Part shown: one piece after another, positions 1-64,000 of the stretch
Numbering within the stretch: position 1 is the first letter of the stretch
Layout of the letters: each line of letters opens with the position of its first letter
Source: Mycobacteriales bacterium
GTDB taxonomy: Bacteria; Actinomycetota; Actinomycetes; Mycobacteriales; SCTD01
Assembly: GCA_040902655.1 (NCBI GenBank)
Contig: JBBDWV010000049.1
Coordinates: forward strand, 20,926-84,925
Length of the DNA: 64,000 nucleotides
Reading direction: 5' to 3'
Position numbers and translations under genes: made by a program
Notes under the pieces: generated by a model
The model's database searches: none
Seen by the model: the letters and a program-made list of their open reading frames with translations, nothing else
Told to the model about the DNA's origin: nothing

Positions 1-522
1 GCCGGGGTAGGGGGCCCAGCGCCCGACCATCACGCCGAGCAGCGCGCCACCGAGCACGGTGAGAGGGCCCTGCGCGAGGTGCCAGAACGACGGCGTCACG
101 ATGAACATGTCGCGCATCGCGAACACTGCGAACGCCAGCGTGACGAGAGCGGCATTCAGCAGCGCGGGACCGAGTGCGGCCAGGCACAGACCGATTGTCC
201 GGGCGTGCGGGCCGGCCGGCAGCGGCGCCAGCAGCTCGTCCGCCCCCGACCGCCGTTCCCGGGTCGTGACCAGGTTGGCCGCGAAGTAGGTGAACACGCC
301 TGAGTAGAAGGTGGAGCCGGTGGTGACGCCGGAGAACGCCGACCGGCCCCCGTCGCTGCCGACCGCCACGATCACGGCGAGGTTGAGAGCCAGCCCGGCG
401 AGGGCTATCGGGTGCCGGACGATCCGCCAGGCCTCGCCGCGGGCGAGCTGGACGGCAGCCGGCCACTCGCGCGAAGGAGTGGCCTCGTCGAGATCGGCCG
501 CAAGCAGCGCGTCACCGGTCAC
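1..522 (-). CDS. ABC-2-like transporter membrane protein, tandem paralog 2 (C-terminal end lies beyond window start)
   Basis: Hand translation of the minus frame gives VTGDALLAADLDEATPSREWPAAVQLARGEAWRIVRHPIALAGL...FWHLAQGPLTVLGGALLGVMVGRWAPYPG. This parallels the 519-1349 product (shared WRIVRHP, FAANLV, FWHLAQGPLTV, RWAPYPG). GTG 522-520 overlaps the upstream TGA (GTGA). It is absent from the ORF track because its stop lies outside the window. Confidence 0.7.
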   Translation of the reverse strand, partial: MTGDALLAADLDEATPSREWPAAVQLARGEAWRIVRHPIALAGLALNLAVIVAVGSDGGRSAFSGVTTGSTFYSGVFTYFAANLVTTRERRSGADELLAPLPAGPHARTIGLCLAALGPALLNAALVTLAFAVFAMRDMFIVTPSFWHLAQGPLTVLGGALLGVMVGRWAPYPG

Positions 523-1349
523 GGCAGCTGCGCCCATCCGGTCAGGACGGCGGCCGCAGTGCACGCCGCGCCGACCGGCAGCACCCGCCAGGGGCGGGAG
601 CTGGTCCGCAGGACGGCGCCCGCCGCTGCCATGCCGCAGAGCGCGGCGAGGTAGGCGGCGTGCCAGGCGGGCGATCCCGGGTGCACTCCGTACCAGGCCG
701 TTCCGGGTCCGTACACCGCCCAGGACACGTACGTGCCGAGCAGGCCCGCGCCGATCCCGTCGTTGCTCTGCCAGATGTTCCACGCGAACATCGCGACCAT
801 GACCACGAGTGCCATGCCCGGGTAAGGCGCCCATCGCGCGACCATGACGCCGAGTAGCGCCGCGCCGAACACCGTGAGCGGCCCCTGAGCGAGGTGCCAG
901 AACGTCGGGTGCACCTCGAACAGCCCCCGCAGCTCGAGCATCAGGTACCCGGTGGCGTTGAGCACGACGTTCAGCAGCGTCGGTCCGAGCGACGCCAGGC
1001 ACAGCGCGAGGGTCCGCTCGTGCTCCCCGGCCGCCAGCGGGGCGAGCATCTCCCGGCTGCCGTCCCGACGGGTCCGGGTCGCGACCAGGTTGGCGGCGAA
1101 GAAGACGAACACGCCGTAGAAGAAGGTCGATGCCGTCGACATCACGTCGAACGCGTCGCGCGGCCCGTTGTCCGCGACGGACGTGAACAGCACGAGGTGC
1201 AGGGTCAGGCCCACCAGCGCGACCGGGTGGCGGACGATCCGCCACGCCTCGGGCACGGCGAGCGCGGCCGCCACCCGCAGGGACGGGACCGGCCGGAAGG
1301 CCTCCGGAGGAGCGACGCCCGCCCGCCGCTCCCGCAGGGCCACGCTCAC
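519..1349 (-). CDS. ABC-2-like transporter membrane protein, tandem paralog 1
   Basis: ORF 519..1601 trimmed to GTG 1349 (VSVALRERR...), which overlaps the ATPase stop (GTGA). The product has multiple hydrophobic helices and sits directly downstream of an ABC ATPase. Confidence 0.75.
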   Translation of the reverse strand: MSVALRERRAGVAPPEAFRPVPSLRVAAALAVPEAWRIVRHPVALVGLTLHLVLFTSVADNGPRDAFDVMSTASTFFYGVFVFFAANLVATRTRRDGSREMLAPLAAGEHERTLALCLASLGPTLLNVVLNATGYLMLELRGLFEVHPTFWHLAQGPLTVFGAALLGVMVARWAPYPGMALVVMVAMFAWNIWQSNDGIGAGLLGTYVSWAVYGPGTAWYGVHPGSPAWHAAYLAALCGMAAAGAVLRTSSRPWRVLPVGAACTAAAVLTGWAQLP

Positions 1350-2203
1350 ACCGCCACCTCCGCCGGCCGTCCGCCGAGCAGCAGCAGGTAGCCGTCCTCG
1401 AGCGTGGCGTCGACGAGCTGCGCCCCGGGCGGCGGGTCGCCGACGTGGTGGAACAGCCCCGAGCCGAGCCGCCAGCCGGCCAGCGCCGCCGGATCCCGGA
1501 CCTCGTCCACCCACACCCGGTCGGCGGCGACGGCGACAAGCTCGGGCACCGTCCCGGTGAACAGCGTCCGGCCGCGGTCGACGACGACGACGCAGGAGCA
1601 CAGCGCCGCGACGTCCTCGGTCTGGTGCGTCGACAGCAGCACCGCGCGCTGCTCCCCCGCCTGCGACATCAGGTCGCGGAAGCGCAGCCGCTGCTCCGGG
1701 TCCAGCCCGGCCGTCGGCTCGTCCAGGACGAGCAGCCCCGGCTCCCCGAGCAGGGCCTGCGCGAGGCCGAGCCGGCGACGCATACCGCCCGACAGCGCCC
1801 GCACCTTCTTGCCTGCGACGTCCTCCAGCCCGACCAGCCCCAGCACCCGCCGCACCTCGTCGTGCCGGGCCCGCCGGTCGGTGTGCTCCTTCAGGACGGC
1901 GACGTAGTCGATCATCTCGAAGGTGGTGAACGCGCGGTGGAAGCCGGGCTCCTGCGGCAGGTAGCCGAGCCGGCGTCGGATCTCCACCCGCTCCTGCGGG
2001 TCGGCAGGGTCCAGCCCGAGCAGGCGAAGCTGCCCGGCATCGGGCGCGAGAACCGTCGCGACGACACGCAGCAGCGTGGTCTTGCCGGCGCCGTTCGGGC
2101 CGAGCAGCCCGGTGACGCCGGTTCCGGCGCTCAGCGTGACCCCGTCAAGGGCGCGCTTCCTGCCGTAGGACTTGACGAGCGAGGTCGCGCGGACGGCGGT
2201 CAT
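1346..2203 (-). CDS. ABC transporter ATP-binding protein
   Basis: ORF 1346..2926 trimmed to ATG 2203 (MTAVRATSLVKSYG). Walker A GPNGAGKTT, signature LSGGMRRR, Walker B LLVLDEPT. ATGA overlap with the anti-sigma stop. Confidence 0.9.
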   Translation of the reverse strand: MTAVRATSLVKSYGRKRALDGVTLSAGTGVTGLLGPNGAGKTTLLRVVATVLAPDAGQLRLLGLDPADPQERVEIRRRLGYLPQEPGFHRAFTTFEMIDYVAVLKEHTDRRARHDEVRRVLGLVGLEDVAGKKVRALSGGMRRRLGLAQALLGEPGLLVLDEPTAGLDPEQRLRFRDLMSQAGEQRAVLLSTHQTEDVAALCSCVVVVDRGRTLFTGTVPELVAVAADRVWVDEVRDPAALAGWRLGSGLFHHVGDPPPGAQLVDATLEDGYLLLLGGRPAEVAV

Positions 2204-3024
2204 GCCGATCCTCCGAGCGGTGCGGCGAGGGCGTTGCGGCGGACGACGACCAGCGCCAGCGCCGCGAGCAGGACGACGAGGCTGAGCAGCTGCGCCTCGG
2301 CCCCGACGACCGCCAGCGGATCCCGGCCCGGAGCCAGCGCAGGCGACACGACGGCGATCCACCCCGCGGCGAGGGCGAGCGCGCTGCGCAGCGGCTCGAA
2401 CCACGTCGCGAGCGCGAGGGTCGCCGACGTGAGCGCCAGGGCCGGGAGCAGCCATGCCGCCGCGAGCCACGGCGCACCCGGCAGGAGCACCGCGGCAGCG
2501 CCGATGAGCAGGACCGTCGCCGCGAGGACAGCGGTGCTGCGCACGACGAGCAGCCGGAAGGAGGAGTACGGCGATGCCGCCGCGACCTCGTGCACGGGAT
2601 CGGTCAGCGGCGAGAACGCGGCGGCGACACCGACGAGCGGCAGCAGCGGCGCGAGCACGAGGAACACCAGGATGCCGCGCTCGGTGGCGTGCGCGGAGGC
2701 CAGAGCCAGCGCGAGGACGGCGCCGAGGCTTGCGAACCAGGCGCCGCGCAGGGACGGCGTCGCCGCGAGCAGCCGGGCCGTACCGTCCGGGATGCCCAGC
2801 CGCAGCAGCAGCCGCTCGACGAGCGCGGGGACGGGTGCGTCGAGGCGCTCGACGATCTCGTCCCACACCCGGTCGAGCCGCGACAGGTCCACGACCGGCA
2901 CCATCCGGGCGCGGCAGGCGGCGCATCCCACGACGTGCGCCTCGAGGGAGGCGGCGAGCACAGGCGGCGCCACTCCGGCGACGTAGCGCTCCAGCAGGTC
3001 CTCGTCCAGGTGCCAGCTGATCAT
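2200..3024 (-). CDS. zf-HC2 (ZAS-type) anti-sigma factor with multi-pass membrane domain
   Basis: ORF 2200..3753 trimmed to ATG 3024 (MISWHLDEDLLERY). HxxxCxxC motif AHVVGCAACRA is followed by about 6 hydrophobic helices. It lies immediately downstream of an ECF sigma with an ATGA overlap. Confidence 0.8.
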   Translation of the reverse strand: MISWHLDEDLLERYVAGVAPPVLAASLEAHVVGCAACRARMVPVVDLSRLDRVWDEIVERLDAPVPALVERLLLRLGIPDGTARLLAATPSLRGAWFASLGAVLALALASAHATERGILVFLVLAPLLPLVGVAAAFSPLTDPVHEVAAASPYSSFRLLVVRSTAVLAATVLLIGAAAVLLPGAPWLAAAWLLPALALTSATLALATWFEPLRSALALAAGWIAVVSPALAPGRDPLAVVGAEAQLLSLVVLLAALALVVVRRNALAAPLGGSA

Positions 3025-3605
3025 GCCAACTCCTCTCGCAGCGCCGCGCGGGCGCGCATCATGCGGGTCTTGACCGTGCCGGCGGGAATGCCGAGCAGCT
3101 GGGCCGCCTCGCGCGTCGTGAGCCCGTCGAGGACGGTCGCCTGGACCACCGCTCTCAGCTCCGGTGAGAGCCGGCCGAGAGCTCCGGCGAGGTCGCCGTG
3201 TTCGACGCCGAGCAGAACCAGCTCCTCGGCCGAGGCGACCGCCTGCCGCTCGAAGACATGGCCGTTCACGTCCGCGAGCAGCACCGGCGTCCGGGGCGAA
3301 CGCCGTACCGCGTCGACCAGCCTGCGCACCGCGATCCCCCACATCCAGGCGGCCGGTTGGCCCTGGCCGCTCCACCGGCCGGCGCCGCGCCAGATCGCGA
3401 CGAAGGTGTCCTGCAGGACTTCGTCGACCAGCCCGGGATCCGGGCACCGCCGCTGCAGCCGCAACAGGAGCCAGGGCGTGTGCCGCCGGTAGAGCTCGGC
3501 GAGAGCGTCGCGGGAGCCGGCCGCGACGTCGCAGAGCAGCTGCGCGTCGTCCCGGGCGCCGCCCGCGTCCGGTGCTGCCACTGCGACCCCCCCGGCAGTG
3601 AGCAC
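3021..3605 (-). CDS. ECF-family RNA polymerase sigma factor
   Basis: ORF 3021..4196 trimmed to GTG 3605 (alternative GTG at 3581). Region-2-like ALAELYRRHTPWLLLRL..DEVLQDTFVAIW and region-4 HTH LTTREAAQLLGIPAGTVKTRMMRAR. Confidence 0.85.
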   Translation of the reverse strand: MLTAGGVAVAAPDAGGARDDAQLLCDVAAGSRDALAELYRRHTPWLLLRLQRRCPDPGLVDEVLQDTFVAIWRGAGRWSGQGQPAAWMWGIAVRRLVDAVRRSPRTPVLLADVNGHVFERQAVASAEELVLLGVEHGDLAGALGRLSPELRAVVQATVLDGLTTREAAQLLGIPAGTVKTRMMRARAALREELA

Positions 3606-4159
3606 TAGAACGGGACGTCGAGGCAACCCAGCCGCGCCCCGGCGACACCCGAGTCCTGCGGCCCCGTGTGCGTGTGCTCGACGTGCAGGATGACCGACCG
3701 GGCGCGCCGTGTCTGCGAGAACTGCCAAGGAACCCGTGTCGTCGCGACGCCATGCCCCGCGCTGTTCGTGGTCAGGTCGAGCCAGATCTCGTTGGACGGG
3801 TTCGCGTACTCCGGGTCGGTGGAGGGACTCACCGGGTCGGGCTCGTGCTGGAAGTGCGGACCGGCGTCCGCCCCCGCCGCACCGCACGGGTTCGTGTGCG
3901 CGTGCGCGCCGTAATCGGTGTCCGGCGCCAGCCCCCACACGTGCAGCTGCACGGTGCTGCGACCGGCTCCGTCGTAGACCGCCTGCACCCGGGCGCGCGC
4001 GTCCTCGTCCCAGGAGTCGGCGTAGTCGACGAGAGGGCCCTCGACGACGACTCGATCTGCCGGGTCCGCGGCGACCGGTGAGCCGGTGACGGTGGCGGTC
4101 GCGGCGACCCCCAGGAGCAGGGCGGTGGTAGTGGTCAGGCGGTGTGCGGAGCGGTGCAT
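3605..4159 (-). CDS. secreted Cu/Zn superoxide dismutase-like (SodC family) protein
   Basis: Signal-like N-terminus MHRSAHRLTTTTALLLGVAATATVTG. Motifs GAHAHTNPCG, GPHFQH, VILHVEHTH and GARLGCLDV align by eye with the SodC blocks (HxH..C, GGHxH, IIIH, G..vACGVI). Confidence 0.75.
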   Translation of the reverse strand: MHRSAHRLTTTTALLLGVAATATVTGSPVAADPADRVVVEGPLVDYADSWDEDARARVQAVYDGAGRSTVQLHVWGLAPDTDYGAHAHTNPCGAAGADAGPHFQHEPDPVSPSTDPEYANPSNEIWLDLTTNSAGHGVATTRVPWQFSQTRRARSVILHVEHTHTGPQDSGVAGARLGCLDVPF

Positions 4160-4200
4160 GCTGGTCTCCCCCGAAGCGGTCGGTTGCTGTCACCACACCT

Positions 4201-4227
4201 GTCGCACCGGGAGCTTCGAACGGTTCA
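4201..4227 (-). promoter_or_regulatory. candidate ECF-type promoter for the SodC-like/sigma operon
   Basis: The minus strand reads TGAACC-N17-CGAC about 41 nt upstream of the ATG at 4159, with GGGGGAG as an SD. This resembles GAAC..CGT-type ECF promoters. It is a motif match by eye only. Confidence 0.3.
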
Positions 4228-4232
4228 TCCGG

Positions 4233-6182
<1,950 letters not shown>

Positions 6183-6220
6183 GCCGCCCATCCTCCCCGC
6201 TGCAGGCAGCCCCGAACGGC

Positions 6221-6631
6221 CTAGCGCCAGGTCCCGCCGCCGCCCGCGTCGCGCCCGGAGTCGATCTCCAGGCTCTCTCGGCGCAGATCTGCGGAGACCT
6301 CGTGCTCCTCGTACACCGTGTGTTTGCGGACGACGACCCGCTCACGCACGATGAGCCGCTTCGTGACGACCAGTTGCTCCTCGAAGACGGGGATGGACAG
6401 GCTGCCGTCCGGGAGCGTCTCCACCCGGCCGCTGTCGGTCGCCGGGTCGGTGACGGGGTGCCGGTCGACGTCGGCGTGCTCGGTCCCCCGCTCGGCCCGC
6501 TGCGTCGCGCGCTCGACGTCGACCTGCTTGCGCGCGCCGACCGCGTCGAGCTGCTCGCGGGCCAGCCGCTGCTGCTCCCGCTCGTCGTCCACCCGCGGCT
6601 GCTCCTCCGACGGGCGCCCGTCCCCGTTCAC
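6221..6631 (-). CDS. DUF2382/YsnF-AvaK-like stress-response domain protein
   Basis: The C-terminal block [35 protein letters not shown] is typical of the PRC-barrel-like DUF2382 repeat. GTG 6631 overlaps the upstream stop (GTGA). Confidence 0.65.
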
Positions 6632-7278
6632 CGGCGCACCTCCAGGACGGGTGCGGGTGCGACAGCGCCCGGACGGGTGCCGAGCAGCAGGTCGTCCACC
6701 GATCGGTGCCACCGGGCGGCCGCGCGGCCCGCGAGAGCTGCAGCCAGCAGCGCGAGCGCCGTCCCGACGAGGCCGGTCACCAGCGCGGTGACAGCGAGTC
6801 GGTCTCCCTCAGCCGGCGACGGGAGTTCGAGGTCGGCGGCGCTGACGCCCATGGTCACGGCACCCGCGAGCAGGCCGACGAGCAGGAGGAGCAGCAATCC
6901 GGCGAGCAGCCCGTTGCGCCCGCCGTCGTAGCGCGCGGCGCGGCCGGCGGTCCAGCCTGCGAGCAGGCCGGAGACGGCCAGCACGAGCGCAGCGGTGACC
7001 AGCGCGGGCAGCGCCTGGCCCTCGGGGTCCACGGCCGCACTCGCGACGGCGCCGAGCAGCCCGCCGAGCAGCGCGGCGGTGCCGAGACCGGCCAGGCCGC
7101 CGGCGAGCAGCGCGGGCAGGTCCACGCCGCCGACCTGCGAGCGGGTCTCGGCCAGCGGCAGCTCCTTGTAGGCGCGCTCGACCGAGATGTCCGAGCCGTG
7201 CACGACGACGGTCGACAGCGTGCTCGTCTTCTGCTCGGTGCGGGCGTCGGCCTCTGCCGGCGCCGTGTGTCTGGCCAT
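6628..7278 (-). CDS. hypothetical membrane protein (Gly/Leu/Ala-rich helices)
   Basis: ORF 6628..7803 trimmed to ATG 7278 (MARHTAPAEADART..). Four hydrophobic segments. Translationally coupled to the DUF2382 gene. Confidence 0.6.
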   Translation of the reverse strand: MARHTAPAEADARTEQKTSTLSTVVVHGSDISVERAYKELPLAETRSQVGGVDLPALLAGGLAGLGTAALLGGLLGAVASAAVDPEGQALPALVTAALVLAVSGLLAGWTAGRAARYDGGRNGLLAGLLLLLLVGLLAGAVTMGVSAADLELPSPAEGDRLAVTALVTGLVGTALALLAAALAGRAAARWHRSVDDLLLGTRPGAVAPAPVLEVRR

Positions 7279-7368
7279 CGGTGCCCTCCTGGACGGGTTG
7301 AGCGACCCCTTGCCACCGCACCCGTCGGCAAACACCGGTGACGCCCTGCTGGGTGCAGCCGACCGGCG

Positions 7369-7812
7369 GTGGAGACTGGCGCCGTGCCCGGACCGCTCGT
7401 GATCACGCCGCGGCTGACCGTACCCGAGGCGGAGCTGTCCTGGCGCTTCTCGCGCTCCTCCGGCCCGGGCGGGCAGGGCGTCAACACGACCGACAGCCGG
7501 GCCGAGCTGTCCTTCGACGTCGCCCGGTCGCCGTCGCTGAGCGGGTACCTGCGGGCACGGGCGCTGGAGCGGCTGGCCGGCCGTCTGGTCGACGGGGTGC
7601 TGACGGTGGCCGCGTCCGAGCACCGCTCCCAGCTGCAGAACCGCGAGGCGGCCGAGCAACGGCTGACGCAGCTGCTCCGGGAGGCGGTGGCGCCGCCTCC
7701 TCCCGCACGGCGGCCGACCCGACCGACGAAGGGCTCGAAGGAGCGCCGCCTCGAGGGCAAGCGGCAGCGCTCGCAGGTCAAGAGGGGGAGGTCGGGACAG
7801 CACGAGGAGTGA
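7369..7812 (+). CDS. arfB: alternative ribosome-rescue factor / peptidyl-tRNA hydrolase ArfB
   Basis: GGQ motif (RSSGPGGQGVNTTDS) and a basic C-terminal tail (RRPTRPTKGSKERRLEGKRQRSQVKRGR), as in E. coli YaeJ/ArfB. An alternative GTG start lies at 7384. Confidence 0.9.
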   Translation: METGAVPGPLVITPRLTVPEAELSWRFSRSSGPGGQGVNTTDSRAELSFDVARSPSLSGYLRARALERLAGRLVDGVLTVAASEHRSQLQNREAAEQRLTQLLREAVAPPPPARRPTRPTKGSKERRLEGKRQRSQVKRGRSGQHEE

Positions 7813-7818
7813 CCGCCG

Positions 7819-8004
7819 TCAGTCCTTCGGTGCCTCGTCCTTCGGGTCCTGGTCCGGAAACTCCCGCGGCAGGCGCTTGATCCGGCCGCTCATGTTGCGG
7901 ATCAGCAGAGCCGTGGCGATCAGCATGAACAAGATGATGACCAGGCCGATGGGGCCGGTGCCGATGTCCTCCTCCTCGACCACGGCGAGCAGCAGCAGGC
8001 TCAC
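7819..8004 (-). CDS. small membrane protein (61 aa)
   Basis: ORF 7819..8256 trimmed to GTG 8004, which overlaps the mca stop (GTGA). One TM helix ([16 protein letters not shown]) plus a charged tail. Confidence 0.5.
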
Positions 8005-8879
8005 GACGTCACCCGCTCCCGGACACCGGCGAACAGGTCGGCCTCGGGCAGCGTCGTGTCGACCAGCGACCGGGCCAGCTGGAAGTCCTCGCTCGGCCAG
8101 CAGGTCTCCTGCAGGTCCAGCGGGCAGGCGAACCAGCGGCCGGTGGGATCGACCTGCGTGGCGTGCGCGATCAGCGCCGCGTCCCGGACCTTGAAGAACT
8201 CCGCGCACGGCACGGAGGTGGTCAGCCGCTCGGCATCGGCCGGCTTGTCCTCCCACCTGTCGAGCCAGTCACCGTACGGCGACTCGATCCCGCGCTCGAC
8301 CATCGCGTCGTGCAGCGCCTGGATCCGGCCCTTGTGGAACGTCAGGTTGTAGTACAGCTTCAGCGGCTGCCAGGGCTCCCCCACGTCGGGGAACCGGTCG
8401 GGGTCGCCGGCCGCCTCGAAGGCGGCGACCGACACCTGGTGGCAGCGGACGTGGTCCGGGTGCGGGTAGCCCCCGCTCTCGTCGTAGGTCGTCATGACGT
8501 GCGGCCGCTCGCGGCGCACGACCCGGACCAGCGCCTCGGTCTGCTCCTCGAGGTCGCCGGTGGCGAAGCAGCCCTCCGGCAGCGGCGGCAGCGGGTCGCC
8601 CTCCGGCAGACCGGAGTCGACGTAGCCGAGGAAGACCTGGCGCACCCCGAGGATCTCGCGGGCCCGCTCCATCTCCTGGGCCCGGATCCCGGTGATGTCG
8701 GCCAGCACCTCGGGCCGGTCCATGGCGGGATTGAGCACCGAACCGCGCGAGCCGTCCGTCAGCGTCACCACCAGGACGTCGACGTCCTCGCTCGCGTAGC
8801 GGGCCATCGTGGCCGCGCCCTTGCTCGACTCGTCGTCGGGGTGTGCGTGCACGCACATGAGCCGTAGCTGATCGACCAC
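8001..8879 (-). CDS. mca: mycothiol S-conjugate amidase (LmbE/PIG-L family)
   Basis: [28 protein letters not shown] matches the Mca N-terminus as I remember it, and HPDH is present. The mca, DUF4307, greA context is conserved. Confidence 0.85.
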
Positions 8880-8955
8880 GCGGTTGTGCCTCCTGATCCG
8901 GACCGGGGGACCATCGTCACGTAGTCCCAACACCGACAGCCACCGCAGGAGTCCC

Positions 8956-9396
8956 GTGTCCTCCCCCCGCCCCTCCCGACGCCGTCCCGCGGGGCGCTAC
9001 GACGAGCCGTCGCTGCTCGGCGCGCGGCTGACCGCCCTCGTGCTCTCGGTGCTGTTCGTCGCCCTGCTGACGGGCATCGGCACCGTTCTCTATGCCCGCT
9101 TCTTCACCGAACAGGTACGGGCCCGCGTCATCGACTTCCAGGTGCTGTCGGACGAGGTGGTGCGCATCGATCTCGAGGTGGTCAAGACGCCCGGCTCGCC
9201 GGCCTACTGCCTCCTGCGCGCCCGCGGGTCCGACGGTGCGGAGGTCGGCCGGGACATCGTCGTCGTCGACGCGCGCGGCACCCTTGACCGTGTCGTCCGG
9301 GGCGAGCACGACCTGGCCACCACGGCCCGCGCGGTGACCGGCGAGTCGGCCGGGTGCAGCGCCGAACCGGTCCCGTCGACGACGCCCGCCCCGTAG
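8956..9396 (+). CDS. DUF4307-like membrane-anchored protein
   Basis: Single TM helix ([22 protein letters not shown]) followed by a beta-rich domain. It sits between mca and greA as in other actinobacteria. The start is uncertain (GTG 8956 chosen; the ORF opens at TTG 8884). Confidence 0.6.
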
Positions 9397-9437
9397 CATC
9401 GAAAGACCTGCACCCCGACTTCTGTGAGGGAAGCACC

Positions 9438-9932
9438 ATGAGCACCCAGTCCGCCCCGTCGACACCCTGGCTCACCCAGGAGGCCTTCGACCGGCTGTCT
9501 GCCGAGCTCGAGGAGGCCAAGGGTCCGCGCCGCGCCGACATCGTGGCGAAGATCGAGGCGGCCCGCGAGGAGGGCGACCTCAAGGAGAACGGCGGATACC
9601 ACGCCGCCAAGGACGAGCAGGGCAAGCTCGAGGCCCGCATCCGTCAGCTGACCCAGCTGCTGCGCGAGGCCAAGGTCGGCGAGGCACCGACCAGCGCCGG
9701 CGTGGCCGGCCCCGGCATGGTGGTCGAGGTGAAGTACGCCGGTGACGACGAGACCGAGCGTTTCCTGATCGGCTCGCGCGAGGACAAGGTCTCGATGCCG
9801 GTCTACTCCGCGCAGTCCCCGCTCGGCCTGGCCCTGACCGGTGCCAAGGTGGGCGACTCCGTCAGCTACACCCTGCCGAACGGCGGCTCGATGACCGTCG
9901 AGCTGCTGTCCGCGGAGCCGTACACCGGCTGA
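9438..9932 (+). CDS. greA: transcription elongation factor GreA
   Basis: [40 protein letters not shown] plus a C-terminal FKBP-like domain. ATG 9438. Confidence 0.95.
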
Positions 9933-9962
9933 CCGCACCCTCGGCCGGCCGTGCCCGCGGCT

Positions 9963-11126
9963 TCAGCAGGGGAAGGCCAGCACGGAGGCGGTGAAGCCGT
10001 GCAGGTGGTTGCGCCCGCCGACCGGCCCCAGCTCACCTCCGGCGAAGAAGCCGGCGATGCCCGGGGCGGCGAGTTCCTCCCGCACCAGCGCGGGGTCATG
10101 GTCGGCGCCGCCGTGGGAGGCCCCGAACAGGTGTGCCCCCCTGCCGTTGCAGGAGAACAGCAGCACGCCGCCGGCCGGCGTGTCGCGGCTCACCCGCCGA
10201 TAGCCGGCCAGCAGCGCGCGCAGGTCGGCGTCGGCGGCATCCGCGTCCCGCACCTGCAGCCGGACGGTCCGTCCCACCTCCACCAGGTCGCCGACGACGA
10301 CGCCGCCGGTCTCCCGCTCGACGCCCAGGATCGCGCGGACGAGGAAGTCGTGCTCCTCGGCGTACTCATCCATCGCGATGCCGATCTGCAGGCCCGAGCG
10401 GGCCAGCGCCTGGTCGGCCGGTGACAGCTCGGCGAGCAGCTGCTCCAGACGCTGCAGCGCCGGCACCCCCGCCAGCTCGCGCAGCACGTTGCCTGCGGCT
10501 GCGGTGACGGTCATCGGCGGGCCGACGGGGCGGCAGCCCTGGCTCACGATCGTGCGCAGGCCGGCGCCCTGCACCAGCACGCCGACTGCGCCGCGATCGA
10601 CCACCCGGCCGTCGACGAGCAGCCGGGTCGAGCCGGCACCGCGCGCACCGCCCGCAAGGCCACCGACGACCGGGAGCCCGGGCAGCGCGACGTTCACCTG
10701 GTCCAGGAAGCCCTCGGCCGGGAAGCTGTACGGGTCCGCGAGCAGCACGGCCACGTCGTCGCCGTCCGGCTCCGGCAGACCGATCACCGCGGCGCCCTCC
10801 TCGGAGGTCAGGACCTCGAGGTGGAACGCCCGCAGCCGCACGTCCGGCAGCACCGCGGCGAAGACGCTCACCGCCGCCCGTCCCTCGACGCCGTGTGCAC
10901 CGCCGATGACCCCTCCTGCGCTGCAGCCGATCGTCGCCCCGGCGGCCGAGACCTGCGCCGCGTGCCCGAACGCCGCCGCCACGTCCTCGGGATCGGCACC
11001 GGCGACGAACACGCAGAGCAGGTCCGGCGCCCGGCCACCGAGAGGAACCAGCGCCCGCGCCGTCGCCTCCTCGGCCGCATGCAGCAGGTCGCCGCCGATT
11101 GCCAGTCCGTCCCCGAAGCACGCCAT
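9963..11126 (-). CDS. FIST-domain signal-sensing protein
   Basis: FIST_N/FIST_C layout. The C-terminal GFFAGGELGPVGGRNHLHGFTASV is the characteristic FIST_C ending. Confidence 0.75.
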   Translation of the reverse strand: MACFGDGLAIGGDLLHAAEEATARALVPLGGRAPDLLCVFVAGADPEDVAAAFGHAAQVSAAGATIGCSAGGVIGGAHGVEGRAAVSVFAAVLPDVRLRAFHLEVLTSEEGAAVIGLPEPDGDDVAVLLADPYSFPAEGFLDQVNVALPGLPVVGGLAGGARGAGSTRLLVDGRVVDRGAVGVLVQGAGLRTIVSQGCRPVGPPMTVTAAAGNVLRELAGVPALQRLEQLLAELSPADQALARSGLQIGIAMDEYAEEHDFLVRAILGVERETGGVVVGDLVEVGRTVRLQVRDADAADADLRALLAGYRRVSRDTPAGGVLLFSCNGRGAHLFGASHGGADHDPALVREELAAPGIAGFFAGGELGPVGGRNHLHGFTASVLAFPC

Positions 11127-11215
11127 GCCCCCATCCTCTCCCCTCCGGCAAGCGGCGGCCCCAGGTCAGCCCCACGAGCCGTGCGGGGGAGCGGAACCGG
11201 ACGTAGGGTCGGGCG

Positions 11216-12622
11216 GTGACGAGCGCCGCCCCTGCACCCACGACGGTTGCCGGGCTGCGCGCCGCCGGCCATGTCCACAAGACGGTCAAGGCCGAGGTAC
11301 GCGACAACCTGCTCGCCCGGCTGTCCGCCGGCCTGACCGCCTTCCCCGGGATCCTCGGCTTCGACGAGACCGTCCTGCCGCAGGTCGAGCGCGCGTTGCT
11401 CGCCGGTCACGACCTGGTGCTGCTGGGCGAGCGCGGTCAGGGCAAGACCCGCCTCATCCGCACCCTGGTGGGGCTGCTCGACGAGTGGACGCCGGTGCTG
11501 GCCGGCTCCGAGCTGAACGAGCACCCGTACTCCCCGATCACCCCCGCCGGCCGCCGGGTGGTCGCGGAGCTCGGCGACCACACGCCGGTCGAGTGGCGGC
11601 ACCGCAGCGAGCGCTACGGCGAGAAGCTCGCCACCCCCGACACCTCCGTCGGAGACCTCATCGGCGACATCGACCCGATCAAGGTCGCCGAGGGCCGCAC
11701 GCTCGGTGACCCGGAGACCGTCCACTACGGGCTGGTCCCCCGCACCAACCGCGGCATCTTCAGCGTCAACGAGCTGCCCGACCTCGCCGAACGCATCCAG
11801 GTGGCGCTGCTGAACGTCATGGAGGAGCGCGACATCCAGGTCCGCGGCTACACCCTGCGGCTGCCGCTGGACCTGCTCCTGGTCGCCAGCGCGAACCCGG
11901 AGGACTACACCAACCGCGGCCGCATCATCACCCCGCTCAAGGACCGCTTCGGCGCGGAGGTGCGCACCCACTACCCGCTCGAGCTGGCCGACGAGGTCGG
12001 CCTGATCACCCAGGAGGCGCAGCTGAGCTGGCCCGGGACGAGCGTGACGGTTCCGGAACACCTGCTCGAGATCGTCGCCCGCTGGACCCGGCTGGTGCGC
12101 GAGTCGCCGCAGGTGGACCGGCGGTCCGGCGTCAGCGCCCGCTTCGCCGTGGCGGCCGCCGAGACCGTCGCCGCCTCCGCCGTCCGCCGCGCCGCCGTCA
12201 CCGGCGAACCGCAGGCGGTCGCGCGGGTCTGCGACCTGCCGTCCGTCGTGGCCGCCGCCCGCGGCAAGGTGGAGTTCGAGTCCGCCGAGGAAGGGCGCGA
12301 GATCGAGGTCCTCGCGCACCTGCTCCGCAGGGCCACCGCCGACACCTTCCGGGCCCGGCTCGCCGGGCTCGACCTGTCCGGGCTGCAGGCCCGCTTCGAG
12401 CAGGGCGGCACCGTCGAGACCGGCGATCTGGTGCCCGCCGCCGACCTGCTCGCCGGCCTCGGCCCCCTCCCGGGGCTGGCCGGGCTGCTCGCCCGGCTCG
12501 GGATCGAGCAGGAGTCGCCCGGGCTGGCCGCGGCAGCTGTCGAGCTCGCCCTGGAGGGACTGCACCTCAACCGCCGGCTGGCCAAGGACGAGGTCGGCGG
12601 CCGGACCGTCTACGGCGGCTGA
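11216..12622 (+). CDS. AAA+ ATPase, Mg-chelatase subunit I (ChlI/BchI)-like
   Basis: Walker A LLGERGQGKT, Walker B/sensor block GIFSVNELPDL..ALLNVMEERDIQVRG, then ASANPEDYTNRGRIITPLKDRF. Confidence 0.8.
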   Translation: MTSAAPAPTTVAGLRAAGHVHKTVKAEVRDNLLARLSAGLTAFPGILGFDETVLPQVERALLAGHDLVLLGERGQGKTRLIRTLVGLLDEWTPVLAGSELNEHPYSPITPAGRRVVAELGDHTPVEWRHRSERYGEKLATPDTSVGDLIGDIDPIKVAEGRTLGDPETVHYGLVPRTNRGIFSVNELPDLAERIQVALLNVMEERDIQVRGYTLRLPLDLLLVASANPEDYTNRGRIITPLKDRFGAEVRTHYPLELADEVGLITQEAQLSWPGTSVTVPEHLLEIVARWTRLVRESPQVDRRSGVSARFAVAAAETVAASAVRRAAVTGEPQAVARVCDLPSVVAAARGKVEFESAEEGREIEVLAHLLRRATADTFRARLAGLDLSGLQARFEQGGTVETGDLVPAADLLAGLGPLPGLAGLLARLGIEQESPGLAAAAVELALEGLHLNRRLAKDEVGGRTVYGG

Positions 12623-12646
12623 CGTGGCTGCCAGGAACGGCCGGGG

Positions 12647-14605
12647 ATGAGCCGCCCCTCCTTCCGCTACGGCCCCTGGTCCGGCGGGCGCGACCCGCTC
12701 GAGCCGCCGTACGACGTCGCTGCGGCGCTGGACGAGGTCGGCGAGGCGGTCCTGGACGGCGCCAGCGCCCGGCAGGCGTTGCGCGACCTGCTGCGCCGCG
12801 GTACCGACGGGCTGCGCGGCCTGGACGACCTGCGCCGCGGGGCCGCCAGACGGCAGCGCCAGGCCCGCTCCAAGGGTCAGCTCGACGGGACGCTGCAGGA
12901 GGTCCGCGAGCTGCTCGACCGGGCGCTCGGGGCCGAACGCCGGGAGCTGTTCCCCGATCCCTCCGACACCGCCCGGATGCGCGAACTCGAGCTCGACACG
13001 CTGCCGGACGACACCGCGCGGGCCGTGCAGGCTCTGCGGCCCTACGAGTGGCGCAGCGCCGAGGCGCGGGAGGCGTACGAGGCGATCGACGACCTGCTGC
13101 GCCGGGAGGTGCTGGACAGCCAGTTCCGCGGCATGAAGGCCGCGCTCGAGAACACCGATCCCGCCGCGCTGCAGGCCGTCAAGGACATGCTCGCCGACCT
13201 CAACGCGATGCTGGCGGCCGACGCGCGCGGGGAGCACACGCAGGAGCAGTTCGAGGCGTTCATGGCCGAGCACGGCGACTTCTTCCCTTCGGAGCCGGAG
13301 ACGCTGGAGGAGCTCGTCGACGACCTCGCCCGCCGGGCCGCCGCCCAGCAGCGGCTGATGGAATCCCTGACGCCGCAGCAGCGCCAGGAGCTGGCCGAGC
13401 TGATGCAGGGCGCGATGGACCTGGACCTGCAGGCGCAGATGTCCCAGCTCGGCGACGCGCTGCGCAGCGCGCGGCCAGACCTGCCCTGGGGTGGTCGCGA
13501 GCGGATGCGCGGCGAGCAGGGACTGGGCATGGGTGACGCCACCACGGCGCTCGAGGAGCTGGCCGATCTCGACGACCTCGCGGCGGCGCTCGGCCAGGAC
13601 TACCCCGGCGCGTCGCTCGACGACATCGACGAGGCCGCCGTGCAGCGTGCGCTGGGTCGCGGCGCCGTGGACGACCTCGCCGCGCTGCGCCGGATCGAGC
13701 GCGAACTACTCGAGCAGGGCTACCTCGTACGTGACAGCCGCGGCCGGCTCGAGCTGAGCCCGCGGGCGGTGCGCCGGCTCGGCGCGACCGCGCTGCGCAA
13801 GGTGTTCGCACGGCTCGAGGCGGCTGGGCGCGGCGGGCACGACGTGCACGACGCCGGCGCCGCCGGTGAGGTCACGGGCGCGAGCCGCGCCTGGCAGTTC
13901 GGCGACGAGCAGCCGCTCGACGTCGTCCGTACGGTACGCAACGCCGTCCTGCGCAGCGGTCCGGCCGGGTCCGGCATCCGGCTGAGCGTGGACGACTTCG
14001 AGGTGGTCGAGACCGAGCGGCGGACCCGCGCAGCGGTCGCGCTGCTGGTCGACCTGTCCTTCTCGATGGAGCTGCGGGGCGCCTGGGGCACGGCCAAGTC
14101 GACGGCGCTGGCGCTGCATGCACTGGTGACCACGAAGTACCCGCAGGACGCGATCTCGATCATCGGCTTCAGCGACTATGCGCAGATCCTCACGCCGGAG
14201 CGGCTGGCCGGTCTGGACGCCCAGCGGGTCCAGGGCACCAACCTCCAGCACGCCCTGGTCCTGGCCGGGCGGCACCTCGCTCAGCACCCTGACGCGGAGC
14301 CGGTGATCCTGGTCGTCACCGACGGGGAACCGACCGCCCACCTGACCCGCAGCGGCCACGCCGAGTTCTGCTGGCCGCCGCTGCCGGAGACGCTCGAGCT
14401 GACGATGGCCGAGGTCGAGCGGGTCACCCGGCGCGGCGCGACCATCAACGTCTTCCTGCTCGACGACGAGCCGCGGCTGGTGGACTTCGTGGAGCGCCTC
14501 GCCGCGCGCAACGGCGGGAGAGTGTTCGCGCCCGACCCGGCCCGGCTCGGCGAGTTCGTCGTGAGCGACTACCTGCGGGCGCGGCGCGGGCGCAGGACAC
14601 GCTAG
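12647..14605 (+). CDS. von Willebrand factor A (VWA) domain protein
   Basis: The C-terminal VWA domain has the MIDAS motif VDLSFSM, then GTN, then VTDGEPT. A long helical acidic N-terminal region precedes it. It follows the AAA+ gene by 24 nt. Confidence 0.8.
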   Translation: MSRPSFRYGPWSGGRDPLEPPYDVAAALDEVGEAVLDGASARQALRDLLRRGTDGLRGLDDLRRGAARRQRQARSKGQLDGTLQEVRELLDRALGAERRELFPDPSDTARMRELELDTLPDDTARAVQALRPYEWRSAEAREAYEAIDDLLRREVLDSQFRGMKAALENTDPAALQAVKDMLADLNAMLAADARGEHTQEQFEAFMAEHGDFFPSEPETLEELVDDLARRAAAQQRLMESLTPQQRQELAELMQGAMDLDLQAQMSQLGDALRSARPDLPWGGRERMRGEQGLGMGDATTALEELADLDDLAAALGQDYPGASLDDIDEAAVQRALGRGAVDDLAALRRIERELLEQGYLVRDSRGRLELSPRAVRRLGATALRKVFARLEAAGRGGHDVHDAGAAGEVTGASRAWQFGDEQPLDVVRTVRNAVLRSGPAGSGIRLSVDDFEVVETERRTRAAVALLVDLSFSMELRGAWGTAKSTALALHALVTTKYPQDAISIIGFSDYAQILTPERLAGLDAQRVQGTNLQHALVLAGRHLAQHPDAEPVILVVTDGEPTAHLTRSGHAEFCWPPLPETLELTMAEVERVTRRGATINVFLLDDEPRLVDFVERLAARNGGRVFAPDPARLGEFVVSDYLRARRGRRTR

Positions 14606-14720
14606 AACTCGTGGCCTCGTACGGGCAGGAGCAGGAATCGGGCCGCGGGTGGCGAAATCAGCAGCCGGAACACGCTCTACGCTGGCCAGCCCGCTACCGC
14701 CACGACCTTGGAGTCACGTG

Positions 14721-15203
14721 ATGAAAAAGCCCGGCTTCTCCTTCGGCAGGTTCGGCGGCAAGGCCGGCCTGCTGTTGGCCGGGCTCGGCCTGCTGGCGAT
14801 CGGCCTCGGCTTCAACGGCGCGGCCAGCCAGCTGTCGATCCTGGCCCAGGTGCCGTACGTCGTCTCCGGCGGCCTGCTGGGCATCGCGTTGGTCGTGCTC
14901 GGCGCCGCCATGATCGTCGTCCAGGGCGCACGCGAGGACCGGGCCCTGCTCGAGGCGAAACTGGACCTGCTCACCGACGCCGTCCTCGACAGCCGGCGCA
15001 GCGCTGCCCGGCCGGGTGTCCCCACCGACCTGTCCGGCCTGGTCGTGGCGGGCTCGGCGAGCTACCACGTGCCCGGCTGTCGCCTGGTGGACGGCCGTGA
15101 GGAGATGACCTACCTCACCCCCGACGAGGCCCGCGGCCGCGACCTGAAGGCCTGCCGCGTCTGCCAGCCCGACCTCGCGTCGACCGACGTGCGGGTCCGG
15201 TAG
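14721..15203 (+). CDS. membrane protein with C-terminal Ada-like metal-binding motif
   Basis: ATG 14721 is preceded by GGAG. Two TM helices, then SYHVPGCRLVDG..TPDEARGRDLKACRVCQPD (H-x3-C...C-x2-C-x-P), which resembles the Ada Zn-binding domain. Confidence 0.65.
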   Translation: MKKPGFSFGRFGGKAGLLLAGLGLLAIGLGFNGAASQLSILAQVPYVVSGGLLGIALVVLGAAMIVVQGAREDRALLEAKLDLLTDAVLDSRRSAARPGVPTDLSGLVVAGSASYHVPGCRLVDGREEMTYLTPDEARGRDLKACRVCQPDLASTDVRVR

Positions 15204-15260
15204 CGGCATCTCGCCGCCGGCCGGGCCGCCGGTGGTCGAACCGAGGCGGGTCGACCCGAG

Positions 15261-15854
15261 CTACACCGGGGCGACGCCGATGAGTCCGTTGCGGGTGACC
15301 AGTCCGGCAAGCGCCTGCTCGTCGAGTCCCTCGGTGCCGGCCGGCCGGCGTGGCAGCACCATGTGCCGTGTCTCCGCGGTGGCGTCCCAGACCGTCACCT
15401 CGACGTCGACCGGCAGGTCGTACCCGAACTCCCGCAGGACGCCACGCGGGTCGCGCACGACGCGTGAGCGGTAGCCCTCGCTCTTGTACCAGGTGGGCGA
15501 CGGACCGAGCAGGGCGATCGGGTAGCAGGAGCACAGCGTGCAGACGATGACGTTGTGCCGCGTCCCGGTGTTCTCGACGACCTCGAGCCGCTGCTCCTGC
15601 AGGCCGCCGCCCATCGAGAGCCCGAGCTCTGGGAGAGCGGCGTTCGCATCGACGAGCAGCCGCTCGCGGAACGCGCCGTCGACCCACGCGCGCGCGACGA
15701 CGCGCGCCCCGCTCGCCGGCGACGCCCTGCTCAGGAACGCCGTCAGCGCCCGGTCGAGCTCGACGGGATCGACCAGGCCTCGGCTCTCGAGGAGGGCCTC
15801 GACGTGTCGCACCCGGGCCGCAAGGGCCGCGTCGCCGGAGGAGTGCGCGCTCAT
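15261..15854 (-). CDS. nitrile hydratase alpha subunit homolog (cobalt-type; also matches thiocyanate hydrolase gamma)
   Basis: Metal-site motif VCTLCSCYP (Thr variant, cobalt class), then WYKSEGYRSRVVRDPRGVLREFG and ETRHMVLPRRPAGTEG. ATGA overlap with the upstream gene. Confidence 0.9.
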   Translation of the reverse strand: MSAHSSGDAALAARVRHVEALLESRGLVDPVELDRALTAFLSRASPASGARVVARAWVDGAFRERLLVDANAALPELGLSMGGGLQEQRLEVVENTGTRHNVIVCTLCSCYPIALLGPSPTWYKSEGYRSRVVRDPRGVLREFGYDLPVDVEVTVWDATAETRHMVLPRRPAGTEGLDEQALAGLVTRNGLIGVAPV

Positions 15855-16132
15855 CTGACGTCCTCCTCGAGGGCGGTGAGGTAGTCCTCCCAGAGGTCGA
15901 GCACGACGTCGTGCTCCCCCTCGCCGAACAGCTCGGCGGCGCGAAAGCGGACGGCGTAGGTGGTGCTCGGCGCGGGCTCCAGGCCACGCGCCCGGTCGTC
16001 GGCGAGCGGGTGCCGACCGTGCGATCCGAGCACGGTGCCGACCGCTCCACGGGCGTACCGCGGGAGGCGGGTGTGGTGTGCGGGGTCGGCATGTCCCGTG
16101 CGCACCCGGGTGCCGGCGAGAAGATCAGGCAC
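15851..16132 (-). CDS. nitrile hydratase beta subunit, C-terminal-half homolog (separate 93-aa polypeptide)
   Basis: GTRVRTGHADPAHHTRLPRYARGAVGTV...YAVRFRAAELFGEGEHDVVLDLWEDYL is the SH3-like C-terminal half of NHase beta. The GTG start overlaps the preceding gene by 8 nt. Confidence 0.8.
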   Translation of the reverse strand: MPDLLAGTRVRTGHADPAHHTRLPRYARGAVGTVLGSHGRHPLADDRARGLEPAPSTTYAVRFRAAELFGEGEHDVVLDLWEDYLTALEEDVR

Positions 16133-16406
16133 TGACCTCCTCCTGTGTCAGCACGCCCTTCTCGACGAGCAGCGTCTGGATCGCCAGGAACCACTTCTCG
16201 TAGTACGACGACGCGAGGTACCGGTCCGGCGAAATCCGCTCGACCGCATCGCGGAACTCGTCGAGGTTGTAGATCCCGGTGCCGACGAGCGCACGGTTCA
16301 TCGCGAACACGTGGGCCTCCCAGTCCGCGTAGAACGGCGGCTCGTCGAGCTCGGGCTGGGGGAGCCCGAAGCCCTCGAGTCCTCCGACGTCGTTGATACG
16401 TGCCAT
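16125..16406 (-). CDS. nitrile hydratase beta subunit, N-terminal-half homolog (separate 93-aa polypeptide)
   Basis: MARINDVGGLEGFG...PPFYADWEAHVFAMNRAL matches the NHase beta N-terminus (MDGIHDLGG...WE.R). GGGAGG precedes ATG 16406. Confidence 0.8.
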   Translation of the reverse strand: MARINDVGGLEGFGLPQPELDEPPFYADWEAHVFAMNRALVGTGIYNLDEFRDAVERISPDRYLASSYYEKWFLAIQTLLVEKGVLTQEEVSA

Positions 16407-16449
16407 CTGCGCGCCTCCCTCGGGGCATCCTGCCATGCGCGGAGGCGGG

Positions 16450-17168
<719 letters not shown>

Positions 17169-17172
<4 letters not shown>

Positions 17173-18155
17173 GTCTGGTCCTCCTGCCGTGCGGCGGTGG
17201 TCCGGCGGCGGGCGGACGCCCGCTTCTTCGGGCGCAGCCGTTCAGTGCCACCAGCAGGCTCGGCAGGAGGCGGCGCCGGCGGCTGCGCGAACTCCTGCGT
17301 GGGGGCGTCGTCGTGCGCGTGCACCGCCTGATCGGTGAGCCGGTCGAGCTCGGCGTCGTCGGCGCTCTCCTGCGTCTGTTCGAGCGCCTCGGGCGCCTCG
17401 CCACCGAGGTAGGCGGCGACGACCTCCGGGTGGGTCTGGATGACCGACGGCTTGCCCTCGGCCAGCAGCCGGCCGAAGTTCAGCACGTAGACGTGGTCGC
17501 AGACGCGCAGCACGAGCGGCACGTGGTGTTCGATGACGAGCATCGTCAGCTCGAACTCCCGGCGCAGCGTCAGCAGCCGATCGCCCAGCTCGTCTGACTC
17601 CTCGGGTCCCATGCCCGACGTCGGTTCGTCCAGCAGCAGGATGTCCGGGTCGGTCGCGAGCGCACAGCCCAGCTCGAGCAGCTTGAGCGTGCCGTAGGAC
17701 TGCCCACCGACCTGCATGTCGCGGATGTCGGCCAGCCCCAGCAGGTCCAGGATCGCCTCGGCCTTGGCCTGCAGTTGACGCTCGGTGCGTAGCGACCGGC
17801 CGCTACCGAGCAGGCCACTGGCCACGTCGTAGTCGACCTTGGCGTGCTGGGCGGTCTTGAGGTTCTCGAGCGCGGTGGCGCTCTTGACCATGCCAACGTT
17901 CTGGAACGTCCGGCCGAAGCCCATGGCGGCCTTGACGTGCGGCGGCGCGTTCGTGACGTCGCTACCGCGGTAGCTGACTCTGCCGGTGTTCGGCGTGTAG
18001 AAGCCGGTGATGCAGTTGAAGGCCGTCGTCTTGCCGGCGCCGTTCGGGCCGATCAGGCCGACGATCTCGTACTCGTTGACCTCGAGGTTGACGTCCTGGA
18101 GCGCCTGCAGGCCGCCGAAGCGGATCGACAGGTCGCGGACCTCAAGCACGGACAT
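17169..18155 (-). CDS. ABC transporter ATPase (LivG-type) with about 70-aa low-complexity C-terminal tail
   Basis: GPNGAGKTT, FQNVGMV, LLLDEPTSG, and the branched-chain C-terminal block PEVVAAYLG. An acidic/Pro-rich tail ending in a basic stretch (KKRASARRRTTAARQ) follows. Confidence 0.9.
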
Positions 18156-19275
18156 GGGAGCCCTCCGCCGTTCCGGGTCCGGATTCCTTGCCGGCGTGCA
18201 GCATGGTCTGCAACGAGAAGGGTTTGCCGGAGAGCCAGTCCAGCGCCCACTTGGTCTGCTGGGCCAGGCCGCCGGGGAACAGCACCAGGGTGATCAGCAG
18301 CAGGAACGCCCCGATGAACTGCGGCGCGAACTGCTGCAGGTTGCTGGTCCGGAAGATGAACTCCTCCACCGCGTGGACCGGAGTCTCCTCCAGGATGTAG
18401 CCGATCGCGGCGAAGAAGGACGAGCCCATGATGACGCCGATCCGGTTGCCCAGCCCGCCGACGACGGTCATCAGGACGAAGGTCAGCGCGAGGAAGAAAC
18501 CGAAGCCCGACGCGCTGACGATCTCGATGCGGAAGGCGAACAACGCGCCGGCGACGCCGGCGAGGGAGCCGGACAGCACGAAGGCGATGAGCTTGAACAG
18601 AGTGACATTGACGCCGAAGGCCTCCGCCACCCGCTCGTTCTCCTTCAGCGCGAGCAGCGCCCGGCCGGTCTTGCTCTTCATCAGCCGCCAGTCGAGGTAG
18701 ACCGCGGCGGCGAGGAACACCAGGCAGAACAGGTAGAAGTTGCCGTTGTCGAACAGGAACTCCGGCCGCTCGGCCGGCTGTCCGGCGCCGCCGTTGGTGA
18801 ACCTGGGCACCTCGAAGAGGGAGGCCTCCAGGGTCAGGCCGAAGACCAGGGTGATCAGCGCGAGGTAGAGGCCGGTGATGCGCAGGGCGACGATGCCGAT
18901 GAGGAAGGCGAACAGCCCACCCACCGCCGCCGCGATGACGAAGGTTGCGGCGAACGGCACGCCCTGCACGGTCAGGCTGTAGGCCGCGGCGAAGGCCCCC
19001 ACGCCGAAGAAGCCCTGGTGGCCGAGCGAGAGCTGTCCGGTGTAGCCGATGATGATGTTCAGGCTCAGCCCGACGATCGAGTAGATCGCCGCGTCGGCCG
19101 CGATCGGGGCGTAGACCTCGCTGTCCGGCACGAGCACGAGCAGCCAGTAGGCGAGCAACAGGTAGACGACCGCCCGCGGGACCCAGCGCAGCGGCCCGAA
19201 GTCCCTGCCGGCCGCGCCGTGCCGCGGCCTGACGTCCTCCACACCGGTCGGGCGTTGCGTGATCGTGGTCATCAT
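18142..19275 (-). CDS. ABC transporter permease (LivM-type)
   Basis: ORF trimmed to ATG 19275 (MMTTITQ), with an ATGA overlap onto the LivH-type stop. GYTGQLSLGHQGFFGVGAF motif. Confidence 0.9.
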   Translation of the reverse strand: MMTTITQRPTGVEDVRPRHGAAGRDFGPLRWVPRAVVYLLLAYWLLVLVPDSEVYAPIAADAAIYSIVGLSLNIIIGYTGQLSLGHQGFFGVGAFAAAYSLTVQGVPFAATFVIAAAVGGLFAFLIGIVALRITGLYLALITLVFGLTLEASLFEVPRFTNGGAGQPAERPEFLFDNGNFYLFCLVFLAAAVYLDWRLMKSKTGRALLALKENERVAEAFGVNVTLFKLIAFVLSGSLAGVAGALFAFRIEIVSASGFGFFLALTFVLMTVVGGLGNRIGVIMGSSFFAAIGYILEETPVHAVEEFIFRTSNLQQFAPQFIGAFLLLITLVLFPGGLAQQTKWALDWLSGKPFSLQTMLHAGKESGPGTAEGSHVRA

Positions 19276-20201
19276 GCCTGCTTGCCGAGCAGGCCGGCCG
19301 GCCTGACGAGGAGCACGGCCAGCAGCGTCACGAACAGCACCACACTGCCGGAGCCCGGCAGGATGTCCTTGCTGATGTTGGCCTGGGCCAGCGCCTCGAC
19401 CACGCCGATGACGACACCACCCAGGAACGCGCCCGGCAGGCTGGTGATCCCGCCGAACACCGCGGCCGTGAACGCCGGGATCAGCGCCAGACCGGTCAGC
19501 GCGCCGGGGGCGATGACGCCGTTGCTGCCCGAGAGCAGGATCCCGGCGACCCCACCCAGCAGACCGGCAATGCCCCACGTCAGCGCGGAGATGCGGCGGA
19601 CGCTGATGCCCACCAGCTGGGTGGCGGTCGGCTCCTGTGACACCGCGATGATGGCCGTGCCCGTCCGGGTGCGGCTGAAGAACAGCGCCGAGGCGGCCGC
19701 CAGCACCGTCAGGACGACGACGATGACGCCCTGCTGTCGGGTGATCCGCACCGCGCCGGTGTTGACGAGATCGCCGCCGACCAGTGGCGGGAAGCTGCCC
19801 GGCTCGGCCCCGTTGAGGAAGCCCTGGATCGCGATCAGCAGCAACGCCACGCCCGCGGTGGCCACGACCAGCGTGACCTTCGGGGCGTTGAACAGCGGCC
19901 GGACCACGAGGAACTCGGTGAGCAGTCCGATGCCGACGCCGACGAGCAGCCCGAACACCACGGCGGCCCCGAGTGGCATCTGCGGCAGGAAGCCGGTGCC
20001 GTTGACGGCGAACAGGGTGGCGAAGGCGGCGCTGGTGCCGAACTCCGCCTGGGCGAAGTTGAAGATCCGGTTGCTCTTGTAGAGCAGCACCAGACCCAGC
20101 CCCAGCAGCCCGTAGACCGCTCCCTGGATGGCCCCGGAGATGGCCGGGCCGACGACGGACAGCGCCTGTGGCTCGAGCGCCATCAGCACAGGGACACGCA
20201 C
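19272..20201 (-). CDS. ABC transporter permease (LivH-type)
   Basis: GAVYGLLGLGLVLLYKSNRIFNFAQAEFG is the typical LivH N-terminal block. An alternative ATG start lies at 20183. Confidence 0.9.
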   Translation of the reverse strand: MRVPVLMALEPQALSVVGPAISGAIQGAVYGLLGLGLVLLYKSNRIFNFAQAEFGTSAAFATLFAVNGTGFLPQMPLGAAVVFGLLVGVGIGLLTEFLVVRPLFNAPKVTLVVATAGVALLLIAIQGFLNGAEPGSFPPLVGGDLVNTGAVRITRQQGVIVVVLTVLAAASALFFSRTRTGTAIIAVSQEPTATQLVGISVRRISALTWGIAGLLGGVAGILLSGSNGVIAPGALTGLALIPAFTAAVFGGITSLPGAFLGGVVIGVVEALAQANISKDILPGSGSVVLFVTLLAVLLVRPAGLLGKQA

Positions 20202-20220
20202 CCCTCAGCAGTCGGGTGTG

Positions 20221-21681
20221 TCACTTGGCGTACGTCTTGAGCGTCTTGGTACGGCCCTGGTCGTTGCAGTTGCTCTGCAGCCCGAAGGCCGCGGTGCCAC
20301 CGAAGACCTGCCCGCGGTAGATCGCCGGGCTGAGGATGCCGCCCTTGACACCGCCCTGCCGGAGCGTGGCGATGAACTTCTCCCGGGTCAGCTGGCCGGG
20401 CACCTGGTTGAAGGCCTGCTCCAGCTGCTGCATCGCGCCGTAGATGCCGTACTCGATGTCGTCCTGGAAGCTCACGCCGGGTGCCCGCTGCGCCGCGGTG
20501 TCGAGGCCCGGCGAGGGGTGCAGGAAGAAGCCCTTGTACTGGTTGGCCGTGTTGGTACAGGCCAGCCGGCCGACCGACTGGATGCCGAAGGACGGGCCGA
20601 CACCGACGTAGACCGGCTGGTAGGTGGGGGTGTAGCCGATGCTCGTCACGCAGCTGATGAAGTACGACGGCTGGCCGAGGAAGTAGATGCGGGTGTAGGT
20701 GTTGCGCAGCTGGCCGGCCAGGGTCGAGCAGTTGGTCCCGGTCTTGGCCGTCAGGTAGACGTCGTTGCCCGAGGTGAACTTGCCGCTCTTGCCGTTGACG
20801 CCGGCCTTCTGCAGGGCGGACACGACGGACTCGCGGGCGTCGGCGAAGTTCGGCCCCTCGGTGATGACCACGGCCCAGCTGCCGTCCAGGAACTTGTTGT
20901 CACGGGCGAACTGCGGGATGAGTGCGCCCTGCTGCTTGTAGGTCAGCGAGGTGGCGAAGTAGTTCGGCAGCTTGCCCAGGCCGGACTCGGTGACGCCCGA
21001 GGACAGGTACGGCACGTTGCCGCGGCGCAGCACCTGACTCTGGGCGCAGGCCTGGATCTGGTCGGTGCCGGCGCCACCGACGATGAGGAACGAGTCACGG
21101 GCGGCGGCGTTGCAGGCGCGCAGCGCGTCGGGGGCGTTGTACTTGTCGTCCACCGCCTCGGCGATGACGGTGTAGCCGTTCTTCAGCTTGCGGCCGTTCC
21201 AGTACTTCGGGGTGCCGCTGCGGAAGGATTCCTGCGGCACGCCGGCGCCGGTGAGCGGCCCGTGCAGGGTGATCTTCACCGTCTTCCTGCCGGCGTCGAT
21301 TCCCGTCGTGGTGCCGGACTCGGCGGGCGCGGGGCCCGCGGCGGGGCGGTCCGTGCCGCCGGCAGCGGGGGCGTCGGCAGCGGGGGCGTCGGCAGCGGGG
21401 GCGTCGGTGCCGCCGGCAGCGGGCGCGTCCGGCCCCGCGGCGGCGGGGCCGTCGGTCGGTCCGTCAAGGGCCCCGGGGTCGCTGCCCGGGACCAGTGGGT
21501 CACCCGTCACCGGGTCCACTCCGCCGGCGCCGATCGGGTCGAGCCCGACCGCGCCAGCGCCGCCGGCGACGGCTGGGTTCTGGGCGAGCTGCTCCTTGAC
21601 CTCGGGCTTGAGGCCGCAGGCGGAGACGAAGGCGCTGGACAGCAGCACGAGGGCGAGCGTGCGGCGGTGCCGGACGTTCAT
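20221..21681 (-). CDS. lipoprotein substrate-binding protein of the Leu/Ile/Val/amide-binding (type I PBP) family with long Pro/Ala/Asp linker
   Basis: Lipobox LSSAFVSAC. About 110 aa of PAGD-rich linker, then a type I periplasmic-binding-fold-like domain. It is the first gene of the transporter cluster. Confidence 0.8.
   Translation of the reverse strand: MNVRHRRTLALVLLSSAFVSACGLKPEVKEQLAQNPAVAGGAGAVGLDPIGAGGVDPVTGDPLVPGSDPGALDGPTDGPAAAGPDAPAAGGTDAPAADAPAADAPAAGGTDRPAAGPAPAESGTTTGIDAGRKTVKITLHGPLTGAGVPQESFRSGTPKYWNGRKLKNGYTVIAEAVDDKYNAPDALRACNAAARDSFLIVGGAGTDQIQACAQSQVLRRGNVPYLSSGVTESGLGKLPNYFATSLTYKQQGALIPQFARDNKFLDGSWAVVITEGPNFADARESVVSALQKAGVNGKSGKFTSGNDVYLTAKTGTNCSTLAGQLRNTYTRIYFLGQPSYFISCVTSIGYTPTYQPVYVGVGPSFGIQSVGRLACTNTANQYKGFFLHPSPGLDTAAQRAPGVSFQDDIEYGIYGAMQQLEQAFNQVPGQLTREKFIATLRQGGVKGGILSPAIYRGQVFGGTAAFGLQSNCNDQGRTKTLKTYAK
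21361..21405. repeat. perfect 15-bp x3 tandem repeat (ggcagcgggggcgtc) inside the SBP linker
   Basis: Read directly from the sequence. It encodes DAPAA x3 on the minus strand. Degenerate copies flank it. Confidence 0.9.
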
Positions 21682-21764
21682 GGGGTGGCTCCCGGGGTCA
21701 CTGGGGGTGGAGCGGCCGGAGCCGCACTGAACCGTGCTGTGCCGTGCTGGGCTGGCAGGCGGAG

Positions 21765-22856
21765 CTAGGTGGCAGCCGGGCGCATGCCGAGGCCGGCGCG
21801 GCGACCGGTCCCGCGCTCGCGGGCCTGCAGCGCGGAGCTCAGGCGGCTCTGCCGCGCCGCGGCCTGCGGCAGGCGCGGGTCACCCATGATCAGGCTGAGC
21901 AGCGCGAGGGTGGCGCCGAACAACAGCGCACCGAGCCAGAACACCGCCGTCGGCCGCATCGGTTCGCTGATCGCGGCCACCGGGAAGGTCGGGGCGGCAG
22001 CGGTCTGCGGGCCCGCGGCGGCGGGTTCCTGGCCTGCCGTCACCGGCACGTCGGCATCCACGACCGGCGCGTCGGCGCTGCCGAAGCCGCCGCCGTCGTC
22101 GAGCGAGAAGCCGCCGCCGCCCAGGTCGGCGCTGCCGGCGTCGACGGGACCGACCTCACTGGTCGTCGCCGGGCCGGGCACGACAGGGTCGAGCAGGTCA
22201 CCCTCCTGCGCGGGAGTGTCATAGGTCAGCGTGGCCTGGTCCGCGGAGGCGAACACGATCTGGAACGCAGCGCTCTCGGCGCCCTCGGCGACCGTCAGCG
22301 CCACGCCGTCGTTGGCCGTGGCCCACAGCGCCGCGATCGCGGTGAGGTCGAAGACGTAGCTCGCGCCGTCGGCTGACAACTCGGCCGGCGCCTGGGCCTG
22401 GTCACAGAGCCGCTCGGGCGCGACGGTGATCGACTCGCCGTCCTCGCCGCCGAAGCCCTGCGGGCCGGCCGGGCAGGCACGCACCTTGGCCGGGTCGGCC
22501 GCCACCACGACGTTGTCCCCATCGGCCGGCACCAGGGGCACGGTCAGCTCGGCCCGGGTGAGGGCGGCACCGGGCTCCAGCGCGTCGAGGCTGAAGTACA
22601 GGAAGGAGACCTTCTGCTCGGCGCCGTTGCCTCCGGCGACCGCGAGGTTGCCGGGCGCGACACCGTCGGCCTCGGCCGTGACGTTCGGCGGCTTGCCCGC
22701 GGGGGTGCCGGTGTCCGGCAGACCGGCCGCGGAGAAGTAGCCACCGGCGGACGCCGGCTCGGTGGTGGTCGCGGCGCTGGCGGCAGGCGCCGCCCAGAGC
22801 GGCACCGCCAGACCTGCGGCCGCAAGGACGGCGGACGCGCGAACGAGCTTGCTCAC
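21765..22856 (-). CDS. secreted acidic protein with C-terminal membrane anchor (hypothetical)
   Basis: GTG 22856 has GGAGG 5 nt upstream. Signal peptide VSKLVRASAVLAAAGLAVPLWAAPAASA. Asp/Gly/Ala-rich body. C-terminal TM helix AVFWLGALLFGATLALLSLIM plus a basic tail. Confidence 0.65.
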   Translation of the reverse strand: MSKLVRASAVLAAAGLAVPLWAAPAASAATTTEPASAGGYFSAAGLPDTGTPAGKPPNVTAEADGVAPGNLAVAGGNGAEQKVSFLYFSLDALEPGAALTRAELTVPLVPADGDNVVVAADPAKVRACPAGPQGFGGEDGESITVAPERLCDQAQAPAELSADGASYVFDLTAIAALWATANDGVALTVAEGAESAAFQIVFASADQATLTYDTPAQEGDLLDPVVPGPATTSEVGPVDAGSADLGGGGFSLDDGGGFGSADAPVVDADVPVTAGQEPAAAGPQTAAAPTFPVAAISEPMRPTAVFWLGALLFGATLALLSLIMGDPRLPQAAARQSRLSSALQARERGTGRRAGLGMRPAAT

Positions 22857-23084
22857 CAAAACCTCCACGGGACACCTACGACGCCTAGGTTACCGGCGCG
22901 TAGGACTGGTTTCGACGGTATCTCGCAATCTCCTGCTCCCGATCTGCCGTTCGGCGGTACGCGCCCGCTCCCCGGCCCGTCAGGCCGCTGACCACGCCCA
23001 CGGAACCAGCAGGAGAGCCGGACAAGGGGACACGGAAAGGAGCCATGCAGATCTGACGGCTCCGCTACGGATACCGTTCCCGCC

Positions 23085-23540
23085 ATGAGGTACTCGGGGG
23101 CTTACGCCGTCGTCCTGGCCCTGCACCTGCTGACCGTCGTGTTCGTGGTCGGCCCGTCGGCGGTCGCGGGGGTCGTTTCCGTCCGGCACGCCCGCGCCGG
23201 CCGGGCCGACGCGCTGCGCGACGCGAGCCGCACCACCCGGATCTACGCCCTGGCGACGCTGCTCACCGTGCTGCTCGGTACGGCGCTGATCGGGCTGGGT
23301 GACGTCGGCGCACAGTGGGGGCTGGGCCAGCCGTGGGTGTCGGCGTCGTACGCCCTGTGGGTCGTGGCGCTCGCGCTGACCCTGGGGCTGGTCGTGCCCG
23401 CGCAGGAAAAGGCGGCGGGAGCCATCGAGGCCGGCGGCGACGGGAGTGCCTTCGCAGGGCGCATCGCGGCCGGCGCCGGTCTCGCGATGCTCGCCTGGTC
23501 GGTCATCGTCGTGCTGATGGTGACCAAGCCCGGCGCCTAG
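23085..23540 (+). CDS. DUF2269-like integral membrane protein
   Basis: Four hydrophobic helices in 151 aa. The call is based on composition and layout, from memory of the family. Confidence 0.55.
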   Translation: MRYSGAYAVVLALHLLTVVFVVGPSAVAGVVSVRHARAGRADALRDASRTTRIYALATLLTVLLGTALIGLGDVGAQWGLGQPWVSASYALWVVALALTLGLVVPAQEKAAGAIEAGGDGSAFAGRIAAGAGLAMLAWSVIVVLMVTKPGA

Positions 23541-23581
23541 GAGCCACTGCGCGTCGATGTGCGCCGCACCGGGGTGTACAC

Positions 23582-23614
23582 CACAGGTCAAGATTTCTGG
23601 ATTCTTGACCTGTG
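23582..23614. repeat. AT-rich perfect inverted repeat cacaggtcaaga-N9-tcttgacctgtg
   Basis: Read directly. 12-bp arms and a 9-nt loop, in the 238-bp gap between convergent genes. It is preceded by the palindrome GGTGTACACC (23573-23582). Confidence 0.85.
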
Positions 23615-23777
23615 CTGCAACACCCCCGACAGCACACATGTCTCTCCGGAGCGGCAGCTGCGTTGCGTGCGACCACCGGCGGGCCGCAGTGCCCCGGCGA
23701 GCGCCTCCGGAGCCCAGCAGGATCCGCCGGTCGGAGCGAGGGGGGAGTTGAACCCAACGTCCTTTCGGACCCACGGA

Positions 23778-24779
23778 CTAGCCGGGGGGGTCGGCCAGGG
23801 TCCAGCCGCGGACGGGATCACCGGCGACCTGCGGAGTCTGCCGGCCGTACGGGCGCTGTCCGAGCGTGATGGCCTGGGCGTAGTAGGTCGAGTAGCGCAG
23901 CGCCTCACCGATGGTGGTCCGGCCGTCCCTGTCGGCGTCGGCCTGACTCTGGCGCAGGCCGAGGTCGAAGACCAGGCCGGTCCACACCGACATCCCCCAC
24001 GGGGGGTACTCGTAGGACTTCTCGGTCGCCTTCGAGCTGCCGCTGAACAGCACCCGGTCGCTCGGCAGCCCGTCGAGGAAGCTGGCCGCCTCGCAGCCGG
24101 CGATGTCGACCCACAGGCGGCCCTGCACCTTGCTCAGCGCGGCGGTGACCTGCGTGTCGCGGACGAAGTCGCGGTCTACCGGCCACAGCGACTCGCGCTG
24201 CCCACCGTGCTGCTTCACGTGGCCGCTGTAGTGGAAGAGCGTGAAGGTGCCGGGCCGGCCCTTCGCGGCGAGCCAGGCCATGCCCCCGCGGATCGCCCGG
24301 CCGGTCACCTGGCCGTCGGTGATCACCCTGATGTTCTCCGACCGCCAGCCGCTGGCCTGCAGCATCGTGGCGATGTACTGCACGTCCTTGCGGCTGCCGA
24401 TCGTGTCGGCGGTCGGCCGGCGGTAGTCCTGCACCCCGACCAGGAAGGCGTAGCGGTCAGCGGGCGCGGCGGTGCGAGCCGGCCGCGGGTCGTGCTGCGG
24501 ACCCGGCGGCGGGCCCAGCACGGACTCCACGTCCAGGGCCGGCCGGGCGGCGGCGCGGACCGGCGCCTTCCGGGGCGGCTCGGGTGGCTCGGGCGGGGTC
24601 GACGGGCCGAGCGCCAGCTGCTCGCGCACCGGCTCCCTGAATGCGGGCGTGGCCGACTCGACGATCTGTTCGCGCGGCGGCTCGATCGCCTGCGTCGCAC
24701 CGAGCCCGACCAACAGCACCAGGCCCAGACTCCAGGCGGTCGCCTCCACGAACCAGCGGGGCGAGCGGCGGCGGGGCAC
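23778..24779 (-). CDS. exported/anchored caspase-fold cysteine peptidase (C14/C13-like)
   Basis: N-terminal anchor WSLGLVLLVGLGATQA and a Pro-rich linker. His block TFTLFHYSGH and Cys block LWVDIAGCEAAS fit the caspase/metacaspase dyad pattern. The C-terminal loop DADRDGRTTIGE is EF-hand-like. Confidence 0.65.
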   Translation of the reverse strand: MPRRRSPRWFVEATAWSLGLVLLVGLGATQAIEPPREQIVESATPAFREPVREQLALGPSTPPEPPEPPRKAPVRAAARPALDVESVLGPPPGPQHDPRPARTAAPADRYAFLVGVQDYRRPTADTIGSRKDVQYIATMLQASGWRSENIRVITDGQVTGRAIRGGMAWLAAKGRPGTFTLFHYSGHVKQHGGQRESLWPVDRDFVRDTQVTAALSKVQGRLWVDIAGCEAASFLDGLPSDRVLFSGSSKATEKSYEYPPWGMSVWTGLVFDLGLRQSQADADRDGRTTIGEALRYSTYYAQAITLGQRPYGRQTPQVAGDPVRGWTLADPPG

Positions 24780-24827
24780 CTCTAGAGGGTGGACAGCCGT
24801 ACGCCGCAGGTCAAGCCGCTGTCGGGC

Positions 24828-26063
24828 TCAGACAGCGGCCAGCGCCTGCTCGAGGTCGGCCAGCAGGTCCTCGGCGGTCTCGATGCCGACCGACAGGCGC
24901 ACGAGGTCGGCGGGCACCTCGAGCCGGGAGCCGGCGACGCTGGCGTGGGTCATCCGGCCGGGGTGCTCGATGAGGGACTCGACGCCGCCGAGCGACTCGC
25001 CGAGGGTGAAGACCTGCGTGGCCTTGCAGACGGCGAGGGCGGCCGGTTCGCCCGCCGTCAGCCGGAAGCTCACCATGCCGCCGAAGCCGCTCATCTGCTC
25101 CGCTGCGACCGCGTGGCCCGGGTGGTCGGGCAGACCCGGATAGAGGACCTGCGCCACCGCCGGGTGGCCGGCCAGCAGGTCCACGACACGGGCGGCGTTC
25201 GCGCAGTGCCGGTCCATCCGTACGCCGAGGGTCTTCGCGCCGCGCAGGACCAGCCAGGAGTCGAAGGCACCAGGGACGCCGCCGAGGGCGTTCTGGTGGA
25301 ACGCCAGCTCCTCCCCGAAGGCCGCGTCGCCGGTGACCAGCGCACCGCCGACGACGTCGGAGTGGCCGCCGAGGTACTTCGTCGTCGAGTGCACGACGGC
25401 GTCGGCCCCCAGCGCCAGCGGCTGCTGGAGGTAGGGGCTGGCGAAGGTGTTGTCGACGACCAGCCGCGCCCCGGCATCGTGCGCGACACCGGCCAGCGCG
25501 GCGATGTCGGCGATGTTCAGCAACGGATTGGTCGGCGTCTCGCACCAGATCAGGCTGGTCTCCGGCCGCACCGCCGCGCGGACCGCGTCCAGGTCGCCGA
25601 GCCGGACCGGCGTGTGCGCCACACCCCACCGCTCGAGCACGCCGGCGAACAACCGGTAGGTCCCGCCGTAGGCGTCGTCCGGGATCACGACGTGGCCCCC
25701 GGGCACGGTCGCCGTCCGCAACAGGCAGTCCTCCGCGGCCAGCCCGCTGGCGAAGGCCAGGCCGGTACGCCCGCCCTCGAGCGCGGCCAGGCAGGTCTCC
25801 AGCGCGGTGCGGGTCGGGTTGCCGCTGCGGGAGTACTCGTACCCCTTGTGCTCGCCGACCTCGGACTGGACGTACGTGGAGGTCTGGTAGATGGGCACCA
25901 CGACCGCACCGGTGGTGGGGTCGGGGTCCTGGCCGGCGTGGATGGCCAGCGTCTGGAAGCCGAAGCCGCCGCCGGCCCACCGGTCGGCGGCGCCGTGCAC
26001 CTGGGAGCCGAAGGCGGCGCTCCCGGCGGCAGCCTGGGCGGCGGTCTGCTCTGCCTCGTCCAT
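24828..26063 (-). CDS. metB: cystathionine gamma-synthase/lyase (Cys/Met metabolism PLP enzyme)
   Basis: ORF trimmed to ATG 26063. QTLAIHAGQDPDPTTGAVVVPIYQTSTY...YSRSGNPTR...STTKYLGGHSDV (PLP lysine block). Confidence 0.9.
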   Translation of the reverse strand: MDEAEQTAAQAAAGSAAFGSQVHGAADRWAGGGFGFQTLAIHAGQDPDPTTGAVVVPIYQTSTYVQSEVGEHKGYEYSRSGNPTRTALETCLAALEGGRTGLAFASGLAAEDCLLRTATVPGGHVVIPDDAYGGTYRLFAGVLERWGVAHTPVRLGDLDAVRAAVRPETSLIWCETPTNPLLNIADIAALAGVAHDAGARLVVDNTFASPYLQQPLALGADAVVHSTTKYLGGHSDVVGGALVTGDAAFGEELAFHQNALGGVPGAFDSWLVLRGAKTLGVRMDRHCANAARVVDLLAGHPAVAQVLYPGLPDHPGHAVAAEQMSGFGGMVSFRLTAGEPAALAVCKATQVFTLGESLGGVESLIEHPGRMTHASVAGSRLEVPADLVRLSVGIETAEDLLADLEQALAAV

Positions 26064-26144
26064 GGGGGGCACGGTACGACGCCGCTCCCCCGTTGCGTCA
26101 TGCCGAGCGGGCGGGCAGCTGCGCCTCAGAGCAGGACGCAAGGA

Positions 26145-27521
26145 TCAGGCGTGGGACAGGAAGGCCAGCACGTCCTGCCGGGTGAGGACCCCGACCGGCC
26201 GGCCGTCCGCCACCACCACCGCCGCGTCGGCCTTCTCGAGCGCCACCATCGCGGCCTGCACCGGCTCACCGGCGCCGACCATCGGCAGCGGCGCCGCCAT
26301 GTGCTCGGCCAGCCGGTCGGCCAGCTGGGCCTTGCCGGCGAACAGCGCGTCGAGCAGATCGCGGTCGTGCACGGCGCCGACGATCTCGGCGATCATGACC
26401 GGCGGCTCGGCCCGCACGACCGGCATCTGTGAGACGCCGTACTCCCGCAGGATGTCGATCGCCTCACGCACCGTCTCCGTCGGGTGGGTGTGCACGAACG
26501 ACGGCAGCGGCCCGTCCGAACCCTTGCCGGCCAGCACGTCGGCCACCGTGGTGGTGTCGCTGTCGGCGTGCAGGAAGCCGTAGTCGGCCATCCAGTCGTC
26601 GTTGAAGATCTTCGACAGGTAACCCCGCCCGCCGTCCGGCAACAGCACCACCACGACGTCGTCCGGGCCCGCATCAACGGCGACCCGCAGCGCCGCCACC
26701 ACGGCCATGCCGCAGGAGCCGCCGACGAGCAGCCCCTCCTCGCGGGCCAGTCGGCGGGTCATCGCGAAGGAGTCACGGTCGCTGACGGCGAGGATGCCGT
26801 CAGGGACCGAGGCGTCGTACGTCGTGGGCCAGAAATCCTCCCCCACGCCCTCGACCAGGTAGGGCCGGCCGTCGCCGCCCGAGTAGACCGAGCCGATCGG
26901 GTCGGCGCCGTAGATTTTGACCCGGCCGTCGCTGACCTCCTTGAGGTAGCGCCCGACGCCGCCGAGCGTGCCGCCGGTGCCGGCGCCGGCGACGAAGTGG
27001 GTGACCCGCCCGTCGGTCTGGGCCCAGACCTCCGGCCCCGTCCCCTCGTAGTGCGACCGGGGGTTGGCCGGGTTGGAGTACTGGTCGGGTTTCCACGCGC
27101 CGGGGATCTCGCGGGCCAACCGGTCGCTGACAGAGTAGTAGGAGCGCGGGTCGTCCGGGTCGACGGCCGTCGGACAGACCTCGACCCGCGCGCCGTAGGC
27201 CCGCAGCACGTCGATCTTGTCCCGGGCGACCTTGTCGGGGCAGACGAAGACGCAGGAGTAGCCCTTCTTCTGCGCCACCAGCGCCAGCCCGACGCCGGTG
27301 TTGCCGCTGGTCGGCTCGACGATCACGCCGCCGGGCTGCAGCGCGCCGGTCCGCTCGGCGTCCTCGACCATGGCCAGCGCGATCCGGTCCTTCACCGAGC
27401 CGCCGGGGTTGAAGTACTCCACCTTGGCCAGGACCTGGGTTGACAACCCCGCGGTCACTCTGGTCAGCCGGACGAGCGGCGTGCTCCCGACGAGGTCGAT
27501 CACGTGGTCGGTCACCTGCAC
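26145..27521 (-). CDS. cbs: cystathionine beta-synthase (PLP domain plus CBS pair)
   Basis: LIGSTPLVRL, KVEYFNPGGSVKDR, EPTSGNTGVGLA, and a C-terminal CBS-pair region. GTG 27521 chosen by analogy with family N-termini. Confidence 0.9.
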   Translation of the reverse strand: MQVTDHVIDLVGSTPLVRLTRVTAGLSTQVLAKVEYFNPGGSVKDRIALAMVEDAERTGALQPGGVIVEPTSGNTGVGLALVAQKKGYSCVFVCPDKVARDKIDVLRAYGARVEVCPTAVDPDDPRSYYSVSDRLAREIPGAWKPDQYSNPANPRSHYEGTGPEVWAQTDGRVTHFVAGAGTGGTLGGVGRYLKEVSDGRVKIYGADPIGSVYSGGDGRPYLVEGVGEDFWPTTYDASVPDGILAVSDRDSFAMTRRLAREEGLLVGGSCGMAVVAALRVAVDAGPDDVVVVLLPDGGRGYLSKIFNDDWMADYGFLHADSDTTTVADVLAGKGSDGPLPSFVHTHPTETVREAIDILREYGVSQMPVVRAEPPVMIAEIVGAVHDRDLLDALFAGKAQLADRLAEHMAAPLPMVGAGEPVQAAMVALEKADAAVVVADGRPVGVLTRQDVLAFLSHA

Positions 27522-27750
27522 GACGAGGTTCTCCCGGCTGTCAGGGCGGGCACCCGTCCCGCCGCGGGCGCCGCGGGACCCCGAGCCCACGAGCTGCCCG
27601 GCGCCAGCGTACGGCGCGCGCGGGCGCCGGGCGGACCACTAGGGTCGCAAACGACCCCTACCGGCCGGCGGCGGCCGGTCGACGGGAGGGAGGGCGGGCC
27701 ATGACTGCGGCGCTCGTCCGGGCCCAGACGTCCCCCCCTCGGCGGCCGTC

Positions 27751-28773
27751 ATGAGGGCGCCGACCGTCCCCCGCCCCGGTCGGCGGGCCCGCTATCTCGC
27801 GGTCAAGGCGGCGTACGGCGGGGGCGCAGCCGGAGGTGTCGCCGGCCTGACCTTCGCGCTGCTGGCCACCGAGGCCAAGCTGGCCCGCCGGACGATCGGC
27901 GTGCCGACGACGAAGGCGCCGAAGGCGGCCGGGTCCTACGGCAGGGGCCGGCGGGGGGACAGGCCCGTGCACCTGGTCGTGATCGGCGACTCCGCCGCCG
28001 CCGGACTCGGCTGCCAGACCGCCGACCAGACTCCCGGCGCACTGCTCGCCGGCGGCATCGCGCGTGACCTGCGCTGCCGGGTGGACCTCGACGTCGTCGC
28101 CGTCACCGGCGCCCGCTCGGCCGCCCTCGACGCCCAGGTGGCCCGGGCCCTGCGCCGGCCGGTGGATGTGGCGGTCGTCATCATCGGCGCGAACGACGTC
28201 ACGCACCGGGTACCCATCGCCACCTCGATCCGGCACCTGTCGCAGGCGGTCAGGACGCTGCGGCAGGCGGGTGCGCAGGTCGTGGTCGGCACCTGTCCGG
28301 ACCTCGGCTCCGTCAAGCCGGTCATGCAGCCGCTGCGGACCGTGGCCGCGCACTGGAGCCGGCGGCTGGCCGCCGCGCAGACCGTTGCCACGGTGAACGC
28401 CGGTGGCGTCGCGGTCTCCCTGGGAGACCTGCTCGTGCGGGAGTTCCACGCCCACCCCCACCTGTGGAGCGCCGACCGCTTTCACCCCTCGGCCGACGGC
28501 TACCGCCGGATCGTGGACGCGATCCTGCCGAGCGTCCTCGAGAGCCTCGGCGTGCAGATCCCGGTCAGCGTCCCGCTCAGCGACAGCGTGCAGGACGTGC
28601 AGCTGGCCGCGCGCGTCGCCGCCCGCGAGCCCGGCGTGGAGGTCGATCCGCTGCCCGAGCAGGAGGGTGCGGGTCGGCTCGCCCGGCTGCGTCGGCGGCT
28701 GCCGCTGGTCGGCCGCGGCGCGCCGCTGGGCCCCACCGACCCAGCCGACCTGGCAGCGGAGCAGACCGGCTAG
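27751..28773 (+). CDS. SGNH/GDSL-family hydrolase (lipase/esterase)
   Basis: N-terminal TM/signal segment, block I VVIGDSAAAGLG, block III-like IIGANDV, and a later DRFHPS (DxxH). Confidence 0.8.
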   Translation: MRAPTVPRPGRRARYLAVKAAYGGGAAGGVAGLTFALLATEAKLARRTIGVPTTKAPKAAGSYGRGRRGDRPVHLVVIGDSAAAGLGCQTADQTPGALLAGGIARDLRCRVDLDVVAVTGARSAALDAQVARALRRPVDVAVVIIGANDVTHRVPIATSIRHLSQAVRTLRQAGAQVVVGTCPDLGSVKPVMQPLRTVAAHWSRRLAAAQTVATVNAGGVAVSLGDLLVREFHAHPHLWSADRFHPSADGYRRIVDAILPSVLESLGVQIPVSVPLSDSVQDVQLAARVAAREPGVEVDPLPEQEGAGRLARLRRRLPLVGRGAPLGPTDPADLAAEQTG

Positions 28774-28832
28774 AACGGCGTTCGGTTTGGGCCGTAGGCT
28801 GGTGGCGTCCTCTCGCAGACCTAGGAGCAACC

Positions 28833-30059
28833 GTGCCCGAAGCCGTCATCGTCGCGACCGCCCGCTCACCCATCGGCCGCGCCTTCAAGGGCTCGCTCAA
28901 GGACGTCCGCCCGGACGACCTGGCGGCCAGCATCATCCAGGCGGCCCTGGCCAAGGTGCCCGCGCTCGACCCGCGCGAGATCGACGACCTGATGCTCGGC
29001 TGTGGCCTGCCCGGTGGGGAGCAGGGCATGAACATGGGCCGGGTCGTGGCGACGCTGCTCGGCTTCGACCACCTGCCCGGCACCACCATCACCCGCTACT
29101 GCTCGTCCTCGCTGCAGACCACCCGGATGGCGCTGCACGCCATCAAGGCGGGCGAGGGCGACGTCTTCATCTCCGCCGGTGTCGAGACGGTCAGCCGCTT
29201 CCTCAAGGGCAACAGCGACATGATTGCGGGCCAGGAGCTCACCAACCCGGTCTTCGCCGAGGCCCAGGCCCGGACGGCCGACCGCCAGGCCAGCGGCGCC
29301 GAGGACTGGAGCGACCCGCGCGAGAACGGCCAGCTCCCGGATGTCTACATCGCGATGGGTGAGACGGCCGAGAACGTCGCCCGCCTCGAGGGCGTCACGC
29401 GCGAGGAGATGGACGAGTTCGCGGCCCGCTCGCAGCAGCTCGCGGAGAAGGCCATCGCGAACGGCTTCTTCGAGCGCGAGATCACGCCGGTCACCACCCC
29501 CGACGGCACCGTCGTCAGCACCGACGACGGCCCCCGCGCCGGCACCACCGTCGAGGCGCTGGCCGGCCTCGAGCCGGTCTTCCGCCCCAACGGCCTGATC
29601 ACCGCCGGCAACGCCTGCCCGCTCAACGACGGCGCGTCCGCCGTGATCATCATGAGCGACACCAAGGCCGAGGAGCTCGGCCTGACCCCGCTCGCCCGCA
29701 TCGTCAGCACCTCGGTCACCGGCCTGTCGCCCGAGATCATGGGTCTGGGCCCGGTCGAGGCGATCCGCAAAGCCCTCGCGCTGGCCGGCAAGAGCGTCGA
29801 CGACATCGACCTGTTCGAGATCAACGAGGCCTTCGCCGCGCAGGTCATCCCCTCCTACAAGAAGGTGGGCATCCCGCTCGACAAGCTCAACATCAGCGGT
29901 GGCGCCATCGCCCTGGGCCATCCCTTCGGCTCCACCGGGGCCCGCATCACCAACACCCTGCTGAACAACCTGCAGACGCAGGACAAGACGTGGGGCGTCG
30001 AGTCCATGTGCGTCGGCGGCGGCATGGGCATGGCGATGGTCGTCGAGCGCCTGAGCTGA
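28833..30059 (+). CDS. acetyl-CoA C-acyltransferase (thiolase)
   Basis: GTG 28833 has AGGAG 6 nt upstream. VIVATARSPIGRAFKGSL, active-site RYCSSSLQ, and C-terminal NISGGAIALGHPFGSTGAR..CVGGGMG. Confidence 0.95.
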   Translation: MPEAVIVATARSPIGRAFKGSLKDVRPDDLAASIIQAALAKVPALDPREIDDLMLGCGLPGGEQGMNMGRVVATLLGFDHLPGTTITRYCSSSLQTTRMALHAIKAGEGDVFISAGVETVSRFLKGNSDMIAGQELTNPVFAEAQARTADRQASGAEDWSDPRENGQLPDVYIAMGETAENVARLEGVTREEMDEFAARSQQLAEKAIANGFFEREITPVTTPDGTVVSTDDGPRAGTTVEALAGLEPVFRPNGLITAGNACPLNDGASAVIIMSDTKAEELGLTPLARIVSTSVTGLSPEIMGLGPVEAIRKALALAGKSVDDIDLFEINEAFAAQVIPSYKKVGIPLDKLNISGGAIALGHPFGSTGARITNTLLNNLQTQDKTWGVESMCVGGGMGMAMVVERLS

Positions 30060-30101
30060 TTTCTCGTACGCCGGGCTGGTTTCTGGTACGCCGCTAAGGC
30101 G

Positions 30102-30120
30102 GGTCCCGGACTCCGGGACC
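30102..30120. terminator. GC hairpin between convergent thiolase and protease genes
   Basis: ggtcccgga-c-tccgggacc is a near-perfect palindrome. No U-tract. It sits 43 nt after the thiolase stop and 43 nt after the protease stop. Confidence 0.5.
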
Positions 30121-30147
30121 GGCCTTCGGTCGGGTGGAAGGCGCAGT

Positions 30148-30179
30148 TACCCGAGCAGGCCGCTACCCGAGCAGGCCGC
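30148..30179. repeat. perfect 16-bp tandem duplication (tacccgagcaggccgc x2) spanning the protease stop codon
   Basis: Read directly. The junction creates the TAG stop in use. The second copy carries the presumably ancestral GGG-TAA ending. Confidence 0.9.
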
Positions 30180-30993
30180 GCAAAATCGAGCCACCGCCGC
30201 GGAAGGTACCGCCGCGCTTCAGCTGGACCTTCACGCCGCCCTTGTTGTTGGCGTAGGCCAGCGCCCTGCCGAGGTCGCTCACGTTGTTGCTCCCCGCGAC
30301 AGGGGCGATAGCCAGCGTGGACAGGACACCGAGCGCCCGGCCCTGCGCATCGACGAAGGGGCTGCCGGAGTCACCGGGGATGCCCGGCGTCGCGGTGTAG
30401 ACGGCATGCATCCAGCCGCCGCCGGAGGTCCCCAGGCTGAGGCCCTCCTTGGGCGACAGCCGGGAGATGCCGAACCGGAGGCTGGAGTTGCCGTAGGAAT
30501 AGACGCTCGCACCGAAGCGGGTGCCGGCGGTGTTGATCCCCGTCGGCCCACCCAGCACGGGGATCGAGGGGCTGACGCGGCGGGCGTCCGCCCGGTCCAA
30601 CCGGAGCAGGGCGAAGTCGTTGTAGGCACAGGCGTTGGCATCCTTCTCGCCGCGGGCCCGCATGGTGAGCCACGAGTTGTAGACCATCGTGGCCGGTCGC
30701 GTCGCGCCGTCGACCGTCACCTTCGTGCCCAGCGGCAGGGACTTCGCGCGGCAGCCGTTGGTCTCGGTGCTGCCGCCGGTGCCCGAGCAGTGCGCGGCCT
30801 GGCCGATGTAGGTGTCGGTCCGGTCGGTGAAGACGAAGTTGGCGGTGCACTGCGCGCCGGCGGTGTAGGTCTGCACGCCGGGGTGGATCGTCGGGCCGGT
30901 GTGGGCGGCACTGGCGGGCGCCGCCGCCACGAGGCTGCCGAAGGTGAGGGCGGCGGCGGCAACGCCGGCGAACAGGCGGGGGCTGGGCGTCAT
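30163..30993 (-). CDS. secreted S1-family (chymotrypsin/alpha-lytic-like) serine protease
   Basis: Signal peptide ending APASA. Catalytic blocks GQAAHC (His), YNDFALL (Asp) and GIPGDSGSPF (Ser). Confidence 0.85.
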   Translation of the reverse strand: MTPSPRLFAGVAAAALTFGSLVAAAPASAAHTGPTIHPGVQTYTAGAQCTANFVFTDRTDTYIGQAAHCSGTGGSTETNGCRAKSLPLGTKVTVDGATRPATMVYNSWLTMRARGEKDANACAYNDFALLRLDRADARRVSPSIPVLGGPTGINTAGTRFGASVYSYGNSSLRFGISRLSPKEGLSLGTSGGGWMHAVYTATPGIPGDSGSPFVDAQGRALGVLSTLAIAPVAGSNNVSDLGRALAYANNKGGVKVQLKRGGTFRGGGSILRGLLG

Positions 30994-31041
30994 GCGTCCT
31001 CCAGGATGCGGAGCGCCCGAGGGGGGCCCTCATCAACAGGC

Positions 31042-31533
31042 TCAACGTTCGCGGCGGCGAATCGTTGCGGCGCAGGCGAGATGTCCGTGGGCCACCGGAT
31101 CGTCCAGGCCCAGCCCGGCGGCCAGGCCGGGTGGGACGGCCTCACCCAGCAGGTCCGCCCGGTGCGCCAGCAGGTGGGCCGTGGCGTCGCGGGCGACCTC
31201 GGCCGCGGGCTGCGCGCGGACCAGGTCGTCCGCCGTGACGGCCAGCTGGTCGGGCAGGCCGAGGTCGCTGTCCAGGCGCGGCAGCCGGCGCTGCGCCCCG
31301 CCCTCGAGGTCGGCGACCAGGCCGGCCAGGACCTGCGCCAGGTGGTGGACCAGATCACCGCGGGTGCCGTACGGAGCGGCCGCGGCCGCCCACCGTGCGG
31401 GCGTCCACAGCCGCAGCCGCTGCACGAACGAGCGGCTCTCGCGATGCAGCAGCGCGAGCGCGTCCTGCGGCCCCGGAGGGTCGGGCGGGAAGTTGTGCGG
31501 GGGGTCGGGCGGGAGGTCGTGCGGGAGGGGCAC
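31042..31533 (-). CDS. hypothetical protein (helical, His-containing; possibly DinB/MDMPI-like)
   Basis: Very high third-position GC in this frame. GTG 31533 chosen, but the start is uncertain (another GTG lies at 31425). The N-terminus carries a duplicated PPDPPH segment. Confidence 0.5.
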   Translation of the reverse strand: MPLPHDLPPDPPHNFPPDPPGPQDALALLHRESRSFVQRLRLWTPARWAAAAAPYGTRGDLVHHLAQVLAGLVADLEGGAQRRLPRLDSDLGLPDQLAVTADDLVRAQPAAEVARDATAHLLAHRADLLGEAVPPGLAAGLGLDDPVAHGHLACAATIRRRER

Positions 31534-31610
31534 CCGGCGGAGGCTACCGTCGGCGCAACGACGCCGGGCCGCCACCCACGAGGGTGACGGCCCGGCGTAC
31601 GCCTTGGCTG

Positions 31611-32399
31611 CTAGTCGTTGCCCTGGAGGTAGGACAGCAGGCGGAGGATGTTGAGGTAGAGGAAGACCAGTCCGACGATCAGGCCGAAGCCCACCCGCCA
31701 GGACTCCTTCTCGGCCACGCCCGTGGCGACCATCCGGTCGGCCTGGTCGAAGTCGAGCACGAAGGTGAGGGCGCCGAAGGTGATCAGGCCGAGGGTGAAC
31801 AGGATCGCGATCGGCCCGCCGGTGGTCAGACCCAGCGCGTCGCCGGCGCCGAAGGCGTTGGCCAGGATGTTGAGGAAGAAGACGGCCACCATGCCGACCA
31901 GGCCGAAGGTGACGACCTTGGCGAACTTCGGCGTCGCCCGGAGCTTGCCGCTCTTGTAGCCGAACAGCACCGCACCGAAGACGGCGGCTGTGCCGATGAC
32001 CGCCTGTACGACGATGCCGCGGTACTGGCCCTCGTAGCTGGCGCTGATGACGCCGAGGAACACGCCCTGTGCGCCGGCGTAGGCCATCACCAGGCCGGGG
32101 CTGACCGACTTCTTGAAGATGTTGACCATCGCGAGGGCGAAGCCGACGAGACCGGCGAGCAGCGCGAGGCCGATCGGCACCTGGAGGTACCACGACGCGG
32201 CACCGACGCCGACCACGATCGAGAGCAGGATGCCGGTCTTGACGATGACGTCGTCCATCGTCATGCGCTGCGGCGTGTCGTAGATCGCCGCGACGTCGTC
32301 GGGGGACGGGGCCGGCGTGTGGAAGCCGACACCCTGGGAAGCGGTGCGCAGCGGCTCGCTGCGCGCGAAGACGGGGTTACTGGACTCCATGCTGCGCAT
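31611..32399 (-). CDS. Bax inhibitor-1/YccA-family membrane protein
   Basis: ORF trimmed to ATG 32399 (MRSMESSNPVF). Seven hydrophobic helices. The ending FLYLNILRLLSYL is typical of the family. Confidence 0.8.
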   Translation of the reverse strand: MRSMESSNPVFARSEPLRTASQGVGFHTPAPSPDDVAAIYDTPQRMTMDDVIVKTGILLSIVVGVGAASWYLQVPIGLALLAGLVGFALAMVNIFKKSVSPGLVMAYAGAQGVFLGVISASYEGQYRGIVVQAVIGTAAVFGAVLFGYKSGKLRATPKFAKVVTFGLVGMVAVFFLNILANAFGAGDALGLTTGGPIAILFTLGLITFGALTFVLDFDQADRMVATGVAEKESWRVGFGLIVGLVFLYLNILRLLSYLQGND

Positions 32400-32499
32400 C
32401 TGCGTGCTCTCCTCTGCGCGACCCTCGGGCGGGGCCGTGCGCTGGGTACAACGTACGCGGTCCGGGTTCTGTGCCCGGCCCGAACGCAGCGGCTCGCGG

Positions 32500-32576
32500 T
32501 GCCCCCGGCGGGAGTCGAACCCGCAACTCAGCCGGTTTAAGCGGCTCGCCGCACTGCCAGATTGGGCTACGGGGGC
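32500..32576 (-). tRNA. tRNA with anticodon UAA (Leu codon UUA) but class-I architecture (5-nt variable loop)
   Basis: Hand fold of the minus strand: acceptor GCCCCCG/CGGGGGC, discriminator A. The D region GCCCAATCTGGCAGTGCGGC is 20 nt with a 3-bp stem. Anticodon arm AGCCG-CTTAAAC-CGGCT, variable GAGTT, T arm GCGGG-TTCGACT-CCCGC. No CCA is encoded. Confidence 0.75.
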
Positions 32577-32612
32577 GGCCACCTCACGGTACGTGCTGCA
32601 CGCCAGGGGGGC

Positions 32613-33398
32613 TCAGCCCACGCCGGCGAGCCCCTTCGCCCGGGTGAAGACGGCATCCAGCATGGGCTCGGTCAGCCGGCCGGTGAAGGTGTTCTGCTGG
32701 CTGACGTGGAAGCAGCCGAGCACGGTCAGGCCGCTCGGCAGCGTCACCTCGGCGCCGTGCGCGAACTTCGGCACCGGCGCGGGCACCGCCTCCCCCGCGC
32801 CGCGCAGGGTCGGCCACAGCGCCGCCCAGCCGTAGCCGCCGAGCACCACCACCGCCCGCACCGTCGGCTGCAGGAACCGCCACTCCGCCGACAGCCACGA
32901 CGCACAGGTGTCCCGCTCCGCCGGCGTCGGCTTGTTCGCCGGCGGAGCACAGCGCACGGGCAGCGTGATCCGGATGTCGACCAGCGACTGCCCGTCGTAC
33001 GCGCTCGTGGAGGTGGGGGAGGCGGCCAGGCCGACCCGGTGCAGCGAAGCGAACAGCCAGTCCCCGCTGCGGTCGCCGGTGAAGATCCGGCCGGTGCGGT
33101 TGCCGCCGTGCGCGGCCGGCGCCAGCCCGACGGCGGCGATCCTCGCGTCCTGCGGCCCCCAACCGGTGACCGGCCGGCCCCAGTAGTCCTGGTCGGCGAA
33201 CGACGCGCGCCTGGCGGTCGCCACCTCCTCGCGCCAGGCGACCAGCCGCGGGCAGGCCCGGCAGACCGAGGAGCGGGCGTCCAGGTCCTCCAGCGATCGG
33301 GCGGTCGCTGCGAGACGCGCCACGTCACCCGGTTCGTGCGCCACCGGCGTCGCGGGCGTGGCACGGTCGCGCGGGTGGCCGCTGCCCGGCGGGATCAC
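32613..33398 (-). CDS. uracil-DNA glycosylase superfamily protein (family 5 UdgB-like)
   Basis: CRACPRLVAWRE (Fe-S Cys), GLAPAAHGGNRTGRIFTGD, and the C-terminal HVSQQN block. GTGA overlap with the ppx stop. Confidence 0.8.
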   Translation of the reverse strand: MIPPGSGHPRDRATPATPVAHEPGDVARLAATARSLEDLDARSSVCRACPRLVAWREEVATARRASFADQDYWGRPVTGWGPQDARIAAVGLAPAAHGGNRTGRIFTGDRSGDWLFASLHRVGLAASPTSTSAYDGQSLVDIRITLPVRCAPPANKPTPAERDTCASWLSAEWRFLQPTVRAVVVLGGYGWAALWPTLRGAGEAVPAPVPKFAHGAEVTLPSGLTVLGCFHVSQQNTFTGRLTEPMLDAVFTRAKGLAGVG

Positions 33399-34333
33399 GA
33401 GGCGGAGGCGCCAGGGATGCTCCAGGCGATGCCGTCGAGGATGTCGGCCTCGCTGACCAGCACCTCGGGCAGCCCGAGCCGGCCGACGAGGACGGCCAGG
33501 ATCAGCGCGCCGGCACCGATGACGTCCACCCGGCCGGGGTGCATGACCGGCAGCGCCGCGCGCTCCTGCCTCGTCATCGCGAGCAGCCGGTCCGCCACCG
33601 TGCGGATCTGGTCGGCGGACAGCCGCGAGAGGTGGATCCGGTCCGCGTCGTACGCCGGGAGGTCGAGGGCGAGCGCGGCCACCGTGGTGACCGACCCGGC
33701 CAGGCCCACGGCGGTGCGGGCCTGCTCGACCGGGACCACCTCCCGCACCAGGGCCAGCGCGGCGTCGATGTCGGCCATGGCGCCCGCCACCTGCTCTGTA
33801 CCCGGCGGGTCGGCGAGCAGGTGCCGTTCGGTCAGCCGGACGCAGCCGACGTCGACCGAACGGGCCGCCGCGACGGCCCCCCGCCCGTCGGCGACGGTCC
33901 CCAGCACCAGCTCGGTGGACCCGCCGCCGATGTCCATGACGAGGAACGGGCCGTCATCGGGATCGAGTCCGCGGGTGGCGCCGTCGAAGGACAACGCCGC
34001 CTCCTCGTCACCGCTGACGACCTCGGGCGGTGCGCCGAGGACGGCCAGCACCATGGCGTGGAAGTCCTCGCGGTTGCGCGCGTCGCGGGTCGCGCTGGTG
34101 GCGACCATCCGGGTCCGCTCCACCCCCAGCTCGCGGCAGACGCCGGCGTAGTCGCTCAGCGCGAGGCGGGTCCGCTCGAGCGCCTCGGGAGCCAGCTCGC
34201 CGGTGCGGTCGACGTCCTGGCCGAGCCGCACCACCCGCATCTCGCGATGCACGTCGACCTTGGCATGTCCGTCGACATCGGCGACCAGCAGCCGGAGGGA
34301 GTTGGTGCCGCAGTCGACGGCGGCGACCCTCAC
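33395..34333 (-). CDS. ppx: exopolyphosphatase / Ppx-GppA family phosphatase
   Basis: ORF trimmed to GTG 34333 (VRVAAVDCGTNSLRLLVADV). DIGGGSTE block. GTGA overlap with the DUF501 stop. Confidence 0.85.
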   Translation of the reverse strand: MRVAAVDCGTNSLRLLVADVDGHAKVDVHREMRVVRLGQDVDRTGELAPEALERTRLALSDYAGVCRELGVERTRMVATSATRDARNREDFHAMVLAVLGAPPEVVSGDEEAALSFDGATRGLDPDDGPFLVMDIGGGSTELVLGTVADGRGAVAAARSVDVGCVRLTERHLLADPPGTEQVAGAMADIDAALALVREVVPVEQARTAVGLAGSVTTVAALALDLPAYDADRIHLSRLSADQIRTVADRLLAMTRQERAALPVMHPGRVDVIGAGALILAVLVGRLGLPEVLVSEADILDGIAWSIPGASAS

Positions 34334-34857
34334 GAGGACCGGGTGTTCCTGCGCGAGACCGCAGCCGGGTCGTCGGGGTCCACGCACGGGCCCCTCACCC
34401 ACCATGGCGGCAGCTTCCCGAGCGCCTCGTCGCCGAAGGGATTGACGCCCTCGCCGACGGCCAGGCTGTGCGCGACCAGGACGTGCAGGCACTTCACCCG
34501 CACCGGCATGCCGCCCTGGGCGGGCACGTTCTCCAGCACCTCCAGGGCGTCGCGCCGCGCGACGTAGTCCGCCGCGGCCGCTTCGTAACGCGCCCGCAGC
34601 TCGGGGTCACCGGGCAGCCGGGCGGTCTGCTCCCTCATCAGCCCGTCTGCCTCGAGCGTCCCGATGGCCGAGGCCAGCCGTGGACACGTCAGGTAGTAGA
34701 GCGTGGGGAACGGCGTCCCGTCCTCCAGCCGCGGCCTGGTCTCGACGACGTCCGGCAACCCGCACGGACAGCGGTGCGCGACGCAGGTCATCGCCCGCGG
34801 GGTACGCCCGAGCTGGAGCCCGACCGCTGTGACGTCCCGCGGGTCGGGCGCGGTCAC
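34330..34857 (-). CDS. DUF501-domain protein
   Basis: CPCGLPDVVETRPRLEDGTPFPTLYYLTCPRL is the characteristic DUF501 block. It holds the conserved position between ftsB and ppx. Confidence 0.75.
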   Translation of the reverse strand: MTAPDPRDVTAVGLQLGRTPRAMTCVAHRCPCGLPDVVETRPRLEDGTPFPTLYYLTCPRLASAIGTLEADGLMREQTARLPGDPELRARYEAAAADYVARRDALEVLENVPAQGGMPVRVKCLHVLVAHSLAVGEGVNPFGDEALGKLPPWWVRGPCVDPDDPAAVSRRNTRSS

Positions 34858-35399
34858 GGCGCCGGGCTGGGTGCCGGCCGGTCGGCCGCCTGCACGCTGC
34901 CCCACAGCTGGGAGTACCAGGGCGCGCCCGCACCCTTGGCCCCCGCCCCGTCCGGCTGCTCGAGGGGGAGCTCCTCCGGCGCCAGCACGACGTACGCCGT
35001 CTCGCCGGGCAGGACGAAGTTCAGCCGGCGCCGGGCCTCGGCCGCGATGTAGGCCGGGTCCTCGAGCCGCCTGCGCTCGGCCTCCAGCGCGGCGATCCGC
35101 TCGCGCGCCGCGGCCTGGGATTGCTCGAGTTCGCCGATCTGCCCGCGCTGGGCGAGGTACTCGCGCAGCGGCAGCGCCGCGCTGACCAGCAGCCCGCAGA
35201 CGAGCAGCGCGAGGATGGCCGCCCTCGGGGTCAGTGCGCTGCGGCGGGGCAGACCCGGCTCCGGCCGGCCGGCGACCGACGGCACCCGCGGCACCTGCGG
35301 CGGGTCCGTCGGTCGGGCAGCACGCGCACCGGGCCTGACCGGGCGGCCTCCCGGCCGCGCCGGCCGGCGGCCTGCAGTCGGTCGGCGGGGCGGGCTCAT
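34854..35399 (-). CDS. ftsB: septum formation initiator (FtsB/DivIC-like)
   Basis: ORF trimmed to ATG 35399. Basic/Pro-rich N-terminus, one TM helix, and a coiled coil LREYLAQRGQIGELEQSQAAARERIAALEAERRRLEDPAYI. It lies directly downstream of eno. Confidence 0.75.
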   Translation of the reverse strand: MSPPRRPTAGRRPARPGGRPVRPGARAARPTDPPQVPRVPSVAGRPEPGLPRRSALTPRAAILALLVCGLLVSAALPLREYLAQRGQIGELEQSQAAARERIAALEAERRRLEDPAYIAAEARRRLNFVLPGETAYVVLAPEELPLEQPDGAGAKGAGAPWYSQLWGSVQAADRPAPSPAP

Positions 35400-35403
35400 C
35401 CGG

Positions 35404-36735
<1,332 letters not shown>

Positions 36736-36786
36736 CTATCCCCGAGACCTGCAGGCACCGCGCAGGCGGGCCGGACCCGGCCGGCG

Positions 36787-37362
36787 TCAGCCGCGCAGCA
36801 GCCGGGCCCCCCGCTCGATCCGGGCCGATCCGGACGGCGTGACGTAGAAGCCGCGGGCGCCGCCACCGAGCTGCTCCAGTGCGGAGCGCAGCGCCTGGTC
36901 GTCCGGCTCCCGACCGCGACCGAGGCAGAACCGGCTGAACTCCAGGCACGGTGCCGCGACGGCCGGCGCCGTCAGCTCCAGCAGCCCGCCGGCGGCGGTC
37001 TCGAGCCGGAGTGGTCCGGCGAGGTCGTCGAGCGTCCACGCGCGGTCGGTCTCGAGCAGCAGGCTCTCCGCTGCGGCCCCGTCGACGAGATGGTCCCCGA
37101 AGTGGCCCCGCAGCGTCGCGTAGTGCGCCCGCGGCAGGAGCGACAGCCCGTTGACGCCACGGTGACGGCTGTCCGGGTGGTCGGCGTGGTGCACATCGAG
37201 GACCGGCCCGGCGTCCGTCACGCCGACGACACCACGCGGACCCACGTCGAGCGCGTCGACCTCGAGCAGCGGCGTCGGGTCGTAGACGCGCACGTCCCTG
37301 GCCCCCGGCTTCAGGCGCGAGCGCTGCACCTGCAGCCGGACGACGGTGCCGAGCTGTTCCAT
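36787..37362 (-). CDS. MOSC-like beta-barrel domain protein
   Basis: ORF 36787..38349 trimmed to ATG 37362 (MEQLGTVVRLQVQRSRLKPG). His-rich loop HHADHPDSRH and the conserved-looking Cys segment APCLEFSRFC. The family call is from memory. Confidence 0.5.
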   Translation of the reverse strand: MEQLGTVVRLQVQRSRLKPGARDVRVYDPTPLLEVDALDVGPRGVVGVTDAGPVLDVHHADHPDSRHRGVNGLSLLPRAHYATLRGHFGDHLVDGAAAESLLLETDRAWTLDDLAGPLRLETAAGGLLELTAPAVAAPCLEFSRFCLGRGREPDDQALRSALEQLGGGARGFYVTPSGSARIERGARLLRG

Positions 37363-37390
37363 GCCGCCATGGTGGCATCGCGGGCCGGCT

Positions 37391-38593
37391 TCAGCGGCGT
37401 CGCTGGCGGATCCAGTCGCCGAGCATCGGGTCGACCAGTCGGCGCCGCGCCCCGCCACGCGGACCGGTCCGGGCTTCGTCCAGCTCGATGAGCCCTGAGC
37501 GCAGCAGCGATGTCTCGGCGGCCTGGCGGGCGGAGCGCGGTACGCCGGTGTCGCCGGCGGCGGCCACGGTGGCGGAGCCGTGGTGCGCGACGGCACGCAG
37601 TGCCACCTGCTGGTTGCGGCTGAGCGAGGTCCAGATCCCGGCCATCTCGTCGAAGACCCAGGTGCGGGCGACCCGAACGGCCGCCTCCCACGTCTGCTCG
37701 TCGGCGACCGCACCCGCCGGCGTCTGCTCCCACAGCAGGTGTGCGAGGAACATGGCGCGCTGCGGGTGCCCGTCGGCCAGGGCGAGCAGTGACGACAGGG
37801 CGGTGCCTGCCTGTCGGCCGGTTCGCTCGAAGTGCCCGGCGAACGCGTCGGCGAGGGCCGCCCCGGCCAGCCGCCCCAGCGGGACCCGCAGGACCTGGTT
37901 GTAGAAGGCCCTACCGCTGTCGGAGAACGCTGCCTCGAGCAGGTGCGGCTGGCTGCCGGCGAACACATAGGAGGCGCTGCCCAGCTGCTGCTGGACGTGT
38001 CCGCGCAGCACGCCTTCACCGTGCGGCCATGCCTGGTGCAACGCCTGGAACTCGTCCAGCACCACCAGCACCGGCCGGTCCACCTGCCGGGGCAGGTCGA
38101 GGACCGCGTGCAGGACCGAACCTGCATCCTGGTCCCGCGCAAAGCTGACCTGCACACCCACGCCGGCCACCGTGACGCCGAGGGTCGACAGGCCGGCCAG
38201 GACGCGCTGCACAGCTCCGCGGAGCCGGCGGTCGGGCTCGGTGGCCTGCCGCCACGCGGTGGCGTACCTCGTCGCGAAGTCGGCAGGGCCGTCGAGCCCG
38301 AGCAGATCGACGCTCGCGACCACACAGCCCTCGGCTTCGAGACGGGCACCGACGGCCTTGAGCAGGCTGGTCTTGCCGTACCGGCGGGGCGCCGCGATGC
38401 TCATGGCCCGCCCGGCCCGCGCGTCATCGACCACCTGCGCGGTCTCCCGCTCCCGGCCGATGAGGTCGTCGGGCTCGACGGGGCCTTCGAACCGAAAAGG
38501 GCTCACCTGCGGAGCGGGTGCTCGTCCTGACCGGGCCACGACCCCTCCATGTACGGGAGAAACATACATCGACTGTACGTAACCAACGTACAT
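37391..38593 (-). CDS. AAA ATPase of the Arch_ATPase/ATPase_2 type with C-terminal winged-helix-like region
   Basis: LIGRERE, Walker A APRRYGKTSLL, Walker B VLVVLDEFQ. The C-terminal LSRNQQVALRAVA...LLRSGLIE is wHTH-like. The start is ambiguous (ATG 38593 or 38569). Confidence 0.7.
   Translation of the reverse strand: MYVGYVQSMYVSPVHGGVVARSGRAPAPQVSPFRFEGPVEPDDLIGRERETAQVVDDARAGRAMSIAAPRRYGKTSLLKAVGARLEAEGCVVASVDLLGLDGPADFATRYATAWRQATEPDRRLRGAVQRVLAGLSTLGVTVAGVGVQVSFARDQDAGSVLHAVLDLPRQVDRPVLVVLDEFQALHQAWPHGEGVLRGHVQQQLGSASYVFAGSQPHLLEAAFSDSGRAFYNQVLRVPLGRLAGAALADAFAGHFERTGRQAGTALSSLLALADGHPQRAMFLAHLLWEQTPAGAVADEQTWEAAVRVARTWVFDEMAGIWTSLSRNQQVALRAVAHHGSATVAAAGDTGVPRSARQAAETSLLRSGLIELDEARTGPRGGARRRLVDPMLGDWIRQRRR
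38574..38592. promoter_or_regulatory. palindrome TGTACGT-N5-ACGTACA overlapping the ATPase 5' end (candidate operator)
   Basis: Read directly. It sits in a locally AT-rich stretch of about 70 nt (roughly 50% GC by eye). Confidence 0.4.
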
Positions 38594-38614
38594 CGTCGGC
38601 TACCAATCGGTCGC

Positions 38615-38644
38615 GCTGCCGCACCGGATGCCCGGTGCGGCAGC
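38615..38644 (-). terminator. 13-bp GC stem-loop immediately after the mazG stop
   Basis: gctgccgcaccgg-atgc-ccggtgcggcagc is a perfect inverted repeat that abuts the TGA at 38645-38647. No U-tract. Confidence 0.55.
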
Positions 38645-39679
38645 TCACGACAGTCGACGCTCCCACTCCGACGCCGACAGGTCCGCCGGCTCACGCCCCT
38701 CGGCCCGTACGGACGCCTCGACTGCGGCCAACCGGTCCCGGAAGCCGCGGGCCACAGCGCGCAGCTCGGCCTCAGGCTCCAGCCCGGCCTCGCGGCAGCG
38801 GGCGACCAGCGCCCACAGCTGATCGCCGAGGCCGCCGTGGTTGCCGGGGCCGATCCGGTTGCCGGAGCCGCCGACGGACCGGGCAGGCACGCCGAGGCGG
38901 GTGGCCCGCTTCTGCAGCTTCGCCGCCAGCGCCAGCGCCGGCTGCGACAGCGGCACGCCCTCGGTGACTGAGGCCCGTCCCTTCTCGGCCTTCTTGAGCG
39001 CCTCCCAGGAGGCGTCGAGGTCGTCGGCGCTCGCACCGGCGAAGACGTGGGGGTGGCGGCGGACCAGCTTGTCGACCAGGTCGCCGGCGACGTCGTCGAT
39101 CGACCATGCCGGCTCGCCCTCCTGGGCCAGCCGGGCGTGGAAGGCGACCTGCAGCAGGACGTCGCCCAGCTCCTCGCGCAGGTCCGCGGCGTTGCCGTCC
39201 TCGAGCGCCTGGTAGGCCTCGTACGCCTCCTCGAGCAGGTAGGGCTTGAGGCTCTCGTGGGTCTGCTCGGCGTCCCAGGGGCAGCCGCCGGGCGAGCGGA
39301 GCCGGTCCAGAACCGCGACGACGTCGAGCAGCCGGGCGCCGGGCGGGTCGTAGGAGCCGGGCACCTGTTCGACGGTCACCTGGCCGGAGGCCGCGGCGTG
39401 CAGGCCCAGCGCACGGATCAGCTCGGCGTCGGCCGGCCCCGTGGCCAGCCACACCAGGCTGCCGCCCCCGACCGCCCGGTCGTGCAGCTCGCCGGCCAGC
39501 CCCGAGGTGCGCTCGACGACCTCGACCTCGACACCGGCGTCGCGCAGGAACGGCAGCTGCGGCGAGCCGGCGTCGCCGGTCAGCACCGGCCCCGCGCGCA
39601 GCGCCTCCCACGCCGGCCAGGACAGCAGCCCCGGCGGCACCCTCGGCGAGACGGCGACGAGGACGAGGCGACCGGCCAC
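38645..39679 (-). CDS. mazG: MazG-family nucleoside triphosphate pyrophosphohydrolase (with N-terminal methylase-like domain)
   Basis: CPWDAEQTHESLKPYLLEEAYEAYQALE..ELGDVLLQVAFHARL and a second MazG-like half (RRHPHVF). Confidence 0.9.
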   Translation of the reverse strand: MAGRLVLVAVSPRVPPGLLSWPAWEALRAGPVLTGDAGSPQLPFLRDAGVEVEVVERTSGLAGELHDRAVGGGSLVWLATGPADAELIRALGLHAAASGQVTVEQVPGSYDPPGARLLDVVAVLDRLRSPGGCPWDAEQTHESLKPYLLEEAYEAYQALEDGNAADLREELGDVLLQVAFHARLAQEGEPAWSIDDVAGDLVDKLVRRHPHVFAGASADDLDASWEALKKAEKGRASVTEGVPLSQPALALAAKLQKRATRLGVPARSVGGSGNRIGPGNHGGLGDQLWALVARCREAGLEPEAELRAVARGFRDRLAAVEASVRAEGREPADLSASEWERRLS

Positions 39680-40764
39680 TAGCCCGCCGGCTGCTCGACC
39701 GGAGCCTCTGCGGGCGGAGCCCCGGCGGGTGGGGCGCCAGGGACGCCGGGCTGGAGCGGCTCGCCCTCGGGCGCCGGGGTGAGCACGCCGTTCGGGTCCT
39801 CTGCCGGCTCGACCTGCCCGCTCTCGGGGTTCCAGCGGCCGAAGCGCGGGTTCACCGAGACGCCCATCTGCTGGCTGGTCTCCTGGAGCAGCTGCTGCAT
39901 GCGCTCCTGGCGCGGCTGCTGCAGAGCGGCCCGGCGCAGCTCGGGGGTCGCCTCCTCGAGCGACGTCGTCTGGCGCTCGAGGACCTCGACGACGTGGAAG
40001 CCGAACTGGGTCTGGACGAGCAGCACGTCCCCGGGCTCGGCATCGAAGATGGCCTTCTCGAACTCCGGCACGAACTGCCCGCGGCCGGCCGCACCGAGCT
40101 CACCACCGGCCTCCTTGTTGGAGGCGTCGGTCGAGAACTCCGCGGCCAGTTCCGGGAACCTCGTGGGGTCCTGCTCGACCTCCGCCAGGATCCTGGCCGC
40201 CGACGGCTCGTCCGGGACCAGGATGTGCCGGGACCGCACCTGGTCGTACTCGGCCAGATTCTCCTGGTAGAGCGCGCGCAGGTCGGCAGCCGGCACGGCG
40301 AGGTCCTCCGTCAGGGCGTCACCGAGGGCCTGGTCGAGCACGATGCTGCGGACGAAGTCCTCGAGATCCTGCGGCGAGATACCGCTCTGGGCGGCCTGCT
40401 CCTCGAGCGGCTGCCGGCCACCGGCCTGCTCCTCGAAGCGGCCGATCTGCCGGGCGACGTCGCCGGAGGTCACCGTCACGCCCTCGTCCTCCGCCGCCCT
40501 CTCCAGGACCGCTGTGTTGATCAGCCGCGACAGCGCCTGCCGCTGGTAGGCAGCCCGGTCGGCGCCGAGCTGCTGAGCCGCCTGCGGGTCCGCCAGGCCC
40601 CGCTCGACCAGCGACTGCAGCCCCTCGGTCGTGATGCGCTGGTCGCCGACGATGGCGGCCGCGCCGGGACGGACCTCACCGTCGCCACAGCCCGTCAGCA
40701 GCAGGAGGGCTGCGAGCAGGAAAATGCCGGCCGCGGGGGCCAGCCGGCCAGGGGTGCGGGTCAC
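39679..40764 (-). CDS. lipoprotein peptidyl-prolyl isomerase (SurA-N plus parvulin/PPIC domain)
   Basis: GTG 40764 has GGAAGGA upstream. Lipobox LLLTGCG. Parvulin block RSRHILV...GELGAAGRGQFVPEFEKAIFDAEPGDV..TQFGFHVVEV. Confidence 0.85.
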   Translation of the reverse strand: MTRTPGRLAPAAGIFLLAALLLLTGCGDGEVRPGAAAIVGDQRITTEGLQSLVERGLADPQAAQQLGADRAAYQRQALSRLINTAVLERAAEDEGVTVTSGDVARQIGRFEEQAGGRQPLEEQAAQSGISPQDLEDFVRSIVLDQALGDALTEDLAVPAADLRALYQENLAEYDQVRSRHILVPDEPSAARILAEVEQDPTRFPELAAEFSTDASNKEAGGELGAAGRGQFVPEFEKAIFDAEPGDVLLVQTQFGFHVVEVLERQTTSLEEATPELRRAALQQPRQERMQQLLQETSQQMGVSVNPRFGRWNPESGQVEPAEDPNGVLTPAPEGEPLQPGVPGAPPAGAPPAEAPVEQPAG

Positions 40765-40831
40765 GAGGACGCGGTCCTTCCGATCCAGGGAGTGGGCGTA
40801 CGGGCTACAGGTTGCCAGACCGGCTGGACGT

Positions 40832-43800
40832 TCAGCGGGTGCCTCCGTCGCCGAACAGCGCCTCCAGCAGCGCCCGCGCCCAGTCGAGCAGTGCCTCGTC
40901 ACGCAGCGGCTGACCGCCGATCCGGGCGGTCGTGGGCCGCGGCACCAGCACCGTCGACGTCTGCGGTTTGACCACCGAGCGGGGGTAGAGCCGCTGCAGG
41001 CGCATCGTCTGGCTCTCCCGCAGCTCCAGCGGGGCGAAGCGCACCGAGCTGCCCTGCAGGCTGACCTCGGTGAGCCCGAACTGCCTGGCGTACGACCGGA
41101 ATCGCGCGACCGACAGCAGCCGCTGGACCGGTTCCGGGGGCGGCCCGTAGCGGTCGACCAGCTCCTCTCGGACCGCGTCGATCGCGGCCTCGTCGTACGC
41201 CGATGCCAGCCGCCGGTAGGCCTCGAGCCGCAGCCGCTCGCCGGGGATGTAGTCGTGCGGGAGGTGCGCGTCGATCGGCAGGTCGACCTTCGTGTCAGGG
41301 GCCTCGCGCTCCTCGGCCTCGCCGCCGCGCTTGAAGTCGGAGACGGCCTCGCCGACCAGTCGCATGTAGAGGTCGAACCCGACGCTGGCGATGTGACCGG
41401 ACTGCTCACCACCGAGCAGGTTGCCGGCTCCGCGGATCTCGAGGTCCTTCATCGCCACGGCCATGCCGGCGCCGACCTCGGTGTTCTGCGCGATGGTCGC
41501 GAGCCGGTCGTGCGCGGTCTCGGTCAGCGGCTTGTCCGGCTGGTAGGTGAAGTAGGCGTACGCCCGCTCCCGGCCACGGCCCACGCGGCCGCGGATCTGG
41601 TGCAGCTGCGACAGCCCGAAAGCATCTGCCCGGTCCACGATCAGGGTGTTGGCATTGGGGATGTCCAGCCCGGACTCGACGATGGTCGTGCAGACGAGGA
41701 CGTCGTACTCCTTCTCCCAGAACCCGACCATCACGTGCTCGAGGGCCTCCTCGCCCATCTGCCCGTGACCGGTCGCGACCCGCGCCTCGGGCACCAGCTC
41801 GCGGATGCGCTTGGCGACCCGGTCGATCGACTCGACCCGGTTGTGCAGGAAGAAGACCTGCCCCTCGCGCAGCAGCTCGCGGCGGATCGCCGCACCGATC
41901 TGCTTCTCGTCGTAGGGCCCGACGAAGGTCAGCACCGGGTGCCGCTCCTCCGGCGGGGTGAGGATCGTCGACATCTCCCGGATGCCGGTCAGGCTCATCT
42001 CGAGGGTGCGCGGGATCGGCGTGGCCGACATGGTCAGGACGTCCACGGCCGTGCGCATCTGCTTGATGAACTCCTTGTGCTCGACGCCGAAACGCTGCTC
42101 CTCGTCGACGATGACCAGGCCGAGGTCCTTGAACTGGGTGTCCTTGCTCAGCAGCCGGTGCGTGCCGATGACGACGTCGACCTCGCCACGGGAAACGCCC
42201 TGCATGACCTCCTTCTGCTCCCTGTCGGAGTTGAAGCGGCTGACGGCACGGACCTTCACCGGAAAGGCCTGGAAGCGGTCGCGGAAGGTGCCGTAGTGCT
42301 GCTGGACGAGCAGGGTCGTCGGCACCAGGATGACCACCTGCTTGCCGTCCTGCACCGCCTTGAACGCAGCACGGACAGCGATCTCGGTCTTGCCGTAACC
42401 GACGTCGCCCATGACGACGCGGTCCATCGGGACGGCCTTCTCCATGTCGGCCTTGACCTCCTCGATGGCCTCGAGCTGGTCGGGCGTCTCGACGTACGGG
42501 AAGGCGTCCTCGAGCTCACGCTGCCACGGGGTGTCCGGCCCGAAGGCGTGGCCGGGTGCGGCCATCCGCGCGGAGTAGAGCTGGATCAGGCCGGCGGCGA
42601 TGTCCTTGACAGCCTTGCGTGCCCGGCCCTTGCGCTTGGCCCAGTCACCGCCGCCGAGCCGGTCGAGGCTGGGCGCCTCGCCGCCGACGTACTTCGTGAC
42701 GAGCTCGAGCTGGTCGGTCGGCACGAAGACGCGGTCGCCGGGCTGGCCCCTCTTGCTCGGCGCGAACTCCAGGATGAGGTACTCCCGCGTCGCGCCCTGC
42801 ACCGTGCGCTGGACCATCTCGACGTAACGCGCGACGCCGTGCTGCTCGTGGACCACGGTGTCGCCGGCCTTGAGCTGCACCGGGTCCACGGCGTTCTTGC
42901 GCCGGCTCGGCATCCGCTTGCTGACGTCCTTGCTGCCGGCGCCGCGGGTGCCGGTCAGGTCGGTCTCGGTGACCAGGACCGTTCTGAGCAGGTCGCTGCG
43001 GAAGCCGCTGTCCAGGCAGGCGGTCGATAGATGTACGGCGCCCGGCGTCAGGTCCGGGTCGTCGCTGAGCCGGGCGGGCACCTCGGCGTCCTTCAGCAGC
43101 TCGTGCAGCCGCTGCGCGGGGCCGTGGCCCTCGGTCGTGACGACGACCCGCCAGCCGTCCCGAGCCCACTGCCGCAGGTCCTCGATCGCCTGCTCGATCT
43201 CGCCGTGGTAGCTCGGTGCCGGCTTGGCGGCCAGCACCACCGTCTCGTCGTCGAGGTCCTCGTCGGCCGTGAAGGGCGACAGCGCCCACCACGGCAGACC
43301 GAGCTCGCCGGCGTGCTCGCGCACCTCCAGCAGGGTTCGGTAGGCCGCTGCACCGAGGTCGATCGGCGCGACGCCCCCGACGGCCGCGGTGGCCCACGAC
43401 GCCTCGAGGAACTCCTGGCTGGTGTGCACCAGGTCGTGTGCCCGGGTGCGGACCTTCTCTGGGTCGGCCACGACGATCGAGGTGTTCTCCGGCAGCTCGT
43501 CGACGAGCAGCCGCAGCTCGTCGACGAGAACCGGCGCGAGTGCCTCCATCCCCTCGACGGGGGTGCCGTCCGCGATCTTGTCGCAGATGTCGGCGAGCTC
43601 GGGATGGAGCCGCGCAAGCGCACGGGCGCGCTCACGCACCTCCGGAGTGAGCAGCAGCTCGCGGCAGGGCGGCGCCCACAGGCCGTGCCCGACCTCCCCG
43701 AGACTGCGCTGGTCGGCCACCTTGAAGGAGCGCACCTCCTCGACCGTGTCGCCCCACCACTCCACCCGGACCGGGTGCTCCTCGGTGGGCGGGAAGACAT

Positions 43801-44380
43801 CGAGAATGCCTCCGCGTACGGCGAACTCGCCGCGCTTCTCGACCAGCTCGACGCGGGCGTACGAGAGATCGACCAGGCGTCGGACCGCGCTGTCGAGGCC
43901 ACCGTCGGTGTCCTGGCCCTTGGCCAGCTGAACCGGCTCGAGGTCCCCCAGACCGGCGACCTGCGGCTGGAGGAGGCTGCGGACGGGGGCGACGACGACA
44001 TCGAGCGGCCCGGTCGCCGGGTCGGCTCCTGGTCCCCGCGTGGGCGAAGGGTGCTTGAGCCGGCGCAGCACCGCGAGGCGCCGGCCGACGGTATCGGCAC
44101 GTGGACTGAGCCGCTCGTGCGGGAGCGTCTCCCAGCTGGGGTAGAGCGCGACCCGGTCGGTCTGGACGAGACAGCCCAGCGCGGCGACGAGGTCCTCGGC
44201 CTCGCGGCCCGTGGCAGTGACGGCGAGCACGGTGCGGCCCTGCCGGACCAGTCCGGCGATCAGGAACGGGCGCAGGCCGACCGGACCGGACAGGTCGAGC
44301 GAGCTGGCGGTGGGGGAGGCCAGCGCACGGGCGAGGGCGGGGTCGCCGGAGACGACGTCGAGCAGGCCGGCGAGCGACAA
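40832..44380 (-). CDS. mfd: transcription-repair coupling factor
   Basis: 1182 aa. Helicase motifs GDVGYGKTE, DEEQRFGV and QLHQIRGRVGR, a UvrB-homology N-terminus and a TRG region. TTG start. Confidence 0.97.
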   Translation of the reverse strand: MSLAGLLDVVSGDPALARALASPTASSLDLSGPVGLRPFLIAGLVRQGRTVLAVTATGREAEDLVAALGCLVQTDRVALYPSWETLPHERLSPRADTVGRRLAVLRRLKHPSPTRGPGADPATGPLDVVVAPVRSLLQPQVAGLGDLEPVQLAKGQDTDGGLDSAVRRLVDLSYARVELVEKRGEFAVRGGILDVFPPTEEHPVRVEWWGDTVEEVRSFKVADQRSLGEVGHGLWAPPCRELLLTPEVRERARALARLHPELADICDKIADGTPVEGMEALAPVLVDELRLLVDELPENTSIVVADPEKVRTRAHDLVHTSQEFLEASWATAAVGGVAPIDLGAAAYRTLLEVREHAGELGLPWWALSPFTADEDLDDETVVLAAKPAPSYHGEIEQAIEDLRQWARDGWRVVVTTEGHGPAQRLHELLKDAEVPARLSDDPDLTPGAVHLSTACLDSGFRSDLLRTVLVTETDLTGTRGAGSKDVSKRMPSRRKNAVDPVQLKAGDTVVHEQHGVARYVEMVQRTVQGATREYLILEFAPSKRGQPGDRVFVPTDQLELVTKYVGGEAPSLDRLGGGDWAKRKGRARKAVKDIAAGLIQLYSARMAAPGHAFGPDTPWQRELEDAFPYVETPDQLEAIEEVKADMEKAVPMDRVVMGDVGYGKTEIAVRAAFKAVQDGKQVVILVPTTLLVQQHYGTFRDRFQAFPVKVRAVSRFNSDREQKEVMQGVSRGEVDVVIGTHRLLSKDTQFKDLGLVIVDEEQRFGVEHKEFIKQMRTAVDVLTMSATPIPRTLEMSLTGIREMSTILTPPEERHPVLTFVGPYDEKQIGAAIRRELLREGQVFFLHNRVESIDRVAKRIRELVPEARVATGHGQMGEEALEHVMVGFWEKEYDVLVCTTIVESGLDIPNANTLIVDRADAFGLSQLHQIRGRVGRGRERAYAYFTYQPDKPLTETAHDRLATIAQNTEVGAGMAVAMKDLEIRGAGNLLGGEQSGHIASVGFDLYMRLVGEAVSDFKRGGEAEEREAPDTKVDLPIDAHLPHDYIPGERLRLEAYRRLASAYDEAAIDAVREELVDRYGPPPEPVQRLLSVARFRSYARQFGLTEVSLQGSSVRFAPLELRESQTMRLQRLYPRSVVKPQTSTVLVPRPTTARIGGQPLRDEALLDWARALLEALFGDGGTR

Positions 44381-44497
44381 GGAGGACCTTCCGGGGCAAC
44401 ACGAACAGGCCCCTGCGGCCGGCAGGCCCGGGGTCGGGCGCCTCGCGGCGCCGGCTACAGGTTACGTCCGCCCGGGGTGCACCCCTGTGGGACGCCG

Positions 44498-45970
44498 TCA
44501 GCCGCGGGACGGGCTGTAGGGCGTCAGCAGCTGGTCGACCGGCGCGTCGTCGTCGGTCAGGATCCGTGCCCCGGCCGCGAACTCCGGCACGGCGTCGCCG
44601 GCGTGCACGGAGCCGGGCTCCCCCCGGGCAGCGGCCCGGCCGGCCAGCGCCGCGCGGTCCAGCTCACCGTCGGTCGCGACGAGCACCAGGTTGCCGCCCG
44701 TCTGCCCGGCCACGGTCGCCGGCGGCGCGAGCACCGCCACGTCGGCGAAGGCGGCCAGCAGCGTCGCCGTCTCGGCCCGCGCGAACGACATCGGCGGGAA
44801 GTCGATGACGTTCAGCGCATAGACGCCACCCGGTCGCAGCACCCGGCGGACCTCGGCGACCATCTCCGCCGTCGTGAGGTGCCAGGGCACCGCCAGGCTG
44901 CCGAACGCGTCGCCCACGACCACGTCGTACGCACCGGCCGGCTGGGCCGCGATGGAGGTGCGGGCGTCGCCGACGACGACGGACAGCCCCGGCACGTCGC
45001 GCAGGCCCAGCCGCGCCCGGCCGATCTCCGGGATGCCCGGATCGACCTCGAGCACGGTGCTGCGGGAGCCTGGGCGCACCGCGGCGAGGTGACGCGGGAG
45101 CGACCCGCCCCCGAGGCCGAGGTGCAGTGCGGTGAGCGGGCCTGCCGGCTGCTGGGTGATCGCGTCGGCGATGCGCTGGGTGTAGCGGAACTCCAGGTGC
45201 TCGGGCTCGCCGAGGTCGACGTAGGAGTGGCGCAAGCCGTCCAGGACCAGCACCCGGCCGCCGTCGCGGGCGGTGTCCGCCTCCACCGTCGCGCAGTAGT
45301 AACGCGTCTCGTACTGGCAGGGACCGTCGGCCAGGACCAGCCAGGACGCTGTCACCGCCGCGAGCACCACGGCGGCGGCCAGCGGGAGGTGCGGGCCGCG
45401 CAGGACGACCATGCCGGCGATGCCGGCAACGAGCAGCACCCCGCCGGTGAGCAGCAACAACCTCGAGGTCGGCAAGGCGGAGAGCAGCACGAAGCCGGTG
45501 AGGAAGGTGCCGGCCAGCGCACCGAGCGTGCCGGTGGCCGACAGCCGGCCGACCGTCGAGCCGGTCTCCGCCAGCGTCCGCAGGCGCAGCTTGACGACGC
45601 CCGGCGGCACGAGCGACAGCACCAGCGCAGCCGGCGCGACCGCGAGCAGGACGAGGAAGACGGTGCCGACCGGGCCGAGCCCGCGGAAGGTGTCGCCGAC
45701 GGCGAAGACGGTGGGCCGGGCGGCGAGCACGAGCCCACCGCCGAGGGCCGTGGCCAGGCCGAGCCAGCGGCGCGGGTCGACCCGGTCGGCCAGCCGGCCA
45801 CCGAGTGCGGAGCCGGCGGCGATGGCAGCCAGCGCCACCCCGATCGCGGCCGTGTAGGTCTCGAGCGTCAACCCGACATAGGGCGCCACCAGGCGGCTGA
45901 CGAGGATCTCGAGGACCAGCACCGCCGCGGAGGTCAGCAGGACGAGGAAGACGGCCAGCGGGGCTGGCAT
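44498..45970 (-). CDS. fused multi-pass membrane domain / spermidine-synthase-like SAM-fold protein
   Basis: ORF trimmed to ATG 45970 (MPAPLAVFLVLL). About 7 TM helices, then LHLGLGGGSLPRHL..VLEVDPG..VVVGDAR..YDVVVGDAF..LRPGGVYALN. Confidence 0.8.
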   Translation of the reverse strand: MPAPLAVFLVLLTSAAVLVLEILVSRLVAPYVGLTLETYTAAIGVALAAIAAGSALGGRLADRVDPRRWLGLATALGGGLVLAARPTVFAVGDTFRGLGPVGTVFLVLLAVAPAALVLSLVPPGVVKLRLRTLAETGSTVGRLSATGTLGALAGTFLTGFVLLSALPTSRLLLLTGGVLLVAGIAGMVVLRGPHLPLAAAVVLAAVTASWLVLADGPCQYETRYYCATVEADTARDGGRVLVLDGLRHSYVDLGEPEHLEFRYTQRIADAITQQPAGPLTALHLGLGGGSLPRHLAAVRPGSRSTVLEVDPGIPEIGRARLGLRDVPGLSVVVGDARTSIAAQPAGAYDVVVGDAFGSLAVPWHLTTAEMVAEVRRVLRPGGVYALNVIDFPPMSFARAETATLLAAFADVAVLAPPATVAGQTGGNLVLVATDGELDRAALAGRAAARGEPGSVHAGDAVPEFAAGARILTDDDAPVDQLLTPYSPSRG

Positions 45971-45971
45971 G

Positions 45972-46553
45972 TCAGGGCACGTCGACGTGGAAGACGTTCT
46001 GGGCGGCCTCGAGCGGCCCGGCCAGCAGCGCCTCGGCGGCATCGGCGGCCCGGTCGACGTGGACACCGAGCTCCTTCTTCTCTCCCGCGGCGAAGTCCTT
46101 CAGCACGTAGTCGGCCGGGTCCTGCCGACCGGGCGGCCGGCCGATGCCCACGCGCACCCGGAGGTACTCCCGACTGCCGATCGACGTGGTGATCGACCGC
46201 AGGCCGTTGTGTCCGTTGTCGCCGCCGCCGCGCTTGAGACGCAGGGTGCCGTACGGGATGTCGAGCTCGTCGTGCACGATGACGATCCGCTCGACCGGCA
46301 CCTTGAAGCAGTCGCGCAGGGCCGCGACCGGGCCGCCCGAGAGGTTCATGTAGGTCTTGGGTTTGGCCAGCACCGCCGGCTGATCGGCCAGCCTGCCCTC
46401 GACGAGGTCGGCCCGGCCCTTGTGGGCCTTGAACCTGCCGCCCAGCCGGTCGGCCAGCAGGTCAAGGACCATGAAGCCGACGTTGTGCCGGTTCCCGGCG
46501 TAGGACGGCCCGGGATTGCCGAGGCCGACGACGAGCCAGCGGCCGTCCGGCAC
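45972..46553 (-). CDS. pth: peptidyl-tRNA hydrolase
   Basis: [23 protein letters not shown] and HDELD..G.LRLK.GGG..GHNGLRS. Confidence 0.95.
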
Positions 46554-46556
46554 CCG

Positions 46557-47270
46557 CTACTCGGCGGGCGTCTCGGACTTCGGCGCGGCGGTCTCGCCGA
46601 CCTCGTCACCCTCGCCGGCCCGGTCGCTCTCGGAGCCGACCTCGACGTCCTCCTCGGCGACTTCGGCAGCGGCGGCGCCCGCACCGAGCTCGGCCTCGGC
46701 CTCGGCCAATTCGGCCTCGAGCTGCTCCTCGGACACGACCCCGAGGAAGGCCACGACGACGTACGTGGAATCCTGCGCGAGCTCGGTGCCGGACGGCAGC
46801 GGGACGTCGCCGGCGGTGAGGCTGTCGCCGACGCGCCGGCCGCTGATGTCGAGCTCGAGATGCTCCGGGATGTGGGTCGCCTCGGCAGTGACGGTGAGCG
46901 TCAGGTTCTGCTGGTCGACGAGTGTGTCCGGAGCGGCGTCACCCGTGAGCTGGACCGGGATGTCGACGGTGACCTTCTCGCCCTTGCGGACGGCGACCAG
47001 GTCGACGTGCTCGAGGAACCCCTTGATCGGGTCGCGCACGATGGCCTTCGGCAGCGCCAGCTGGTCGCCGTCCTCGGTCTGCAGCGTCAGCAGCGCGTTG
47101 GCGTCATGCTTGAGGGCGAGCATCAGCTCGTGGCCCGGGAGCGAGAAGTGCCGCGGCGCGTCACCGTGCCCGTAGAGCACGGCTGGCACCTTGTCGGCCC
47201 GGCGGATCCGCCGCGACGGGCCCTTGCCGAACTCGGTGCGGGGTTCGGCGGCGATGCGGACCTCGGACAC
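46557..47270 (-). CDS. rplY: 50S ribosomal protein L25 / general stress protein Ctc
   Basis: RTEFGKGPSRRIRRADKVPAVLYGHG plus an acidic C-terminal extension. Adjacent to pth. Confidence 0.93.
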   Translation of the reverse strand: MSEVRIAAEPRTEFGKGPSRRIRRADKVPAVLYGHGDAPRHFSLPGHELMLALKHDANALLTLQTEDGDQLALPKAIVRDPIKGFLEHVDLVAVRKGEKVTVDIPVQLTGDAAPDTLVDQQNLTLTVTAEATHIPEHLELDISGRRVGDSLTAGDVPLPSGTELAQDSTYVVVAFLGVVSEEQLEAELAEAEAELGAGAAAAEVAEEDVEVGSESDRAGEGDEVGETAAPKSETPAE

Positions 47271-47439
47271 AGCGGGACTCCTCGAACGGTGGTTCAGGTA
47301 TGGGGCGCGACTGCGCAGTGGACGAGTCTAGCCGGAGCCCGCACCGGCTCCGACCGGGCCGCGGCTGCCCACCGGTCCAGGTCTGCGACCGTAGCCTGCG
47401 AGGCAGGTCGCACGCACGAGACGACGCGGGGGGACAACG

Positions 47440-48804
47440 GTGGTCGCTGGGCGGCGGCGCAGGCCGGGCAAGCTGGGGCAGGAGCCGGTCCACCTTCCCG
47501 AGCCGGACGAGCGTGAGGCCTATCGCGTTCTCGACTTCGCCCTGCGGGCCGGAGAGATCCTGCTGTCCGGCGGTGCCGGCGCCTCGGACGTCACCGCGAC
47601 CACGATGGGCCTCGCGCACGCCTGCGGGCTGCGTCACGTGGTCTGCGAGGTCACCTTCACCTCGATCACCCTCAGCTATGTCCGCGCGCCCGACGTGGCG
47701 CCCGTGACGAGCGTGCGGCTGGTCCAGGCGCGCACCACCGACTACACCCGGGTGACGGAGATCCACAACCTGGTGGGTGACCTGGTCGACGGGTTGACCC
47801 GGCCGGAGGAGGCGATGGCGCGGCTGGACGAGATCCGCGCCCGGCGGCACCCCTACCGACGCTGGGTAGTCACGGCGTTCCGCGCACTGCTGGCCACCGC
47901 CATCGCCGTGCTGCTCGGCGGCGGACTGCTGGTCGCCCTCATCGCCTTCGCCACCACCGCGGCGGTGGACCGGCTCACCTTCATGCTGACCCGGCGACTG
48001 GTGCCGGACTTCTACGCCAACGCCGCCGGTGCGGCGTTGGTGACCGGGGTCGCCGTCGTCCTCACCGCCGCCGACGTGAACGTGCGCCCGTCCCTCGTGG
48101 TCGCCGGCGGGCTGGTGCTCCTGCTCCCCGGCGTGACGCTCGTGGGGTCGGTGCAGGACGCGATCACCGGCTTCCTGCTGACGGCCAGTGCCCGGGCCTT
48201 CGAGGTCTTCGTGCTCACCGCCGGCATCGTGAGCGGCGTCGCCGGTGTGTTGTCCCTGGCCGACAGCTTCGGCGTCCGGCTGGCCATCAACCAGCCGCCG
48301 GTGACCGGGCTCGGTCAGGTGCCCGTGCAGTTCCTCGCGGCGGGCGTCGCGGCCGCTGCTGCAGCCGGAGCCTCCTACGCTCCGCGCCGCACGCTCCCGA
48401 CGGCCGGCCTGGCCGGGGCCATGGGCTGGGCGGTGTTCCGGCTGCTCGACGAGTACGGGCTCGACGTGGCCCTGTCCACCGCCCTGGCCGCGGTCTTCGT
48501 CGGCTTCGGGTCCTTCGCGTTCGCCGACCGACAGCACGCGCCGCCGCTGATCTATGTCGCGGCGGGGATCATCCCGCTGGTCCCCGGCCTCACGATCTAC
48601 CGCGGCATGCTCTATCTCGCCGACGGAAACAGCAGCGCCGGCATCCTGCTGCTGAGCCAGGCGGTCACGATCGGGCTGGCACTGGCGGCCGGGGCCATCC
48701 TCGGCGAGTTCCTCGCCCAGCCGGCGCGACGCGAGGTGGAGCGGTTCGAGCGGCGGATCGTCGGACCCCGCATGGCCGGACCGCTGCGCTGGCGCCGTAA
48801 GTAG
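47440..48804 (+). CDS. threonine/serine exporter family protein (fused ThrE/YjjP-YjjB-like)
   Basis: REAYRVLDFALRAGEILLSGGAGASDVTATT is the typical DUF1212 N-terminus. It is followed by about 9 TM helices, including a DUF3815-like C-terminal half. Confidence 0.75.
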   Translation: MVAGRRRRPGKLGQEPVHLPEPDEREAYRVLDFALRAGEILLSGGAGASDVTATTMGLAHACGLRHVVCEVTFTSITLSYVRAPDVAPVTSVRLVQARTTDYTRVTEIHNLVGDLVDGLTRPEEAMARLDEIRARRHPYRRWVVTAFRALLATAIAVLLGGGLLVALIAFATTAAVDRLTFMLTRRLVPDFYANAAGAALVTGVAVVLTAADVNVRPSLVVAGGLVLLLPGVTLVGSVQDAITGFLLTASARAFEVFVLTAGIVSGVAGVLSLADSFGVRLAINQPPVTGLGQVPVQFLAAGVAAAAAAGASYAPRRTLPTAGLAGAMGWAVFRLLDEYGLDVALSTALAAVFVGFGSFAFADRQHAPPLIYVAAGIIPLVPGLTIYRGMLYLADGNSSAGILLLSQAVTIGLALAAGAILGEFLAQPARREVERFERRIVGPRMAGPLRWRRK

Positions 48805-48819
48805 CACTGGCTCTGGAGT

Positions 48820-49641
48820 TCACGACGAGTCGAGCACCGCCCGCAGGAACGACTGCGTGCGCTCGTTCTCCGGCTCGGTGAAGATCTTGTCCGGCGGCCC
48901 CTCCTCGATGATCTGGCCGCTGTCGAACATCAGCACCCGATTCGAGACGTCGCGCGCGAAGCCCATCTCGTGGGTGACGATGAGCATGGTGATGTTCGTG
49001 GTCTGGGCCACGTCGCGCAGCACGTTGAGCACGTCCGCGACCAGCTCCGGGTCCAGCGCCGAGGTCACCTCGTCGAGCAGCAGGATGTCGGGGTCCATCG
49101 CCAGCGCCCGGGCGATCGCCACCCGCTGCTGCTGCCCACCGGACAACTGGGTCGGGTGGGCGTCGGCCTTGTCCGCCAGGCCGACCATCTCCAGCAGCTC
49201 CCGCGCCCGCTGCTCGGCCTTGTCCCGGTCGACGTCCAGCACGTGCACCGGAGCCTCGGTGATGTTGCGCAGCACCGACAGGTTCGGGAAGAGGTTGAAC
49301 TGCTGGAAGACCATCCCGATCTTCTTCCGCACCTGGCGCAGGTGCTTCTCGTTCGCCGGGACGAGCTTGCCCTTGCGCTGCATGTGCCACAGCGGCTTTC
49401 CCTCGACCCAGATGACACCGCCGTCGAGCTTCTCGAGGGTCATCAGCAGGCGCAGGATGGTCGTCTTCCCGGAGCCGCTGGGACCGATGAGGGTGACCCG
49501 TTCACCGGGCGCGACGCTGAAGTCGAGGTCCCGGAGCACGACGAGGTCGCCGAAGCGCTTGACGACCTTGTCGAAGCGGATGATCGGCTCGCCGGCCGGC
49601 GTGGGACCGGCGACCTGATCGGGGGCGGTGTCACTGGCCAA
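48820..49641 (-). CDS. polar amino acid ABC transporter ATPase (ectoine/hydroxyectoine EhuA-like)
   Basis: GPSGSGKTT, LSGGQQQRVAIARAL, ILLLDEVTSALD. Confidence 0.9.
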   Translation of the reverse strand: MASDTAPDQVAGPTPAGEPIIRFDKVVKRFGDLVVLRDLDFSVAPGERVTLIGPSGSGKTTILRLLMTLEKLDGGVIWVEGKPLWHMQRKGKLVPANEKHLRQVRKKIGMVFQQFNLFPNLSVLRNITEAPVHVLDVDRDKAEQRARELLEMVGLADKADAHPTQLSGGQQQRVAIARALAMDPDILLLDEVTSALDPELVADVLNVLRDVAQTTNITMLIVTHEMGFARDVSNRVLMFDSGQIIEEGPPDKIFTEPENERTQSFLRAVLDSS

Positions 49642-50284
49642 GGCGGTTCTCCATCTTGCGCAGGGCGAGGGCGGTCGGATAACTCGCGAGCAGGAAGATC
49701 AGCCCGGCGATCGTGAACGGCTCGATGTAGCGGAAGTTCCGCGAGCCGAGTGAGGACGCCGTCTGGACCAGCTCCGGCACCGTGATCAGGGCGAGGAACG
49801 GCGTCTCCTTGAACATCGACACGGCGTAGTTGCCCAGGGCCGGCAGCACGCGGCGCAGTGCCTGTGGCAGCACGATGTTCTGCCAGGTGTAACGCGCCGG
49901 GATCGACAGCGCGGTCGTGGCCTCCCACTGCCCCTTGGGCACCCCGTCGATGCCGGCGCGATAGACCTCGGCGTAGTAGCAGGCGTAGTGCACCCCGAGG
50001 GCGAGCACACCGGTCACGAGCGGTGACATCGTGATACCGAAGCCGGGCAGCACGTAGAACAGGAAGAACAGCTGCACCAGCAGCGGGGTGCTCCGGACGA
50101 ACTCGATGAAGCCGGTGGTGAGCGGCGCGAGCACGGGGACGCGCACGTAACGGACGATCGCGAAGACCAGCCCGAGAACGGCGGCGAGCACCGATCCGAG
50201 CAGGGTCGCCACCAGTGAGTAGCGTACGAAGTGCTCGAGCAGCACCGGCAGGATGTCGGCGGCGTACTCCCAGTTCCAGATCAC
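49631..50284 (-). CDS. amino acid ABC transporter permease (HisM/EhuD-like)
   Basis: 217 aa with about 5 TM helices. Conserved loop region YAEVYRAGIDGVPKGQWEATTALSIP. Confidence 0.85.
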   Translation of the reverse strand: MIWNWEYAADILPVLLEHFVRYSLVATLLGSVLAAVLGLVFAIVRYVRVPVLAPLTTGFIEFVRSTPLLVQLFFLFYVLPGFGITMSPLVTGVLALGVHYACYYAEVYRAGIDGVPKGQWEATTALSIPARYTWQNIVLPQALRRVLPALGNYAVSMFKETPFLALITVPELVQTASSLGSRNFRYIEPFTIAGLIFLLASYPTALALRKMENRLGQ

Positions 50285-51000
50285 CGGACCTCACCCTGCA
50301 CTCCGGCCGTCCAGGACAGCAGGCCGCGACGCGGTGGCGCCGGCTGCCCGATCCGGGCCTTGGCCCGGCGCTCCAGCGCACTCATCAGCAGCGTCGTCAG
50401 GTATGCCAGCACGAAGTAGATGCCCAGCGCCAGGGTGAAGATGAAGAACGTGTTGCCCTCGGAGTCGCGGTAGGACTTGGTGACCGCCATCACGTCGACC
50501 AGCGTGATCGTGAAGACCAGGGGGGTGCTCTTGAGCAGCTGGATCAGCAGGTTCCCGAACGGCGGGATCATCCCGACGACGGCCTGCGGGAGGATCACCA
50601 GCCGCATCCGCTGGTACGGCGTCATGTTCAGAGCGATCGTCGCCTCCCGCTGCGGCTTCGGCACGGCGTTCACCGCTCCACGTACGACCTCGGAGCCGTA
50701 CGCACCGAAATTCATCGCGAAGGCGAGCACCGCGATCGCGAAGGCGTCCAGCCGGTAGCCGAGCTGGGGCAGCACGAAGTACAGCCAGTACAGCTGTACG
50801 AACAGCGACGTCCCGCGGAAGAACTCCACCACGATGCGGGACAGCGTCCGGGGCAGCCGCCCGGGCGCCCCGGCCATCAGCCCGAGGACGAAGGCGACGA
50901 CCAGGGCACACGCGGCACTGACAGCGGTGACGAGGACCGTGAGCCAGATGCCCTGGAGCAGCGCCTCGACCCAGGGGCCGAAGTCGGCGAGTGCGTCCAC
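50281..51000 (-). CDS. amino acid ABC transporter permease (HisQ/EhuC-like)
   Basis: 239 aa. Loop GSEVVRGAVNAVPKPQREATIALNMTPYQRM. GTGA overlap with the next permease. Confidence 0.85.
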   Translation of the reverse strand: MDALADFGPWVEALLQGIWLTVLVTAVSAACALVVAFVLGLMAGAPGRLPRTLSRIVVEFFRGTSLFVQLYWLYFVLPQLGYRLDAFAIAVLAFAMNFGAYGSEVVRGAVNAVPKPQREATIALNMTPYQRMRLVILPQAVVGMIPPFGNLLIQLLKSTPLVFTITLVDVMAVTKSYRDSEGNTFFIFTLALGIYFVLAYLTTLLMSALERRAKARIGQPAPPRRGLLSWTAGVQGEVR

Positions 51001-51010
51001 GACCCCCAGC

Positions 51011-51907
51011 TCAGCTCTGGCAGAGCTGCTCGGTCGTCAGGTCGTCGGGCGGGATGGTCTCCGGGCCGAAGCCGTACGGCTCGATCAGCTCGAGCAGCCG
51101 GCCGCTCTCCCGCAGCTTGTTCAGCTCGGCGTTGAAGGCCTCGCGCAGCTCGTCGTCGCCCTTGCGGAAGACCGCGCCGCCGGCGCCGATCTGCTCCTCG
51201 CCGTCGATCACCGGAACGAACGCCTCGGTGATCTCCACGCCGCTGTCCGGGCTGTCCTGGAGCAGGCGGTTCAGCGAGATGCTGGTGATCGCCAGCGCGT
51301 CGATCCGGCCCGCCTTGAGGGCAGCCAGACCGTCCCGCTGGCTGGAGACCTCCACGATCCGGTTCTGCGGAGTACCGGTCTTCTGCGCGTAGATCCCCTC
51401 GACCGCGCCGGGCAGGACACCCACCTTGCTGTCACTGCTCGCCACCGACTCGAAGTCGGAGATCTTCTTCGGGTTGCCCGCCGGGACGAGGAAGGCGTTG
51501 GGGGCGATGTAGACCGGCTCGGAGAAGTCGGCCTCGGCGCAGCGCTCGGGCAGGATGAACATGCCTGCGGCCACGACATCGAAGCGTCCGGCCTTCAGCC
51601 CCGGGATGAGCTGCCCGAAGTCCACCTGGGTGCCGTTGAGCTCGTTGATGCCGAGTTCTTCATAGATCGCCTTGTGCACCGCGGGCGCCTGCCCGAGCAG
51701 CTCGTTGCCCTCCTTGTAGGCGTAGGGCTTCTCGCCGGCGAAGCCGACGTTGATCGAGCCGCGTTCCTTGACGGTGTCGAGCAGCGAGCCCTCCCCGCTG
51801 CTGTCGACACTGCTGCACCCGGCGACCAGGCTCAGTGCGGCGGCCACCCCCAGCGCCACCGCCGGCCTACACCGGAGAACGTTCGATCGGGTCCTGTGCG
51901 TCGCCAC
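51011..51907 (-). CDS. lipoprotein amino-acid-type substrate-binding protein (EhuB-like)
   Basis: GTG 51907 has GAAGGA upstream. Lipobox LVAGCS. FGQLIPGLKAGRFDVVAAGMFILPERC resembles the EhuB block as I recall it. Confidence 0.75.
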   Translation of the reverse strand: MATHRTRSNVLRCRPAVALGVAAALSLVAGCSSVDSSGEGSLLDTVKERGSINVGFAGEKPYAYKEGNELLGQAPAVHKAIYEELGINELNGTQVDFGQLIPGLKAGRFDVVAAGMFILPERCAEADFSEPVYIAPNAFLVPAGNPKKISDFESVASSDSKVGVLPGAVEGIYAQKTGTPQNRIVEVSSQRDGLAALKAGRIDALAITSISLNRLLQDSPDSGVEITEAFVPVIDGEEQIGAGGAVFRKGDDELREAFNAELNKLRESGRLLELIEPYGFGPETIPPDDLTTEQLCQS

Positions 51908-52028
51908 GGTGAGGTCCTTCCGTCGTGGACACCAGCCGGTGCCGCGTCGAGACTGTCGTCCGGGTTCGAGGGGGCACGGTACCAAGAATGCGCATCCTGC
52001 CCGGCGGTGACATCACCTGTCGGATGTG

Positions 52029-53006
52029 CTAGGCGGCGCCGTCGAACAGGCTCGTCACCGACCCGTCCTCGAAGACCTCCCGGATGGCCCGGGCGATCAG
52101 CGGCGCGATCGACAGCACCGTCAGCGCGTCGAAGCGCTGGTCATCCGCGATCGGCAGCGTGTTCGTGACGACGACCGAGCCGATGCGGCTGTTCTTCAGG
52201 CGGTCCATCGCGGGACCGGACAACACCCCGTGGGTGGCGGCGACCATGACCTCGGCGGCGCCGTTCTCGAACAGCAACTCGGCGGCTTTGGTGATGGTCC
52301 CGCCGGTGTCGATCATGTCGTCGACCAGGATGCAGGTCTTGCCGCGGACCTGGCCGACGACCTCGCCGACCTTGGCCTCGTTGGGGACGTTGGGATCGCG
52401 CCGCTTGTGGATGATCGCCAGGCCGCACCCCAGCCGGTCGGTCCAGCGTTCGGCGACGCGGACCCGGCCGGCATCCGGCGAGACCACCACGAGGTCGCGG
52501 TCGCCCCACTGCTGCTCGACGTGGTCGGCCAGCAGCGGCAGCGCGAACAGGTGGTCCACCGGCCCGTTGAAGAAACCCTGGATCTGCGCAGTGTGCAGGT
52601 CCACGGTCATCAGCCGGTTCGCGCCGGCTGTCTTGAACATGTCGGCGACCAGGCGGGCGCTGATCGGCTCGCGACCGCGATGCTTCTTGTCCTGGCGGGC
52701 GTAGGGGTAGAAAGGCATCACCACGGTGATCCGCTTCGCCGACGCCCGCTTGAGCGCGTCGACCATGAGCAGCGTCTCCATGATCCAGGTGTTGACCGGT
52801 GTCGTGACGCTCTGCACCACGAAGGCGTCCGATCCGCGCACCGACTCCTCGAAACGCACGAAGATCTCGCCGTTGGCGAACTCGTACGCGCTGGTCGGCG
52901 TCGGCGCTGCCCCGAGCCCACGGCCGACCTCCTCGGCCAGCTGGGGGAAGGCGCGCCCGGAGAACAACATGAGGTTCTTGCTGCTCGAGATCGTGATGCC
53001 GCTCAT
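52029..53006 (-). CDS. prs: ribose-phosphate diphosphokinase
   Basis: ORF trimmed to ATG 53006 ([17 protein letters not shown]), with an ATGA overlap onto glmU. YARQDKK and [11 protein letters not shown] blocks, and PRPP loop [11 protein letters not shown]. Confidence 0.95.
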
Positions 53007-54427
53007 GACTGCTGCTTCCCCTGGTCGGTGCCGCTGCCGGTACGGCCGCGCCGGCGCGCGACCCACCCGTCGATGTTGCGCTGCCTGGCCCGGCCGACGC
53101 CCAGCGCCCCCTCGGGCACGTCCTCGGTGATGACGGACCCGGCGGCGGTGTAGGCGCCGTCGCCGATGGTGACGGGTGCGACCAGCATCGTGTCGCTGCC
53201 GACCCGCACGTCGTCGCCGACGACGGTCGGGTGCTTGGCCTGACCGTCGTAGTTCACGAAGACGGTCGCCGCACCGATGTTGCTGCGGTCGCCGATCGTC
53301 GCGTCACCGACGTAGGACAGATGCGGCACCTTGCTGCCGTCGCCGATCCGGCTGTTCTTGACCTCGACGAATCCGCCGGCCTTGGCGCCCCGGCCGAGCG
53401 TGCTGCCGGGCCGCAGGTAGGTGTACGGACCGACCGTCGCCTCGGGCCCGAGGACCGCTGCCTCGCACTGGGCGCGGACGACGCTTGCGCCCTCACCCAC
53501 CATCGTGTCGGTGAGGGTGCTGTCGGGGCCGATCCGGGCACCGGCGGCGATGGTCGTACGACCGTGCAGCTGGGTGCCGGGGTGGACGGTGACGTCCGGC
53601 GCGATCTCGACGTCGACGTCGATCCAGGTCGTGAGCGGGTCGATCACCGTGACGCCCGCGCGCTGGTGCCGCGCGACGACCCGGTCGCGCAGCAGCCGGC
53701 GGGCCTCGGACAGCTGGACCCGGTCGTTGACGCCCATCGTCTCGCCGGGGTCCGCCGCGACGTGCGCGGCAACGGGAAGGCCGGCCGCCCGGTGGAGGGC
53801 GACGACGTCGGTGAGGTACTCCTCACCCTGGGCGTTCCCGGTCGTCAGCTGCTGCAGGCTCCGGCTCAAGGCGGCGGCGTCGAAGGCGTAGACACTCGTG
53901 GCGACCTCGCCGATCGCCCGGATCGCCTCGTCGGCGTCCTTGTGCTCCACCACGGCCGTGACCGAGCCTCCGCTGCGCACGACCCGGCCGTAGCCGGTCG
54001 GGTCGTCGACCTGTGCCGTGAGCAGGGTGGTCGCCGCACCCGCGACGTCGTGTTCGGTGACCAGTGCGGCGAGTGTCTGCGGGGTCAGCAGCGGCGCGTC
54101 GCCCGGGACGACGAGCACGGTGCCGGTGAGCTCGGGCAGAGCGGCGAGGGCGACGCGGACGGCATGGCCGGTGCCGTTCTGCTGCTCCTGCACGACAGGT
54201 CGGGCGCTGCTGTCGATCTGGCGCAGGTGGGCCGTCACCTGCTCGCGGCCGTGGCCGACGACCACGACGAGGTGCTCGGGCTGCAGGGCCCGCGCGGTGG
54301 CGACGACGTGGCCGAGCATGGTGCGGCCGCAGAGCGGGTGCAGCACCTTCGGCGTCGTCGCACTTCTCATCCGGGTGCCCTCGCCTGCGGCGAGGACGAC
54401 GACGGCGGCAAGGCGCGCGTCGGTCAC
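53003..54427 (-). CDS. glmU: bifunctional UDP-N-acetylglucosamine pyrophosphorylase / GlcN-1-P acetyltransferase
   Basis: [22 protein letters not shown], and a C-terminal left-handed beta-helix hexapeptide region. Confidence 0.95.
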
Positions 54428-54538
54428 GAAGGCTCCTCGCGGGCTGGGGTGGACACCGGAGAACCCGGCGACCGGAGTCTACCGACGCAGCTGCCGGCAG
54501 CCGGCGCAGCCGACGGCGTCCGGCCCGACGGGCGAGCG

Positions 54539-54609
54539 CTCCCGGGGGAGGAATCGAACCTCCGTTCAGGGATTCAAAGTCCCTTGTCCTGCCCCTAGAC
54601 GACCCGGGA
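54539..54609 (-). tRNA. tRNA-Gln (anticodon UUG)
   Basis: Hand fold: TCCCGGG-TC-GTCT-AGGGGCA-GGAC-A-AGGGA-CTTTGAA-TCCCT-GAAC-GGAGG-TTCGATT-CCTCC-CCCGGGA-G. 71 nt with all stems paired (one G-U). Confidence 0.9.
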
Positions 54610-54671
54610 AGGATCATGCTGGCTGCGCGGCGGCAGCCCGCCCATGATGCCCTGTCCCGCGACTGGCCAGG

Positions 54672-54701
54672 TTACGGAGGCGTAGCTTACGGTGGCGTAG
54701 C
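54672..54701. repeat. 15-bp tandem direct repeat TTACGG(A/T)GGCGTAGC x2 upstream of the desaturase
   Basis: Read directly. 14/15 identity. It ends 27 nt before the TTG start at 54729. Confidence 0.85.
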
Positions 54702-54728
54702 CAGCCTTCCTGCCCCTGAGGACCCCCG

Positions 54729-55739
54729 TTGCCTGCTTCCCGGACCGCCTTTGCGCCAGTGGACGCCCCCGTCACGACGATCGAGTACGACGCCGATGAG
54801 GCCCGGCCGCTGCAGGACCTGCCCCGCACCCGGCTGTGGGCCCGCCTCGAGCAGGTCGCGCTCGGCGCCTTCATCGTCGTGCCGCTGCTCGCGGTCGTCG
54901 CCAGCGGCTTCGTCGTGTGGGGCAGCGGCCTGTCCTGGCGCGACGTCGTGCTGAGCACCGTCTTCTACGCCCTCACCGGCCACGGCATCACCGTCGGCTT
55001 CCACCGCTACTTCACGCACGGCTCGTTCAAGGCCCCGCGCCCGGTGCGGATCGGACTGGCCGTCGCCGGCTCGATGGCGATCGAGGGCCCGGTCACCCGG
55101 TGGGTCGCCGACCACCGCCGGCACCACGCCTTCTCGGACCGTGAGGGCGACCCGCACAGCCCCTGGCGCTACGGCACCAGCTTCCGGGCCCTGTGCAAGG
55201 GCCTGTGGCACGCCCACGTCGGCTGGCTGTTCGACGTCGAGCAGACCGACCAGCAGCGCTTCGCCCCGGACCTGCTCGCCGACCGCGCCGTCCACCGGGT
55301 CAACCGGCTCTTCCCGGTCTGGGTCCTGCTCTCGCTCGGCCTGCCGGCCGTGCTCGGCGGCGCGTGGGCGGCCGCGGCGGGTGACGGCTTCTGGTACGGC
55401 GCCGCCACCGCCTTCTTCTGGGCCAGCCTGGTCCGCGTCGCGGTGCTGCACCACGTGACCTGGTCCATCAACTCGATCTGCCACGCCTTCGGGGAGCGGC
55501 CGTTCACCACCCGCGACCAGTCCCGCAACGTCTGGCCGCTCGCACTCATCTCGATGGGCGAATCCTGGCACAACCTGCACCACGCCGATCCGACCGCCGC
55601 ACGGCACGGCGTCGACCGCTGGCAGGTCGACACCAGCGCCGAGCTGATCCGCGGCCTGGAGAAGCTGGGGTGGGCCTGCGACGTCCGCTGGCCGAAGCCG
55701 GAGCGCCTGGATGCGCGGCGCGCCACCACGAGCAGCTGA
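54729..55739 (+). CDS. membrane acyl-CoA/acyl-lipid (delta-9-type) fatty acid desaturase
   Basis: Three His boxes: HRYFTH, HRRHHAFSD and HNLHHADP. N-terminal TM helices. Confidence 0.9.
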   Translation: MPASRTAFAPVDAPVTTIEYDADEARPLQDLPRTRLWARLEQVALGAFIVVPLLAVVASGFVVWGSGLSWRDVVLSTVFYALTGHGITVGFHRYFTHGSFKAPRPVRIGLAVAGSMAIEGPVTRWVADHRRHHAFSDREGDPHSPWRYGTSFRALCKGLWHAHVGWLFDVEQTDQQRFAPDLLADRAVHRVNRLFPVWVLLSLGLPAVLGGAWAAAAGDGFWYGAATAFFWASLVRVAVLHHVTWSINSICHAFGERPFTTRDQSRNVWPLALISMGESWHNLHHADPTAARHGVDRWQVDTSAELIRGLEKLGWACDVRWPKPERLDARRATTSS

Positions 55740-55801
55740 CCGGCGCCCGGGCGCGTCAGACTGCGGGGGTGAGCAACCCCGCGCCGGTCCGCCGGATCCG
55801 C

Positions 55802-56413
55802 ATGACCGGCACCCAGCGGCGCGAGCAGCTGCTCGACGTCGGCCGTGCACTGTTCGCCGAGCGCGGCTTCGACGGCACCAGCGTGGAGGAGGTCGCGCTG
55901 CGCGCCGGGGTCTCCAAACCCGTCGTGTACCAGCACTTCGGCGGCAAGGAGGGGCTGTACGCCGTTGTCGTGGACCGCGAGGTGCAGCGCCTGCTGACCA
56001 GCTTCACCACGGCACTGACGGCCGACTCGCCACGCCGGCTGCTGGAGCAGGCGACCCTCGCGCTGCTCAGCTACGTGGAGGACCAGCCCGACGGGTTTCG
56101 CATCCTGGTGCGGGAGTCCCCTGCACCGCTGGCCGACAGCGGCGGCTTCGCCACGATCATCAGCGACATCGCGGCGCGGGTCGAGCACATCCTGGCGGCG
56201 GAGTTCGCCGCCCGCGGCTTCCAGACCACGCTGGCCGGCCTCTACTCCCAGGCGCTGGTCGGCCAGGTCGCACTGGTCGGCCAGTGGTGGCTGGACAACC
56301 GCTCCCCGGGACGCGACGAGGTGGCCGCCCACCTGGTGAACCTCGCCTGGAACGGCCTGTCCGGGCTGGAGGCCACGCCGGTGCTGAGCACCGGACGGGC
56401 TGCACCTTCGTAG
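55802..56413 (+). CDS. TetR/AcrR-family transcriptional regulator
   Basis: RREQLLDVGRALFAERGFDGTSVEEVALRAGVSKPVVYQHFGGKEGLY is the canonical TetR HTH. An alternative GTG start lies at 55769. Confidence 0.9.
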   Translation: MTGTQRREQLLDVGRALFAERGFDGTSVEEVALRAGVSKPVVYQHFGGKEGLYAVVVDREVQRLLTSFTTALTADSPRRLLEQATLALLSYVEDQPDGFRILVRESPAPLADSGGFATIISDIAARVEHILAAEFAARGFQTTLAGLYSQALVGQVALVGQWWLDNRSPGRDEVAAHLVNLAWNGLSGLEATPVLSTGRAAPS

Positions 56414-56433
56414 GAAGGCGGCGTAGCACGGCC

Positions 56434-58203
56434 TCAGCCTTCGGCGGCCTCGTACAGCTCCAGCCAGCTGTCCTCGAGTGCCGCCTTGTCGGCCTGCACC
56501 GCCCGCAGCTGCTCGTCCAGCGCCGCGACCGCCTGGAAGTCGGTTGCCTGGGCGGCCAGCTGCGCCTCGAGCTCCGCCGAGCGCTTGTCGAGCCGACCGA
56601 TCTCGCGCTCGACGCGGGACAGCTCCTTCCTGGCCGCCCGCGGGTCACCGGCGCCGCCGCTCCTGGACTTCGGCGCCGTGGCCGGGGCCGACTTCACCCG
56701 CTTGACGAGGTACTCCTCCACGCCGCCCGGCAGCGCCGCCACGCTGCCGTCGCCCATCAGCGAGGCGGTCACGGTGGTGACCCGCTCGAGGAAGTAGCGG
56801 TCGTGGCTGACCACGATCAGCGTCCCGGGCCAGCCGTCGAGCAGGTCCTCGAGCGCGTTGAGGGTGTCGATGTCGAGGTCGTTGGTCGGCTCGTCGAGCA
56901 GGATCACGTTGGGCTCGCCCATGAGCAGCCGCAGGATCTGCAGCCGCCGCCGTTCCCCGCCGGACAGGTCGCCGACGCGGGTCCATTGGGCGTTCCCCGT
57001 GAAGCCGAAGCGGTCCGCCAGCGACGAGGCACCGATCGTCTTGCCCCCACCGAGGTCGACGACCTTGGCGACCTGCTCGACCGCCTCGAGCACCCGCAGG
57101 GACGGGTCGAGCTCAGCCACCTCCTGGGACAGGTAGGCCGGCTTGACCGTCTGGCCGACGACCACCCGGCCGCTGTCGGGCGGCTGCTGGCCGACCAGCA
57201 GCCGGAGCAGCGTGGACTTGCCCGCGCCGTTCACCCCGACGATGCCGACCCGGTCGCCCGGGCCGATGTTCCAGTCGACACCCTCGAGGAGCACCTTCTT
57301 GCCGAAGGCCAGCGAGACGCCGTGCAGCTCGTACACCGTCTTGCCGAGGCGCGCGGCGGAGAACCGCTGCAGCGCGATGTCGTCGCGGGCCGGCGGCTCG
57401 TCGGCGATCAGAGCGTTGGCCGCGTCGATCCGGAACTGCGGCTTGCTGGTACGGGCGGGCGGGCCACGCCGCAGCCAGGCCAGCTCCTTCTTCACCAGCT
57501 GCAGGCGCTTCTGCTCGGCGGTCGAGGCCATCCGGTCCCGCTCGGCGCGGGCCAGGACGTACGCGGAGTAGCCGCCGTCGTAGGAGTCGACGACTCCGTC
57601 GTGCACCTCCCACGTGGTGGTGTTGACCTCGTCGAGGAACCAGCGGTCGTGCGTGACGACGAGGTGGGCCTGGCTCGAGGACCGACCCTTCAGGTGGTTC
57701 GCCAGCCAGGCGACACCCTCGACGTCGAGGTGGTTGGTCGGCTCGTCGAGCACGAGCAGGTCCCACTCCTGCACCAGGAGCGCGGCCAGCGCCACCCTGC
57801 GGCGCTCACCGCCGGACATCGTGCCGATCACGCTGTCCAGGCCGATGTCGTGCAGCCCCAGGCCGTCCAGCACCTCGCGCACCCGGGCGTCGCCGGCCCA
57901 GGTGTGCTCCGCGGTGGCGCCGAGGATCGCCGCGTGGGCGGTGAGCGCGGTGTCCACCCGGACGTCCTGCGTCAGCACGCCGACCTGCAGGCCGCTGGTA
58001 TGGGTGACCCGCCCGGAGTGCGGCTCCTCGGCCCGGAACAGCGTCTTCAGCAACGTCGTCTTCCCGCCGCCGTTGCGGCCGACGACACCGATCCGGTCCC
58101 CCTCGGCGACACCGAGCGACACCGCATCCAGAAGCAGCCGGGTGCCGTGGGCGACGGTGACGTTCTCCAGGTTGACGAGGTTGCGCGACGCGGGACCGGC
58201 CAT
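56434..58203 (-). CDS. ABC-F family ATPase (two ABC domains plus C-terminal coiled coil, Uup-like)
   Basis: Two Walker A motifs (GRNGGGKTT, GVNGAGKST) and two signatures (MSGGERRR, LSGGERRR). No TM segment. Coiled-coil tail. Confidence 0.9.
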   Translation of the reverse strand: MAGPASRNLVNLENVTVAHGTRLLLDAVSLGVAEGDRIGVVGRNGGGKTTLLKTLFRAEEPHSGRVTHTSGLQVGVLTQDVRVDTALTAHAAILGATAEHTWAGDARVREVLDGLGLHDIGLDSVIGTMSGGERRRVALAALLVQEWDLLVLDEPTNHLDVEGVAWLANHLKGRSSSQAHLVVTHDRWFLDEVNTTTWEVHDGVVDSYDGGYSAYVLARAERDRMASTAEQKRLQLVKKELAWLRRGPPARTSKPQFRIDAANALIADEPPARDDIALQRFSAARLGKTVYELHGVSLAFGKKVLLEGVDWNIGPGDRVGIVGVNGAGKSTLLRLLVGQQPPDSGRVVVGQTVKPAYLSQEVAELDPSLRVLEAVEQVAKVVDLGGGKTIGASSLADRFGFTGNAQWTRVGDLSGGERRRLQILRLLMGEPNVILLDEPTNDLDIDTLNALEDLLDGWPGTLIVVSHDRYFLERVTTVTASLMGDGSVAALPGGVEEYLVKRVKSAPATAPKSRSGGAGDPRAARKELSRVEREIGRLDKRSAELEAQLAAQATDFQAVAALDEQLRAVQADKAALEDSWLELYEAAEG

Positions 58204-59129
58204 CAGGCGGCCGCCACCACACGCGCGCCGGTGACCGGCCCGTCGGCCCGGCGCACGGCCGCGCAGACGTCGTGACCGTCGAGCGCCGAGGCCAGCGCGA
58301 CGGCGTGTCCGTCGTCGCGGGCGAGCAGCGCGACCGTTGGCCCGGAGCCGGACACGACGACGCCGAGCGCACCGAGGTCGCGGCCGGTGTCCAGCAACTG
58401 CCGCAGTGACGGCTGCAGGACCAGCGCCGCCGCCTGCAGATCGTTGTCGAGGGCCCGCCCGAGGGCCACGGCGTCTCCCTGGCGCAGCGCCGCCAGCACG
58501 TGGGCCGGGTCCCGGACGATCCCGACCGGCCCGGTCTCGCGCTGGCGGTCGAGCTGGCCGTACACGGCGGGGGTGGACAGGCCGCCCTCGGACAGCGCGA
58601 GCACCCAGGAGTAGCTGCCCTGGCCGAGCACGGCGGTCAGCCGCTCACCGCGGCCGGTGCCGAGCGCGGTGCCGCCGTGCAGCGAGAAGGGCACGTCGCT
58701 GCCGAGCTGGGCACCGAGCACGGCCAGCTCGTCCTTGGGCAGCGCCGTCCCCCACAGCGCGTCGCAGCCCACGAGGGCGGCTGCGGCGTCGGCCGAGCCA
58801 CCTGCGCAGCCACCGGCGACGGGGATGCCCTTGTGGATGCGCACCTCCAGGGTCGGCTCGTGGCCGGTGTGACCGGCGATCAGGTGGATGGCGCGGACGG
58901 CCAGGTTGCTCCCGTCGAGCGGCACGAGCCCGGCCCCCTCCCCCGTGACGGTCACGGTGAGGCGGTCGGCCCGGACCAGCTCGACGTCGTCGTACAGCCC
59001 GACGGCGTGGAAGACGGTGGTGAGGTCGTGGAAGCCGTCCGGCCGGCGCCGGCCGACCGACAGGTGCAGGTTGATCTTGCCCGGCGCGCGCACCGTGACG
59101 CGGTCGTGCGTACGGCGGGAAGACAGCAC
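58203..59129 (-). CDS. ispE: 4-diphosphocytidyl-2-C-methyl-D-erythritol kinase
   Basis: APGKINLHLSVG, and the GHMP motif IPVAGGCAGGSADAAA. Confidence 0.92.
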   Translation of the reverse strand: MLSSRRTHDRVTVRAPGKINLHLSVGRRRPDGFHDLTTVFHAVGLYDDVELVRADRLTVTVTGEGAGLVPLDGSNLAVRAIHLIAGHTGHEPTLEVRIHKGIPVAGGCAGGSADAAAALVGCDALWGTALPKDELAVLGAQLGSDVPFSLHGGTALGTGRGERLTAVLGQGSYSWVLALSEGGLSTPAVYGQLDRQRETGPVGIVRDPAHVLAALRQGDAVALGRALDNDLQAAALVLQPSLRQLLDTGRDLGALGVVVSGSGPTVALLARDDGHAVALASALDGHDVCAAVRRADGPVTGARVVAAA

Positions 59130-59156
59130 AGGCTCCAGATCTCAGGACGGAAGGTC

Positions 59157-59993
59157 TCAGCTTACGGGGGTGCCGGCCAGGCGGGCGAAGTCGGCGACAC
59201 CGAGCACCTCGCCGCGGGCGCCGGGATCGATGCCGGCCGCCCGCAGCCGCGCCTCGGCGGCAGCGGCCGAACCGGCCCAGCCGGCCAGTGCGGCGCGCAG
59301 CGTCTTGCGGCGCTGCGCGAACGCCGCGTCGACGACGGCGAAGGTCGCTCGCCGGTCGCCCGCCGGCGGCTCCCGGCGGCGGAACGCGACCAGCCCGGAG
59401 TCGACGTGCGGCGCCGGCCAGAAGACGCTCCGGCCGACGGCGCCCGCCCGGCGCACCTCGGCGTACCAGGCCGCCTTCACCGACGGGATGCCGTACGTCC
59501 GGCTGCCCGGCGGTGCGACCAGCCGGTCGGCGACCTCGGCCTGCACCATCACCAGCCCGCTGCGCAGCGACGGCAGGTGCTCCAGCAGCCGCAGCAGGAC
59601 CGGGACGGCGACGTTGTAGGGCAGGTTCGCCACGAACGCGGTCGGCGCCGGGCCGGGCACCGCCTCCAGCGTCAGGGCGTCCTGCAGGACGACCTCGAGC
59701 CGGTCGGCCCGCTCCGGCAGCCGGGCGATGACCGTGTCGGCGAGCTCCCTCGCGAGGACCGGGTCGATCTCGACGGCCACGACGCGGTCGGCGACCTCGA
59801 GCAGCCCGAGCGTCAGCGAGCCGAGCCCCGGGCCGACCTCGACCACCACGTCGTCGACCCCGACACCGGCGACGCGCACCAGGCGCCGCACGGTGTTGGG
59901 GTCGATGACGAAGTTCTGCCCGAGGGTCTTGGTCGGGCGCAGGTCGAGCCGGTCGGCCAGCGCCCGTACGTCGGCGGCGGTGAGGAGAGCCAC
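59157..59993 (-). CDS. rsmA: 16S rRNA (adenine1518/1519-N6)-dimethyltransferase
   Basis: [39 protein letters not shown]. Confidence 0.93.
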
Positions 59994-60002
59994 CAGGTAT
60001 GT

Positions 60003-61166
60003 CTAGCTGAACAGGTACTTCCCGCAGTGCGGCCACTGGCCGGCGCCCGAACGCTGGTAGAGCAGCTTGGCGCGATAGGTCTGCTCGCCGGCGGAGTTGT
60101 CGATCGGGTCGCCCGAGCCGCCGACGCCCCGCCAGGTCTCCATCGAGAACTGGTAGAGGCCGCGGTACTTGCCGGTCGGGTTCACCGCGCGGGGGTTGCC
60201 GCCGGACTCGCAGTCGGCCAGCGCCGGCCAGTTCAGGCCGTCGGCGCTGCCCGTGCCACGGCGGGCGCTACCGGTGGTCTGCGCCGGACGGGCCTTCGTG
60301 CCGACGGCGAGCACCCGCGTCACGGGTGCGGAGACCGTCGTGCTGGCGACCACGCTGCGCTTCTCCAGCTTGCCGTCGGCATGGACGGTCTCGACCGTGC
60401 GACGCACCATGCCCGGCTTGCCGGCCCGCAGCGTCCTGGTCTCTCCCTTCACCAGGTCGCCGTCCTCCCGGCGCTCGGTCTTGAACGCGACCGGCACCGT
60501 CTCGGTGGTGCGCGCGGTGCTGACGCGGGTGACCCGGATGACCATGTGGTGGGCCACCGGCGTGCTGCGGGTGTCGGAGATCCGGTCGTCGCCATCGAGC
60601 GAGATGCCCGCCTCCATGAGCGCGTCGCGCACGGTGGCCGCGGTGGTGGTGAGCGGCTGCACGGCGTTGTCCGCGAGGATCGAGATGTCCTTGGGCGTGG
60701 TCACCGCCAGGCGGAAGCCGTCGAGCGGCAGCTCGCGCGACCGGGAGGCCGACAGGGCCAGCGAGCCGTTCCGCAGCCCGATCTGGTCCAACGCCTCCTC
60801 GACCGAGCTGGCGGTCACCCAGACCGTGCGCTCCTTGCCGTCCACCACGAGGGTCAGCTCACGGGCCCGGCGCAGGGCGACCCGGTCACCGTCCTCGACC
60901 GGGGTGCCGGCAGCCGGCACGAGCACGTCACGCTCCCCGGCCTCGAGGCCGGCGGCGGCCAGCACGTCCTCCACGGTGCCGCCGCGGAAGTCGACCTCCT
61001 GCTCGGTGCCGTCGACGGACAGCAGGACGGTCGGACTGGTGGCGGACCAGGCGAATCCGGTCGCGAGCAGGGCGGCCAGGACCAGGCCGAGGACGAGCGG
61101 TACGAGAGGACGGCGCACGGCGGCGGCCAGCGCGGAGCGGGACAGGGTCAGGGGATGAGCAGGCAC
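60003..61166 (-). CDS. rpfB: resuscitation-promoting factor RpfB-like (DUF348 repeats, G5, Rpf transglycosylase domain)
   Basis: ORF trimmed to GTG 61166, with GGGAG 4 nt upstream. TM anchor, repeated V.V.VDG..... segments, a G5-like region, and the C-terminal WPALADCESGGNPRAVNPTGKYRGLYQF. Confidence 0.88.
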   Translation of the reverse strand: MPAHPLTLSRSALAAAVRRPLVPLVLGLVLAALLATGFAWSATSPTVLLSVDGTEQEVDFRGGTVEDVLAAAGLEAGERDVLVPAAGTPVEDGDRVALRRARELTLVVDGKERTVWVTASSVEEALDQIGLRNGSLALSASRSRELPLDGFRLAVTTPKDISILADNAVQPLTTTAATVRDALMEAGISLDGDDRISDTRSTPVAHHMVIRVTRVSTARTTETVPVAFKTERREDGDLVKGETRTLRAGKPGMVRRTVETVHADGKLEKRSVVASTTVSAPVTRVLAVGTKARPAQTTGSARRGTGSADGLNWPALADCESGGNPRAVNPTGKYRGLYQFSMETWRGVGGSGDPIDNSAGEQTYRAKLLYQRSGAGQWPHCGKYLFS

Positions 61167-61436
61167 GGGGCTCCCAGCAGCTTGCGGTCCGGGCACGCGG
61201 GGCTGCACGCGCTGTTCGGCCCCCCCCCGGGGGGGGGCGGGCCGAAGCGGTGCAACCGGACAGACCTCCACGATCCCGGCTTCTGTGCCGACGACGCTAG
61301 GTCGCGTTCTCGTGACGGCCAAACCTGTAGTGGGGGTTCGGGAGCTTCTACAACCCCTTTTCGCTGCCCGAGTGGGGGGAAAGACGCAGGTCAGCCCGGT
61401 TCTTGTGACGAAGTTGTGAAACCGGTCACCTCGGGC
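61167..61436 (-). promoter_or_regulatory. long (270 nt) structured leader/intergenic region upstream of rpfB
   Basis: Contains nested complementary C-rich/G-rich segments (GGGGTT..AACCCC, TCGGG..CCCGA) and a C9G9 palindromic hairpin 55-70 nt before the start codon. No ORF with coding character. Confidence 0.45.
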
Positions 61437-62264
61437 TCACAGTGCGAAGGCGCGCCGCCCGTTGTCGGCGATCGTGGCGCACAGCCGGTCGAGGTCCGCG
61501 CCCCTGGTCTGCGCCATCGAGCGCACCGTCAGCGGCACGAGGGAGGGGGAGTTGGGCCGTCCCCGGAACGGCATCGGCGTCAGGAACGGCGCGTCGGTCT
61601 CCACCAGCAGCAGCTCGGCCGGCGCCACCCGGACCGCCTCGCGCAGGCCGTCGTTGGCCTTGAAGGTGACCGGCCCGGCGAAGCTCATCCACCAGCCGTG
61701 GGTCGCGCAGGTGCGGGCCAGCGCGGCACCGCCGGAGAAGCAGTGGAAGACCACCCGGTCCGGTGCGCCCTCCGCCAGCAACACCCGGACCACGTCGTCG
61801 TGGGCGTCCCGGTCGTGGATCACCAGCGCCGTGCCGGTGCGCTTGGCGATGGCGATGTGCGCGCGGAAGGACTCCTCCTGCAGCCGGTGTCCCTGCTCGC
61901 TCTCGGTGCGGAAGTGGTCCAGCCCGGTCTCACCGACGGCCACCACCTGCGGGAGCGCCGCGAGCTGCTCGACCTCACGCAGCGCCTCGTCGGTGGCGGC
62001 GCCGCGGCCGGCTTCGTTCGGGTGGATGGCCACGGCCGCGTGCACGTCGGCGTACCGGCTCGCGATCTGCGCCGACCAGCGGCTGGACTGCAGGTCGACG
62101 CCGACCTGCACGACGGTGTCGATGCCGACGCTGCGCGCGGCGGCCAGCGCCTCGTCGACGTCGGTGTCCATCAGGTCGAGGTGGGCGTGGCTGTCCAGCA
62201 CCGGGACGGCCAGCGGCTCCGGCAGCGGCGGCGGCTCACCCGCGCGCCCGTGGCCCCGACTCAC
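61437..62264 (-). CDS. tatD: TatD-family metal-dependent hydrolase
   Basis: LDSHAHLDL, VGETGLDHF, and later IHDRDAHDD and ETDAPFLTP blocks. The GTG 62264 start could instead be GTG 62201 (VLDSHAH). Confidence 0.9.
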   Translation of the reverse strand: MSRGHGRAGEPPPLPEPLAVPVLDSHAHLDLMDTDVDEALAAARSVGIDTVVQVGVDLQSSRWSAQIASRYADVHAAVAIHPNEAGRGAATDEALREVEQLAALPQVVAVGETGLDHFRTESEQGHRLQEESFRAHIAIAKRTGTALVIHDRDAHDDVVRVLLAEGAPDRVVFHCFSGGAALARTCATHGWWMSFAGPVTFKANDGLREAVRVAPAELLLVETDAPFLTPMPFRGRPNSPSLVPLTVRSMAQTRGADLDRLCATIADNGRRAFAL

Positions 62265-62265
62265 G

Positions 62266-62319
62266 CCCTGCGTCCTGCTGAGGCACTGCGTCCTGCTGAG
62301 GCCCTGCGTCCTGCTGAGG
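62266..62319. repeat. 18-bp x3 tandem repeat (c[c/a]ctgcgtcctgctgagg) abutting the tatD start
   Basis: Read directly. Copies 1 and 3 are identical and copy 2 differs at one base. An inverted 10-nt partial copy (agcaggacgc) lies at 62341-62350. Confidence 0.9.
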
Positions 62320-62355
62320 GGACAGCCGTACGCGGGGTGGAGCAGGACGCTGGCG

Positions 62356-64000
62356 TCACGGAGCCTGAACCTCGGCCGCCGCGGCGAGGCGGGCCAGCTC
62401 CTCGTCCACCACCGACGGGTCCAGCTTGGCGAAGATCGGCGTCGGCGGGCCGATCGGCTGACCCACCTGGATCGGGCGGGACGCCCAGACCGCCGCGGTG
62501 GCGTAGTCCCCCCTCAGCACCGGGTAGCCGGGGCCGCCGTCGAGATCGTCGACCTCCACCAGCTGCGGCATCCCGGTCCAGGTCCCGTCGCGCCCGAGCA
62601 GCCGGTGCACCTCGTTCGCGCTCTCCGGCAGGAAAGGAGTGAGCAGTGCCTTGGCGTCGTCGACGAGCTGCAGCGCGACGTGCAGCACCGTGTCCCGCCT
62701 CGCCGGGTCGTCCTTGAGCTTCCACGGAGCCTGGTCGGACAGGTACTTGTTCGCCTCACCCACCACGCGCATGGCCTCGGTGATCGCGGCCTTCTGCTGG
62801 GATCGGTCCAGCAACGCACCGACCGCTCCGAACGCCTCCCGCGACGCCGCCAGGACCCGCTGGTCCTCGCCCAGCAGCTCGCCCGCCGGCGGGATCGCGC
62901 CGAGGTTCTTGTGCACCAGCGACAGCGACCGGTTGACCAGGTTGCCCCAGCCCGCGACCAGCTCGGTGTTGTTGCGGGTGACGAACTGCTCCCAGGTGAA
63001 GTCGGTGTCGCTGGACTCCGGGCCCGCGACCGACAGGTAGTAGCGCAGCGGGTCGGCGCCGTACCGCTCGAGCACGTCCCGCACGTAGATGACGACGCTC
63101 CGGGAAGAACTGAACTTGCGGCCCTCCATGGTGAGGAACTCGCTGCTCACCACCTCTGTCGGCAGCGCCAGCTCGCCGAGCGGTCCCGGCGTCCCCGCCG
63201 GCTTTCCGGACGCGCCGAGCAGGATCGCCGGCCAGATGACGGAGTGGAAGACGACGTTGTCCTTGCCCATGAAGTAGCGGGCATCGGCGCTGCCGTCCCA
63301 GAACGGCCGCCAGGCATCGGGATCGCCGGTACGCCGGGCCCACTCCACGCTCGCCGACAGGTAGCCGATGACCGCGTCGAACCAGACGTAGAGGCGCTTG
63401 TTCGCATTCTCCGCCCAGCCCGGCAGCGGGATCGGCACGCCCCAGTCCAGGTCGCGGCTGATCGCCCGCGGCTTGAGGTCGGCGATCAGATTGGCGCTGA
63501 ACTTCAAGACGTTCGGCCGCCAGCCGGTACGGGCCTGCAGCCACCCGCCGAGCGCCTCCGCGAAGGCCGGCAGCTCCAGGAAGAACTGCGCGCTCTCGAC
63601 GAAGATCGGCGGCTTGCCGTCGATCCTGCTGCGCGGGTTGACGAGGTCCGTGGAGTCGAGCTGGTGGCCGCAGTTGTCGCACTGGTCGCCGCGCGCGCCG
63701 TCGTAGCCGCAGAGCGGGCAGGTGCCCTCGACGTAGCGGTCCGGCAGTCCGCGGCCGGTGGACGGGTCGATCGCCGACAGCTGGGACCGCTCGACCACGT
63801 AGCCGTTCTCGTACAGGGAGGTGAACAGCGTCTGCACCACCGAGTAGTGGTTGCGCGTGGTGGTGCGGGTGAACAGGTCGTACGACAGGCCGAGCCCCTG
63901 CAGGTCCTCGGCGATCACGCGGTTGTAGCGGTCGGCGAGCTCGCGCGCCGTCACCCCCTCGCGGTCGGCCTGGACCTGGATCGGCGTGCCGTGCTCGTCG
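62356..64000 (-). CDS. metG: methionine--tRNA ligase (N-terminal part lies beyond window end)
   Basis: The frame continues upstream of the listed ORF (…[25 protein letters not shown]). Zn-knuckle [18 protein letters not shown], a KMSKS-equivalent FSSSRS, and an anticodon-binding helical domain. Confidence 0.93.

Follow-up and report, generated by a model that had tools for sequence, protein, structure and literature searches.

Toyocamycin nitrile hydratase (NHase) is the three-subunit exception among NHases (PMC12648386). In Streptomyces rimosus, this enzyme (ToyJKL) is an (alpha-beta-gamma)2 hexamer with subunit masses of 21.2, 10, and 11.4 kDa (PMC8574189), and its genes sit in the toyA-M deazapurine nucleoside cluster (PMC12648386). 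The cassette examined here shares the three-subunit layout, with masses of 21.2 (alpha), 10.3 (beta-C), and 10.5 kDa (beta-N), and is likened to ToyJKL by layout and masses rather than by sequence. However, it resides in a housekeeping region without nucleoside cluster genes. Nor does L061, a Streptomyces locus in the survey, represent a toy-type cluster. ToyJKL is not known to have a separate activator gene. The toyocamycin NHase alpha subunit, as Nelp et al. are said to have described in Biochemistry in 2014, is modified and active alone.

Classical Co-type NHases from Pseudomonas putida NRRL-18668, Pseudonocardia thermophila, and Bacillus (3qxe, 1ire, and 2dpp) have a metal site, VCTLCSCYP, identical to that encoded in the window, and the window beta halves retain the Arg and Tyr motifs on the side of this site. 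In contrast to these enzymes, the window beta subunit consists of two polypeptides lacking a middle segment of approximately 40 residues, and its genes are ordered betaN-betaC-alpha without an accessory or activator gene or an amidase. In two classical proteobacterial loci (L063 and L074), alpha is accompanied by a full-length beta and by an additional accessory gene that resembles beta; a second beta-N-like match is present at these two loci but absent from every split-beta locus surveyed. Thiocyanate hydrolase (SCNase) from Thiobacillus thioparus (2dd4) also has three subunits, which derive from a split NHase beta and, in the case of gamma, resemble alpha. However, its match to the window proteins is far weaker (E-values of 1e-35 with gamma and 6e-4 with the counterpart of beta-C), and its chains in the PDB are longer (alpha, 126 aa; gamma, 243 aa). 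The SCNase beta subunit is approximately 157 aa.

The window is the whole stretch of DNA that was analyzed (64 kb). The preliminary description had placed in it a run of eight minus-strand genes, encoding a lipoprotein substrate-binding protein (SBP), LivHMGF-type transporter proteins, and three NHase polypeptides, that are joined by ATGA or 8- to 14-nt overlaps or by gaps of 19 to 43 nt and are followed by a convergent gene. All eight open reading frames and every junction were confirmed, and the gene downstream of alpha is indeed convergent, as it is in relatives (Table 1). As had also been claimed, there is no amidase, activator, or regulator within the eight-gene run. Among the scanned predicted proteins of the 64-kb window, there is no match to the amidase, aldoxime dehydratase, or cobalt transporter families.

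Table 1. Features of the transporter-NHase locus, given as positions in the window
Feature	Position	Strand	Remark
Conserved hypothetical protein, 367 aa	21765-22868	-	Ends 83 nt upstream of SBP start
Direct repeat, three tandem CCGYRCTG copies, 10-bp period	21722-21749		41-68 nt upstream of SBP start codon
SBP	20221-21681	-	19-nt gap to LivH-type gene
LivH-type permease	19272-20201	-	ATGA overlap with LivM-type gene
LivM-type permease	18142-19275	-	ATG at 19275 overlaps LivH stop; 14-nt overlap with LivG
LivG-type ATPase	17169-18155	-	ATGA overlap with LivF
LivF-type ATPase	16450-17172	-	43-nt gap to beta-N, with GGGAGG Shine-Dalgarno in gap
Inserted unit, ~30-nt leader and three NHase genes	15261-16438	-	Delimited by L082/L083 homology
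NHase beta-N	16125-16406	-	ATG at 16406; 8-nt overlap with beta-C
NHase beta-C	15851-16132	-	ATGA overlap with alpha
NHase alpha	15261-15854	-	Next gene convergent
Convergent membrane protein gene	14649-15203	+	Far side of insertion site; orthologues in relatives convergent too

The beta-N protein (NHase_beta_N, 106.6 bits; 93 aa) aligns with residues 3 to 92 of the Co-type beta subunit 3qxe_B and retains the EFR and SYYEKW motifs, and the beta-C protein (NHase_beta_C, 77.6 bits; 93 aa) aligns with residues ~133 to 225 of PDB beta subunits and retains the HTRLPRY motif. When the alpha protein (NHase_alpha, 252.3 bits; 197 aa) was placed against both enzyme classes, as had been suggested previously, it proved to be NHase-like: Co-type alpha subunits in the PDB match at E-values of 1e-59 to 3.5e-62, versus the 1e-35 obtained with SCNase gamma. 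Judged by these alignments, the product appears to be a bona fide cobalt-type NHase whose beta subunit is split between two genes, and the enzyme looks functional. An identity as SCNase was rejected, given that alpha scores 167 bits against the 291-bit SCNase cut-off (NCBIfam thiocyan_alph) and that the PDB E-values prefer NHase by approximately 25 orders of magnitude. On the same grounds, thiocyanate, one of the substrates put forward earlier, is unlikely.

The transporter block is embedded among core housekeeping genes (metG ... mfd ... eno ... cbs-metB ... greA). Its LivH-type permease (BPD_transp_2, 114 bits, which is under every NCBIfam equivalog cut-off) is 92% identical to the orthologues in L078 and L079 and 86% identical to that in L080. 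The remaining components are a LivM-type permease (BPD_transp_2, 145 bits), a LivG-type ATPase (ABC_tran and BCA_ABC_TP_C) with a C-terminal extension of approximately 75 aa, and a LivF-type ATPase (ABC_tran) that is 90% identical to its orthologues in L080 and L081 and whose gene is the last of the conserved transporter operon. The SBP itself has no match in Pfam or NCBIfam, but its earlier classification as a type I PBP is supported indirectly because its homologues carry PF13458 and because of its predicted fold. An approximately 100-aa tether rich in Pro, Ala, and Gly precedes a divergent type I (LivJ/K-like) periplasmic binding fold, which is modeled by AF2 with a pLDDT of >90 over most of the mature domain and is matched by LivJ/K-type SBPs in Foldseek searches. 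Across 44 homologues the lipobox Cys22-Gly23 is invariant, and the homologue alignment also reveals four invariant cysteines.

By family composition, the transporter is predicted to be a HAAT-family (hydrophobic-amino-acid/urea/amide) ABC importer. It resembles LivJ/K-HMGF and UrtABCDE in its two BPD_transp_2 permeases, its LivG/LivF-type ATPases, and the type I fold of its SBP. However, every component falls far under the NCBIfam equivalog cut-offs for the Liv and Urt systems, and the SBP is only 12 to 18% identical to any solved SBP and has its own long tether and set of invariant cysteines.

Four syntenic loci of related Actinomycetota (L080, L081, L165, and L166) include sequence downstream of livF, and they span 58 to 72% SBP identity. 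Their gene order is hypothetical, SBP, LivH, LivM, LivG, LivF, convergent gene, VWA, and AAA, and their transporter proteins are 70 to 92% identical to those of the window. A peptidase C14 gene heads this syntenic block in L080, L165, and L166; the L081 contig begins at the SBP gene, short of the peptidase C14 position. In all four loci, the orthologue of the convergent gene (161 to 164 aa) directly follows livF, with no NHase gene between them, and NHase genes are likewise absent from 80 further LivF loci. DNA homology to L080 and L081 breaks off at 16461 and picks up again at 15203/15204, and the inserted unit is absent from all four loci. The closest cassettes (L082 and L083) share 84% nucleotide identity with the window over exactly 16438-15261 and nothing beyond. 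No flanking repeats or mobile-element genes were found at the insertion, and GC3 differs only slightly between the cassette (0.85 to 0.92) and its neighbors (0.91 to 0.96). The closest relatives by SBP, which are L078 and L079 (75% identical) and the P0122 contig (87%), end before the 3' end of livF.

The betaN-betaC-alpha cassette occurs in approximately 65 other genomes (alpha 66 to 84% identical), from many Actinomycetota and a few other phyla, and annotations of other genomes show the identical beta split, including the 8-nt overlap. The neighborhoods of the cassette are unrelated, and the commonest shared neighbor family is found at 8 of 76 loci. None of the ~65 loci has SBP, LivH, or LivM beside the cassette, and the closest cassettes (alpha 88% identical) are preceded by a divergent gene, not by livF. 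Within our data, the juxtaposition is therefore unique to the window genome, an outcome that the preliminary description had regarded as damaging to its proposal. At 18 of 56 informative loci, a co-directional gene ends <100 nt upstream of the cassette. These upstream genes are of diverse, unrelated types; the one in Umezawaea encodes an intein-containing GyrA/ParC-like topoisomerase. The cassette never adjoins an activator or amidase gene, which is the rule for the whole split-beta family and not, as had been supposed, a special property of this locus.

These observations are probably best explained by a conserved transporter block behind whose livF gene a self-contained NHase cassette was inserted, with the cassette expressed by read-through and its product acting as a hydratase. 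A very strong hairpin lies right after livF in three of the four relatives (z = -6.9 in L080, -6.4 in L165, and -4.6 in L166), whereas the gap between livF and beta-N in the window has none (z = +0.5); the post-livF terminator has been lost. The cassette, bringing approximately 30 nt of its own leader, would have entered the short intergenic stretch that separates livF from the convergent gene only in the lineage of the window genome and would have replaced the hairpin terminator present in relatives. Because the terminator appears to have been replaced, the NHase genes are most likely expressed through read-through from the transporter operon. The cassette is probably promoterless, and cotranscription of all eight genes is plausible given the hairpin-free gap. 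The enzyme would most likely assemble as (alpha-betaN-betaC)2, mature independently of an activator, and hydrate a cytoplasmic nitrile to its amide.

The locus was originally interpreted as a dedicated import-and-hydrate module, wherein a nitrile-bearing solute, with a cyano-amino acid, an aminonitrile, and thiocyanate as candidates, enters through the Liv-type importer and is then hydrated by NHase in the cytoplasm. Tight packing of the genes on one strand across a 43-nt gap without a hairpin is consistent with this proposal, as is the type I PBP class of the SBP, which includes amide and urea binders, and useful co-expression may explain why the insertion was retained. However, we consider a dedicated module improbable. 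The linkage is missing from every comparison set (0/~65 cassettes, 0/4 syntenic transporter loci, and 0/80 other LivF loci), the transporter is conserved in relatives that have no enzyme at the site, the same cassette also lies directly behind clearly unrelated genes, and the scores given above disfavor thiocyanate. A cassette inserted behind an unrelated conserved operon in one lineage would therefore not constitute an evolved import-and-hydrate system. Nevertheless, a recent insertion can be adaptive, and thus non-conservation is no proof against functional coupling in this organism.

An ancestral linkage, in which the operon once included the NHase genes and the sampled relatives have since lost them, is very unlikely, even though the junction lies beyond the contig ends in the closest relatives. 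All four relatives that cover the site lack NHase, three of them have a well-formed hairpin at the exact position, and the nearest DNA relatives of the cassette reside in other contexts, with shared DNA ending approximately 30 nt upstream of beta-N. Several independent precise deletions would be needed versus one insertion, and we infer that the event was a gain rather than a loss. Erroneous joining of a foreign cassette into the contig might be suspected because the source is a metagenome-assembled genome and because GC3 is slightly lower in the cassette than in its neighbors. Such an artefact is very unlikely, however, since the same conserved synteny continues on both flanks within one contig, the junctions have no repeats able to mislead an assembler, and two precise joins 1.2 kb apart would be needed inside an intergenic spacer of ~60 to 210 nt.

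The insertion of the cassette aside, the upstream end of the run was also reconsidered. The protein encoded upstream of SBP has an N-terminal signal peptide, a C-terminal membrane anchor, and no Pfam match. In L078, L079, and L080, the corresponding position holds an orthologue (53 to 57% identical), and in L165 and L166 it holds a gene of similar size; the position is kept in five of six loci, which is every relative whose contig extends that far. This gene is probably another member of the conserved block that encodes the transporter. Although the genes and junctions of the proposed “eight-gene operon” hold, its boundary is therefore not secure, because a conserved same-strand gene lies so close to SBP. 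The direct repeat reported in the intervening region is present, but it comprises three copies rather than two. By chance alone, the window would be expected to contain approximately 0.34 matches of this kind, and the repeat shows no conservation ahead of the SBP orthologues in L078 to L080; it may be a product of slippage.

Comparative analyses indicate that the juxtaposition of a five-gene Liv-type importer and a three-gene nitrile hydratase (NHase) in the window is real but lineage-specific, bringing together two known kinds of system. The eight minus-strand open reading frames of the preliminary description were recovered at the same coordinates, and every junction between them is as it was described. 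Pfam and NCBIfam matches bore out the permease, ATPase, and NHase assignments, the last for all three pieces. The gene downstream of alpha is indeed convergent, and the reported lack of an amidase or activator was borne out, as no such family was matched among the scanned predicted proteins of the window. Aldoxime dehydratase and cobalt transporter families likewise had no match among these proteins. The remainder of the window (GC content ~67-77%) carries core housekeeping genes, including metG, tatD, an rpfB-like gene, ksgA, ispE, glmU, prs, rplY, mfd, eno, ppx, cbs, a metB-like gene, and greA.

Features of the window and of comparison loci (L078, L080, L165, and L166, relatives with transporter orthologues; L063 and L074, classical proteobacterial NHase loci)
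Feature	Locus	Coordinates	Strand	Detail
SBP to LivH junction	window		-	19-nt gap
LivH/LivM junction	window		-	ATGA overlap
LivM/LivG junction	window		-	14-nt overlap
LivG/LivF junction	window		-	ATGA overlap
LivF to beta-N junction	window		-	43-nt gap with GGGAGG ribosome-binding site
Beta-N/beta-C junction	window		-	8-nt overlap
Beta-C/alpha junction	window		-	ATGA overlap
Convergent gene	window	14649-15203	+	downstream of alpha
SBP gene	window	20221-21681	-	
Hypothetical protein gene	window	21765-22868	-	ends 83 nt upstream of SBP
Hypothetical protein orthologue	L078	8843-9955		
Hypothetical protein orthologue	L080	7547-8659		
Hypothetical protein gene of similar size	L165	6863-7936		
Hypothetical protein gene of similar size	L166	6812-7954		
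DUF2269 membrane protein gene	window	23085-23540	+	
Peptidase_C14 gene	window	23778-24779	-	caspase-like
Hairpin after livF (13-24 bp stems)	L080	14125-14209		z -6.9
Hairpin after livF (13-24 bp stems)	L165	13311-13369		z -6.4
Hairpin after livF (13-24 bp stems)	L166	13386-13463		z -4.6
Classical NHase genes	L063	10001-11437		
Classical NHase genes	L074	523-2014		

The alpha subunit carries the metal motif VIVCTLCSCYP, which aligns column for column with the Co-type alpha subunits in the PDB (Co-type form VCTLCSCY). Matches to solved Co-type alpha subunits had E values of 1e-59 to 3.5e-62, compared with 1e-42 to 1e-46 for iron-type alpha subunits. The protein scored 252.3 bits with Pfam NHase_alpha (cut-off 27.2 bits) and 244.9 bits with the NCBIfam equivalog TIGR01323 (NHase alpha), slightly under the cut-off of 249.85. 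An identity as thiocyanate hydrolase (SCNase) was rejected because the thiocyan_alph score was 167.1 bits against a cut-off of 291.45, and the match to the PDB SCNase gamma subunit had an E value of 1e-35.

The beta subunit is encoded by two overlapping 93-aa open reading frames in different frames rather than as one polypeptide of ~205-235 aa. Beta-N aligns with residues 3-92 and beta-C with residues ~133-225 of solved beta subunits, and the ~40-residue middle segment is absent from both. In the beta subunit of NHases, two arginines and a Tyr/Trp cluster form the second shell that faces the metal site. The corresponding motifs are kept here, as EFR and SYYEKW in beta-N and HTRLPRY in beta-C each align with their counterparts in 3qxe_B and 2dpp_B. 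A frameshift artefact was rejected as the origin of the split, since Rhodococcus antarcticus and several metagenomic contigs have this pair annotated as separate genes with an identical 8-nt overlap. Nothing of the P14K/NhlE accessory or activator type lies between the alpha stop and the convergent gene, and no split-beta locus surveyed has a second beta-N-like match. The classical proteobacterial loci L063 and L074, which encode alpha, a full-length beta, and an extra beta-N-like accessory protein, provide a useful contrast to this layout.

As predicted from its sequence, this NHase is a further example of the cobalt-type enzymes with three subunits and no activator. No separate activator gene is known for the three-subunit toyocamycin NHase, and Nelp and colleagues are said to have described the self-activation of ToyJ in 2014. 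A cassette that lacks both amidase and activator fits reports on that enzyme. The toyocamycin NHase is an (alpha-beta-gamma)2 hexamer with subunits of 21.2, 10, and 11.4 kDa (PMC8574189) and has been described as an exception among NHases (PMC12648386). The window enzyme resembles ToyJKL in having three subunits of ~21, 10, and 11 kDa (calculated masses 21.17, 10.25, and 10.54 kDa), a likeness of subunit count and masses rather than of compared sequences. However, its genes lie in a housekeeping region and not in a toyA-M cluster for toyocamycin/sangivamycin, and there are no deazapurine biosynthesis genes among the scanned genes of the window. Deazapurine genes are also missing from a surveyed Streptomyces locus (L061) with glyoxalase-family and FAD-oxidase neighbors, which is therefore not a toyocamycin-type context.

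Surveying from the enzyme side, with one genome per species, yielded 74 loci, of which ~65 have the betaN-betaC-alpha cassette, with alpha subunits 66-84% identical. Its hosts are Mycobacteriales, Frankiales, Geodermatophilaceae, Streptosporangiaceae, Pseudonocardiales, Nocardioidaceae, Streptomyces, and Thermoleophilia, as well as members of Chloroflexota and Dormibacteraeota. The absence of amidase and activator, which the preliminary description set against classical NHase clusters, is a property of this whole family. No match to the SBP, LivH, or LivM lies near any of the ~65 cassettes, the only related hits being distant generic ABC ATPases kilobases away. The closest known cassettes (alpha 88% identical) sit after a divergently transcribed gene.

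All coding-like open reading frames within 4 kb of the cassette were clustered for 76 loci, and the largest recurring neighbor family, present at 8 of these, gave no hint of a substrate. Among 56 informative loci, 18 have a co-directional gene that ends less than 100 nt before the cassette, and the kinds of gene differ; in four Umezawaea genomes this gene encodes an intein-containing GyrA/ParC-like topoisomerase and ends 13-25 nt before the cassette. Because such varied genes are found tightly upstream, same-strand adjacency does not imply shared function. The Umezawaea genes (loci L028, L040, L043, and L062, upstream of position 9440) encode proteins of 1455-2038 aa with a Hint (intein) domain. 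Close copies of the cassette do not appear to be plasmid-borne, given that the best plasmid matches listed reach at most ~55% identity, with a single record outside that list in the 60-80% band.

Turning to the importer, all parts of a HAAT-family (Liv/Urt-type) system were found: a pair of BPD_transp_2 permeases, ATPases of the LivG and LivF types, and a type I PBP. By its components it is a divergent importer of this family. The type I PBP assignment of the SBP holds through homologues with PF13458 and through an AlphaFold model (pLDDT >90 for most of the mature domain) that matches LivJ/K-type binding proteins in fold comparison at only 12-18% identity, and not through any Pfam or NCBIfam match of its own. 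The top fold matches, within this same identity range, bind leucine, fatty acids, hydroxybenzoate, and urea, so no ligand was assigned. LivHMGF and UrtBCDE equivalog identities were likewise rejected, as all scores were far under the cut-offs (for example, 99.6 versus 379 for LivH and 95.8 versus 250 for UrtB).

No member of this SBP family is close to any solved SBP. Behind the lipobox, its members carry a tether of ~100 residues rich in Pro, Ala, and Gly (residues 30-125 in the window's SBP). Their folded domain contains four cysteines that never vary (Cys190, Cys212, Cys375, and Cys472) and that probably form two disulfides. The LivG-type ATPase ends in a charged, low-complexity extension of ~75 residues (~255-328; 17169-17400, minus strand), and its orthologues are comparably long (343-362 aa).

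Six loci from relatives with SBP orthologues (L078 to L081, L165, and L166; 58-75% identical) keep the gene order of the window, and transporter proteins of relatives are 70-92% identical to those of the window. All four that reach past livF (L080, L081, L165, and L166) continue directly with an orthologue of the convergent gene followed by VWA and AAA genes, the order seen in the window but without NHase. Furthermore, NHase was absent from all 80 additional LivF loci from metagenomes, a scan that stopped short of the immediate relatives and covered, for the most part, LivF paralogues of a generic kind (42-50% identical), plus one closer orthologue (66%).

Alignments delimit the insertion closely. 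DNA homology to L080 and L081 extends to 16461, near the livF stop, and resumes at 15203/15204, the stop of the convergent gene. Homology to the closest cassettes (L082 and L083; 84% nucleotide identity) spans exactly 16438-15261, which comprises a leader of ~30 nt including the ribosome-binding site and the three genes to the alpha stop. The spacer after livF forms a long perfect hairpin in L080, L165, and L166 and a weaker structure in L081 (z -1.6). This hairpin between livF and the convergent gene is a putative bidirectional terminator that the window lacks: the livF-betaN gap is not structured beyond chance (z +0.5), and the 57-nt spacer after alpha is weakly structured (z -1.3). The flanks of the insertion gave neither mobility genes nor any convincing repeats, direct or inverted, and codon-position GC of the cassette differs slightly from that of its neighbors.

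The cassette thus occupies the site of the relatives' convergent terminator, and it came with hardly any upstream DNA. Read-through from the transporter operon most likely accounts for transcription of the NHase genes. The claim of a single operon is plausible for livF and NHase, given the 43-nt gap without a hairpin, the loss of the relatives' terminator, and the retained leader of ~30 nt. Its proposed boundary at the SBP is less secure: where the transcription unit begins is uncertain because the gene at 21765-22868 adjoins the SBP gene on the same strand, and its counterpart keeps this position in every relative whose contig extends that far.

The preliminary description proposed a dedicated import-and-hydrate module, which is not supported from the side of either the enzyme or the transporter. 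The pairing is absent from all ~65 cassette loci, all 4 syntenic transporter loci, and all 80 other, mostly paralogous, LivF loci, and we found no paper that ties an NHase to a transporter of the Liv type. As far as the data reach, the juxtaposition is unique to this genome, an outcome that the preliminary description had named as refuting the module; the insertion could be common to a small clade, and the contigs of the nearest relatives end before the junction. Even a recent insertion could still pay off through co-expression, but the neighborhood is not conserved across genomes, and functional coupling of transporter and enzyme therefore seems unlikely. With all four syntenic loci running from livF into the convergent gene, we regard an ancestral linkage followed by repeated loss of the enzyme as very improbable. 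An assembly chimera is about as improbable. The source is a metagenome-assembled genome, in which the SBP is 100% identical to WD794_13490 on an 85-kb contig.

It is also doubtful, in our estimation, that either of two further proposals applies: that a captured promoterless cassette was kept because the imported solute is itself a nitrile that the enzyme hydrates, or a precursor of one, or that the activator-free split-beta family has one conserved, unrecognised substrate. The former would make the locus a young, naturally assembled import-plus-hydration unit. The latter is raised because alpha is 70-84% identical over several actinobacterial orders, with copies in Chloroflexota and Dormibacteraeota and no conserved neighbors. 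As a lineage-specific insertion, the locus does not warrant annotation as a system for nitrile uptake. The close packing of same-strand genes with no terminator between them hinted at a new metabolic module, and comparative genomics points to a one-off insertion; the locus would be a clean natural example of a cassette that replaces a terminator and borrows the transcription of an upstream operon. Of modest interest is the widespread, strongly conserved three-subunit cassette without an activator, as NHases are useful biocatalysts and an activator-free form is easier to express.

Regulatory scans near the operon yielded nothing credible for riboswitches or RNA elements (sole match E 0.39, under its gathering threshold), and no riboswitch or conserved operator points to a substrate. 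Consensus scans, uninformative for a high-GC actinobacterium, returned no sigma-70-like promoter sites and one terminator-like site, inside livM, which is no more than chance. The direct repeat noted upstream of the SBP gene is present, although as three copies with a 10-bp period (21722-21749) rather than two, and it is not conserved upstream of orthologous SBP genes. Another short direct repeat, CACCTCCCG, occurs twice upstream of the SBP orthologue at L078 9950-9990 and at the same relative position in L079. Short tandem repeats thus recur at this place without conservation of their sequence.

The hypothetical protein encoded upstream of the SBP (357-380 aa) has an N-terminal signal peptide, a C-terminal membrane anchor, and no Pfam family. 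Members of this transporter family invariably have its gene 45-83 nt before that of the SBP, and the protein is a possible sixth component of a conserved operon. The interval from the cbs/metB-like pair to the transporter block contains the Peptidase_C14 gene, which is kept there in L078, L080, L165, and L166, and the DUF2269 gene, which is kept only in L078 to L080. Elsewhere in the window (48820-52012, minus strand) lies another ABC importer, unrelated to the first and of the polar amino acid type, consisting of SBP_bac_3, two BPD_transp_1 permeases, and an ATPase.

What the first reader, a model, noticed from the sequence alone, without database searches (positions are those of the whole stretch)
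15261..16406. Three-polypeptide (split-beta) cobalt-type nitrile hydratase / thiocyanate hydrolase homolog
- Seen in sequence: the beta subunit is encoded as two separate 93-aa ORFs. The N-half (MARINDVGG..WEAHVFAM) stops at 16125. The C-half (HHTRLPRYARG..LWEDYL) starts at GTG 16132, which is an 8-nt overlap. The alpha subunit carries VCTLCSCYP.
- Established knowledge: a split beta is the architecture of thiocyanate hydrolase (ScnB/ScnA/ScnC, the same gene order) and of toyocamycin nitrile hydratase ToyJKL. ToyJKL also hydrates the 7-cyano-7-deazapurine preQ0. Thr in CTLCSC marks the Co class.
- Inference: the small sizes (93/93/197 aa) look closer to ToyKL/J than to the larger SCNase subunits. 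There is no deazapurine biosynthesis context here, so the substrate is open.
Basis: partly seen in the sequence, partly recalled or inferred. Interest (0 to 1): 0.6.

Follow-up and report, generated by a model that had tools for sequence, protein, structure and literature searches.

The report
Three-gene split-beta cobalt nitrile hydratase
This is a real, intact three-gene cobalt nitrile hydratase whose beta subunit is naturally encoded as two small proteins, an arrangement already described in Streptomyces and shared by hundreds of soil actinobacteria, so it is a solid but ordinary find whose natural substrate is still unknown.

Summary
On the minus strand lie beta-N (16406..16125, 93 aa), beta-C (GTG 16132..15851, 93 aa, 8-nt overlap) and alpha (15854..15261, 197 aa, VCTLCSCYP).

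- **Not a sequencing error.** All 80 related genome loci fetched, of 371 species genomes with a relative, have the same beta-N, beta-C, alpha order. Beta-N ends in TGA in 80/80. A start codon (GTG/ATG/TTG) sits at the same 8-nt overlap in 66/80.
- **Catalytic residues are conserved.** These are the alpha Cys105/Cys108/Ser109/Cys110 claw, beta-N Arg52/Tyr68/Tyr69/Trp72 and beta-C Arg22 (PtNHase beta-Arg157).
- **Not thiocyanate hydrolase.** Alpha scores 167 bits against a 291-bit cut-off, and the beta halves match SCNase only marginally.
- **No deazapurine context.** There is also no amidase, cobalt transporter or activator gene.
- **Closest known enzymes.** Gene order, subunit masses (10.5/10.3/21.2 kDa) and the missing activator match the characterised Streptomyces canus AnhD-AnhE-AnhA enzyme. 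Architecture and masses match toyocamycin nitrile hydratase (ToyJKL).
- **The ABC-transporter adjacency is incidental.** Two syntenic relatives have the same Liv-type operon and flanking genes but no cassette. The cassette is therefore a variable insert in a housekeeping region.

Verdict: a new member of a known kind, of low to moderate interest, with the substrate open.

The parts
16125..16406 (-). beta-N gene (AnhD-like): N-terminal domain of NHase beta, 93 aa plus the TGA stop. It carries Leu48, Phe51, Arg52, Glu56, Tyr68, Tyr69 and Trp72.
   Evidence: PF21006 scores E 7e-31. It aligns to residues 3-92 of 3QXE_B at E 6.8e-22. 1091 homologues were found, and the best 120 are 93-137 aa (116 of them under 112 aa) with PF21006 only. 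Arg52 and Tyr68/69 are at least 95% conserved in the family.
15851..16132 (-). beta-C gene (AnhE-like): C-terminal SH3-like domain of NHase beta, 93 aa plus stop, starting at GTG. It carries His20-Thr21-Arg22, where Arg22 equals PtNHase beta-Arg157.
   Evidence: PF02211 scores E 1.1e-21. It aligns to residues 139-225 of 1IRE_B and 133-217 of 3QXE_B. The nearest 50%-identity clusters are all 89-131 aa.
15261..15854 (-). alpha gene (AnhA/ToyJ-like): catalytic Co-type NHase alpha subunit, 197 aa plus stop.
   Evidence: PF02979 scores E 2.5e-75. TIGR01323 nitrile_alph scores 244.9 bits against a cut-off of 249.85. The best PDB matches are Co-type alphas.
15519..15545 (-). Metal-binding claw V104-C105-T106-L107-C108-S109-C110-Y111-P112. 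Thr106 and Tyr111 are the cobalt-type signature.
   Evidence: Read directly from the sequence. The motif is conserved (reference residue in at least 95% of sequences at every position) in 72 family alpha subunits.
16125..16132 (-). 8-nt start/stop overlap GTGCCTGA that couples translation of beta-N and beta-C. A GGAGGAGG Shine-Dalgarno sequence lies just upstream, at about 16136..16143.
   Evidence: The beta-N stop is TGA in 80/80 loci. The triplet at this position is GTG in 48, ATG in 15 and TTG in 3 loci, 66/80 in all.
15851..15854 (-). ATGA overlap of the beta-C stop and the alpha start (translational coupling).
   Evidence: Read directly from the sequence.
15204..16449 (.). Interval between the livF stop and the stop of the convergent 184-aa gene. 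Here it holds the whole cassette. In syntenic relatives it is only about 85-95 nt.
   Evidence: L083 and L084 have livF (86-90% identity) immediately followed by the convergent homologue (66-67%), VWA and AAA genes, with no NHase.
16450..21681 (-). Context only: a Liv-type (HAAT) ABC transporter operon (lipoprotein SBP, livH, livM, livG, livF) that ends 43 nt upstream of beta-N. It is a likely source of read-through transcription and is not a conserved partner.
   Evidence: Pfam hits. SBP relatives carry PF13458. No terminator or promoter was predicted in the gap. None of the 80 NHase loci has this operon adjacent.

Best explanation
The three genes encode a cobalt-type nitrile hydratase built from three polypeptides, most likely assembled as an (alpha, beta-N, beta-C)2 heterohexamer, that hydrates a nitrile (R-CN) to the amide.

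**Catalysis.** The alpha subunit binds Co(III) through Cys105, Cys108, Ser109 and Cys110, with Cys108 and Cys110 oxidised after translation. Beta-N Arg52 and beta-C Arg22 hydrogen-bond those oxidised cysteines. Beta-N Tyr68/Tyr69 and the Leu48/Phe51/Trp72 pocket line the substrate site.

**The split.** The two beta halves are the two domains of a canonical beta subunit without its roughly 40-residue linker.

**Expression.** The genes are made in step by translational coupling, through an 8-nt and a 4-nt start/stop overlap, each start preceded by a Shine-Dalgarno sequence.

**Maturation.** No activator gene exists. By analogy with the S. canus enzyme, free beta-N probably also acts as the cobalt and self-subunit-swapping chaperone.

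**Genomic setting.** In this Mycobacteriales genome the cassette is a variable insert at the end of a Liv-type ABC operon, from which it is probably read through. The physiological nitrile is unknown.

**Shown versus inferred.** Shown here are the gene structure, domain identity, residue conservation, family-wide conservation of the split, absence of an activator and the cassette's presence/absence polymorphism. Inferred are the stoichiometry, cobalt content, cysteine oxidation, the chaperone role of beta-N, co-transcription and enzymatic activity.
For: - **Domains and motifs:**
- **Residue conservation** in 57-72 family members.
- **Conserved split:** 80/80 loci have beta-N, beta-C and alpha in that order on one strand. 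Beta-N stops with TGA in 80/80, and an NTG start sits at the same 8-nt overlap in 66/80.
- **Family size:** 371 species genomes encode a relative. There are 1091 beta-N homologues, and the best 120 are short.
- **No activator:** no second beta-N-like ORF lies within +-10 kb in any locus or anywhere in the 64-kb window. The same HMM detects 5/5 annotated accessory proteins as a positive control.
- **Subunit masses:** 10.54/10.25/21.17 kDa, against ScNHase 10.41/11.35/21.33 kDa and TNHase 10/11.4/21.2 kDa.
- **Precedent:** ScNHase has the order anhD-anhE-anhA and no activator, and AnhD acts as the chaperone (PMC7329996).
- **Matching residue numbering:** ScNHase AnhD-Glu56 and AnhE-His21 are functionally important (PMC13243292). 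The window has beta-N Glu56 and beta-C His20.
Against: - No experiment was done here, so activity, metal content and oligomeric state are unverified.
- Alpha scores just under the NCBIfam equivalog cut-off (244.9 vs 249.85 bits).
- No amidase, aldoxime dehydratase or cobalt transporter lies nearby to indicate a pathway.
- I could not obtain the ToyJKL or AnhDEA sequences, so direct identity to the characterised enzymes is unmeasured.
Confidence: 0.85

Rival explanations
1. It is a thiocyanate hydrolase (SCNase), the other three-subunit member of the NHase superfamily, converting SCN- to carbonyl sulfide and ammonia.
For: It has three subunits with a beta split at the same domain boundary. Weak matches exist to SCNase beta (2DD4_B, E 2.6e-3) and SCNase alpha (2DD4_A, E 5.6e-4). 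Alpha hits TIGR03887 at 167 bits.
Against: - TIGR03887 needs 291 bits, whereas nitrile_alph scores 245.
- Alpha matches Co-NHase alphas at E 1e-62 but SCNase gamma only at 1e-35.
- The beta halves match NHase beta at E 1e-22 and 1e-14.
- The subunits lack the N-terminal extensions of SCNase: 93/93/197 aa against 157/126/243 residues.
- No sulfur-oxidation context is present.
Confidence: 0.03
2. It is an orthologue of toyocamycin nitrile hydratase (ToyJKL), acting on a 7-cyano-7-deazapurine such as toyocamycin or preQ0.
For: It has the same three-polypeptide architecture and nearly the same subunit masses. ScNHase and TNHase are reported to branch together (PMC13243292).
Against: - No toy/que biosynthetic genes (GTP cyclohydrolase I, QueD, QueE, QueC or salvage-type genes) occur in the 64-kb window.
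- They are also not among the recurrent neighbours of the 80 related loci.
- By its gene names, ToyJKL appears to run alpha first (my inference, not checked). The order here is beta-N, beta-C, alpha, as in S. canus.
- The cassette occurs in hundreds of genomes, in varied contexts.
Confidence: 0.07
3. The split is an artefact or a decay product: a frameshifted, pseudogenised two-subunit NHase, or one restored to a fused beta by programmed +1 frameshifting at the overlap.
For: Beta-C lies in the +1 frame relative to beta-N, and an SD-like GGAGGAGG precedes the stop. This superficially resembles the prfB frameshift site.
Against: - The junction is conserved across 80 species-level genomes.
- The position 8 nt from the stop is always a valid start codon where the overlap exists (GTG 48, ATG 15, TTG 3; never CTG). 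That fits reinitiation, not slippage.
- Other loci separate the two ORFs by -20, -17, -4 or +24 nt and are still split.
- The canonical linker (beta residues about 93-132) is missing rather than frameshifted.
- ScNHase and TNHase yield separate polypeptides of about 10 and 11 kDa.
Confidence: 0.02
4. The first ORF is only an NhlE/P14K-type activator (maturation chaperone) and not a structural subunit. The enzyme proper would then be alpha plus beta-C.
For: Beta-N hits the accessory-protein model TIGR03889 (37.2 bits, E 2.2e-9). The beta-N family HMM cross-detects real accessory proteins. AnhD of ScNHase does have chaperone activity.
Against: - Beta-N scores 107-108 bits on the NHase beta N-domain models and is below the accessory cut-off of 46 bits.
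- It retains the catalytic second-shell residues Arg52, Tyr68, Tyr69 and Trp72 at PtNHase numbering, at least 95% conserved in the family.
- In ScNHase all three subunits are in the active complex, and AnhD2A alone is inactive.
Confidence: 0.03

Closest known systems
Streptomyces canus CGMCC 13662 nitrile hydratase ScNHase (AnhD-AnhE-AnhA; Guo et al. 2019, 2020, PMC7329996)
   Same: - The gene order is the same: beta-N, beta-C, alpha.
- Masses are similar: three polypeptides of about 10.4/11.4/21.3 kDa, against 10.5/10.3/21.2 kDa here.
- It is Co-type and has no activator gene.
- Glu56 in the N-half and a His just before the HTR arginine in the C-half are present at the same or adjacent numbering.
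   Different: - It comes from a different organism group (a Mycobacteriales MAG, not Streptomyces).
- No Streptomyces genome is among the 80 closest loci, so the relationship is probably below about 63% identity for beta-N.
- The known ScNHase substrates (acetamiprid, thiacloprid, sulfoxaflor) are xenobiotics and say little about this enzyme's substrate.
Toyocamycin nitrile hydratase ToyJKL of Streptomyces rimosus (McCarty and Bandarian 2008; Nelp et al. 2014)
   Same: It is an (alpha-beta-gamma)2 heterohexamer with subunits of 21.2, 10 and 11.4 kDa. The two small subunits are homologous to the halves of NHase beta. It is Co-type and independent of an activator.
   Different: ToyJKL sits in the toy deazapurine cluster and converts toyocamycin to sangivamycin. 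No such context exists here. The gene order differs (alpha first, by the gene names).
Canonical two-subunit Co-type NHases (Pseudonocardia thermophila 1IRE, Pseudomonas putida 3QXE, Rhodococcus rhodochrous J1 L-/H-NHase)
   Same: The alpha fold and metal claw match (E 1e-53 to 1e-62). Beta residues Leu48, Phe51, Arg52, Tyr68, Tyr69, Trp72 and Arg157 are all present at the equivalent positions.
   Different: - The canonical beta is one chain of 219-233 aa with a roughly 40-residue linker, which is absent here.
- Canonical clusters carry an accessory protein, and often an amidase and the CbtA/CbtB cobalt transporter. None of these is present here.
- Alpha identity is only 43-51% to the six proteobacterial examples.
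Thiocyanate hydrolase ScnA/B/C of Thiobacillus thioparus (2DD4)
   Same: It is a three-subunit member of the NHase superfamily with a beta split at the same domain boundary. It is a cobalt enzyme.
   Different: - Its subunits are much larger (157/126/243 residues).
- Sequence matches are only marginal (E 2.6e-3 and 5.6e-4).
- Alpha fails the SCNase gamma model (167 bits against a 291-bit cut-off).
- SCNase has an activator gene.

Membership tests
Co-type nitrile hydratase (NHase superfamily) | Alpha subunit with the C-(T/S)-L-C-S-C metal claw. Thr and a following Tyr (VCTLCSCY) mark the cobalt class. | tested here: met
   VCTLCSCYP lies at alpha residues 104-112. It is conserved (at least 95% at every position) in 72 family alphas. 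That Thr and Tyr mark the Co class is established knowledge, restated in PMC7329996.
Co-type nitrile hydratase (NHase superfamily) | Beta N- and C-domains that supply the two arginines which hydrogen-bond the oxidised cysteines (PtNHase beta-Arg52 and beta-Arg157), plus beta-Tyr68. | tested here: met
   Beta-N Arg52 and Tyr68 and beta-C Arg22 were identified by alignment to 3QXE_B and 1IRE_B. All are at least 95% conserved in the family.
Co-type nitrile hydratase (NHase superfamily) | Non-corrin Co(III), Cys-sulfinic and Cys-sulfenic modification, and nitrile-to-amide activity. | not testable with these tools
   This needs protein expression, metal analysis, mass spectrometry and enzyme assays.
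Co-type nitrile hydratase (NHase superfamily) | NCBIfam equivalog thresholds for nitrile_alph (249.85 bits) and nitrile_beta (152.2 bits). | tested here: inconclusive
   Alpha scores 244.9 bits, 5 bits short. The beta halves score 108.3 and 74.7 bits, each covering half of the model (1-92 and 141-224 of 226). Together they would pass.
Three-subunit (split-beta) NHase of the ScNHase / TNHase kind | Beta encoded as two separate polypeptides of about 10-11 kDa, corresponding to the N and C domains, plus an alpha of about 21 kDa. | tested here: met
   ORFs, domains, masses.
Three-subunit (split-beta) NHase of the ScNHase / TNHase kind | No activator (accessory) gene. | tested here: met
   No second beta-N-like ORF occurs in the 64-kb window or in the 80 loci within +-10 kb. 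The positive control detected 5/5 accessory proteins.
Three-subunit (split-beta) NHase of the ScNHase / TNHase kind | Gene order anhD (beta-N), anhE (beta-C), anhA (alpha), as in S. canus. | tested here: met
   The order is seen in the window and in 80/80 related loci. The published order is given.
Three-subunit (split-beta) NHase of the ScNHase / TNHase kind | Sequence orthology or clade membership with AnhD/E/A or ToyJ/K/L. | not tested
   The reference sequences are not in any accessible collection and I did not reconstruct them from memory. Only indirect support exists: matching residue numbering for Glu56 and His20/21.
Toyocamycin nitrile hydratase (ToyJKL) specifically | Location in a deazapurine (toy/que) biosynthetic cluster. 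| tested here: not met
   The window genes are housekeeping: MetG, KsgA, IspE, GlmU, PrsA, Pth, Mfd, enolase, Ppx, CBS, CGS and Mca.
Thiocyanate hydrolase (SCNase) | Gamma subunit meeting the TIGR03887 equivalog threshold (291.45 bits). | tested here: not met
   It scores 167.1 bits. The PDB SCNase gamma match is E 1e-35, against 1e-62 for NHase alpha.
Thiocyanate hydrolase (SCNase) | Beta (157-residue) and alpha (126-residue) subunits with N-terminal extensions, and close similarity to ScnB/ScnA. | tested here: not met
   The subunits here are 93 and 93 aa. Matches to 2DD4_B and 2DD4_A are only E 2.6e-3 and 5.6e-4.

The most novel reading that the evidence does not exclude
The beta-N/beta-C/alpha cassette may be a self-contained, activator-free and horizontally mobile NHase module. 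On this reading the split is kept by selection in hundreds of Actinomycetota and Dormibacterota species because free beta-N doubles as the cobalt-insertion and subunit-swapping chaperone. That would explain the invariant TGA, the 8-nt reinitiation overlap and the universal lack of an accessory gene. It would also make the split the evolutionary link between NHase beta subunits and NhlE/P14K-type activators. A second, weaker possibility is that in this genome the cassette has been captured by a Liv-type ABC importer operon to process an imported nitrile.
Probability: 0.3. Interest if true: 0.45.

Novelty: new member of a known kind. Interest (0 to 1): 0.25.

Why it matters
**For this window:** it settles the annotation. 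The three short ORFs form one intact enzyme and not a broken gene. Public pipelines label such halves 'hypothetical' or 'SH3-like domain-containing protein'.

**More generally:** the comparative data show that the three-subunit, activator-free NHase studied in two Streptomyces strains belongs to a large, tightly conserved cassette family. At least 371 species genomes encode a relative. That is useful for biocatalyst mining, because these are compact enzymes that mature without an accessory protein. It also bears on how NHase activators relate to beta subunits.

**Limits:** it does not open a new kind of biology, and the natural substrate remains unknown.

Tried and rejected
- **Conserved neighbours as a clue to substrate.** I clustered all ORFs within +-10 kb of 80 loci. 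Nothing recurs beyond the three genes. The commonest neighbours are an acyl-CoA synthetase-like gene (15 loci, mixed orientation), an SDR, kinases and IlvD. No lead came of it.
- **Functional link to the adjacent Liv-type ABC transporter.** Rejected. None of the 80 loci has it, and syntenic relatives have the transporter without the cassette.
- **Signs of the insertion mechanism.** No flanking direct or inverted repeats stand out from background. There is no significant hairpin after alpha (z = -1.09). No promoter or terminator was predicted near the cassette. Cassette GC3 is 0.90, against 0.90-0.96 for eight neighbouring genes checked, which is not diagnostic.
- **Riboswitch or other RNA element.** Rfam finds only two tRNAs, far away.
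- **Split-type NHases on plasmids.** All 70 PLSDB hits match at under 60% identity. The 30 listed are proteobacterial and, where annotated, lie under canonical nthB genes. None looks split.
- **Taxon names for the nearest beta-C clusters.** The look-up returned mostly unnamed metagenomic proteins.
- **NJ tree of the beta-C domain.** It gives a core clade of 14 split clusters and 1 of other length class around the window protein. Resolution on 85 residues is poor, and many scattered short hits may be gene fragments. I use it only as weak support.
- **The 486-aa lipoprotein.** It has no Pfam, NCBIfam or PDB hit of its own, but relatives carry PF13458, so it is a divergent Liv-type binding protein.
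- **NHLP/RiPP leader hits on alpha.** These reflect the known homology of those leaders to NHase alpha. They are irrelevant for a full-length alpha with an intact metal site.
Full report
**1. The observation**

- Beta-N runs from ATG 16406 to the TGA at 16127..16125 (93 aa, MARINDVGG...QEEVSA).
- Beta-C starts at GTG 16132, so GTGCCTGA is shared by the two genes. It ends at 15851 (93 aa).
- Alpha starts at ATG 15854, overlapping the beta-C stop as ATGA, and ends at 15261 (197 aa).
- Each start has a Shine-Dalgarno sequence: GGGAGG at 16419..16414, GGAGGAGG within the QEEV codons of beta-N, and GAGGAGG before alpha.
- Pfam assigns NHase_beta_N (E 7e-31), NHase_beta_C (1.1e-21) and NHase_alpha (2.5e-75).
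- The upstream ATG at 16436 adds ten residues that are not conserved in homologues, so 16406 is the start.

**2. The split is real**

Beta-N has 1091 homologues in the protein collection. The best 120 are 93-137 aa, 116 of them under 112 aa, and carry only the N-domain.

A scan of one genome per species found 371 genomes with a relative. I fetched the best 80 loci. They come from Geodermatophilaceae, Mycobacteriales, Streptosporangiaceae, Umezawaea, Lentzea, Kibdelosporangium, Actinomycetospora and Nocardioidaceae, plus several Dormibacterota.
- All 80 have beta-N, beta-C and alpha in that order on one strand.
- Beta-N ends in TGA in 80/80.
- In 66/80 the triplet 8 nt from the end of that stop is GTG (48), ATG (15) or TTG (3), and never CTG. 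An SD-like motif lies within 20 nt upstream in 57 of those 66.
- The remaining loci use other spacings (-20, -17, -4, +24 nt) but are still split. A few long-read MAGs carry obvious frameshift errors.

A start codon kept at a synonymous site of the upstream gene points to termination-reinitiation coupling. It does not fit an assembly error, a pseudogene or programmed frameshifting.

The two halves align to residues 3-92 and 133-217 of the 219-aa P. putida beta (3QXE_B), and to 139-225 of the P. thermophila beta. The canonical linker of about 40 residues is therefore absent rather than disrupted.

Among 50%-identity cluster representatives, the nearest relatives of beta-C are all 89-131 aa. Fused betas of 206-233 aa begin at about 53% identity. 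A rough NJ tree gives a core clade of 14 split clusters and 1 of other length class around the window protein.

**3. What it is**

The alpha subunit is a cobalt-type NHase alpha.
- It carries VCTLCSCYP, with Cys105, Cys108, Ser109 and Cys110.
- Its best solved relatives are Co-type alphas, 4OB1 and 3QXE, at E 1e-62 to 1e-59.
- NCBIfam nitrile_alph scores 244.9 bits, just under the 249.85 equivalog cut-off. The thiocyanate-hydrolase gamma model scores 167 against a cut-off of 291.

Beta-N keeps Leu48, Phe51, Arg52, Glu56, Tyr68, Tyr69 and Trp72 at P. thermophila numbering. Beta-C keeps His20-Thr21-Arg22, where Arg22 equals beta-Arg157. In family alignments of 57-72 members, the metal motif, Arg52, Tyr68/69 and Arg22 are at least 95% conserved.

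SCNase subunits match only marginally (E 2.6e-3 and 5.6e-4) and are much larger. The calculated masses here are 10.54, 10.25 and 21.17 kDa.

**4. No activator and no pathway partners**

An HMM of the beta-N family, run without filters on all six-frame ORFs, finds no second beta-N-like ORF. This holds for the 64-kb window and for all 80 loci within +-10 kb. As a positive control, the same HMM detects all five annotated accessory proteins from canonical plasmid clusters.

Those canonical clusters read amidase, nthA, nthB, accessory protein, CbtB, CbtA. None of these partners is present here.

The window is a housekeeping block:
- MetG, TatD, RpfB-like, KsgA, IspE, ABC-F, GlmU, PrsA, L25, Pth and Mfd;
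- MazG, enolase, Ppx, cystathionine beta-synthase and gamma-synthase;
- a caspase-like peptidase, the Liv operon, a VWA/AAA pair, a FIST protein and Mca.

There are no deazapurine genes, and Rfam finds no riboswitch. Clustering of neighbours across the 80 loci shows no recurrent partner.

**5. The ABC-transporter adjacency is incidental**

The cassette begins 43 nt after livF of a Liv-type operon. That operon's 486-aa lipoprotein is 100% identical to a protein of an NCBI Mycobacteriales MAG (WD794_13490), which identifies the source.

Two related contigs, L083 and L084, carry the same gene order: CBS, CGS, peptidase C14, a 370-aa protein, SBP, livHMGF, a convergent gene of about 160 aa, VWA and AAA. 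Identities are 86-90% for LivF, 66-67% for the convergent gene and 72-85% for VWA and AAA. In both, livF abuts the convergent gene directly (about 85-95 nt) and there is no NHase.

The cassette is therefore a presence/absence polymorphism at this site. Because it lies in different contexts in all 80 other genomes, it behaves as a floating accessory module.

No repeats, terminator or compositional break mark its edges. Gain is more parsimonious than two losses, but this is not proven. Co-transcription with the liv operon is likely, given the 43-nt gap and the lack of a predicted terminator, but it remains an inference.

**6. Mechanism**

*Shown here:* three translationally coupled genes encode the alpha subunit and the two beta domains, with every residue known to build the Co-NHase active site.

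*Inferred from the characterised relatives:*
- an (alpha, beta-N, beta-C)2 heterohexamer, as for TNHase and ScNHase;
- Co(III) in the oxidised cysteine claw;
- hydration of a nitrile to its amide;
- maturation without an activator. In ScNHase, AnhD (the beta-N homologue) forms AnhD2A and acts as metallochaperone and self-subunit-swapping chaperone.

The sub-threshold hit of beta-N to the accessory-protein model (37 bits) and the cross-detection fit that dual role.

The substrate cannot be inferred. The pocket residues are those of broad-range Co-NHases.

**7. Comparison with what is known**

The architecture is already described.
- ToyJKL is a three-subunit enzyme that converts toyocamycin to sangivamycin.
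- S. canus ScNHase has the same gene order, no activator and similar subunit masses, and AnhD-Glu56 and AnhE-His21 are important.
- A 2026 review places ScNHase on a branch with the S. rimosus enzyme.

I could not obtain those sequences, so direct clade membership is untested.

**8. Verdict**

The finding is a new member of a known kind.

The modest added value is the family-level picture. The split, its TGA stop and its 8-nt coupling overlap are conserved across the 80 related species loci examined, of 371 species genomes that encode a relative. The cassette never comes with an activator, and here it is a variable insert in a core region. Interest is 0.25.

Noticed in passing
window 20221-21681 (-): This 486-aa lipoprotein (signal peptide ending ...VSAC|G) heads the Liv-type ABC operon. 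It has no Pfam, NCBIfam or PDB hit of its own. Relatives at 44-75% identity carry PF13458 (Peripla_BP_6), so it is a divergent substrate-binding protein with an unknown ligand. It is 100% identical to NCBI MAG Mycobacteriales protein WD794_13490, which identifies the source of the window.
   Followed up: partly
window 17169-18155 (-): The LivG-type ATPase carries a C-terminal tail of roughly 70 residues that is low-complexity, proline-rich and basic (...PPAPPPAEPAGGTERLRPKKRASARRRTTAARQEDQT), beyond the usual domain of about 255 aa. Relatives in L083 also have long LivG proteins (362 aa).
   Followed up: no
P0124 and P0134 (hits): A 5409-aa protein has 14 separate stretches, and a 583-aa protein has 7, that resemble the NHase beta C-terminal (SH3-like) domain (residues 20-57 of beta-C, 36% identity). 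These are repeat proteins built from an NHase-beta-C-like module.
   Followed up: no
window 32500-32576 (-) and 54539-54609 (-): Two tRNA genes were found. The first overlaps the 5' end of the long ORF 31611..32582 (Bax-inhibitor-like, PF12811), so that gene's true start must lie further downstream.
   Followed up: no
window 11216-14605 (+), L083 14810-18191, L084 16044-20034: A conserved pair of genes encodes an AAA/Mg-chelatase-like ATPase and a VWA protein with Mb0984_helical and Rv0959_3rd domains (homologues of M. tuberculosis Rv0958/Rv0959). It is followed by a FIST-domain protein, and function is undetermined. In L084 the VWA gene appears broken into several ORFs.
   Followed up: no
RefSeq WP_053732522.1 (P0121, Nocardia sp. 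NRRL S-836); JGI names: Public annotation calls split beta-C proteins 'SH3-like domain-containing protein' or 'hypothetical protein', and many beta-N proteins 'hypothetical protein'. Three-subunit NHases are therefore under-recognised in genome annotations.
   Followed up: partly
L003, L011, L020, L036, L054, L065: Several MAG loci, four of them from the MFD series, show alpha or beta-C broken into two frames. These are probably assembly indels rather than biology, and I excluded them from the junction statistics where they interfered.
   Followed up: partly

Follow-up and report, generated by a model that had tools for sequence, protein, structure and literature searches.

Leucine tRNAs of bacteria are treated in textbooks and recent reviews as molecules defined by a long variable arm. 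The only documented bacterial exception found in the literature searched is the CAA isoacceptor of Streptomyces coelicolor, a type I tRNA-Leu with a variable loop of 5 nt that is leucylated by the LeuRS of this species (Fan et al. 2019, NAR, PMC6614811). The single S. coelicolor LeuRS (ScoLeuRS) charges tRNA-Leu of type I as well as of type II, and its leucine-specific domain enables charging of the type I form (PMC6614811). The enzyme needs U8-A14 and C74, and the variable loop must include nucleotide 48 and have at least 5 nt, which is the minimum for good charging; A73 is dispensable and is no identity element (PMC6614811). The LeuRS of E. coli cannot charge the Streptomyces type I tRNA-Leu(CAA) (PMC6614811).

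A tRNA-Leu(CAA) whose anticodon was altered to UAA can stand in for bldA (Pettersson & Kirsebom 2011, as cited in PMC6614811). Comparative work indicates that bldA's regulatory role may not reach outside Streptomycineae (PMC4255298). A short-loop tRNA-Leu(TAG) is known from a Mycobacterium tRNA cluster (PMC6582537), and on natural short-armed tRNA-Leu(UAA) the literature search returned nothing beyond PMC6614811 and a remark in PMC6582537.

The gene presented here comes from an uncultured Frankiales-like actinomycete, in which, with high probability, it supplies a working tRNA-Leu(UAA) of class I (type I) that decodes the very rare codon UUA. The original prediction had set it against the statement that bacterial tRNA-Leu are class II. 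As a rule this stands, with the S. coelicolor tRNA-Leu(CAA) as its published exception (PMC6614811), and because of this precedent the oddity of the gene is smaller than had been stated.

Gene anatomy and genomic setting

The window, i.e. the whole stretch of 64,000 nt that was analysed, has a G+C content of 70-75%. The tRNA gene, its parts and its immediate neighbours are as follows, from upstream to downstream.

32613 to 33398, minus strand: upstream neighbour, gene of the uracil-DNA glycosylase (UDG) superfamily (Pfam UDG, E 5e-18).
32586 to 32591, minus strand: TACCGT, candidate promoter in the form of a -10-like TANNNT box, with its start 15 nt upstream of the mature 5' end (comparison of relatives).
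32500 to 32576, minus strand: type I tRNA-Leu(UAA) gene, 77 nt to A73 (ARAGORN, Rfam RF00005, arm-by-arm parse).
32548 to 32567, minus strand: D region of 20 nt, GCCCAATCTGGCAGTGCGGC (Rfam model, parse, alignment).
32530 to 32546, minus strand: anticodon arm AGCCG-CUUAAAC-CGGCU, stem 5/5 paired, anticodon UAA at 32537-32539 (ARAGORN, Rfam, parse).
32525 to 32529, minus strand: variable loop GAGUU, 5 nt, ending in U48, without an extra arm (parse).
32508 to 32524, minus strand: T arm GCGGG-UUCGACU-CCCGC, 5/5 paired (Rfam, parse, covariation).
31611 to 32399, minus strand: downstream neighbour, gene of a Bax inhibitor-1/YccA family membrane protein (BaxI; Pfam BaxI_1, E 2e-69).

ARAGORN, which the original prediction had named as a check, calls tRNA-Leu(taa) at 32498-32576 (-). 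The Rfam covariance model RF00005 matches over its full length (1-71) at 32500-32576 (-) with 52 bits, against a gathering score of 29; the gene belongs to this family by its cloverleaf, its conserved T loop and its score above the gathering score. Read 5' to 3', the molecule is composed of GCCCCCG UA GCCCAAUCUGGCAGUGCGGC G AGCCG CUUAAAC CGGCU GAGUU GCGGG UUCGACU CCCGC CGGGGGC A. All seven pairs of the acceptor stem GCCCCCG/CGGGGGC are formed in the manual parse, and U8 and A9 are present. A 3-bp stem (GCC/GGC) closes the D region, in which a long loop contains A14 A15 and G18 G19; the C13-C22 mismatch after this stem is marked as non-standard by cmscan. The discriminator is A73, and the bases after it (32499-32498) are CC followed by G, so that CCA is incompletely encoded. 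The minimum free energy fold of the molecule is not the cloverleaf (-38.3 vs -33.7 kcal/mol), a situation common among GC-rich tRNAs. This single-sequence measure was given little weight, and evidence from the covariance model and from covariation was preferred.

In its D arm the molecule shows every feature tested for class II Leu tRNAs, including the 3-bp stem, the 13:22 mismatch, A14, A15-U48 and G18 G19, together with A73. The canonical class II long variable arm, a stem-loop of at least 10 nt, was tested for and is absent, GAGUU being only 5 nt long, which places the window tRNA outside the canonical class II Leu family. Except in its anticodon, UAA instead of CAA, it matches the type I kind of tRNA-Leu defined in Streptomyces, for which the marks are U8-A14 (both bases are present) and a short loop that has at least 5 nt and contains nucleotide 48 (here GAGUU with U48).

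The gene order on the minus strand is enolase, DivIC, Ppx/GppA, UDG, tRNA, BaxI and a trypsin-like protease, beyond which lie genes for a GDSL lipase (+) and a CBS-domain PLP enzyme (-) and, farther on in the window, mfd, glmU, tRNA-Gln and metG. The stop codon of the UDG-family gene is 36 nt from the tRNA, and in relatives the tRNA keeps the BaxI gene as its conserved partner, as judged by synteny. The locus is part of the core chromosome and not of a mobile island. The BaxI protein of the window is identical to NCBI MEX2291334.1 and is most closely related to proteins of Frankiales/Frankiaceae MAGs and of soil metagenomes.

Codon use was counted in 56 ORFs of the window chosen by GC3, amounting to 18,970 codons. 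Among Leu codons, TTA was counted once, TTG 66 times, CTC 707 times and CTG 1,224 times. The sole TTA is the tRNA's own anticodon inside an over-extended BaxI ORF, and there is no genuine in-frame TTA in the 18,970 codons of these ORFs. As in bldA, a UAA anticodon is thus combined with the rarest Leu codon of a high-GC genome, codon rarity being taken from the window ORFs.

The features that had been read from the letters in the original prediction are borne out by ARAGORN, Rfam and the parse: the perfect acceptor, anticodon and T arms, the CTTAAAC loop with UAA, A73, the 20-nt D region with its 3-bp GCC/GGC stem, and the 5-nt GAGTT variable region. Its flanking genes, named BI-1 and udgB, agree with the Pfam families BaxI_1 and UDG, and its remark that no in-frame TTA was seen holds for the 56 window ORFs.

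Relatives at the BaxI locus and selection on structure

Relatives of the locus were collected through BaxI: homologues of the protein led to metagenomic and MAG loci, and a BaxI alignment gave 46 loci from GTDB species genomes. A tRNA-Leu(taa) gene is located about 80-200 nt upstream of BaxI in all metagenomic loci that include that DNA, and it is found upstream of BaxI in 38 of the 46 GTDB genome loci. It is missing from eight loci: one on a truncated contig, one in an Actinomycetota MAG and the others in Nocardioides and Aeromicrobium genomes. The order eno-ppx-(udg)-tRNA-BaxI is held in Nanopelagicales too. Between udg and the tRNA, almost all relatives carry GGDEF-EAL and MFS genes, a block of ~4 kb that the window does not have.

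Parsing of the arms yielded two forms. The short-armed form, in which the variable loop measures 5-6 nt and the D region 15-20 nt, comprises 30 distinct sequences, derived from Frankiales/Mycobacteriales MAGs and from seven Nanopelagicales-type loci. The long-armed form comprises eight distinct sequences with a variable arm of 15 nt, including that of Yinghuangia soli (Streptomycetaceae). Long- and short-armed alleles alternate among close relatives. At the Yinghuangia soli locus (L051), a long-armed tRNA-Leu(UAA) of 84 nt is situated upstream of a BaxI homologue with a gap of about 0.5-0.65 kb, and no eno, ppx or udg gene is found within 6 kb. In its sequence this tRNA looks like bldA of S. 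coelicolor. The slot occupied by the window tRNA holds a long-armed, bldA-like tRNA-Leu(UAA) in some relatives and perhaps in one Streptomycetaceae genome (locus L051), on which the positional link to bldA depends.

Long-armed versions in relatives had been named beforehand as a finding that would speak against an unusual functional tRNA. They do exist, at eight loci, but the short form is commoner, varies independently and is no one-off deletion. The identity between short and long forms in the core is 0.59-0.80, with many differences besides the arm, which argues against a simple recent deletion. The D-arm plan is the same in the eight long-armed alleles of this locus, and the D-loop motif GGCAG is common to them and to the window tRNA.

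The 30 short-armed sequences were aligned with MAFFT, and pairing was compared with 500 shuffles and with controls in which partners were slid along the alignment. Standard pairing is present in 99.6% of stem cells, and 10 of 19 pairs (74 cells) have changed on both sides. For four of the five measures, namely cells paired, pairs changed on both sides, cells changed on both sides and the covariation score, none of the 500 shuffles reaches the observed values, and sliding the partners by 1-3 columns lowers pairing to 38-59%. All four tested pairs of the anticodon stem co-vary among relatives. Invariant throughout the 30 sequences are A14, A15, G19, U48, the T loop and A73.

The exact 33-nt segment of the window tRNA from anticodon to T stem has no match in 185,579 species genomes, so this exact sequence is absent from the representatives. 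The D region is longer by 2 nt (GC) than in all relatives except the nearest one (L017), which also has 20 nt there. Between these two molecules, two compensated pairs differ, 31:39 (G-C vs C-G) and 50:64 (C-G vs U-A), which argues for selection even within their sub-lineage.

In the Nanopelagicales loci, whose GC content is 0.43-0.47, TTA makes up 2-3% of codons and the tRNA in the slot is short-armed. If it is the UUA decoder of these organisms, the slot tRNA must work efficiently as a Leu tRNA.

Of 44 distinct syntenic regions, 36 have a TANNNT box that starts 12-22 nt upstream of the tRNA, compared to 2 of 44 in a control interval, and its most frequent form among the loci is TACCGT, as in the DNA studied here. 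We infer that the box may represent the -10 element of a dedicated tRNA promoter. A sigma-70 consensus scan around the window tRNA gene returned no promoter, and an intrinsic-terminator scan of the same surroundings returned no terminator.

On the evidence of covariation and conserved position, the short-armed gene appears to be functional, with its structure under selection. The short form is an under-described natural variant and not a broken gene.

Short-armed tRNA-Leu genes in phages and origin of the short form

Viral contigs were searched with a pattern that combined a spacing of 13-14 nt from anticodon loop to T stem, which allows for a short variable loop only, a T arm containing GGGUUCGAnUCCC, and CNNGGGC together with A73 at the acceptor 3' end. 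For the CAA anticodon, the corrected pattern CTCAAAN{13,14}GGGTTCGANTCCCNCCNNGGGCA was run on the viral contigs. The short-armed build was matched by 26 viral contigs with CAA and by 57 with UAA. Many of the matches are located in phage tRNA arrays of all G+C contents, also together with short Leu(UAG) and Leu(GAG) genes, and some high-GC actinophage-like contigs carry just one such tRNA, beside lysis or tail genes. A jumbo phage of Sinorhizobium carries an annotated tRNA-Leu of 76 nt with 81% identity to the window tRNA.

Neither BaxI nor UDG was found beside the tRNAs of high-GC viral contigs. An integrative element was considered and rejected: no integrases adjoin the tRNAs of these contigs, where endolysin, tape-measure and methylase genes are found instead, and the window is free of HNH genes.

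A pattern scan of metagenomes gave five loci, four of them with type I tRNA-Leu(CAA). These four show that metagenomic type I tRNA-Leu(CAA) exist and are no fair sample of them, since the pattern lacked one base of the acceptor 3' strand and anomalous acceptors were selected. The searched literature evidently gives far too low an idea of how common short-armed Leu tRNAs are.

How the short form came into the slot is a matter of origin and not of function. It is possible, though somewhat doubtful, that a short-armed gene was brought in by recombination from the type I UUR-decoding family (CAA isoacceptors, phage-borne copies), perhaps helped by a neighbouring HNH homing endonuclease, and did not arise in place from the long-armed gene. 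On the BaxI tree, long-armed alleles are scattered among short-armed ones, as far as a plain neighbour-joining tree without support values can be followed. One comparison is between a long-armed (L018) and a short-armed locus (L019), which share 96% identity from the tRNA 3' end through BaxI, while the tRNA and the DNA upstream of it are replaced; the differing upstream DNA of L018 includes an HNH endonuclease gene.

Phage-type HNH genes (phrog_10822, E 1e-34 to 1e-46) are located directly upstream of the tRNA in L008/L018 (5126-5809 in L008), in the long-armed L031 and in the short-armed L017 (1543-2289), an HNH remnant is present in L016, and related HNH genes adjoin short-armed tRNA-Leu(UAA) in phage contigs. 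Although these genes speak for a transfer, they accompany both allele types, and its direction is therefore not inferable from them; the window itself has no HNH gene. The core of the window tRNA, taken without anticodon arm and variable region, has an identity of 0.91 to high-GC type I tRNA-Leu(CAA) and of 0.80 to the best long-armed allele, similarity to the CAA and phage sets being inflated since the pattern used to gather them fixed part of the T arm and of the acceptor 3' strand.

Together, the scattered alleles, the L018/L019 replacement, the HNH genes and the core identity suggest that allele replacement within the type I UUR-decoding tRNA family, and not loss of the arm in place, may have produced the short form. 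The data hint weakly at endonuclease-associated swapping of class I and class II forms at a core tRNA locus.

A wider generalisation is more speculative and, in our estimate, rather improbable: that over a wide span of actinomycetes, from soil Frankiales-like to freshwater Nanopelagicales, the sole UUA decoder and positional counterpart of bldA is class I-shaped, that class I and class II alleles are swapped at the locus by recombination promoted by phage-type HNH homing endonucleases, and that phages are a reservoir of short-armed tRNA-Leu genes. If true, a core gene of translation would be subject to a mobile tRNA-allele system, and the class II status of bacterial tRNA-Leu would be evolutionarily labile.

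Probable leucine identity and comparison with known systems

LeuRS, SerRS and AlaRS ignore the anticodon, and features outside it were compared. Those of Leu type in the window tRNA are the 3-bp D stem, U8-A14, A15-U48 and A73. In the proposed course of events, the gene would be transcribed from its own promoter, with the -10-like TACCGT 15 nt upstream, both ends of the transcript would be trimmed, and CCA would be completed by the CCA-adding enzyme. LeuRS would then load leucine on the tRNA, in which all gene-encoded features wanted by the Streptomyces enzyme can be recognised. The charged molecule would read UUA and possibly, through U34 wobble, UUG. As the E. coli LeuRS fails on the type I form, charging here would depend on features of the lineage's own LeuRS; leuS is absent from the window. 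Because the window tRNA is close to a natural version of the CAA-to-UAA construct, leucine identity appears to be its best-supported reading.

A UUA decoder with altered identity, also put forward in the original prediction, is unsupported and very unlikely. The tRNA would in that case receive an amino acid other than leucine, e.g. phenylalanine through A35, A36 and A73, or be served by a dedicated synthetase, and UUA would be recoded or deliberately mistranslated. The class I shape does remove one mark by which Leu tRNAs are distinguished, A35, A36 and A73 belong to the overlap with the Phe identity set, and a deliberate-mistranslation system, tRNAProA/ProRSx, is known in Streptomyces. The window tRNA is, however, without the anticodon-independent marks of Ala (G3:U70), Ser (long arm) and His (G-1, the -1 base being C), and its Leu-type D arm and A15-U48 are invariant. 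No synthetase-like gene adjoins the tRNA in the window or in 50-odd relatives, and Nanopelagicales would pay a very high price if UUA were read as anything but Leu. In addition, the corresponding type I tRNA of Streptomyces is charged with leucine, and with UAA as its anticodon it restores bldA function, as cited in PMC6614811.

A degenerating gene, i.e. a long-armed tRNA of bldA type whose extra arm was deleted and which is now unused, is the least probable reading and is rejected on conserved position and a cloverleaf kept by compensatory changes: long-armed alleles at the same position in eight distinct relatives, an essentially unused UUA in the window (selection on its decoder could be weak) and the 2-nt D-loop insertion relative to most relatives would be in keeping with decay, but all stems are kept in the 30 distinct short-armed sequences, their cores differ from the long-armed ones in much besides the arm, the -10-like box is kept, and the short form also occurs in AT-rich Nanopelagicales, where TTA is a common codon.

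Among the possibilities raised in the original prediction, the unusual class-I-shaped tRNA-Leu(UAA) is the one that gains support, from its conserved position, the 30 covarying relatives, the Leu features and the charged Streptomyces precedent (PMC6614811). What the locus adds is a short-armed UAA form that is natural, widespread and, judging by covariation, under selection, and that appears to replace the bldA-type tRNA in many lineages. Close relatives that carry one form or the other at this site offer natural material for work on LeuRS recognition of both shapes, and short-armed Leu tRNAs are attractive scaffolds for genetic-code engineering. In genome annotation, short Leu tRNAs are not to be dismissed as pseudogenes.

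Of the closest described systems, the type I tRNA-Leu(CAA) of S. coelicolor is likewise an actinomycete Leu tRNA with a 5-nt variable loop, U8-A14, A73 and UUR decoding, and the high-GC type I tRNA-Leu(CAA) recovered here have the same backbone as the window tRNA, with up to 0.91 core identity. They part in the anticodon (CAA vs UAA), in the variable loop (ACAGC vs GAGUU) and in the D loop, which is shorter in S. coelicolor; leucylation was shown for the S. coelicolor tRNA and would be expected for the window tRNA.

With bldA, the gene shares the anticodon UAA, the loop CUUAAAC as in the Yinghuangia allele, service to the rarest codon of a high-GC genome, BaxI downstream in a Streptomycetaceae genome and a similar -10-like box upstream. 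In contrast to the type I window tRNA, bldA is type II with a variable arm of 17 nt (PMC6614811), and its acceptor is GCCCGGA/G instead of GCCCCCG. Growth does not depend on bldA, which exerts temporal control over developmental and antibiotic genes with TTA codons. The developmental role of bldA is documented in Streptomycineae only (PMC4255298).

Animal mitochondrial tRNA-Leu(UUR) have the type I shape and the UAA anticodon as well, but they belong to organelles, their D/T-loop interactions are weak, they have a mitochondrial LeuRS of their own, and they are not charged by ScoLeuRS (PMC6614811); the window tRNA, unlike them, has canonical G18 G19 and the T-loop UUCGA. Short tRNA-Leu of mobile and phage arrays, such as tRNA-Leu(TAG) (PMC6582537), are class I-shaped Leu tRNAs of actinobacteria and phages, found in arrays or phage genomes, whereas the window holds a single gene in a conserved core region. 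A functional parallel is the engineered UAA version of tRNA-Leu(CAA), a type I Leu body with UAA which, as cited in PMC6614811, suppresses the bldA phenotype and thereby shows that UUA can be decoded by a molecule of this kind in an actinomycete. It is a laboratory construct, while the window gene is natural, chromosomal and widespread.

Spacers around the tRNA in the window

The short-armed tRNA-Leu(UAA) in the window begins 36 nt downstream of the stop codon of the UDG-family gene udg (spacer 32577-32612). In nearly all relatives a block of about 4 kb is found between udg and the tRNA, comprising two genes that are oriented divergently to the tRNA, one for a GGDEF-EAL protein and one for an MFS transporter; this block is absent from the window. 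On the other side, the spacer between the tRNA and the Bax inhibitor-1/YccA family gene BaxI carries two elements (window 32447-32476, minus strand) that many relatives share at the corresponding position and that probably belong to the BaxI promoter:

32470-32476, minus strand, GGGCACA
32447-32457, minus strand, CGTACGTTGTA, which includes TACGTT

The mechanically delimited BaxI ORF (window 31611-32582, minus strand) extends through the tRNA gene, although BaxI really begins with the ATG at 32399. Automated annotation could over-extend BaxI, hiding the tRNA or yielding a spurious TTA codon. The window also contains an ordinary tRNA gene adjoining a glmU-like gene:

54539-54609, minus strand, tRNA-Gln(UUG), Rfam score 60 bits

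Long-armed, short-armed and variant alleles in relatives

Comparison of the close relatives L018 and L019 shows 96% identity from the 3' end of the tRNA into BaxI, while the tRNA-Leu(UAA) is long-armed in L018 (5822-5905) and short-armed in L019 (2314-2389), and the DNA upstream is replaced. In the neighbour-joining tree of BaxI, built without support values, long-armed alleles are dispersed among short-armed ones.

The syntenic tRNA of L016, a Frankiaceae MAG (1546-1621), has the unusual anticodon loop UUUAAGU, with U32, G37 and an A31-C39 mismatch, and is of the normal short-armed type apart from these oddities. At locus L023, the 5' 18 nt of the tRNA (gcccccgtagcccaatca) are present in about three tandem copies roughly 50 nt upstream of the tRNA (631-706); they are either the scar of a recombination event or an artefact of assembly. 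Locus L064 harbours two genes 2.5 kb apart on opposite strands, the acceptor 3' strand being one G shorter in one of them:

1965-2037, plus strand, short-armed tRNA-Leu(CAA)
4533-4607, minus strand, short-armed tRNA-Leu(CAA)

One possibility is that an attachment site was duplicated here; another is that a G run was sequenced wrongly.

HNH endonuclease genes and short tRNA-Leu genes in viral contigs

Several chromosomal loci have a phage-type HNH endonuclease gene (phrog_10822) immediately upstream of the tRNA-Leu(UAA) that is linked to BaxI, and it accompanies long-armed as well as short-armed alleles; the window has no such gene.

L008/L018, 5126-5809, HNH gene
L017, 1543-2289, HNH gene
L031, 4828-5796, HNH gene
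L016, 1276-1428, HNH gene remnant

Phage contigs L095, L101, L114, L117, L119, L124, L126 and L133 contain related HNH genes next to short-armed tRNA-Leu(UAA). Among the viral contigs gathered with a sequence pattern for short-armed tRNA-Leu (L066-L146), short tRNA-Leu genes of 74-79 nt with anticodons UAA, CAA, UAG or GAG are common in phage tRNA arrays, whose G+C content ranges from 0.32 to 0.73. The high-GC, actinophage-like contigs L122, L125 and L139 each carry a single short tRNA-Leu(UAA) close to endolysin or tail genes.
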